From a virus (Duplodnaviria > Heunggongvirae > Uroviricota > Caudoviricetes): a stretch of DNA of 4,537 nt. How positions within the stretch are numbered: position 1 is the stretch's first letter; each line of letters opens with the position of its first letter. Shown here piece by piece: positions 1 through 4,537 of this stretch. The translations under genes were made by a program, and so were the position numbers. The DNA lies in the IMG/VR virus record IMGVR_UViG_2778261224_000010. One strand, given 5' to 3'. The notes below the pieces were generated by a model. The model was not told where the DNA came from. It made no database searches and saw only the letters and a list, made by a program, of their open reading frames with translations.

Positions 1-1719
1 CAAAGCGAGAGCGCGGCAGCCGGTTCTGCGACTTCAGCAGCTGGATCAGCAACTGCTGCGGCTAACAGCCAGAAAGCAGCGAAGACGAGTGAAACTAACG
101 CAAAGTCCAGCCAGACGGCAGCGAAGACCAGCGAAACGAATGCTAAAGCCAGCGAAACTGCGGCGAAAAGCAGTCAGGATGCAGCAGCTGAAAGCGAGAG
201 TGCCGCAGCTGGTTCTGCAAGTGCGGCGGCTGCTTCTGCCACTGCATCAGCAAACAGTCAAAAAGCTGCAAAAACCAGTGAAACCAATGCAAAGACAAGC
301 GAGACTGCAGCGGCGAACTCGGCGCAAGCATCGGCAGCAAGCCAGACAGCAGCTAAAGCAAGTGAGGATGCAGCCAGAGAGTATGCAAGCCAGGCTGCGG
401 AGCCGTATAAACAAGTATTGCAGCCGCTTCCTGATGTGTGGATACCATTTAACGATTCACTGGATATGATTACGGGGTTTTCGCCATCATATAAAAAGAT
501 TGTTATTGGTGATGATGAAATAACGATGCCTGGCGACAAGGTTGTTAAGTTTAAACGCGCATCGAAAGCAACCTATATTAATAAATCTGGTGTGCTGACA
601 GAGGCTGCCATTGACGAGCCACGATTTGAACGTGATGGCCTGCTTATTGAGGGACAAAGAACGAACTTCTTCCAGAACAGTACAGACCCTTCGAAGTGGA
701 ATAAGTCAACTTCACTGGACGTTACAGAAACAGGCACAGATAGTTTCGGTTTTAATTATGGCCGGTTTGTCGTACAGGATTCGATTGTTGGCACAAGTAA
801 AGCGCATACCATTATAGGGCTGTATTCAAGTACCGGAGGGGTTGATACTTCAGGTGACGAAAAGTATGTAACTATATCCTGCCGGGTAAAAAGTGAAGTT
901 GATAATATCGCCGTTCGTATTTTATTTGAACATTATGATGGGGAAGTAAGGACATCAATAGGAACAGCAAGCCTGAACCTTACCACCCGCATAATTAGCA
1001 AGACGGGTCAGACAAGCCGTGTTACAGCAAGGTCTGTTAAGGATGATGCAACTGGCTGGATATTTTTTGAGGCTACATTAAAAGCAGATACAACAGAAAA
1101 TACGGTTGGTGGTTTCGTCCAGTATTCTCCGGATACAGGGCAGATGGTGGCATCAGGGGATTGTCTCGATGTAACCACTCCACAGATTGAGGCTGGTACA
1201 GGCGCATCATCTTTTATTGTTACGGGGGCGGCACCGGTAACGCGGGCAAGCGATATAGTTACAGTCCCAATTAAGAATAATCTTTATAATCTTCCTTTTA
1301 CGGTTCTTTGTGAGGTACATAAGAACTGGTATAAAACGCCAAATGCAGCACCGCGTGTTTTTGATACCGGCGGTCATCAAACCGGAGCGGCTATCATTCT
1401 TGGCTTCTGTTCTTCAGCAGATTACGACGGATTTCCTTGTTGCGATATTGGTGGGTCTAACAGACGGATAAACGAAAATGCATCACTTGAAAAAATGGTT
1501 ATGGGGATGCGTGTAAAGTCTGATCAGTCTACATGCGCAGTAAGTAACGGGCGTATATCCAGCGAAACAAAAACCACATGGTCATATATTCAGAACTCCG
1601 CAATTATCCGTATTGGAGGCCAGACTACAGCCGGTTTACGCCATTTATTTGGTCATATCAGGAATTTCAGAATATGGCACAAGGCATTGACTGATGCTCA
1701 GATGGGGGAGTCAATCTAA
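1..1719 (+). CDS. Side tail fiber protein, C-terminal portion (5' end lies upstream of the window)
   Basis: Frame 1 is open from base 1 to TAA at 1717-1719 and translates as QSESAAAGSATSAAGSATAAANSQKAAKTSETNAKSSQTAAKTSETNAK..., the Ala/Ser/Thr/Lys-rich repeat typical of lambdoid side tail fibers as I recall them. The listed ORF 418..1719 is in the same frame, so its Met is internal. The C-terminal ~430 aa is a globular, beta-rich distal domain ending in a LamG/ConA-like motif (FRIWHKALTDAQM). Confidence 0.88.
   Translation, partial: QSESAAAGSATSAAGSATAAANSQKAAKTSETNAKSSQTAAKTSETNAKASETAAKSSQDAAAESESAAAGSASAAAASATASANSQKAAKTSETNAKTSETAAANSAQASAASQTAAKASEDAAREYASQAAEPYKQVLQPLPDVWIPFNDSLDMITGFSPSYKKIVIGDDEITMPGDKVVKFKRASKATYINKSGVLTEAAIDEPRFERDGLLIEGQRTNFFQNSTDPSKWNKSTSLDVTETGTDSFGFNYGRFVVQDSIVGTSKAHTIIGLYSSTGGVDTSGDEKYVTISCRVKSEVDNIAVRILFEHYDGEVRTSIGTASLNLTTRIISKTGQTSRVTARSVKDDATGWIFFEATLKADTTENTVGGFVQYSPDTGQMVASGDCLDVTTPQIEAGTGASSFIVTGAAPVTRASDIVTVPIKNNLYNLPFTVLCEVHKNWYKTPNAAPRVFDTGGHQTGAAIILGFCSSADYDGFPCCDIGGSNRRINENASLEKMVMGMRVKSDQSTCAVSNGRISSETKTTWSYIQNSAIIRIGGQTTAGLRHLFGHIRNFRIWHKALTDAQMGESI
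4..294. repeat. Two imperfect direct repeats of about 100 bp (4-105 and 193-294, offset 189 bp = 63 codons) inside the tail fiber gene
   Basis: Copy 1 encodes SESAAAGSATSAAGSATAAANSQKAAKTSETNAK and copy 2 SESAAAGSASAAAASATASANSQKAAKTSETNAK. Shorter KTSETNAK units recur at about 82-105, 121-144 and 271-294. DNA identity is roughly 70 percent by eye. Confidence 0.7.
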
Positions 1720-2000
1720 TGAAAGATTTAACACTCAAATTTGCAGACAGGGCCGACTTTTCGGCCTTTATGGATAGCACTGGCTATTATGATGACGAGT
1801 CGATGCAGGATGATATTCTTATTGACGTGATAGGTAACGTGTACAAAGAAACCGGAGAACTGACTGAAGATGGCGAACCGGTATGTGTTAAGGAAGACGG
1901 ATATTTTGTAAACGTGCGCATCATTAATGATTCGCAAATATCGTCATTATTCGATGAATACGCGGTTGCTGTTGAGCATCAACTTCGTGGCTGGATGTGA
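1719..2000 (+). CDS. Hypothetical small acidic protein (93 aa), translationally coupled to the tail fiber gene
   Basis: ATG at 1719-1721 overlaps the tail fiber stop (TAATG). Shine-Dalgarno GGGGGAG at 1704-1710, 8 nt upstream. About 21 Asp/Glu against 7 Lys/Arg, so strongly acidic. I do not recognise the family. Confidence 0.7.
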   Translation: MKDLTLKFADRADFSAFMDSTGYYDDESMQDDILIDVIGNVYKETGELTEDGEPVCVKEDGYFVNVRIINDSQISSLFDEYAVAVEHQLRGWM

Positions 2001-2009
2001 GGAAGGAAA

Positions 2010-2714
2010 ATGGCTACATCGACAGTAATTCCAGGAGACATCACCACGTTAAAGGGAGATGTCAGTAAAGCCAAGGAAGATATTTCCTCAATTAACGGAA
2101 AAGTATCAACGCTTCAGACTGAGATGACCAGTGCAAAGCAGGATATCAGCTCCAGATACACAAAAACTGAAGTTGATAATAAGCTGAAAAACAAAGTGGA
2201 AGTGAACGATCTGGAAAGTGGTCGTTATGGCGGAGATTTTTATCCACTGACAGGTCGTGAAGCGTTTTATTTATGGAATTTGGCCACGACTACAGCGGCG
2301 GCAAACCTTTATCTTAATCCTGACCCTGCAATTTCGTCTGTACTGCGGTCAACATCGTCTATCCGCTATAAGCATTCAGTAGAGACGATAGATTCAGAGC
2401 ACGCCGATCTCATTTTCAAGATGCGCCCTGTGTGGTACAGGTCGCAATGCGAAAATGACAGGCGTGACTGGGGATTCTACGGATTGATTGCCGAGGAAGT
2501 AGGAGAAATTGCCCCTCAGTTTGTACACTGGCGACCAGCTAACGAGAATGATGCTCCTGAAGCTATTTCCAGCAATGGCCTTGTTGCCGAAGGTGTAATG
2601 TACGAACGTCTGGTTGTTCCACTGATTCACCATATCCAGAAACTGACTGAAAGAGTTGATGAACTTGAGTCAGAATTAAAGTTGTTATCAACTTCCCGAA
2701 GCGATATCGGATAA
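2010..2714 (+). CDS. Tail-fiber-like protein: N-terminal coiled coil plus C-terminal intramolecular chaperone (peptidase S74-like, self-cleaving) domain
   Basis: ATG at 2010 with GAGGAAGGA (1999-2007) just upstream. Residues 10-70 are heptad-like (DITTLKGDVSKAKEDISSINGKVSTLQTEM...). The C-terminal half matches the endosialidase-chaperone pattern recalled from memory: S116-S-I-R-Y-K121 (Ser...Lys with conserved Arg, about 2355-2372), GLIAEEVGEIAPQFV, and a terminal helix YERLVVPLIHHIQKLTERVDELESEL. Confidence 0.8.
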   Translation: MATSTVIPGDITTLKGDVSKAKEDISSINGKVSTLQTEMTSAKQDISSRYTKTEVDNKLKNKVEVNDLESGRYGGDFYPLTGREAFYLWNLATTTAAANLYLNPDPAISSVLRSTSSIRYKHSVETIDSEHADLIFKMRPVWYRSQCENDRRDWGFYGLIAEEVGEIAPQFVHWRPANENDAPEAISSNGLVAEGVMYERLVVPLIHHIQKLTERVDELESELKLLSTSRSDIG

Positions 2715-2724
2715 AGGAGGAGTA

Positions 2725-3012
2725 ATGGATATAACACCTTTCCTTCATGCACTTTGTGCTGTGGCTGCACAGGTACTGGTTGGTCTTTTTACCGGAAACT
2801 GGGCTTACGGTGCGATAGCTGGTTGTACGTTCTTCATCGCTCGTGAACATACCCAGGCAGAATATCGCTGGATTGAAATGTTCGGGCATGGCAAGCGTAT
2901 GAATATGCCGTGGTGGGGCGGTTTTGATCCACGCGCGTGGGATGTGGCAAGCCTGATGGATTTTGCTGTGCCGGTGGTGCCGTGTCTGCTGATCTGGATG
3001 TTGATCCGTTAA
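2725..3012 (+). CDS. Hypothetical small membrane protein (95 aa, 2-3 predicted transmembrane segments)
   Basis: Strong Shine-Dalgarno AAGGAGGAG (2714-2722) 4 nt before ATG at 2725. Hydrophobic stretches PFLHALCAVAAQVLVGLF, AYGAIAGCTFFIA and ASLMDFAVPVVPCLLIWMLI, with a Trp-rich segment MPWWGGFDPRAW between them. Last gene of the + strand cluster. No recognisable family. Confidence 0.7.
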   Translation: MDITPFLHALCAVAAQVLVGLFTGNWAYGAIAGCTFFIAREHTQAEYRWIEMFGHGKRMNMPWWGGFDPRAWDVASLMDFAVPVVPCLLIWMLIR

Positions 3013-3028
3013 ATATAAAAAGTAAAAA

Positions 3029-3062
3029 GCCGCAGTAACTTGTCATGATAGGATACTGCGGC
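3029..3062 (-). terminator. Rho-independent terminator candidate for the minus-strand int/dinI unit (weaker bidirectional function possible)
   Basis: Perfect 9-bp inverted repeat GCCGCAGTA (3029-3037) / TACTGCGGC (3054-3062) with a 16-nt loop. On the - strand the stem is followed by TTTTTACTTTTTATATTT. On the + strand no good U-tract follows. It lies between the convergent gene ends at 3012 and 3130. Confidence 0.55.
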
Positions 3063-3129
3063 TGGCTGGTTAACTTTCGATAGTGCGAGTATTGAATGAT
3101 TTCCAGCCGTTACTGATTTTACGTGCTAA

Positions 3130-3378
3130 TTAGTGAACAAACCACTCGTCAGCAGACTCCCAGGTATCTTTCAGAGTTTCCTGAACAAAAGTTTTAGCTG
3201 AATCTTTATCGGCGGTGCGCGTAACAGAAAGGCCATCGTTGCTGGTGGCTTTTACGATCACCTCTACATCGTCATAACGTTTACTGATGCGTCGGGTTAA
3301 TTCTTCCTTTAACGCATCCACAGCACCGTTTGGCATTTTAGTCATTTTTTCTTTGGCTATGCAGATCTCAATACGCAT
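3130..3378 (-). CDS. dinI: DinI-family (DNA-damage-inducible protein I-like) protein, 82 aa
   Basis: Translation [35 protein letters not shown]...[33 protein letters not shown] shares the MRIE..IAK..GA(I/V)DAL..EL(S/T)RRI..LSV..ETWESAD(D/E)WFV signature of E. coli DinI as I recall it. Shine-Dalgarno AGAGGGA (complement of about 3383-3389) upstream of ATG at 3376-3378. Two LexA boxes lie immediately upstream. Confidence 0.88.
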
Positions 3379-3391
3379 AAAAGTCCCTCTA

Positions 3392-3411
3392 TACTGTGTT
3401 TGTATACAGTG
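3392..3411 (-). promoter_or_regulatory. LexA (SOS) box 1, promoter-proximal operator of the dinI-like gene
   Basis: TACTGTGTTTGTATACAGTG: CTGT (3394-3397), 8 nt, ACAG (3406-3409), against the consensus TACTGT(AT)4ACAGTA. It sits 14-33 nt upstream of the dinI-like start codon. Confidence 0.8.
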
Positions 3412-3413
3412 TT

Positions 3414-3443
3414 ATTTTTAACTGTATGGATAAACAGTGTCAA
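3414..3443 (-). promoter_or_regulatory. Candidate sigma70 promoter of the dinI-like gene
   Basis: On the - strand, TTGACA (complement of 3438-3443, overlapping the int stop codon at 3440-3442) is followed 17 nt later by TAAAAA(T) (complement of 3414-3420). The -35 is perfect, the -10 imperfect. LexA box 2 occupies the spacer and box 1 the start/leader region. Confidence 0.5.
3420..3439 (-). promoter_or_regulatory. LexA (SOS) box 2, within the promoter spacer
   Basis: AACTGTATGGATAAACAGTG: CTGT (3422-3425), 8 nt, ACAG (3434-3437). It lies 12 nt from box 1 and falls between the candidate -35 and -10 elements. Confidence 0.75.
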
Positions 3444-4537
3444 GAGGTCTTATTTCTGCTCCTTTGGAGCTCTTCAAAACGATTATGTAAAGATTTCGGA
3501 TACAGTTCGGTATATACCTGCCATAGCACGTTTAATGAACGATGCCCTGTAACCTGAGCGACTTCCTCAATACTAAAACCAGCCTCAAATAAGCGACTTG
3601 CCCCTTCTCTACGCAAATCATGGTATCGCAGATCTTTAATACCTAATTTGCTTCTTACCCTCTGAAATCCTGCAGTAACAGAAGTGCTGTTATATGGAAA
3701 AATGAATTCCGATTTTTTGGGCTGTCGTTGGACGATATCCCAGGCTTCCCCAAGCAAGGCTACTTTCATGTGGTTGCCTTCCTTTTTGCGTGGATCTTTC
3801 CTGTCTCTTACGAGTATAGATTTTTGTTCCTGGTCGAGATCTTCCCATCGTAACCGGCATACTTCTCCGATCCGCATACAGGACCACACAGAAAATTTGA
3901 GGATATCAACGAACGGAATTTTTGAGCATTTATGAGTAGATCGTTGTTGAAGGCCTTCAATGAGCATGTCCAGTTCATCAGATGCTGGTCTACGATTACG
4001 ACGGTTTGATTTACCAATCAAACCAAGTTTAAGTAGATATGGGCGAGCGCTTTTCGCCGGGTTTGATGTGTAATTAATTCCGTATACAGGTTTGGCCGCA
4101 TCCAGAACACTGCCAAGATAACTAACATCGTGGCTGACTGTTGCTGGACCTGCACCAGCGTTGTTTCTTAGCCTGCAATGTTCAATTACGTCATTTTCTG
4201 TCAGTTCAGATAGTTTGATCGCGGAGATGTCACTATCCATAAGCAGTTCCAGCACATATCTTTTAGTACGGCCTGCTTTACCTCCGGCATTTGGGTCATT
4301 TAAATATTTGTGTAGTAAGTCACGGACTGTAAGTCCGTCAACTGCATTTGATGATGGAATGCCATATAGATCTAATTCCATCACTTTCTGTGTTCCCCAT
4401 GTTTTGGCATGAGCATGTTTAGGGAATGTTTTGCTTTCCCTGTAAGTGATAACACCTTTTTCTTTGATAATCACATTACAGCGATAGCGTGGTGTGCCAT
4501 CGGATTTTAGTCGTTTCTCTATGTTATAGTACGCCAT
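3440..4537 (-). CDS. int: Phage tyrosine-type integrase (site-specific recombinase)
   Basis: 365-aa ORF from ATG at 4535-4537 (at the window edge, so the true N-terminus could lie further out) to TGA at 3440-3442. The C-terminal catalytic domain carries the tyrosine recombinase residues: Arg in SCMRIGEVCRLRWEDLD, H-x-x-R in LRYHDLRREGASRLF, and His/Tyr in GHRSLNVLWQVY. Confidence 0.9.
   Translation of the reverse strand: MAYYNIEKRLKSDGTPRYRCNVIIKEKGVITYRESKTFPKHAHAKTWGTQKVMELDLYGIPSSNAVDGLTVRDLLHKYLNDPNAGGKAGRTKRYVLELLMDSDISAIKLSELTENDVIEHCRLRNNAGAGPATVSHDVSYLGSVLDAAKPVYGINYTSNPAKSARPYLLKLGLIGKSNRRNRRPASDELDMLIEGLQQRSTHKCSKIPFVDILKFSVWSCMRIGEVCRLRWEDLDQEQKSILVRDRKDPRKKEGNHMKVALLGEAWDIVQRQPKKSEFIFPYNSTSVTAGFQRVRSKLGIKDLRYHDLRREGASRLFEAGFSIEEVAQVTGHRSLNVLWQVYTELYPKSLHNRFEELQRSRNKTS

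Follow-up and report, generated by a model that had tools for sequence, protein, structure and literature searches.

Phage fibre chaperones are typically encoded directly 3' of the fibre gene, as is found for lambda Tfa, Mu gpU, P2 G and T4 gp38. For Alteromonas phages the fibre chaperones have been proposed to act as 'transient chaperone caps', and the dependence of a fibre on its chaperone may vary (PMC10579305). The 2025 BASEL paper describes gp22 of phage IrisVonRoten (Bas32) as a proximal fibre with a 'galectin-like' C-terminal domain and gp24 as a distal T-shaped fibre with an S74 domain; both are modelled, and the product of the gene between them, gp23, is given no role (PMC11990801). 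A homologue of gp23 in phage AKFV33, orf136, lies inside a late-gene block that extends from ORF135 to ORF158, and its partner fibre, ORF137, was identified as a virion protein by mass spectrometry (PMC3326045).

Here we analyze a stretch of 4,537 nucleotides (the window) that represents the right-hand end of a lambdoid prophage of E. coli and carries a small ORF of the same family immediately behind a side tail fibre gene. The IrisVonRoten homologue, gp23, has 92 aa. A survey of the literature on the fibres of carrier phages, on the RcGTA head spike, on the proteomics of AKFV33 and rV5 and on stf chimeras yielded no paper that describes this family or gives it a role. Judged from comparative sequence data, the small gene appears to behave genetically as a fibre accessory: it is located directly downstream of the fibre gene, is apparently translationally coupled to it, and seems to be swapped together with the fibre tip across phage families.

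Gene organization

The features of the window are listed in Table 1. The same gene order is also found in related temperate phages, for example PhiR55_1 and mEp460-like phages. The fibre stop codon TAA (1717-1719) and the ATG of the small ORF (1719-1721) have one base in common (TAATG), and a scan gave no promoter-like or terminator-like site on the + strand that would separate the two genes. An Rfam scan did not reveal anything relevant. The Shine-Dalgarno-like sequence of the window has counterparts in other phage groups: five homologous loci have AGGAG- or GGAG-like strings at the equivalent position, within the terminal codons of the fibre gene.

Table 1. Features of the 4,537-nt window.
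Feature	Position	Strand	Remarks
Side tail fibre gene, 3' part	418..1719	+	C-terminal ~433-aa module; gene start upstream of window
Shine-Dalgarno-like GGGGGAG	1704..1710	+	Within last codons of fibre gene, 8 nt 5' of the small-ORF ATG
Acidic small ORF, 93 aa	1719..2000	+	Family phrog_1361
Short distal-fibre-like protein, 234 aa	2010..2714	+	Peptidase_S74 (Pfam PF13884) and PHROG tail-fibre matches
Membrane-type ORF, 95 aa	2725-3012	+	
dinI-like gene	3130-3378	-	
Integrase gene	3440-4537	-	

The small protein and its family

The small ORF encodes a protein of 10.6 kDa (MKDLTLKF...HQLRGWM) that contains 13 Asp and 8 Glu residues against 4 Lys and 3 Arg, resulting in a net charge of -14 and a pI of 4.05. 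It matches the phrog_1361 profile over its full length (E 1.5e-45, 154 bits, residues 1-93 on profile positions 1-92 of 92), a family annotated in PHROGs as "unknown function", and gave no match in Pfam, NCBIfam, PADLOC or the sequences of the PDB. Matches to the small ORF form 227 clusters at 90% identity, which without exception carry the label "hypothetical" or "prophage protein". When 1.84 billion representative proteins were scanned exhaustively with HMMER, only 50 clusters at 50% identity were found, with full-length members of 76-124 aa, and a second homologue search with the profile gave close relatives only and added no distant members.

The small ORF is under purifying selection, with a dN/dS of about 0.39 among 31 distinct window-type alleles. 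Of 5426 complete E. coli genomes 988 carry it, some in as many as five copies. We conclude that the gene is real and not a chance ORF. The original prediction had proposed a real gene coupled to the fibre on the basis of the TAATG overlap and a good Shine-Dalgarno sequence; both features, as well as the coordinates and net charge of the 93-aa ORF, were confirmed from the sequence, and the phrog_1361 match, the dN/dS value, the occurrence in E. coli genomes and the predicted fold also speak for a real gene.

A confident AlphaFold2 model for which 19 diverse family members were used as input (pLDDT 86.6, pTM 0.72) predicts a small, globular alpha/beta fold with a beta-alpha-alpha-beta-beta-beta-beta arrangement, followed by a short helix and a C-terminal tail. 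When BFVD was searched for this fold, only uncharacterised proteins of uncultured phages were retrieved. The family alignment shows three conserved motifs, L-x-D-x-I-G, G-Y-F-V-N-V-R and a C-terminal P-x-R-x-W, which in the window protein read LIDVIG, GYFVNVR and HQLRGW, with Gln replacing Pro in the last one. Gly39 (G39) and Arg90 (R90) are invariant, and Val64 (V64) and Asn65 (N65) are almost invariant. The earlier remark that the protein does not resemble lambda-type Tfa proteins holds: there is no tail-fibre-assembly match in Pfam, NCBIfam or PHROG at E <= 1, and the predicted fold is also unlike that of Tfa.

Two roles were suggested in the original prediction, that of a fibre chaperone and that of an Ocr/ArdA-like DNA mimic, an anti-restriction protein that would block type I R-M or BREX systems by its negative charge. 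The one property that speaks for a DNA mimic is acidity, both in the window protein (-14 over 93 aa) and in most family members, which are at -8 to -18. However, the net charge across the family ranges from -18 to -1, and the proteins of AKFV33, SP15 and WP85, which match at E 1e-21 to 1e-24, are at -4, -2 and -1, respectively. Since these clear family members are near neutral, charge is not the conserved feature, and dense negative charge is not maintained among homologues. The absence of a match extends to Pfam-A, which holds the Ocr and ArdA families, and the predicted fold shows no similarity to either protein. Furthermore, the gene invariably sits among the late tail-fibre genes and is apparently translationally coupled to the one for the fibre, also in virulent phages. 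Known anti-restriction genes are expressed first, as in case of T7 gene 0.3 and the genes of plasmid leading regions. We consider a DNA-mimic function hardly credible: acidity alone pointed to it, and the family's own diversity argues against this lead. The other half of the suggestion, a fibre chaperone or accessory protein, is supported by comparative genomics.

The C-terminal module of the partner fibre

The part of the fibre that precedes the small ORF matches the phrog_1419 tail protein family (E 9.9e-216). NCBIfam GTA_spike_fiber covers aa 76-277 of the module (E 1.1e-18), and weak matches were obtained to Laminin_G_3 (aa 381-428) and to the head spike fibre of RcGTA (PDB 6TB9). No S74 domain match was found in this fibre. 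In the window the module ends with a LamG/ConA-like motif, IRIGGQT..G.RHLFGHIRNFRIWHKALTD, which across the partner fibres takes the form IR(I/F)GGQT..G.RHLFGHI(R/K)N.R.W...L.D. The tip of IrisVonRoten gp22 is a protruding galectin-like domain according to the BASEL authors (PMC11990801).

The last ~433 aa are common to the fibres of phage 21, VogelGryff, VSe12, CarlMeissner and PhiR55_1, at 41-71% identity. The N-terminal parts of the module-bearing fibres are unrelated between phages and attach to different tails. The module itself is a mosaic in which conserved flanks (aa 1-80 and 281-433) enclose a variable, swappable cassette (aa 81-280).

Co-occurrence of the small gene and the fibre module

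With tblastn the family was detected in 181 phage records, which include lambdoid phages such as phage 21, Drexlerviridae, Dhillonvirus, Queuovirinae, T5-like and rV5-like phages; rV5 itself was not among the carriers found. Where records are annotated, the small-ORF match almost always overlaps a gene named tail fibre or tail protein. Ten loci were inspected individually: those of the lambdoid phages PhiR55_1 and phage 21, the Seuratvirus VogelGryff, the Vequintavirus CarlMeissner, the Tequintavirus members VSe12, IrisVonRoten, AKFV33, SP15 and WP85, and one metagenomic contig (locus L091). In all ten the small gene starts between -4 and +2 nt from the stop of the fibre gene.

The reverse search, starting from the fibre module, gave the same association. 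Among 460 relatives retrieved from IMG/VR, 80 loci were kept, to which the window and the five phage loci inspected first were added to give a set of 86. A gene of the small family adjoins the module in 85 of these, and in the lone exception only 27 nt of contig remain downstream. The phage collection has 204 records with the whole module, as compared to 181 with a window-like small ORF plus about 21 with a divergent SP15-type ORF, and the ratio of modules to small ORFs is close to one to one. The association extends to a distant member, P0161 (31% identical), which is encoded directly 3' of the gene for a 622-aa protein that itself follows a J-like tail-tip gene; this 622-aa protein matches the flanks and the C-terminal motif of the module. 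In two further distant members the preceding gene has a LamG-like end by eye, on contigs that are too short to judge.

These distributions bear on the possibility that the small ORF is a moron, an accessory gene that was inserted into the phage genome, or a host-directed effector that hitch-hikes with the 3' end of the fibre gene through recombination, which would fit the earlier placement of the gene in an accessory hotspot. The lambdoid stf-int region is indeed rich in accessory genes, as exemplified in the window by the dinI-like gene and the gene for the 95-aa membrane protein, and in phage 21 by sitABCD, and the small-ORF allele shows no co-variation with the receptor-binding cassette. 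However, the pairing is kept in at least six unrelated phage groups, among them virulent phages with compact late operons, the fibre stop and the start of the small gene overlap or abut in the inspected phage groups, and not a single locus with the module and sufficient downstream room is devoid of the small gene. We therefore regard a moron as quite improbable. Since phages that lack an accessory hotspot have acquired the small gene along with the fibre C-terminus, it appears to be a part of the fibre module, and the hotspot assignment is not supported.

Relation between small-protein and fibre sequences

To which part of the fibre the small protein is tied can be examined from sequence divergence. 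Fibres that are 86% identical to that of the window can be accompanied by small ORFs that are just 30-41% identical, and fibres that are only 73% identical can have small ORFs that are 99% identical. Overall, the identities of fibre and small ORF to their counterparts in the window gave a Spearman coefficient of -0.43. When 67 distinct pairs were compared by region, divergence of the small ORF correlated with that of fibre aa 1-80 (Spearman 0.75) and of the two halves of aa 281-433 (0.73 and 0.81), and less with that of the cassette (0.49 and 0.56). The correlation with the flanks may in part reflect plain physical linkage, but decay of linkage alone is insufficient to explain the pattern because the flank formed by aa 1-80 sits beyond the cassette. 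Since the small ORF tracks the flanks over the cassette, binding, if it occurs, would be to the conserved scaffold. The existence of fibres that are 86% identical but have divergent small ORFs further implies that any specificity would rest on few conserved residues. The charge of the small ORF product and that of the last 153 aa of the fibre are correlated with a Spearman coefficient of +0.29 in bulk, which is the opposite of charge complementarity. Complementarity is suggestive in the AKFV33 group alone, which represents one lineage, and CarlMeissner is an exception.

The distal fibre and a possible virion subunit

The product of the gene that follows the small ORF in the window combines the N-terminal motif MATSTVIPGDITTLK with a coiled coil and, at aa 116-172 (nt 2355-2525; PF13884, E 3.7e-06), an intramolecular chaperone of the Peptidase_S74 type. 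The window-type allele of the small ORF is always followed by such a protein, which starts with MATSTVIP.DI.TLK, carries the S74 chaperone, and has a length of 234 or 346 aa. The distal fibres of PhiR55_1, IrisVonRoten (gp24), AKFV33 (orf135) and VogelGryff (bas25_0024) begin with this N-terminal motif as well; in the form T-x-I-P-x-D-I-T-x-L-K it is shared by lambdoid, T5-like and Seuratvirus phages. Other locus subtypes are missing the distal-fibre gene: phage 21, B91-type and C88-type prophages, and CarlMeissner possess the small ORF without such a fibre.

This arrangement invites the view that the small protein is a structural subunit that is retained on the virion as a cap or adaptor on the C-terminal module, where it could either dock the distal S74-type fibre or cover the lectin-like tip as a removable cap. 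The synteny evidence is identical to that for a dedicated accessory factor, many loci have a distal fibre with the conserved motif as the next gene, and with the window-type allele this is invariably so. In addition, the homologue is annotated as 'tail fiber protein' in two BASEL records, and the caps proposed for Alteromonas phage fibres, there of a transient nature, offer a precedent (PMC10579305). The carriers that have no motif-bearing distal fibre speak against a docking piece; they tie the small protein to the first fibre, and docking of a second fibre cannot be its core role. No virion proteomics study listing the small protein was found, with the AKFV33 study covering four gel bands only. 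We consider a virion subunit possible, if somewhat unlikely. A bolder version is that the protein is a new, structurally distinct trans-acting fibre partner that remains attached to the LamG-type tip and serves there as an acidic, removable cap or as a platform for docking, which seems rather doubtful. If true, the lectin-like site would be masked during assembly and lysis and the cap would provide an attachment point for interchangeable distal fibres. Tip, cap and distal fibre would then be a portable three-part host-range cassette common to six phage groups.

Proposed role

In view of the above, we favour a role of the small protein as a fibre-dedicated assembly or accessory factor that probably acts on the conserved LamG-type scaffold. 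Its partners would be fibres of a class in which the last ~430 residues comprise an RcGTA-head-spike-like domain and a LamG/ConA-like end. The gene overlap and Shine-Dalgarno sequence suggest that translation of the small protein is coupled to that of the fibre 3' end, so that it would be formed late and in step with the fibre. It could then bind the conserved scaffold of the C-terminal module instead of the variable receptor-binding cassette, and may help the module to fold, to assemble or to stay soluble. The present data show that the small gene is conserved and strictly linked to the fibre gene, and predict a fold for its product; physical binding and a later release would go further.

The gene is carried as a "hypothetical protein" by about one-sixth of the complete E. 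coli genomes and by some 200 sequenced phages, including BASEL model phages. If the small protein is required for the function of the fibre tip, it must move with the tip in fibre swaps aimed at reprogramming host range. The result is of use for annotation and for fibre engineering, and would not come as a surprise to the specialist.

Comparison with known systems

As a dedicated accessory factor, the small protein would extend the short list of known fibre chaperones by a family with no relation to them in sequence or fold. The tail fibre assembly proteins lambda Tfa, Mu gpU (TfaMu) and P2 gpG (Pfam Caudo_TAP) are likewise small proteins encoded directly 3' of a fibre gene, and Tfa proteins are also swapped along with the C-terminal part of the fibre between unrelated phages. 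Unlike in these genetic properties, the window protein differs from the lambda, Mu and P2 proteins in sequence and in predicted fold.

The Peptidase_S74 domains of K1F endosialidase and T5 pb1 solve the same problem, the folding of a fibre C-terminus, but act in cis and cleave themselves off, whereas the small ORF encodes a separate polypeptide. PF13884 was not matched by the 93-aa protein; in this locus the domain is confined to the following ORF (2010-2714). Ocr (T7 gp0.3) and ArdA share small size and strong acidity with the window protein, but there is no homology or similarity in fold, the acidity is not conserved in the window family, and expression is, as judged from gene position, late and fibre-coupled instead of early.

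The lateral fibre locus gp22-gp23-gp24 of IrisVonRoten consists of direct homologues of the window genes in the same order, but the distal fibre has 574 aa in IrisVonRoten as compared to the far shorter 234 aa in the window. Outside the family, the closest described parallel appears to be found in unrelated Alteromonas phages. In V22 (gp27) and A5 a fibre and its cognate small chaperone form one host-recognition module that occurs across morphotypes, as the fibre module and the small gene seem to do here. These chaperones resemble S74-type intramolecular chaperones, a similarity that the window protein does not have, and they serve other hosts and another type of fibre.

Fibre tip and its probable partner protein

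The tip of the side tail fibre is a mosaic. Across the window and the compared loci L006-L085, the cassette formed by aa 81-280 is swapped independently of its flanks (aa 1-80 and aa 281-433), which are conserved. It is this exchangeable cassette that constitutes the GTA_spike_fiber-like part of the tip, and the tip weakly matches the sequence of Rcc01080, the head spike fibre of RcGTA (PDB 6TB9). Owing to its degenerate repeats, the fibre part upstream of the tip aligns with other fibres in BLAST several times over, in shifted registers.

The homologues of the small acidic ORF that directly follows the fibre gene are nearly neutral in phages AKFV33, SP15 and WP85, with net charges of -4, -2 and -1, respectively, and the last ~153 residues of the fibres of these phages are far less basic than in other pairs of fibre and small ORF. 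The charge of the small ORF may thus be co-adapted with that of the fibre end, as suggested by this single lineage and with the Vequintavirus CarlMeissner as a counter-example.

In phage 4A7 an insertion sequence with three transposase ORFs breaks the module-type fibre gene just before its end, and the small ORF is displaced or lost. The GenBank records MG0656xx, OR8477xx and OR8483xx are named 'Campylobacter phage' or 'Listeria phage'; their sequences equal, or all but equal, those of rV5-like and T5-like phages of E. coli. These records probably carry a wrong label or are assemblies of contaminants.

Features of the fibre region and the genes downstream
Feature	Position	Strand	Description
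Upstream fibre part	1-417	+	degenerate Ala/Ser/Glu/Lys-rich repeats, e.g. SESAAAGSA, AAKTSETNAK
Fibre tip	418-1716	+	mosaic
234-aa ORF	2010-2714	+	N-terminal distal-fibre motif, coiled coil, Peptidase_S74
95-aa hydrophobic protein	2725-3012	+	phrog_1443, unknown function
Inverted repeat	3037-3070		9-bp stem (GCCGCAGTA...TACTGCGGC), 16-nt loop; T-run on - strand

End of the operon

The gene of the 95-aa hydrophobic protein stands immediately after the small ORF in many prophages and likewise in the lambdoid phage 21, whose annotation describes its product as a membrane protein with two transmembrane domains. It may be a moron, that is, an accessory gene inserted into the phage genome, or else the late operon may close with it as an exclusion gene. 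The inverted repeat, which was missed by the terminator scan because of its loop length, lies between the plus-strand operon and a convergent dinI-like gene and is probably the dinI terminator.

Comparison with the IrisVonRoten locus

In the BASEL phage IrisVonRoten (locus bas32_0022 to bas32_0024) the homologue of the small ORF is bas32_0023, a protein of 92 aa annotated as 'tail fiber protein', to which the BASEL 2025 paper assigns no role; the same paper labels the proximal fibre inconsistently, as Gp22 in a figure legend and as Gp23 in the text (PMC11990801). The 234-aa ORF of the window shares its N-terminal motif (MATSTVIPGDITTLK) with distal 'T-shaped' fibres and carries, besides its coiled coil, the intramolecular chaperone Peptidase_S74 (aa 116-172), with almost no space left for a receptor-binding domain. 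Its counterparts are longer, with 346 aa in related loci and 574 aa in IrisVonRoten, and the ORF has the look of a distal fibre that is minimal or truncated.

Follow-up and report, generated by a model that had tools for sequence, protein, structure and literature searches.

A predicted LamG/concanavalin-A-like module terminates the side tail fiber of a lambdoid prophage and is one of two variable lectin-like modules in its globular head

The side tail fiber encoded at the start of a 4,537-nucleotide stretch of viral DNA (IMG/VR record IMGVR_UViG_2778261224_000010, Caudoviricetes; hereafter the window) ends, according to profile and structure-prediction evidence, in a LamG/concanavalin-A-like beta-sandwich. 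This module is one of two variable lectin-like modules in the globular head of the fiber. Thus, the fiber is an ordinary but poorly annotated host-recognition protein.

The window comes from a common E. coli lambdoid prophage, and nucleotides 1-1719 encode the C-terminal 572 residues of the side (lateral) tail fiber. An earlier interpretation, made from the DNA sequence alone, had taken the fiber reading frame to be 418..1719, starting at a TTG codon. However, frame 1 is open from nucleotide 1 to the stop codon at 1717-1719 (a 572-aa translation), and therefore the gene is truncated by the edge of the window and the TTG at 418 is not a start. Full-length relatives are mostly 590-730 aa long. 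Most of those of at least ~590 aa carry the PF08400 N-terminal domain, except for a class of ~598 aa, which has no recorded Pfam match. All features described here lie on the plus strand. Nucleotides 1..417 encode an Ala/Ser-rich repeat shaft (51 Ala and 27 Ser in 139 residues), and the 5' end of the gene lies beyond the window. The shaft contains tandem repeats of 42 nt (14 aa) at nt 66-167, and the PHROG tail-fiber families match this stretch.

The LamG/concanavalin-A-like module occupies approximately 1237..1716 and consists of a variable body (~1258-1647) followed by a conserved C-terminal strand and short helix (FGHIRNFRIWHKALTDAQMGESI, 1648..1716). The latter is the motif that had drawn attention to the fiber in the sequence-only reading. 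The 28-residue peptide quoted there is indeed present, at nt 1633-1716, where the frame-1 translation ends in QTTAGLRHLFGHIRNFRIWHKALTDAQMGESI before the stop codon. The interval given there, 1450-1719, covers only the C-terminal half of the domain. The resemblance of this peptide to the C-terminal signature of LamG domains goes beyond chance: a weak single-sequence Pfam match is confirmed by the family and by the structure. Pfam Laminin_G_3 (PF13385) matches residues 520-567 of the 572-aa translation (nt 1558-1701) at profile positions 103-149 of 151, with 18.7 bits and E 0.0021 (18.3 bits for the isolated domain). The gathering cut-off is 27.6 bits, and by its own score the window sequence is not a member of the family. 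At the family level, however, the match is clear, as 44 of the 53 aligned relatives of the domain, which are 21-88% identical to the window sequence, match PF13385 at E <= 0.01 (best 4.6e-13), and the membership is thus transitive. Searched against the PDB, the family profile finds the LamG-type structure 4qvs (E 3.3e-6, positions 19-171), followed by pentraxin, CBM40 and BoNT HCN chains.

Structure prediction leads to the same fold. In the AlphaFold (AF2) model of the module (pLDDT 87.7, pTM 0.82), the last ~160 residues form a LamG/ConA-like jelly roll, a two-sheet beta-sandwich of 11 strands with a C-terminal helix, and a 433-aa model of the entire head shows the same LamG fold. Foldseek returns 166 PDB matches to this model with E <= 0.001, led by ConA-like/LamG sandwiches. 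The best 50 of these 166 all have probability 1.00 and query-normalised TM-scores of 0.47-0.71, and include the PAPP-A LG domain, CRP, SAP, SHBG and CBM40. The BFVD matches are LamG-like jellyroll proteins. In the models the C-terminal motif forms a strand (unit residues 412-420) and a helix (426-431), and it aligns with the C-terminal signature of both Laminin_G_3 and 4qvs. Invariant or near-invariant residues in the family alignment lie in the linker and C-terminal motifs. No conserved acidic or Ca2+-site-like cluster is prominent in it, and a search for a conserved Ca2+ or ligand site identified none.

The sequence-only reading had joined the lectin-like tip directly to the Ala-rich shaft. 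Instead, ~270 residues intervene, including a conserved neck of ~90 residues and a CBM-like domain of ~170 residues. The head of ~430 residues is predicted to be one compact unit (433-aa model, pLDDT 93.6, pTM 0.89) in which the neck is followed by a CenC-type CBM-like jelly roll and then by the LamG/ConA-like jelly roll at the extreme C-terminus. The neck (418..687; PLPDVWIPFNDSL ... RASxATYInKSGvL..A..dEPRFE..GLLIEGQrTN) is modelled as short strands with pLDDT 83-97. Between the two jelly rolls lies a conserved linker, ASSFIv.....TRAsD (1168..1257), in which the arginine and aspartate of TRAxD show no or almost no variation across the family alignment. No hydrolase or depolymerase family matched the head in Pfam, PHROG or NCBIfam searches.

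The CBM-like domain (643..1248, hypervariable body ~688-1167) belongs to the NCBIfam family GTA_spike_fiber (NF048003; residues 215-416 score 67.5 bits, where the curated cut-off is 36). Its profile matches the RcGTA head spike fiber Rcc01080 (E 5e-33), the Pa193 gp46 / E217 gp45 protein (E 1.2e-14) and a CBM-cenC protein (E 1e-5); CBM4/22 chains are also among the matches, and Pfam CBM_4_9 is matched by two of the 34 members (best 6e-6). The match to the RcGTA fiber extends to the linker motif, which aligns with residues 257-282. Several candidate structures were set aside. In 6tb9, the PDB match for the RcGTA fiber, only residues 2-10 are built, so it does not provide a solved fold. The Foldseek top matches 9b45 and 8env are "tail fibers" by the wording of their entry titles only; the matched chain (500-503 aa) is a subunit of the baseplate wedge, and it superposes poorly. 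9occ, named "tail fiber protein gp17", proved to be the distal tail protein of Sf11, and the entry has no model for the part that matches. A paralogous origin of the two sandwich domains was also rejected, as hhalign aligns only 8 residues, which overlap by construction.

Comparison of 52 diverse relatives reveals an alternation of conserved and variable regions along the head. The mean identity is 54% in the neck, 21% in the CBM body, 50% in the linker, 28% in the LamG body and 63% in the C-terminal motif, which is the most conserved part of the head. Column entropy repeats this pattern, being low in the neck. An initial estimate from the 120 nearest alleles was biased by match ranking and was replaced by this comparison. 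Individual relatives differ in which part they share with the window fiber. In P0122 and P0123 the LamG body is 92-93% identical and the CBM body just 46-54%, while P0133 has identities of 87% in the neck, 49% in the CBM-like domain and 45% in the LamG module. At the DNA level, the window is 89% identical to IdasGreatGrand at nt 64-708 and 92% at 1612-3122, and between these blocks the only alignable stretch is nt 1013-1374 (67% identical). These region-wise identities and the DNA mosaic bear out the earlier suggestion that the distal fiber is swapped between phages. Both domain bodies are hypervariable and are exchanged independently among phages, bracketed by three conserved segments. These segments would let recombination exchange either body separately, across quite different phage lineages.

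Of 5426 complete E. coli genomes, 1581 contain parts of the head. Among phages (lambdoid, Dhillonvirus, T5-like and rV5-like), 205 records have a fiber annotated as a lateral or side tail fiber that ends in the module. O-antigen is the target ascribed to the lateral fibers of these groups (PMC8594841, PMC11990801, PMC10743462).

With moderate confidence, we read the head as a glycan adhesin with two exchangeable beta-sandwich bodies, whose LamG module is retained on the mature fiber. Most likely the head would be multivalent and non-enzymatic and would bind a variable surface glycan, probably O-antigen; this reversible contact would place the central J fiber close enough to engage its outer-membrane receptor. 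The sequence-only reading had proposed a polysaccharide, O-antigen or LPS core, as the receptor. By analogy of fold and from the biology of related phages, such a receptor would fit all observations. Sugar binding by the LamG module itself is plausible by the same kind of analogy; the module could provide a second glycan-binding site or act as a partner that modulates the specificity of the CBM-like domain. In the literature we found no specific account of such a LamG module, nor of a receptor assigned to fibers of this family.

The LamG module had also been proposed as the receptor-binding tip. However, the CBM-like domain is more variable (21% against 28%) and is homologous to the RcGTA head spike fiber, which has been shown experimentally to bind capsular polysaccharide (PMC10218006, PMC7296036). 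The LamG module is therefore not singled out, and the CBM-like domain is at least as good a candidate. Further, the RcGTA homologue has no LamG module and nevertheless binds capsule, so the LamG part may, by analogy, be dispensable for glycan binding.

That last point also favors a different role for the LamG module, namely that it mainly serves as a structural cap or as a platform for docking, with receptor binding left to the CBM-like domain and a second fiber. The C-terminal strand-helix, neck and linker would then hold one or both products of the next two genes, to give a branched fiber. The first of these genes (1719..2000) encodes a 93-aa acidic protein (pI 4.05) of PHROG 1361, a family of unknown function (match to phrog_1361 1.5e-45). 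Its ATG overlaps the stop codon of the fiber in the sequence TAATG at 1717-1721. The ORF is co-inherited with this type of fiber: in each of the 6 loci examined, which represent 4 lineages, a homologous small acidic ORF overlaps and directly follows the fiber gene that ends in LamG. The second gene (2010..2714) encodes a short fiber protein of 234 aa. This protein starts with a conserved motif (MATSTVIPGDITTLK), which is followed by a coiled-coil-like stretch and by a C-terminal intramolecular chaperone domain of the Peptidase_S74 type (PF13884, nt ~2355-2525; residues 116-172 score 27.5 bits, where the cut-off is 22). It matches the T5 L-shaped tail fiber chain 8hqz_d (E 1e-5). In 5 of the 6 loci a second fiber gene comes next and its product begins with M[AV]T[SK]TVIP.DIT.LK or a close variant; the MATSTVIPGDITTLK motif is exact in the second fibers of PhiR55_1, IdasGreatGrand and mar004NP2, while those of KarlBarth and AKFV33 (ORF135) begin with close variants. 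The small protein, the N-terminal peptide of the second fiber, or both, would be the docked partners.

This gene order, with a second fiber bearing the N-terminal motif, is that of the two-gene lateral fibers of the LtfA/LtfB type (AKFV33, DT57C, phiEco32), and AKFV33 is counted among the phages with two ltf genes. In DT57C-type T5-like phages, LtfA links LtfB to the virion, and the ~45 residues at the N-terminus of LtfB make the attachment, as inferred in DT57C from genetics (PMC4728585, PMC10713586). The strong conservation of the C-terminal motif would also be in line with docking. However, the LamG body is hypervariable and independently swapped, which is unexpected for a pure scaffold. 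In addition, the inferred LtfB docking region in DT57C is the middle of LtfA and not its C-terminus, and the Vequintavirus locus has the small ORF, followed by a gene without the motif. Overall, we consider a mainly structural LamG module unlikely.

A related, broader proposal is that a single mobile cassette, a branching hub that moves between siphovirus and myovirus lineages, comprises the head, the 93-aa protein and the second fiber. The conserved faces formed by the neck, the linker and the LamG C-terminal strand-helix would then dock the second fiber, possibly via the small protein. This proposal is tentative and, in our view, unlikely. If true, one lateral fiber would display up to three independently exchangeable receptor-binding modules.

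Less probable still is that the receptor of the head or of the LamG module is an outer-membrane protein and not a glycan, as reported with OmpC for the side tail fiber of Ur-lambda. The structural neighbours of the module include, against the glycan reading, the protein-binding neurexin LNS domains, the steroid-binding SHBG and BoNT HCN, which is not known to bind any ligand. Proteins are the ligands of the LamG/LNS domains in neurexins and laminins, and the neighbours also include BoNT receptor-binding domains. Lambda Stf is reported to bind OmpC, according to passages in PMC12312913 and PMC11990801 that cite this result. However, more recent work suggests that even the Ur-lambda Stf engages the O16 O-antigen (PMC11990801), the tip of the window fiber is unrelated to the lambda/T4 gp37 type, and no gene for the Tfa chaperone comes next. 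The adjoining domain falls into carbohydrate-binding families and groups with the capsule-binding RcGTA fibers, and the extreme allelic diversity suits the diversity of glycans better than that of conserved porins.

Finally, it is very improbable that the C-terminal module is an intramolecular chaperone cleaved off after trimerisation and missing from the virion, although many fibers end in this way (T5 pb1, endosialidases with Peptidase_S74, and the second fiber of the same locus), as the side tail fiber has no S74 (PF13884) match, the fold is ConA-like, and AKFV33 ORF137, a virion protein identified by mass spectrometry, was found at 95.8 kDa (PMC3326045), against a predicted 83.1 kDa for the full-length protein and 65.3 kDa without the last 160 residues, the LamG end.

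As a probable glycan adhesin with two exchangeable bodies, the fiber head is of the expected kind and introduces no new principle. Its value is rather practical. The LamG module, being below the Pfam cut-off, escapes current annotation, in which just the N-terminal domain or the "head spike fiber" domain is named. Two exchangeable variable cassettes between three conserved segments offer concrete junctions at which the host range of lambda- or T5-based delivery particles could be engineered. The same layout also provides a framework in which host O-serotype could be predicted from the alleles of prophage fibers.

Among known systems, the proper T5-like counterpart of the window fiber is LtpA/ORF137 of phage AKFV33, an LtfA-type first subunit of the two-gene lateral fibers of Tequintavirus; the two align from the shaft to the C-terminus at 35% identity (residues 2-572 against 198-784, E 5e-91). 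Both have a CBM-like plus LamG head, a small downstream ORF and a second fiber with the conserved N-terminal motif. However, the N-terminus of ORF137 suits the T5 collar, while full-length relatives of the window fiber have PF08400, which suits the lambdoid tail tip, and the second fiber is 557 aa in AKFV33 and 234 aa in the window. AKFV33 is specific for O157:H7 (PMC3326045), to which ORF137 may contribute. The genetically studied LtfA of DT57C is not supported as a direct homologue of the LamG end; its C-terminus resembles that of LtfB, and it appears to have a different C-terminal receptor domain.

In RcGTA Rcc01080, the neck and the CBM-like domain up to the TRAxD linker are homologous to the window fiber (chain residues 45-262). 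However, it has only ~39 residues past the linker and no LamG module, and it is a single chain on capsid vertices, of which residues 2-10 alone are resolved, instead of being carried on a tail fiber shaft. The only experimentally solved CBM-like domain is that of Pa193 gp46 / E217 gp45 (chain residues ~200-385), a baseplate wedge (triplex) subunit. This is the best Foldseek match to the whole head by E-value (2.2e-6), with a TM-score of 0.37 and an rmsd of 14 A, but it is a baseplate protein bearing the fiber attachment loop and not a fiber (PMC11456595). Pentraxins, CBM40 sialic-acid lectins, the PAPP-A and SHBG LG domains and BoNT HCN share the fold of the LamG module (probability 1.00, TM <= 0.71). 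Known LamG/Laminin_G_3 domains also share its C-terminal strand-helix signature, at an identity to the window module of just 10-18%.

Lambda and Gifsy-1 Stf occupy the same genomic position (J - lom - stf), have an N-terminal attachment domain of the same kind as the full-length relatives, and share the presumed role of an accessory adhesin. The ligand of Gifsy-1 Stf is a sugar of the LPS core (PMC12312913). Gifsy-1 Stf was nevertheless set aside as a functional proxy, being of the lambda/gp37 type and ~50% identical to the Ur-lambda Stf. These proteins end in a T4 gp37-like tip that needs Tfa, whereas the window fiber has a CBM-like plus LamG head and no downstream tfa, and so does not belong to the lambda-type Stf group. 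Where tfa would follow, the window has the 93-aa acidic ORF, matching PHROG 1361, and the short S74-domain fiber.

The C-terminal end of the fiber has a LamG/ConA-like fold, as a sequence-only reading of the window had proposed; profile and structural similarity were both found, and the fold assignment therefore stands. The peptide on which that proposal was based, GLRHLFGHIRNFRIWHKALTDAQMGESI, is the true C-terminus of the fiber, coded by nt 1633-1716. Fiber residues 520-567 align to positions 103-149 of the 151 in the Pfam profile Laminin_G_3, with a score (E 0.0021, 18.7 bits) below the cut-off of 27.6. The resemblance is real, yet from the single sequence alone it would be only a lead. With the last 168 residues of the fiber as query, an exhaustive search yielded 103 representatives (E <= 1e-3). 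Coverage reaches 140 or more of these residues in 66 representatives, and in 61 of the 66 the module is the extreme C-terminus. In alignment A1, consisting of the window and 52 of the representatives (21-88% identity), 44 of the 53 sequences match Laminin_G_3 at E <= 0.01 when scanned singly, the best at 4.6e-13. The few other single-sequence matches are to Pentaxin, the clostridial toxin receptor-binding N-domain and the sialidase N-terminal lectin domain, i.e., the same superfamily, and one further match is to Adeno_shaft. Against PDB sequences, the A1 profile matches the LamG-type S-layer domain 4qvs (E 3.3e-6, profile positions 19-171), next the GPR126 pentraxin domain, Limulus SAP and CRP, and also CBM40 sialidase lectins, BoNT/D HCN and neurexin LNS domains.

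Structurally, AlphaFold2 produces a confident all-beta model from A1 (pLDDT 87.7, pTM 0.82), and Foldseek finds 166 PDB matches to it at E <= 1e-3. The best 50 of the 166 all have probability 1.00 and query-normalised TM-scores of 0.47-0.71 (0.6-0.7 for the top ones); among them are the PAPP-A LG domain, CRP, SAP, the ADGRG4 PTX-like domain, SHBG LG domains, CBM40 and BoNT HCN. In a viral structure library, close tail-fiber relatives come first, followed by "LamG-like jellyroll" or "ConA-like" proteins.

However, the LamG module is not joined to an Ala-rich shaft, as had also been suggested. It is the last of three parts in a globular head: a GTA_spike_fiber domain lies in between, and the 433-residue unit (nt 418-1716) is modelled as a single compact body (pLDDT 93.6, pTM 0.89). 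The curated NCBIfam profile GTA_spike_fiber matches fiber residues 215-416 with 67.5 bits (cut-off 36). A profile of this region, A3, matches the RcGTA head spike fiber Rcc01080 (E 5e-33), the Pa193 gp46 / E217 gp45 baseplate wedge subunit (1.2e-14), a "CBM-cenC domain-containing protein" (1e-5) and, weakly, xylanase CBM4/22 modules (E 0.05-0.3). Pfam CBM_4_9 is matched by two of 34 middle-domain members, at best with 6e-6. Direct comparison of the two sandwich domains of the head reveals no detectable relationship between them.

A3 also matches residues 186-383 of Sf11 gp17, the distal tail protein of a Shigella phage (PDB 9occ_C, E 2.6e-11). This region is a C-terminal appendage, unmodelled in the structure and described as of unknown function (PMC12724387); the profile match suggests that it may be a glycan-binding decoration. 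Certain long relatives (P0175, P0176, P0182, P0194 and P0212; 1423-1503 aa) contain the CBM-like plus LamG unit twice in tandem within one polypeptide.

The window corresponds to the right arm of an E. coli lambdoid prophage. A fiber start at TTG 418 was not borne out: frame 1 has no stop from nt 1 until the stop codon at 1717-1719, and the fiber gene is thus truncated by the window edge. The 572-aa translation matches PHROG 1419 ("tail protein") from end to end (1e-293). Its nearest proteins, from E. coli prophages and mostly of 590-730 aa, are 86-98% identical across the last 433 residues and are named "prophage tail fiber N-terminal domain-containing" or "phage head spike fiber domain-containing". 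The corresponding gene of related phages follows J and lom and carries the annotation side tail fiber Stf. Downstream follow ORFs of 93 aa (1719-2000, PHROG 1361), 234 aa (2010-2714, a short fiber-like protein) and 95 aa (2725-3012, PHROG 1443). On the minus strand are dinI (3130-3378; PF06183, 1.2e-19) and a tyrosine integrase gene (3440-4537; PF00589), whose ATG occupies the window's final three bases. From dinI and the integrase at 3130-4537 it follows that the fiber cassette adjoins the attachment-site end of the prophage. The dinI-int segment is 98-99% identical in mEp460, a Stx2k phage and others, with different fiber genes. The 95-aa protein, encoded between the fiber cassette and dinI, is hydrophobic and 99% identical in PhiR55_1; judging by its sequence it looks membrane-embedded, and its ORF is possibly a moron or superinfection-exclusion gene.

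By tblastn, the module is found in 205 phage records, nearly full length in 197, and in the annotated records it lies within genes named tail, tail fiber or lateral tail fiber. These phages include lambdoid phages, Dhillonvirus (KarlBarth), JenP1, T5-like Tequintavirus (AKFV33, SP15, mar004NP2) and rV5-like Vequintavirus (CarlMeissner, EmilHeitz). Of 5426 complete E. coli genomes searched by megablast, 1581 contain parts of nt 418-1719 (coverage of at least 80% in 296 of the 1581; best 97%). Two records with other host labels, MG065635.1 (Campylobacter phage C12) and OR849447.1 (Listeria phage LM 4-14-1), also have this E. coli-type module, at 52-81% identity. The 137.6-kb "Campylobacter" record seems likely to be a case of host mislabelling or contamination, as its size and fiber are those of an rV5-like coliphage.

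The head is a mosaic of conserved and variable regions. In a whole-head alignment of 52 diverse relatives (A2), mean identity to the window is 54% in the neck (unit residues 1-90, counted from nt 418), 21% in the CBM-like body (91-250), 50% in the linker (251-280), 28% in the LamG body (281-410) and 63% in the C-terminal strand-helix (411-433); column entropy agrees with this pattern. The CBM-like and LamG bodies swap independently of each other. Two relatives (P0122, P0123) share 92-93% identity with the window in the LamG body but only 46-54% in the CBM body; another (P0133) shares 87% in the neck and less than 50% in both bodies. At the DNA level, IdasGreatGrand is 89% identical to the window at nt 64-708 and 92% at nt 1612-3122, and between nt 708 and 1612 the sole alignable stretch is nt 1013-1374, at 67%. 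PhiR55_1 is 96% identical from nt 1989 on, and its distal fiber has one alignable stretch only, at about 65%. The modular switching anticipated from the sequence is thus supported by both protein and DNA, but the junctions are not the anticipated ones and the cassettes number two, not one.

The ATG of the 93-aa ORF overlaps the fiber stop codon. Its product is acidic (pI 4.05), has no Pfam or NCBIfam match, and could be a dedicated chaperone or adaptor. Six loci (L001-L006) from four lineages (lambdoid, Tequintavirus, Vequintavirus and Dhillonvirus) were examined, and in every one a homologue (E 1e-7 to 8e-58) is encoded directly 3' of the LamG-ended fiber. Five of these loci continue with the gene for a second fiber, which at its N-terminus carries M[AV]T[SK]TVIP.DIT.LK or something close to it. 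The window's second fiber is the 234-aa protein; its N-terminal motif, MATSTVIPGDITTLK, recurs exactly or nearly so in the LtfB-like second fibers of mar004NP2, KarlBarth and AKFV33. At its C-terminal end the 234-aa protein has a Peptidase_S74-type chaperone domain (residues 116-172) similar to the one that ends the T5 L-shaped fiber (8hqz, E 1e-5). If self-cleaved, its mature part would be ~115 residues, unusually short for a receptor-binding fiber.

The best-supported reading is that the head is a non-enzymatic, multivalent glycan adhesin. Structure, homology, variability and gene context are established here; glycan binding, and whatever part of it the LamG module contributes, are inferred. 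Domain-profile scans matched no hydrolase family anywhere in the head. The fold families of both domains include many carbohydrate binders, and for one of the domains a homologue that binds capsule has been characterised experimentally. O-antigen recognition, the accepted function of lateral fibers in phage groups with the module (PMC8594841, PMC11990801, PMC10743462), would be expected to go with allelic diversity like that of the head. The main alternative is that the LamG module chiefly docks or caps the small protein and second fiber with which it is co-inherited; we consider this unlikely, since the LamG body is hypervariable. A protein receptor in place of a glycan is less probable still. 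It is hardly credible that the C-terminal module is a cleaved chaperone: in AKFV33 virions the homologous ORF137 was detected at 95.8 kDa (PMC3326045), its predicted mass is 83.1 kDa (65.3 kDa minus the last 160 residues), and Pfam finds no S74 domain in the window's fiber, all of which counts against a cleaved assembly domain.

Both LamG-like jellyroll domains of phage adhesins and the GTA_spike_fiber domain are already well known. To these the analysis adds a below-threshold LamG domain in a family of fibers that is very common among E. coli prophages, together with the two-cassette architecture of the head and its conserved three-gene context; the finding is unsurprising to specialists and helps annotation and host-range engineering. 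The RcGTA fiber, shown experimentally to bind capsular polysaccharide (PMC10218006, PMC7296036), is homologous to the middle domain of the head and lacks a LamG module. AKFV33 ORF137 is 35% identical to the window's fiber over fiber residues 2-572. Like DT57C, AKFV33 is listed among the phages with two ltf genes. For DT57C, genetic evidence points to a branched fiber with LtfB attached to LtfA and with each of the two subunits specific for a different O-antigen (PMC4728585, PMC10713586).

Follow-up and report, generated by a model that had tools for sequence, protein, structure and literature searches.

What is a tail fibre locus doing with a gene whose product is an S74-type chaperone domain preceded by only 115 residues? 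Such an open reading frame follows a side tail fibre gene and a gene for a small acidic protein in the window, by which we mean the whole stretch of DNA analysed here (4,537 nt; IMG/VR virus record IMGVR_UViG_2778261224_000010, Caudoviricetes). The features to which we refer are these.

1..1719, + strand: 3' part of stf, the side or lateral tail fibre gene, read as the proximal fibre (phrog_1419 'tail protein', E 1e-215)
1719..2000, + strand: p93, a small acidic protein of 10.6 kDa and pI 4.05 (phrog_1361)
2010..2714, + strand: the S74 fibre gene, probably encoding a minimal distal or branch fibre (Pfam, PHROG, PDB sequence match, AF2, Foldseek)
2010..2054, + strand: putative N-terminal anchor, residues 1-15, MATSTVIPGDITTLK (identity to other third-slot N-termini)
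2040..2156, + strand: heptad coiled coil, residues 11-49, about 5.5 heptads (a/d pattern, AF2 helix)
2157..2354, + strand: tip module before the predicted cleavage site, residues 50-115 (homology to the ends of long Stf-type fibres)
2355..2711, + strand: S74 intramolecular chaperone or auto-processing domain, residues 116-234, 13.7 kDa (Pfam, fold matches, invariant S116 and K121)
2725..3012, + strand: p95, a small membrane protein (phrog_1443)
3028..3063, no strand assigned: strong hairpin between the convergent p95 and dinI (RNA folding)

The S74 reading frame is real. It encodes 234 aa (computed precursor mass 26.2 kDa), has a ribosome-binding site, GGAAGGAAA, 9 nt upstream, and starts 9 nt past the p93 stop; the p93 start codon in turn overlaps the stop of stf (TAATG, nt 1717-1721). 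A promoter scan found no promoter-like site on the + strand between stf and the S74 gene, and the GC content of the gene is like that of its neighbours. Downstream lies p95, which is the final operon gene in lambdoid phages and falls outside the cassette in T1-like and T5-like phages. Its phage 21 homologue is annotated as a membrane protein with two transmembrane domains, and an NCBIfam search of p95 gave no match. The hairpin beyond it (-21.5 kcal/mol, z -4.3, with 0 of 200 shuffles folding equally well) is probably where the late fibre operon ends. A simple terminator scan of 1600-3500 called no terminator, and missed this hairpin because its loop is too long and a T-run is lacking. Two antisense ORFs lie on the minus strand within the S74 gene (2394-2633 and 2563-2889); they are unlikely to be genes, since the gene on the opposite strand is conserved and under purifying selection.

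Profile, sequence and structure searches all assign the C-terminal half of the protein to the S74 family. Pfam PF13884 (Peptidase_S74) matches residues 116-172 over profile positions 1-57 of 58, with an E value of 3.7e-6 and 27.5 bits against a gathering cut-off of 22. An earlier, sequence-only reading had called the product small and fibre-like, with an S74 chaperone as its C-terminal half, and had named a profile search among the ways to check this; the significant Pfam score, together with the matches that follow, bears it out. In a phmmer search against PDB sequences, the best match was the C-terminus of DT57C LtfA (8hqz_d, E 1e-5); NCBIfam gave no match for the S74 protein. The AF2 monomer model has a block-mean pLDDT of 81-96 over residues 120-230 and predicts a C-terminal amphipathic helix at residues 198-232, a long helix as in the solved IMC and ICA folds. 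With this model as query, Foldseek ranked the MyRF ICA (7dc3) first (E 2.8e-5, prob 1.0), then the endoNF IMC (3gw6) and GA-1 (3gud). A search of BFVD gave 194 matches at E ≤ 1e-3, and among the best 50 of these 194 all named ones are S74/IMC, fibre, tail or receptor-binding proteins. PHROG matches with a named function are nearly all 'tail fiber protein', 'tail protein' or 'minor tail protein', the exceptions being two weak matches to 'minor head protein'.

The domain begins with the motif S116-S-I-R-Y-K121-H-S-V (Ser116 codon 2355-2357, Lys121 codon 2370-2372). The Ser/Lys pair that the sequence-only reading had placed at 116 and 121 is present, and both residues are invariant in 32 aligned relatives. 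That reading had also considered the context of the pair non-canonical. Indeed, the motif departs from the consensus S-D-x-R-x-K-x-N-I, with its Asp at +1 and Asn at +7, and the residue after the nucleophile is Ser where the Pfam consensus has Asp. However, this departure is not unusual: SSxRYK also occurs in the long fibres P0185 (958 aa, phage_tail_N plus S74), P0191 (1243 aa) and P0192 (1025 aa). Because the motif is common to Stf fibres of about 1000 residues, it is a subfamily signature rather than an oddity, and because a large subfamily, with fibres of 958-1243 aa among its members, has the substitution fixed, S-D-x-R-x-K-x-N-I does not define the family but marks other subfamilies. In T5 pb1, the scissile bond is Thr1263-Ser1264, with Lys1269 at +5 (PMC4690869), and Thr115-Ser116 with Lys at +5 is the same arrangement. 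Most likely, then, the S74 protein cuts off its own folding domain at Thr115/Ser116.

The passenger, i.e. the part before this site, has the 115 residues that the sequence-only reading gave it, but its description as coiled coil throughout, plus a short Ala/Thr linker, does not hold. Heptads are confined to residues 11-49 (about 40 aa), and the register is gone after residue 50. Only one register of this segment makes all 11 a/d positions hydrophobic (I11, L14, V18, A21, I25, I28, V32, L35, M39, A42, I46), AF2 places a helix at residues 9-49, and there is weak PDB sequence likeness to the trimeric coiled coil of P22 gp26 (4lin, E 0.005). Coiled-coil lengths differ between alleles by exact 7-residue units, with the heptad register kept.

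Residues 50-115 resemble the ends of much longer fibres. This tip module contains the fibre motif YTKTEVDNKLK, followed by a beta-rich segment ending ...TTTAAANLYLNPDPAISSVLRST, and from query residues 25-49 onward the protein is 51-61% identical to the last ~180-200 residues of the long Stf-type fibres P0185-P0192. The supposed linker, A92-T-T-T-A-A-A-N99, lies within this module. T94, N99 and R113 are invariant or nearly so in the 32 aligned relatives (T94 near-invariant, N99 invariant), and most of the 150 relatives listed by HMMER (3527 in total) match from about query residue 80-95. The 92-99 stretch therefore belongs to a conserved pre-cleavage unit and is no linker; it is conserved more strongly than the rest of the tip module, which precedes the cleavage site in thousands of S74 fibres. 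The AF2 monomer has pLDDT < 50 across residues 49-101 (elsewhere given as 49-110), such that the modelled fold of the tip is a candidate only. Pfam, PHROG and NCBIfam searches recognised no receptor-binding domain in the 115 residues ahead of the chaperone, in line with the earlier remark that the passenger has no obvious one; the protein has no domain match beyond S74.

The N-terminus, by comparison, is shared with proteins of quite different size. Residues 1-15 are 73-87% identical to the first 15 residues of all six proteins compared (those of PhiR55_1, PeterMerian, KarlJaspers, HMD-P4, JenP2 and IrisVonRoten gp24), three of which measure 333 aa (HMD-P4), 348 aa (JenP2) and 574 aa (gp24). 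The window protein fits the shared pattern M-x-T-x-T-[VIN]-I-P-x-D-I-x-x-L-K, and the same segment matches the N-termini of phrog_4563 and phrog_19752. Anchor variants, including DDIKTLK, were seen among alleles in an ORF-based extraction. From these sequence comparisons, we regard residues 1-15 as a putative docking peptide for the proximal fibre.

All of these proteins occupy the third position of a cassette. The order fibre gene, 92-aa gene, S74 gene recurs in PhiR55_1, IdasGreatGrand, PeterMerian, KarlJaspers, HMD-P4, JenP2 and IrisVonRoten, and the cassette occurs in lambdoid, T1-like, T5-like and Nonagvirus phages. Each of the five third-slot proteins tested for an S74 end (PeterMerian, HMD-P4, JenP2, IrisVonRoten and a 346-aa allele) has it, along with the same ~15-residue start. 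We surveyed alleles at 80 IMG/VR loci with a p93 that shares at least 91% identity with that of the window. A complete third-slot ORF was present in 67 of the 80; 36 loci carry the 346-aa allele and 28 an allele of 227-241 aa, with a common N-terminus, and the few disrupted copies are all of the 346-aa allele. The 346-aa allele starts MATSTVIPDDIKTLK, and its first 15 residues are exactly those of many 234-aa alleles. In sibling prophages and other phage groups, the slot is filled by proteins of 333-574 aa with passengers of 221-463 residues and the same N-terminus. These data establish the cassette position, the shared anchor and the allelic exchange of the third slot.

The slot can also be empty. 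Phage 21, mEp460_4F5 and PhiR40_1 have an stf-type fibre followed by p92 and p95, with p95 directly 3' of p92 and no S74 gene. Two of them, mEp460_4F5 and PhiR40_1, share the integrase/DinI end of the window at 95-96% DNA identity, and their gap is a clean, cassette-sized absence. The S74 gene is thus dispensable. We conclude that the window gene is the shortest allele of an exchangeable distal-fibre slot, a gene of a known kind that reveals no new system. With only 115 passenger residues and no domain besides S74, the product is not a T-shaped fibre but merely a member of the slot family. That the protein serves the upstream fibre as an accessory or adaptor, as suggested earlier, agrees with its being the third cassette member, with a 15-residue N-terminus common to larger slot fibres.

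The gene is widespread and maintained. It is found in 746 of 5426 complete E. coli genomes (14%; 740 at ≥ 80% coverage), with E. coli B and BL21(DE3) among the carriers, and in the lateral-fibre locus of ~43 virulent T1-like Drexlerviridae genomes. Comparison of close alleles gives dN/dS values of 0.16-0.31 (passenger) and 0.12-0.18 (IMC); hence the gene is under purifying selection, including the passenger and its heptad register. Database labels are inconsistent ('chaperone of endosialidase', 'putative lateral tail fiber chaperone', 'tail fiber domain-containing protein', 'hypothetical protein'). The literature that we found on the small S74 protein consists of genome annotations and work on larger fibres, with no proteomic or genetic data.

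The two upstream genes of the cassette encode the candidate docking partners of the third product. The stf part begins with an Ala/Ser/Thr-rich 'SETNAK' repeat shaft (about nt 1-400) and continues through a conserved junction from PLPDVWIPF (nt 424) into a variable lectin-like domain and a conserved C-terminus. NCBIfam NF048003 (GTA_spike_fiber) matches residues 215-416 of the frame-1 translation (nt 643-1248) at 67.5 bits against a cut-off of 36, the RcGTA head spike fibre 6tb9 is a weak match in the PDB, and the homologue in PhiR55_1 carries the annotation 'side tail fiber protein Stf'. Among lambdoid, T1-like, T5-like and Nonagvirus fibres, identity over the junction is 61-90%. The junction is a candidate docking site, but phage 21, with no third gene, conserves it to the same degree, and for this reason docking may involve p93 instead. 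Homologues of p93 were found by tblastn in 181 phage records, in each directly after the fibre gene, and p93 persists in phages that lack the S74 gene; it is a constant partner of the stf-type fibre. Searches of Pfam and NCBIfam gave no match for p93, and a PDB sequence search gave only chance-level GAPDH matches. Its AF2 model, built from 16 close relatives, has a pLDDT of 47, too low to be of use, and among the matches listed in a homologue search all relatives are at least 84% identical and none has a name.

Taken together, these observations lead us to think that the window protein is probably a minimal distal or branch fibre, which trimerises, cleaves itself and docks on the proximal side tail fibre by its N-terminus. 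In such a scheme, the C-terminal chaperone (residues 116-234) would bring three chains into register and template the folding of the tip module (about 50-115) and the coiled coil (11-49). Once a correct trimer had formed, Ser116, activated by Lys121, would cut the Thr115-Ser116 bond and the chaperone trimer would depart. This would leave a trimer of 12.5 kDa chains, each comprising the docking peptide, a ~40-residue coiled coil and a ~65-residue tip. The first ~15 residues would attach to the proximal fibre encoded just upstream, which bears what is predicted to be a lectin-like (GTA-spike-type) domain of its own, and the stub so docked would form a short distal extension of that fibre. Any receptor contact would presumably be made by the surface that removal of the chaperone lays bare, the sole candidate binding face of the stub. 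A published model of IrisVonRoten gp24, a product of this slot, shows a fibre that attaches to gp22, the proximal fibre of that phage (PMC11990801).

One might instead suppose that the stub docks but makes no receptor contact, and that it caps or spaces the fibre by occupying or stabilising the distal docking site as a 'blank' allele. We consider this unlikely, though it accounts for several of our results: the domain searches detected nothing of a receptor-binding kind, residues 85-115 are generic, recurring as a module in thousands of S74 fibres, short and 346-aa alleles (passengers of 115 and 226 residues) alternate in the slot, and the proximal fibre already has a lectin-like domain. However, phages with an empty slot exist, and a cap is therefore not required. 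Furthermore, residues 50-93 (GxFYPLTGxxAFYL) are conserved between lambdoid and T1-like versions, which suggests a specific surface, and the binding site of T5 pb1 has been proposed to lie at the terminal end of the fibre, where IMC cleavage unmasks it (PMC4690869). The strongest form of the idea, a self-cleaving plug without a receptor-binding domain that sits, by its 15-residue anchor, in a universal docking site at the end of the side tail fibre, strikes us as equally doubtful. If it were true, the plug would determine the geometry of the fibre, or exclude other distal fibres during co-infection, without binding a receptor; the product of the intramolecular chaperone would be a structural adaptor instead of an adhesin; and phages would switch between armed (346-574 aa) and blank (~230 aa) tips by exchange just past the anchor.

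The annotations point in another direction. The BASEL authors and others label the S74 gene 'putative lateral tail fiber chaperone' or 'chaperone of endosialidase', which implies a protein that is no component of the virion, acts in trans to help the upstream lateral fibre trimerise and is then discarded. The gene always adjoins a fibre gene, and its passenger is too small for an obvious receptor-binding domain, as this would predict. Even so, a role in trans seems quite improbable to us. The obligate co-occurrence with the fibre that is expected of a separate assembly chaperone was not found, as phage 21, mEp460_4F5 and PhiR40_1 have the same fibre type and no S74 gene; that near-isogenic phages have an empty slot argues against such a role. 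The 333-574-aa slot proteins, with the same N-terminus, carry passengers of 221-463 residues that are big enough for a receptor-binding domain, and the S74 domain of T5 pb1 folds its own chain before being cut off (PMC4690869). The passenger and its heptad register are under purifying selection, which a mere handle would not need. Finally, Pfam, PHROG and NCBIfam searches gave no match to tail-fibre-assembly families (lambda Tfa/Mu gpU, T4 gp38/gp57A types).

If the chaperone were instead retained, the S74 domain would form the distal knob of an unprocessed, 234-residue fibre. The Ser that follows the nucleophile in place of the consensus Asp could be taken to favour this. But S116 and K121 are invariant, the Thr-Ser pair is that of the T5 pb1 scissile bond, and the long Stf fibres with SSxRYK keep all these residues; we hold retention to be very improbable. 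Least credible of all is that the gene is what a decaying long fibre gene has left behind, or that it is a lysogenic-conversion moron with no connection to the virion. Long Stf fibres are homologous to residues 49-234 over their final ~185 residues, and the last residues of P0185 are identical, which would fit an origin by internal deletion or recombination, but the ORF is intact in the 740 E. coli genomes and ~43 virulent phages, dN/dS is well below 1, the coiled-coil indels are exact 7-residue units, and the few disrupted copies belong to the 346-aa allele instead. The sequence-only reading had entertained a moron reusing the fold; the absence of a + strand promoter-like site, the neighbour-like GC content and the presence of the gene in the lateral-fibre locus of virulent T1-like phages argue against it. 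Overall, that reading is partly confirmed as an observation on the S74 ORF and partly supported in its interpretation.

Returning to the minimal distal or branch fibre, we note that 'minimal allele of an exchangeable distal-fibre slot' is a better-supported name than 'chaperone' for a gene carried by many T1-like phages of reference collections such as BASEL. Since lambdoid, T1-like, T5-like and Nonagvirus phages have the 15-residue anchor in common, it might serve as a universal plug-in point at which receptor-binding tips could be swapped. The ~150 residues of tip module and chaperone may be among the smallest natural units for S74 folding and trimer release, and would make a convenient model.

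Several known systems share parts of this design. The top structural match to our model, the MyRF ICA (PDB 7DC3), comes from a membrane-bound transcription factor of eukaryotes; it is 25% identical and has nothing to do with fibres. MyRF undergoes trimerisation-dependent self-cleavage of the kind proposed here, which releases an N-terminal trimer. T5 pb1 has an S74-type chaperone of ~120-130 residues that ends in a long coiled-coil helix and is removed after trimer folding, unmasking the fibre tip (PMC4690869). However, its passenger comprises 1263 residues with a bullet-shaped receptor-binding domain, compared to 115 residues and none here; pb1 is a whole fibre, whereas the window protein is a separate gene product that would need to dock on another; and sequence similarity is confined to the chaperone. 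In the branched lateral fibres of DT57C, two proteins, LtfA and LtfB, are joined such that one is attached through the other (PMC4728585, PMC10713586), and the C-terminus of LtfA is the best PDB sequence match to the window chaperone. There, though, the chaperone-bearing protein is the tail-proximal one, and the second protein is not homologous to the window gene.

The long fibre P0185 (phage_tail_N, Phage_fiber_2 and S74), one of the single-chain side tail fibres of E. coli prophages with this chaperone subfamily, is 58% identical over its last ~185 residues to residues 49-234 of the window protein; the two have the tip module and RSTSSxRYK in common, and their C-terminal tails are identical. 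P0185 unites tail anchor, shaft, globular distal domain and chaperone in one polypeptide, while the window protein has only the last module, preceded by a short coiled coil and an N-terminal anchor of another kind. IrisVonRoten (Bas32, Tequintavirus) encodes gp22, gp23 and gp24 in the same order of proximal fibre, small protein and third S74 protein; the proximal-fibre junction is 78% identical, the 92-aa middle protein is homologous and the anchor is 73% identical. Its gp24 is a 'T-shaped tail fiber' described as attaching to the proximal fibre (BASEL II, PMC11990801). Unlike the window protein, gp24 has 574 residues and two predicted receptor-binding domains (a Gp12-like RBD1 and a T5-like RBD2), and it belongs to another S74 subgroup (SDSRLKHDI versus SSIRYKHSV). 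The 346-aa allele (phrog_4563; 'tail fiber protein' of phage Tritos), found in E. coli lambdoid prophages nearly identical to that of the window, lies, like the window gene, between p93 (at least 91% identical) and p95, and ends in S74. It differs in its 226-residue passenger, apparently non-coiled-coil past about residue 25, and in its canonical SDRDLKDNI motif, and its divergence from the 234-aa allele starts right after the anchor.

The window (4537 bp) comes from an E. coli lambdoid prophage, of which it forms the right end, at an integration site adjoining dusA. It contains the following features.

1-1719, + strand: 3' part (1719 nt) of the side tail fibre gene stf
1719-2000, + strand: p93, a 93-aa gene
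2010-2714, + strand: the 234-aa gene studied here
2725-3012, + strand: p95, a 95-aa gene for a membrane protein
3130-3378, − strand: DinI-like gene
3440-4537, − strand: tyrosine integrase gene

The four + strand genes are closely spaced and alike in GC content. The start codon of p93 overlaps the stf stop codon (TAATG), the remaining genes are separated by 9 and 10 nt, with a ribosome-binding site in each gap, and a scan of the window found no promoter-like sites on the + strand between these genes. The unit ends in a strong hairpin (3028-3063; 10+5 bp, interrupted; −21.5 kcal/mol, z −4.3 by RNA folding), which separates p95 from the convergent dinI and, despite having no T-run, is likely a bidirectional terminator. 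In NZ_AP025220, the RefSeq annotation places a 'capsid protein' pseudogene fragment of 81 nt directly past the hairpin, at about window 3053-3133. The p95 product is a small membrane protein, probably two-pass. Only in lambdoid phages (phage 21, mEp460_4F5, PhiR40_1, PhiR55_1) does its gene come last in the fibre operon, and T1-like and T5-like cassettes lack it; a role in superinfection exclusion would be a guess from its position adjoining receptor-binding genes.

In the shaft portion of stf (1-400, +), Ala/Ser/Thr-rich repeats of the 'AAKTSETNAK' type follow one another, with nearly identical DNA sequences. Such repeats also occur in T1-like, T5-like and Nonagvirus fibres and may act as recombination substrates for exchange of distal cassettes between phage families. 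The variable middle of the C-terminal region (643-1248, +) matches NCBIfam NF048003 'GTA_spike_fiber' (67.5 bits versus a cut-off of 36) and, weakly, 6tb9, a structure of the head spike fibre from the Rhodobacter gene transfer agent. Because of these two matches, the coliphage side tail fibre and the GTA head spike seem, judging from sequence, to have a lectin-like module in common.

The sequence-only reading had placed an ORF at 2010-2714 and an S74-type intramolecular chaperone (IMC) in the C-terminal half of its product, and both assignments hold. A profile search matched Pfam PF13884 to residues 116-172 (27.5 bits; cut-off 22), and phmmer against PDB sequences matched the C-terminal end of LtfA, a DT57C fibre protein (E 1e-5). 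An AF2 model built from 32 relatives is confident over residues 120-230; among PDB structures, Foldseek matches it best to the MyRF ICA domain (E 2.8e-5, prob 1.0) and to the endosialidase and GA-1 IMCs, and among its top 50 BFVD matches the named ones are all S74, fibre, tail or receptor-binding proteins. All 32 relatives have both Ser116 and Lys121. Cleavage is predicted between Thr115 and Ser116, and this pair, with a Lys five residues after the Ser, has the pattern of Thr1263-Ser1264/Lys1269 in T5 pb1, whose processing is blocked by S1264A (PMC4690869). Every testable feature of the S74 family was found except the consensus Asp at +1, which is missing from a whole S74 subfamily, this protein included. 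Nor is the SSxRYK context the oddity it had been taken for, as RSTSSRRYK occurs in fibres of 958-1243 residues (51-58% identity, from about residue 25-49 on); one of these is a full lambdoid Stf that has a phage_tail_N domain and a C-terminal tail identical to that of the protein studied here.

The same gene order recurs in several phage groups: a fibre with a PLPDVWIPF junction and a GTA-spike-like domain, a protein of ∼92 aa, and, in a third slot, an S74-ending protein. The third-slot protein has 227 aa in PhiR55_1 and 234 aa in IdasGreatGrand (both lambdoid); 231 aa in PeterMerian, 221 aa in KarlJaspers and a similar short form in about 40 further genomes (all Drexlerviridae); 333 aa in HMD-P4 and 574 aa in IrisVonRoten (gp24; both Tequintavirus); and 348 aa in JenP2 (Nonagvirus). 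All those compared have in common an N-terminal anchor of ∼15 residues, M-x-T-x-T-[VIN]-I-P-x-D-I-x-x-L-K, 73-87% identical to that of the window protein and followed by unrelated sequence, and each one tested (PeterMerian, HMD-P4, JenP2, IrisVonRoten, a 346-aa prophage allele) has an S74 C-terminus. By position, anchor and chaperone, the window protein belongs to this fibre family.

The slot also varies among close relatives. We surveyed 80 IMG/VR loci with p93 at least 91% identical to that of the window; of the 67 with a complete third-slot ORF, 36 carry the 346-aa allele and 28 an allele of 227-241 aa. These two share their first 15-20 residues and diverge directly past that point. The longer allele has the canonical SDRDLKDNI motif (Pfam S74 E-value 5e-14). 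It replaces the 234-aa gene in sibling prophages (L013-L081; e.g. L048, about 4790-5830), with a wholly different body and chaperone subfamily directly after the anchor; three copies are truncated (90, 189 and 323 aa). The slot is dispensable: in phage 21, mEp460_4F5 and PhiR40_1, p92 is followed directly by p95, and the latter two loci are otherwise 95-96% identical in DNA.

A coiled coil over ∼115 residues, as first proposed, shrinks to clean heptads at 11-49 (single register, 11/11 a/d positions hydrophobic). The supposed Ala/Thr linker at 92-99 contains a nearly invariant T94 and an invariant N99, and an exhaustive HMMER search returned 3527 relatives, with most matches among the 150 listed starting at query ∼80-95; the stretch is therefore part of a conserved tip module, which on alignment evidence travels together with the chaperone. 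As the earlier reading had it, no receptor-binding domain is detectable in the passenger (residues 1-115), and for this reason the protein may, though with lower probability, be a pure cap with no binding role. Eight other stand-alone S74 proteins of 183-242 residues, metagenomic and from unrelated lineages (P0201, P0206, P0215, P0252, P0260, P0275, P0292, P0300), have short N-terminal parts that by eye are beta-rich or Gly/Thr-rich with no obvious heptads, and lack both this coiled coil and the anchor. Small S74 proteins may have several separate origins, and some of the eight could be partial gene calls.

In these proteins the N-terminus is conserved, the middle is exchangeable and a chaperone ends the chain, as is characteristic of modular fibres whose docking is N-terminal and whose folding starts at the C-terminus. 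On that basis we take the window protein to be the slot family's minimal member. The chaperone would trimerise the chains and template the short tip module and coiled coil; Ser116/Lys121 would then cut the Thr115-Ser116 bond, leaving a trimer of 12.5 kDa chains (computed mass) that would dock on the proximal fibre via residues 1-15, with any receptor contact likewise putative. Retention of the chaperone uncleaved is unlikely, given the conserved catalytic residues and Thr-Ser scissile pair.

Of 746 E. coli genomes with the gene, 740 have it intact, as do about 43 virulent phages. Among close alleles, the passenger has a dN/dS of 0.16-0.31 and the chaperone one of 0.12-0.18 (small counts), and coiled-coil length differences are exact heptads. 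These data make a decaying remnant unlikely; the moron role suggested earlier is likewise improbable, given intact ORFs, purifying selection and no promoter of its own. The widely used laboratory E. coli B strains C2566 and BL21(DE3) carry the gene at 97.4% nucleotide identity (H227, H228), so these expression hosts are an easy cloning source and may contain the protein as background. The only genome matching window 1197-4537 at 100%, NZ_AP025220.2 (L001, locus 5848-7518), has a prophage remnant in which the fibre gene is reduced to a 513-nt pseudogene adjoining Rha-family regulator genes, with p93, the S74 gene and p95 still intact.

Several GenBank annotations imply a chaperone acting in trans on the upstream fibre, but four observations contradict this reading: some phages have an empty slot, larger alleles have the same anchor, the T5 pb1 chaperone acts in cis, and the passenger is under selection. 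The fibre's constant companion is p93. Its homologues were found in 181 records of lambdoid, Drexlerviridae, Dhillonvirus, Queuovirinae, T5-like and rV5-like phages, lying directly 3' of a fibre of this kind with or without an S74 gene. The p93 protein is acidic (10.6 kDa, pI 4.05), has no match in Pfam, NCBIfam or PDB, and gives an AF2 model with pLDDT 47; it is a stronger candidate than the S74 protein for a chaperone or adaptor dedicated to the fibre.

The window-protein family is already in public databases, loosely annotated but with its S74 domain recognised. Our literature search found no experimental study of it, and the shared-anchor link to larger slot alleles seems undescribed in the literature searched. 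The anchor is worth considering as a candidate general plug-in site for engineered fibre tips. In published work on IrisVonRoten (PMC11990801), gp24 is called a 'T-shaped tail fiber' and is said to attach to gp22, the proximal fibre, which has a galectin-like domain at its side; the window protein differs from gp24 in having no receptor-binding domains and is, for that reason, not a T-shaped fibre.

Follow-up and report, generated by a model that had tools for sequence, protein, structure and literature searches.

A three-helix membrane protein of the PHROG 1443 family follows receptor-binding genes in an E. coli lambdoid prophage and in many unrelated phages

The stretch of DNA analysed here, called the window throughout, is 4,537 nucleotides long and covers the right end of a lambdoid prophage in E. 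coli. In a genome that carries DNA 100% identical to positions 2600-3130 of the window, the prophage is integrated at dusA. The genes and other features are listed in Table 1. The product of the side tail fibre gene has a repeat-rich shaft followed by a PHROG 1419 / GTA_spike_fiber / Laminin_G_3-like distal domain, and the Peptidase_S74 mini-fibre is an exchangeable second receptor-binding module. Directly downstream of this module lies ORF 2725-3012, which is 288 bp in length with an ATG start and a TAA stop. The initial annotation described it as the gene that closes the late fibre cluster, and it is indeed the final plus-strand gene behind the fibre genes, convergent with dinI and int. The hairpin that follows it (dG -21.8 kcal/mol, z -3.8) has a T-run on the minus strand only and is therefore the intrinsic terminator of the convergent dinI/int transcript; it also marks the end of the transcription unit of ORF 2725-3012.

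Table 1. Features of the window, with positions counted from its first nucleotide
Feature	Position	Strand	Remarks
Side tail fibre gene, 3' part	1..1719	+	Enters from before the window
Gene for 93-aa acidic protein, PHROG 1361	1719..2000	+	Frequent partner of the fibre gene
Gene for 234-aa stand-alone mini-fibre	2010..2714	+	Coiled coil and Peptidase_S74 intramolecular chaperone
Shine-Dalgarno AAGGAGG	2714..2720	+	Sole AGGAGG in the window; best anti-SD pairing
Gene for 95-aa three-helix membrane protein, PHROG 1443	2725..3012	+	Position includes the stop codon
Helix 1, residues 4-23	2734..2793	+	One conserved face, H8-A12-Q16-G20-G24
Helix 2, residues 26-52	2800..2880	+	Hydrophobic N-terminal half (G29, G33, C34, F37), then an invariant polar stretch
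Conserved core, residues 40-73	2842..2943	+	Includes NMPWWGGFD-x-R-x-W; ~5.4 Lys/Arg per protein
Helix 3, residues 74-94	2944..3006	+	S76, D79, P83, C87; otherwise variable
Strong hairpin	3029..3064	-	T-run solely on the minus strand, 3028 to 3012
DinI-like gene	3130..3378	-	
Tyrosine integrase gene	3440..4537	-	

The Shine-Dalgarno sequence of ORF 2725-3012 lies 4 nt before the ATG, and AGGAGG occurs at no other place on either strand of the window. Its duplex with the anti-Shine-Dalgarno sequence (-11.6 kcal/mol) ranks first among the 428 ATG, GTG and TTG positions on both strands, the values for the neighbouring genes being -8.4, -8.4 and -6.3 kcal/mol. The claim that this is the strongest Shine-Dalgarno in the window is thus borne out. 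It shares bases with the stop codon of the upstream S74 fibre gene (TAA, 2712-2714). The initial annotation advised looking for a promoter within 2600-2724, and a scan of the plus strand of this interval for sigma-70-like sites found nothing promoter-like; a scan of the window found no terminator-like site between the fibre genes and ORF 2725-3012, both results being from consensus scans only. The G+C content of the gene is 0.52, as compared with 0.43-0.47 nearby, which is not moron-like. Because there is no promoter or terminator of its own upstream and the Shine-Dalgarno overlaps the upstream stop codon, ORF 2725-3012 is probably made late, together with the fibres. On sequence grounds the simplest reading is that it is the final cistron of the late fibre operon, translationally coupled to the one before it.

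The 95-aa protein matches the PHROG 1443 profile with an E-value of 8.7e-58 (193.5 bits; residues 1-95 of the protein against positions 1-95 of the 97 in the profile), and its only other PHROG match is to a fragment family, PHROG 34165. The initial annotation could not place it in a family. This holds for Pfam, NCBIfam and PADLOC, in which there is no match (none at E up to 1 in PADLOC), but the protein does belong to PHROG 1443. PHROG 1443 carries no functional annotation, so membership gives a name and no explanation; the protein is annotated as 'hypothetical' in every source, and a literature search by identifier and keyword returned no paper that deals with it. Searching PDB sequences with a profile gave no match, and there was no fold match either. 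Weak Pfam hits to PhoR_N in 5 of 47 divergent members (best E 0.0032) correspond to the two-helix membrane hairpin of that domain and were set aside as compositional or topological, not homology.

All members of the family are stand-alone proteins of about 90-110 aa. Clustering of the homologs gives 574 clusters at 90% identity, and at 50% there are 453 representatives; they range over Gamma-, Beta- and Alphaproteobacteria and Desulfovibrio. We also searched complete E. coli genomes with a 531 bp query (2600-3130) that includes the end of the upstream fibre gene. A partial match is present in 3,823 of 5,426 genomes (~70%), with a median of two places per matching genome and up to nine, and at least 80% of the query is matched in just 229 genomes.

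In a 66-member alignment the residues D2, H8, Q16, G29, R40, E41, Q44, A45, E46, Y47, R48 and W49 are invariant, as are R58, P62, G65, G66, W72 and P83. The signature that persists in the 47 far more divergent members is H8 ... G29 ... R40-E41-x-x-Q44-A45-E46 ... W72 ... D79-x3-P83, and members as far apart as those of E. coli, Sphingomonas and Desulfovibrio share the core motif GRExxQAEYRWI...NMPWWGGFD almost without change. A comparison of 50 distinct E. coli alleles gave a dN/dS of 0.17 for the whole gene, with 0.03 in residues 36-73 and about 0.9 in the C-terminal helix; the C-terminal end itself has alternative forms, giving proteins of 95 aa and 97 aa. The homolog clusters and the dN/dS values indicate that ORF 2725-3012 is a real gene, and the constraint on its core is unusually high for a phage accessory protein.

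The initial annotation proposed a small membrane protein with two or three hydrophobic helices. Hydropathy and an AF2 model (mean pLDDT 90.7, pTM 0.70) agree on three. In the model, helices 1 and 2 pack as a tight hairpin that turns at G24-N25. The invariant polar stretch of helix 2 reads R40-E41-H42-T43-Q44-A45-E46-Y47-R48-W49-I50, and a Trp-rich segment (residues 53-73) joins this polar end to helix 3. Conservation recurs at every fourth position on each helix, giving one conserved face per helix; the clustering of the invariant residues in three dimensions is deduced from this helical periodicity alone. A Ser76-His8-Asp79 triad was considered and dropped, as Ser76 is not conserved in the divergent members.

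Averaged over 193 members, the N-terminal tail and segment 40-73, which are necessarily on the same side of the membrane and were pooled in the count, hold ~6.0 Lys/Arg per protein, and the C-terminal tail holds ~0.8. The positive-inside rule therefore predicts that the N-terminus is inside, that the conserved core is at the cytoplasmic face and that the C-terminus is outside. By contrast, the record for the phage 21 protein gives two transmembrane domains by TMHMM, with both termini inside, plus a signal peptide by SignalP. That topology would place the core in the periplasm, against the positive-inside count.

The statement that the protein has no lipobox needs qualification, because residues 31-34 (IAGC) do match the pattern. 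Even so, lipoprotein processing seems unlikely from both sequence and model: the N-terminus (MDITPF) contains no Lys or Arg and so no basic n-region, the Cys is in the middle of helix 2 in the AF2 model, and it is absent from 88 of the 193 members. In addition, IAGC is followed by another transmembrane helix and not by a soluble mature domain as in Cor and Llp. The conclusion that had been drawn from the lack of a lipobox, a probable inner-membrane protein and not a Cor-like lipoprotein, is therefore upheld; the 95-aa protein is integral to a membrane, most probably the inner one.

We then examined the genes next to other members of the family, using proper gene calls, per-protein scans or depositor annotation. 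A bulk neighbour annotation from crude ORFs was discarded; it was noisy in high-GC genomes, and its two largest 'synteny clusters' consisted of ORFs that run antisense to the family gene. The context in Aeromonas phage 62AhydR11PP was left out of the reading. In 79 of 80 E. coli viral loci the family member lies behind genes of the receptor-binding module, the upstream gene being the S74 mini-fibre (~50 loci), a second fibre of ~340 aa (~25) or the 93-aa protein (4). The E. coli copies thus have at least three different upstream junctions, and a near-consensus Shine-Dalgarno is found at the S74 junction only. In the lambdoid phages 21 and mEp460_4F5 the order is side fibre, 93-aa protein and family member. 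In P2/HP1-like prophages of Aeromonas and Leclercia the stop codon of a Peptidase_S74 fibre gene abuts the start codon of the family member, and in the Hapunavirus phiHAP-1 the gene is linked to receptor-binding genes in the Z/fun slot of P2. The P22-like phage Gally has it between the tailspike and integrase genes, in the slot that gtrABC occupies in P22.

Elsewhere it follows a pectate-lyase tailspike in Citrobacter, a GpJ-like protein and a 72-aa protein in Comamonas, and tailspike or tail proteins in prophages of Desulfovibrio, Chelativorans and Sphingobium. It is flanked by two pectate-lyase tailspikes in an Ackermannviridae-like Salmonella contig, lies between a tail spike and an appendage/fibre gene (itself followed by a tail spike) in Cobetia phage Carin-5, and lies between the large terminase and a tail fibre in Aeromonas jumbo phage ACP1. 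The lytic phages Kuttervirus KFSST3 and HC6 have frameshifted remnants only, again right after the tailspike. The linkage spans sipho-, podo-, myo- and jumbo phages, both temperate and lytic. Carin-5, ACP1 and the Ackermannviridae-like contig are strictly lytic and carry the gene inside receptor-binding clusters; the linkage is therefore to receptor-binding genes and not to lysogeny. In Citrobacter and the P2/HP1-like prophages, as in the window, the family gene is coupled to the fibre gene, and it has the character of a portable cassette attached to the 3' end of the receptor-binding module.

The protein encoded upstream varies (S74 fibre, pectate-lyase spike, P22-type spike, Tfa or 93-aa protein), but the core of the family is constant. 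This points to a role that would be independent of the receptor, and it argues against receptor-specific masking of the Cor, Llp or Lom kind. The suggestion in the initial annotation that the gene could be a Cor- or Lom-like receptor-masking factor is weakened accordingly by a core that is invariant whatever fibre or spike precedes it.

Some copies stand alone in bacterial chromosomes. Aeromonas rivipollensis has a single one between a Pirin gene and a gene for a PA4780-type RIO1-like kinase, and the copies in A. aquatica, A. taiwanensis and two A. media genomes that were scanned are syntenic with it. Two genes for MsbB/LpxM-type lipid A acyltransferases follow the kinase gene at this locus, and there are no phage genes within 8 kb of the Aeromonas copy. 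It is 59% identical to an Aeromonas prophage copy and is therefore an old lineage. A Sphingomonas copy lies behind ligA, a Novosphingobium copy lies behind a DAHP synthase gene (aroG-like), and one metagenomic copy adjoins toxin-antitoxin, Fic and transposase genes. These stand-alone copies argue for a function that may not depend on the virion.

Taken together, the data make us confident in the description of the product of ORF 2725-3012 as a 95-aa membrane protein of the PHROG 1443 family that ends a receptor-binding module. T5 Llp and the Cor proteins of phi80, N15 and T1 are similarly the products of small non-structural genes linked to a receptor-binding gene, in lytic and temperate phages. 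Llp and Cor are exported as lipoproteins to the outer membrane, where they block a single specific receptor (FhuA), and they vary in step with the receptor-binding protein, whereas the 95-aa protein appears to be polytopic and in the inner membrane, with no convincing lipoprotein signal and with a core that is independent of the fibre. PHROG, Pfam and NCBIfam searches revealed no sequence similarity to Cor or Llp. T4 Imm, HK97 gp15 and P22 SieA are also small, phage-encoded, non-structural and in the inner membrane, and gp15 is in addition a moron inside a tail operon. These three are lineage-restricted, in contrast with a widespread family that has an invariant motif and chromosomal copies, and hhalign comparisons gave probabilities of 0.15% for SieA, 0.28% for gp15 and 0.37% for Imm.

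GtrA, from the gtrABC O-antigen conversion cassette found in P22, SfV and other phages, is another small multi-helix inner-membrane protein; it occupies the same slot between tailspike and int/attP in P22-like phages and is associated with tailspikes that target glycans. However, GtrA has four helices and works with GtrB and GtrC, whereas the family protein has three, is encoded alone and lies on the tailspike strand. The hhalign probability against P22 GtrA was 0.2%, none of the 47 divergent members hit PF04138 at E up to 1, and no gtrB or gtrC neighbour was present in any context examined. In phage Kapi1, hyp24 is located between tailspike and integrase and was tested for seroconversion with a negative LPS result (10.1101/2021.04.09.439263). 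It is a 34-aa minus-strand ORF that is not homologous to the 95-aa protein, and its LPS result says nothing about the PHROG 1443 family. The Tai tail-assembly-interference systems are not membrane proteins and are found in other hotspots (PMC11364771), which rules them out as a match for the 95-aa protein. By analogy, the family would work most like the accessory genes beside receptor-binding genes (llp, cor) or in the tailspike-int slot (gtrABC), and it is a member of none of these groups.

We put forward, as a preferred but tentative reading that may well prove wrong, that the protein is an inner-membrane exclusion or envelope-interfering factor which is tied to the receptor-binding module and does not depend on receptor type. 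It would be a non-structural accessory factor acting in the inner membrane, whichever receptor the neighbouring fibre recognises, and its most likely role would be generic superinfection exclusion or interference with an envelope precursor. The cell, whether infected or lysogenic, would be protected in this way, and the progeny perhaps as well. The predicted fold consists of the helix 1-2 hairpin, a conserved Arg/Trp-rich interfacial segment and the third transmembrane helix, and action may be through a conserved partner or a lipid-linked substrate bound at the invariant His/Glu/Arg/Trp site. We speculate that this interfacial site, with its four invariant Arg residues in addition to His, Glu, Tyr and Trp, would be suited to a head group that carries phosphate.

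Several observations count against an exclusion role. No similarity to a known exclusion protein or defence model was found in the PHROG, PADLOC and hhalign comparisons. Exclusion proteins usually evolve fast, and a core that is near-invariant across bacterial classes looks more like that of an enzyme or housekeeping protein. If the core is on the cytoplasmic face, as the positive-inside rule predicts, the protein would expose almost nothing on the periplasmic side that could contact an infecting phage. Late expression alongside the fibres is also unlike what is expected of a factor that protects the lysogen. Part of the adjacency to fibre genes may come from hitch-hiking with fibre modules as these are exchanged, and in two lytic phages, KFSST3 and HC6, the copies have decayed. 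What weighs most against the exclusion or envelope-interference reading is the enzyme-like pattern of conservation and the predicted cytoplasmic position of the core.

The initial annotation favoured a classical moron, transcribed in the lysogen independently of the late genes and acting in superinfection exclusion or receptor masking. A moron in the Juhala/Hendrix sense is an autonomous transcription unit between phage genes, with its own promoter and terminator and an atypical base composition. The family does occupy moron slots in P22-like, P2-like and lambdoid phages (the gtrABC slot in Gally, the Z/fun slot in phiHAP-1 and the end of the lambdoid late operon), many predicted prophage regions stop right after the family gene, and the copies in the lytic phages KFSST3 and HC6 have decayed. 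The anatomy in Gally is also of this type: the tailspike gene is followed by a terminator with a 9-bp stem and a T-run (3789-3809), then by an AT-rich spacer of ~190 nt with a promoter-like site (3826-3855, TTAAGA-18-TAGAAT) and the same AAGGAG-ATG start. From consensus scans, therefore, the Gally copy does look like a textbook moron. This part of the claim stands, but it does not carry over to the window, where there is no promoter-like site or upstream terminator, the Shine-Dalgarno overlaps the upstream stop codon and the G+C content is not atypical. Intact copies within the receptor-binding clusters of lytic phages, and a core that is the same for every fibre type, also speak against it, the latter against receptor-specific masking in particular. 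We consider this explanation unlikely.

Another explanation, which we regard as quite unlikely, is that the gene is a captured cellular gene for a membrane protein, possibly a small enzyme or a lipid/phosphate binder with an envelope precursor as its target, and that it travels with mobile fibre modules as a hitch-hiker that has no phage-specific role. The old syntenic Aeromonas copies and the sphingomonad copies beside ligA and aroG-like genes are consistent with this, as is the enzyme-like conservation of His, Glu, Arg, Tyr and Trp. The Aeromonas copy is near two lipid A acyltransferase genes, but these are convergent and the proximity may be coincidence. Against a cellular protein with no phage role are the strong purifying selection within the phage-borne E. 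coli alleles and the recurrence of one position across many phages that are unrelated to each other, where the stop codon of one gene often overlaps or abuts the start codon of the next.

A reading to which we give little credence is that the protein is a minimal membrane-embedded enzyme or ligand binder of a new kind, acting on a universal lipid-linked envelope intermediate (for example Und-P-linked glycans or lipid A/LPS), which phages would use for remodelling or shutdown of surface glycans and some bacteria would keep chromosomally. The site would be formed by His8, Arg40-Glu41, Gln44-Glu46-Tyr47-Arg48-Trp49 and Asp79 at the membrane interface. Phages of every morphotype would then have tied the gene to their receptor-binding genes for a receptor-independent 'receptor-destroying' or exclusion function, and Aeromonas and the sphingomonads would be the bacteria that keep it.

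It is improbable that this last gene of the late operon encodes a lysis-related protein (holin, antiholin or lysis-timing factor). Class I holins such as lambda S and P22 gp13 are also about 100 aa in length, with three hydrophobic helices and, plausibly, late expression, in T4 and many Gram-positive phages a holin gene comes after the fibre genes, and 1 of the 47 divergent members has a weak hit to Phage_holin_8 (E 0.0036). Class I holins have three transmembrane domains with the N-terminus out and the C-terminus in, a charged C-terminal tail and usually an adjacent endolysin gene. The 95-aa protein differs in that it ends inside helix 3 (…LIWMLIR) with no charged tail, its charge favours the opposite orientation (N-in, C-out), it has no dual start, and there is no endolysin nearby in any context examined. 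Further, the hhalign probability against the P22 class I holin was 0.2%, the lambdoid and P22-like hosts of the gene already have their S/R/Rz cassette at another place, holins are far less conserved than this core, and conserved chromosomal orphans exist.

Equally slender is the chance of a helper in the maturation or attachment of fibres or tailspikes, or a minor virion component: linkage to receptor-binding genes is tight and often translationally coupled, and the gene frequently follows Peptidase_S74 fibres, but phage fibres assemble in the cytoplasm and fibre chaperones are not known to be integral membrane proteins, the upstream proteins are of mutually unrelated types, chromosomal orphans have no phage genes nearby, the Gally terminator separates the family gene from the tailspike, and homology to a structural virion component, which the initial annotation had named as evidence against its own reading, was not found (no structural PHROG match and no fold match).

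The PHROG 1443 family is a very common, very conserved and unstudied partner of phage host-range modules, among the most conserved of the small proteins linked to them, and it stays constant while the fibres and spikes are swapped. If the protein is a minimal membrane enzyme, it would represent a new fold-function pair. Should it act in phage exclusion or change the envelope, there would be consequences for the prediction of host range in phage therapy, prophage-mediated resistance and the engineering of receptor-binding modules, the last because receptor-binding cassettes are often moved together with the downstream gene.

The side tail fibre gene upstream of the membrane protein gene has a shaft rich in Ala, Ser, Thr and Lys (for example …KTSETNAKSSQTAAK…). 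This repeat-built shaft is why the first 400 bases show a strong AT skew and a high G+C, and why spurious overlapping ORFs are listed in that stretch. For the mini-fibre that follows, the match to a tail-fibre PHROG of 1,385 positions is confined to the final ~240. Its place is taken in some other E. coli prophages by a ~340-aa protein, and the likeness between the two is limited to the N-terminal ~30 residues. This suggests that the mini-fibre is an exchangeable second receptor-binding module that docks via the common N-terminus.

Features of the window and of the compared loci
Feature	Location	Strand	Remarks
Side tail fibre shaft	window 1-417		42-nt tandem repeats
Stand-alone mini-fibre, 234-aa ORF	window 2010-2714		coiled coil and Peptidase_S74 chaperone
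Lipobox-like tetrapeptide IAGC	residues 31-34, window 2815-2826		within helix 2
Hairpin/intrinsic terminator	window 3029-3064, T-run 3028 to 3012	minus	dG -21.8 kcal/mol, z -3.8
'Capsid protein' pseudogene fragment, 81 nt	window ~3053-3133 (compared locus L001, 9454-9534)		internal stop; RefSeq annotation
Family remnant, KFSST3	L165 4980-5105		unannotated, frameshifted; lytic Kuttervirus
Family remnant, HC6	L167 3965-4120		unannotated, frameshifted; lytic phage
Chromosomal orphan copy	L159 8001-8309		Aeromonas rivipollensis chromosome

There is a lipobox-like site in the membrane protein itself. Cys34 is present in 105 of the 193 family members and the pattern at residues 31-34 is lipobox-like in 49 of them. 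Within the clade of enterobacterial and Aeromonas members, conservation exceeds 94% for both Cys34 and Cys87; it does not reach this level in distant family members. A SignalP signal-peptide call is noted in the phage 21 record. Lipidation seems unlikely.

The remnants in KFSST3 and HC6 lie directly 3' of tailspike genes and look like traces of the transfer of a tailspike module from phages with an intact copy. In the Aeromonas jumbo phage ACP1 (L166 530-3907) the family gene is located before a tail fibre gene, not after one, and the large protein upstream is an intein-containing large terminase rather than a fibre. The synteny of the chromosomal orphan copy is kept within Aeromonas (L159 and the further loci L091, L095, L096 and L100): a gene for a PA4780-type RIO1-like kinase is convergent to it, with two MsbB/LpxM-type lipid A acyltransferase genes beyond. 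The nearness of these LPS genes may be a coincidence, and it is the only non-phage hint as to function in the family.

The stop codon of the membrane protein gene is abutted by a strong hairpin, variants of which also follow the 95-aa alleles at other E. coli loci. This hairpin is an intrinsic terminator of the convergent dinI/int transcript, not of the membrane protein gene, although the A-tract upstream of it may allow weak termination both ways. The RefSeq 'capsid protein' fragment positioned between the gene and dinI is probably a recombination scar. In phage 21 (L006 4886-8335) a complete operon for the iron/manganese transporter sitABCD comes after the family gene, as prophage cargo. What lies 3' of the family gene varies among phages (sitABCD, dinI/int or host genes), and for this reason the family gene marks where the conserved late operon ends and variable cargo begins.

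Follow-up and report, generated by a model that had tools for sequence, protein, structure and literature searches.

The stretch of DNA analyzed here (the window, 4,537 bp) forms the right end of a lambda-like prophage of E. coli, with 98-100% identity to phage mEp460 and to many chromosomal prophages. In the genome that matches the window at 100%, the prophage is flanked by zur and dusA, and the start of its integrase gene int lies 89 bp from the start of dusA. On the minus strand of the window, int is followed by a gene for a small protein of the DinI family and by a structured 3' untranslated region, and on the plus strand lies the end of the late operon, with a tail fibre gene, a 93-aa open reading frame, a gene for a 234-aa protein with a tail-fibre domain and a gene for a 95-aa membrane protein. 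The features of the minus strand are collected in Table 1. Only about 3 kb separate the left end of the same prophage from the lexA-dinF operon of the host, a nearness that is probably a coincidence of the use of dusA as the integration target.

Table 1. Minus-strand features of the int-dinI region, in window coordinates
Feature	Position	Strand	Basis
int, tyrosine integrase of the dusA-inserting type	4537..3440	minus	ORF, 365 aa; PF00589, E=1e-20
-35 hexamer TTGACA, left boundary of the mobile cassette	3438..3443	minus	Promoter scan; homology start in four phage contexts
Distal LexA box (predicted), core 3422-3437	3420..3439	minus	Pattern match; score 5.6
-10 element TAAAAAT	3414..3420	minus	Promoter scan; invariant in four-context alignment
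Proximal LexA box (predicted), core 3394-3409	3392..3411	minus	Pattern match; score 4.3, best in the window
Shine-Dalgarno sequence GAGGG, 6 nt ahead of ATG	3385..3389	minus	Read from the sequence; kept in variants
DinI-family gene, 82 aa	3378..3130	minus	ORF; PF06183
Two-hairpin 3' UTR element	3018..3124	minus	Fold -30.1 kcal/mol, z=-3.6; covariance-model match 89.9 bits, E=4e-22

The product of the dinI-like gene belongs to the DinI family, as the initial annotation had proposed: it matches the Pfam profile over all of its length (positions 1-63 of 63, 70.8 bits where the cut-off is 24.2, E=1.2e-19) and also phrog_189, 'RecA filament binding protein DinI', with E=4e-31. It is 46% identical over its full length to the K-12 DinI, and its top matches in the PDB are the solved DinI structures 1GHH and 7YWA (E=8e-13). 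In the cryo-EM analysis of RecA-DinI, contacts are made by L13, L21, W71, W77 and F78, which form a hydrophobic pocket, and by E24, E69 and D76, which form an acidic patch (PMC9926225). Five of these eight positions are identical in the window protein (L23, E26, W73, W79 and F80, corresponding to L21, E24, W71, W77 and F78 of K-12), and the other three show conservative changes (M15, D71 and E78 for L13, E69 and D76). Given the profile matches, the identity to K-12 DinI and the preserved contact positions, the protein most likely binds the RecA filament groove, the same groove that is used by LexA, UmuD and lambda CI (PMC9926225). Its affinity for RecA could differ, because Met15 replaces Leu13 and a two-residue insertion lies nearby.

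The gap between int and the dinI-like gene (3379-3439) is 61 bp long, and the two LexA boxes and the TTGACA hexamer that had been reported there were correct in every coordinate. The two CTGT-N8-ACAG palindromes, 12 bp apart, are the sole matches to this pattern in the window; 0.09 matches are expected per window, and two or more occurred in only one of 200 shuffles. Six of the eight central positions are A or T in each box. The promoter scan found TTGACA and AAAAAT at 18-bp spacing, with 10 of 12 positions matching; TAAAAA at 17 bp is an alternative register. The -35 hexamer does overlap the stop codon of int, whose TGA (3442..3440) lies entirely within it. The distal box occupies the spacer between the -35 and -10 elements, overlapping the former by 2 bp, and the proximal box begins 2-3 nt past the -10 and spans the predicted transcription start (approximately 3410-3406). 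Two bound LexA dimers would tile the core promoter between -35 and about +16 so that the -10 alone stayed exposed, a placement that reads as a promoter-occlusion layout. The GenBank record of mEp460 already has a promoter and a 'DinI-like protein' annotated at this locus, and the LexA boxes are not annotated there. The absence of a terminator between int and the dinI-like gene also stood: the scan gave no terminator-like site, and the fold of the stretch has no U-run. Read-through from int into the dinI-like gene is possible, since the gap lacks a terminator.

Both boxes were scored, as had been suggested for a check, with a matrix of the heterology-index type derived from 28 E. coli LexA sites. 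The sites are from the literature, and the dinI site alone was verified against K-12, so the scores are approximate. With this matrix the 20-mers 3392-3411 and 3420-3439 score 4.3 and 5.6, in the range of sulA, dinI and recA (leave-one-out), while the 28 known sites score between 1.5 and 12.1 in the same leave-one-out treatment. The third-best site in the window scores 12.3. Among 200 shuffled windows none contained a site at or below 5.6, the best shuffled site having a score of 6.5.

The control region is conserved among relatives. In 66 copies from viral contigs for which the upstream sequence was available, the -35, the -10, the Shine-Dalgarno sequence and, in both boxes, the CTG/CAG arms are preserved almost without exception, CTGG or TTGATA being seen in a few variants; the central bases of the distal box vary, with TTTATCCATA, TTTATTTATA and TTTATTTGTA among the forms found. 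We also surveyed 80 DinI-family loci across genera, taking one genome per species. At least one strong box is present within 100 nt of the start in 76 of the 80 loci. Two boxes, at about -61 and -34 and spaced by 24-29 bp, occur in 13 of the 19 loci whose proteins are at least 56% identical to the window DinI; these two-box loci include Escherichia, Shigella, Trabulsiella, Mixta, Erwinia and Pantoea. Nearly all loci with identity of 51% or less have one box at about -39, as does the K-12 dinI. The two-operator design is a conserved trait of this prophage-associated DinI clade, because two boxes are found in most of the closer loci across genera, as against a single box in the more distant ones. 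The spacing of 24-29 bp among the relatives does not imply cooperative binding of LexA, and its variability argues against a strict cooperative geometry. In Erwinia tracheiphila and Mixta mediterraneensis, the dinI-like gene with two LexA boxes is preceded by a divergent gene that encodes a P22-antirepressor N-terminal domain. The shared control region might regulate an antirepressor in these relatives; this is not so in the window.

As the LexA reading of this locus rests on sequence, one may ask whether both palindromes are chance or fossil motifs that have no LexA function. This is exceedingly improbable: the count expected per window is far below one, none of the 200 shuffles reached either score, and the boxes have stayed at fixed positions with respect to the promoter, both through sequence divergence and across genera.

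The dinI-like gene and its signals are not confined to this prophage. In a megablast comparison against phages, most matches were restricted to window positions 3056-3443 and stopped at the -35. We aligned four upstream backgrounds: the window prophage with its dusA-type int; phage 2H10, whose int is a different one and lies on the opposite strand; YYZ-2008, located at the btsS att site; and CP-1639, located at ssrA. The four are alike from exactly TTGACA on, and the sequences upstream are unrelated. Downstream of the gene, identity continues through about 75 nt of the 3' UTR and the hairpin and then ends. Since the homology is bounded by the -35 and the terminator hairpin in differing phage backgrounds, the promoter, operators, gene and terminator (approximately 3018-3443, minus strand) move as a single unit. 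Its properties are those of a phage moron, with its own promoter, its own terminator and boundaries that fall at these signals in at least four contexts. The cassette is always located at the junction of the tail fibre genes and att-int, and is transcribed against the late operon. A search with a 321-nt query placed it in 1815 of 5426 complete genomes of E. coli; a single genome has up to seven copies.

The integrase gene is upstream context and is outside the cassette. Its TGA stop codon is supplied by the -35 of the cassette, and the homology to cassettes of other phages begins at this stop, so that the C-terminus of Int ends at a mosaic junction. One could suppose that the operators mainly serve int, either with LexA acting as a roadblock or modulator at the 3' end of the int transcript, or with read-through from int being tied to the SOS response. 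The missing terminator between int and the boxes, the overlap of the -35 with the int stop codon, and the joint occurrence of int and dinI in 717 E. coli records would all fit such a role. However, the unit of promoter, operators and gene is also found without int upstream, with homology starting from the -35, and the distances of the boxes to the dinI promoter and to its ATG are the same in other genera, which is the signature of promoter occlusion. We thus regard a service to int as very unlikely. The adjacency of int and dinI is an incidental recombination junction rather than an operon design, because the same cassette adjoins, from the -35 on, unrelated sequence, other integrases and other att sites.

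Our preferred reading is that positions 3018-3443 (approximately, minus strand) constitute a self-contained, DNA-damage-inducible cargo cassette, or moron, of lambda-like E. coli prophages, in which a LexA-repressed promoter drives a RecA-binding DinI product; we put its probability at roughly 0.8. Repression by LexA and induction upon DNA damage are the best reading of the locus, because high-scoring boxes lie over the promoter, the gene is a true member of the DinI family and no terminator follows int. The candidate sigma-70 promoter is near consensus (TTGACA, a spacing of 17 or 18 bp, TAAAAAT) and has its putative LexA operators in the spacer and over the transcription start. As long as the lysogen is undamaged, LexA dimers of the host at both sites would exclude RNA polymerase and keep the gene off. 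DNA damage would lead to the formation of RecA filaments and to self-cleavage of LexA, whereupon the promoter would fire, the kinetics of induction being set out here as a prediction. The product would be a monocistronic mRNA of about 390 nt, ending at the hairpin and U-run near 3020. As the groove of the filament is common to LexA, UmuD and CI of the lambda type, the 82-aa DinI paralogue bound in it would tune both the stability of the filament and its co-protease activity in the SOS response.

Various aspects of this scheme have counterparts among characterized genes. The dinI homologues of prophages Gifsy-1, -2 and -3 are controlled by LexA boxes and induced 4.6- to 23-fold by damage (PMC3121763, PMC8072944). 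They resemble the window gene in that a prophage DinI paralogue is transcribed from a sigma-70 promoter in response to damage; the Gifsy LexA box and the ATG are about 19 nt apart, and treatment with mitomycin C leads to accumulation of the protein. They differ in having one box and in being the first gene of an operon that runs into an antirepressor gene (gfoA/gftA) and irsA, whereas the window cassette has two boxes, is monocistronic with its own terminator, and is located at the tail-fibre/att end of the prophage. For CFT073, a strain whose SOS expression is reduced shows a fall of the prophage dinI-like gene c0943 together with sulA, umuD and recN (PMC2817434), and the dinI promoter of K. 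pneumoniae binds LexA in ChIP (PMC10907235). Literature searches on the function of DinI paralogues of lambdoid prophages, or on their double LexA box, gave only the Gifsy work and passing mentions.

The chromosomal dinI of K-12 (b1061) belongs to the same fold family, is regulated by LexA and, similarly, follows a same-strand gene (pyrC) at a distance of 73 bp. In contrast to the window gene, it has a single box, ACCTGTATAAATAACCAGTA, overlapping the -10, its short 3' UTR lacks the two-hairpin element, and it is a core gene rather than a mobile one. More than one LexA box over the core promoter is found in recN, lexA and the colicin genes and goes with tight repression. In lexA and recN the centres of the boxes are about 21-22 bp apart, and the colicin promoters have overlapping boxes; in the window the centre-to-centre distance is 28 bp (24-29 bp in relatives), and this wider spacing makes the cooperativity of LexA at the window boxes uncertain.

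LexA control of a prophage dinI was thus already known from Gifsy, and the window cassette is an ordinary and very widespread member of this group, not a new induction switch. If confirmed, the scheme would mean that one to seven additional dinI copies under LexA control, all borne by prophages, are present in a third of the E. coli strains sequenced, and hence that the SOS response proceeds with a higher dose of a protein competing for the groove of the RecA filament. The extra DinI could shift the timing of this response, mutagenesis that depends on UmuD, or, in polylysogens (strains with Shiga toxin phages among them), the cleavage of repressors of the CI type. This would be a modest refinement of known biology, with no new mechanism; the two operators of the clade, as against one in the chromosomal dinI, add a small point on how tightly prophage cargo is silenced.

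One proposal of the initial annotation found no support, namely that the dinI-like gene couples DNA damage to prophage behavior in the manner of the Tum antirepressor: only the DinI half is present, no antirepressor gene lies downstream, and the repressor is of the CI type. The more general form of this idea is that the LexA-controlled unit inactivates the repressor or sets the frequency of induction, as Tum and the Gifsy operons do. It draws on the association of LexA-controlled antirepressor modules with DinI sequences in phage 186, PSP3, Fels-2 and Gifsy (PMC3121763), on the divergent gene with the P22-antirepressor domain beside the two-box dinI in the Erwinia and Mixta relatives, and on the groove shared by DinI and lambda CI, through which the rate of CI cleavage could in principle be altered (PMC9926225). 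Tum of phage 186 and the split tum of PSP3 and Fels-2 are indeed similar to the window gene, being LexA-repressed phage genes with a DinI-like sequence. But Tum has 146 aa and an N-terminal antirepressor half, and the window prophage has neither this half nor a separate antirepressor gene. The 82-aa protein covers only positions 71-149 of the 151-position phrog_189, a family that includes proteins of Tum length, and thus is without the N-terminal half of these longer members. No open reading frame of 30 aa or more is present on the same strand between the stop codon of dinI and the terminator some 65 nt downstream.

Further evidence against a coupling role comes from the repressors. Both mEp460 and the prophage that is 100% identical to the window encode self-cleaving repressors with HTH and peptidase S24 domains, so that an antirepressor is not needed. 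The repressor of the latter prophage has an Ala-Gly site, and this combination of HTH domain, S24 domain and Ala-Gly identifies it as a CI-type repressor, inactivated directly by RecA filaments. Moreover, the cassette is present in many unrelated immunity backgrounds, and non-polar deletions of the Gifsy dinI genes left induction unchanged (PMC3121763). On balance we consider it unlikely that the dinI-like protein acts as a coupler of damage to induction, and retain the reading of a LexA-controlled cargo cassette.

The 100%-identity prophage encodes, about 30 kb away (14825-15151 of its stretch), a 108-aa protein that consists of the LexA DNA-binding domain only. It matches PF01726 with 69 bits, aligns to residues 2-69 of the E. 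coli LexA, and has a nearly identical recognition helix (SVNAAVEHLRAL vs SPNAAEEHLKAL), with neither a cleavage site nor a protease domain. The same gene is present in mEp460 as mEp460_046. A truncated LexA homologue activates the late genes of the Bacillus phage GIL01 (PMC6182141). The prophage protein could bind LexA boxes without being cleavable, and those in the int-dinI gap would be among its candidate sites.

The 3' end of the cassette is formed by an element of about 105 nt with two hairpins. Helix 1 (GGCTGG/CCAGCC) pairs 3108-3103 with 3069-3064 and encloses a 33-nt loop containing CAUUCAAUACUCGCACUAUCGAA; helix 2 (GCCGCAG.../...CTGCGGC) pairs 3062-3054 with 3037-3029. The window copy closes with the U-run UUUUUACUUUUU (3028-3017) and is likely the intrinsic terminator of the dinI-like transcript. 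The exact 21-mer of loop 1 occurs in at least 120 viral contigs. Among the copies of the element with enough flanking sequence, 26 follow this DinI gene, 18 follow another DinI-family gene (80 aa, MsgA-like, MFVELVYDKRNFDGLPGAKD...), 16 of them with LexA boxes, and 43 follow neither. The MsgA-like gene is itself a cargo gene, with one or two LexA boxes, located about 50 nt upstream of the element and beside tail-fibre or invertase genes. The element recurs at the tail-fibre/att junctions of prophages with or without a DinI gene. It is absent from the more distant DinI loci (65% identity or less) and therefore is not a general feature of dinI. In phage lambda (NC_001416), a profile and a covariance model locate it in the b region, between ea31 and ea47 on the leftward strand (approximately 24157-24257); lambda also has a copy of helix 2 alone at approximately 22569-22614. 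In K-12, the Qin prophage carries the element at approximately 1632469-1632572, where nothing is annotated, and Rac has a partial copy, mainly of helix 2 (24719-24803 of its stretch).

In 96 distinct copies of the element, 93% of cells are paired as against 26-44% in slid controls, compensatory changes occur in 16 of 17 pairs, and none of 500 shuffles reaches the observed values; these statistics lean towards structure, because they come from related copies in an alignment fitted to the model. RNAalifold on the MAFFT alignment missed helix 2, because its 3' arm was out of register, and a structure given by hand, the covariance model and pair counting were used instead. The folds of the whole element and of helix 1 favor the plus strand of the window, whereas the count of G-U versus A-C cells (94 vs 51) favors the minus strand, to which the alignment had been fitted. 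Rfam searches with permissive E-values of the whole window and of 2990-3460 gave nothing credible, scans for tRNA and tmRNA found no genes in the window or at the lambda, Qin and Rac loci, and a full-text literature search with the element sequence returned no paper. Some copies are preceded by sequence of tRNA-like appearance, which the tRNA and tmRNA scans did not confirm. Identity with the sib/tI retroregulator of lambda was ruled out: a phage whose int is of the lambda type has the sib/tI hairpin and, behind it, the element as a module of its own. In RefSeq, a 'capsid protein' pseudogene fragment with an internal stop codon lies over the element (window approximately 3053-3133, plus strand), and is probably a misannotation that has spread through databases.

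A precedent for a regulatory output of such a region exists in Klebsiella, where the small RNA DinR is cut from the dinI mRNA and represses ftsZ (PMC10907235). The LexA-controlled dinI mRNA of Klebsiella also has an extended structured 3' region (PMC10907235), but the pairing region of DinR is specific to Klebsiella, and the window element is unrelated to it in sequence and is also found away from dinI genes. By analogy with DinR, the main output of the cassette might be RNA, the LexA-driven transcript serving to deliver the element as a damage-induced small RNA of the 3' UTR. The compensatory changes in both helices and the U-run end of the window copy agree with this, as do the location of the element 3' of two unrelated DinI-family genes, both with LexA boxes, and the maintenance of the loop sequence where the coding sequence is down to 70%. 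However, in about half of the copies neither a DinI gene nor a LexA box lies upstream, and in many the U-run is missing. The strand test is weak (94 G-U against 51 A-C cells), helix 1 folding better on the other strand. In addition, the DinI coding sequence is itself well conserved, and no target is known for the element. An RNA as the main product is therefore, in our opinion, quite improbable compared with the DinI protein of the preferred reading. Going further, one could imagine that the 3' end of the transcript outweighs the protein, the two-hairpin element being a damage-induced regulatory or stabilizing RNA, and that the uncleavable LexA-domain protein re-closes the operators during lytic growth, the two together forming an SOS sub-circuit run by the phage. 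We mention this as a speculative and rather unlikely scheme.

Other observations concern the surroundings of the cassette. The tail-fibre frame at window 1-420 opens with near-repeats rich in Ala, Ser, Glu and Lys, such as ...KTSETNAKASETAAKSSQDAAAESESAAAGSA.... A weak Rfam match to isrG in the same region (19 bits against a gathering score of 100) is spurious. Finally, in the 100%-identity prophage, genes for a subtilase-family AB5 toxin binding subunit and a scabin-related ADP-ribosyltransferase are located at 18066-19240 of its stretch, 3' of the gene for the Q antiterminator, and look like toxin cargo at the place where the Stx genes sit in Shiga toxin phages.
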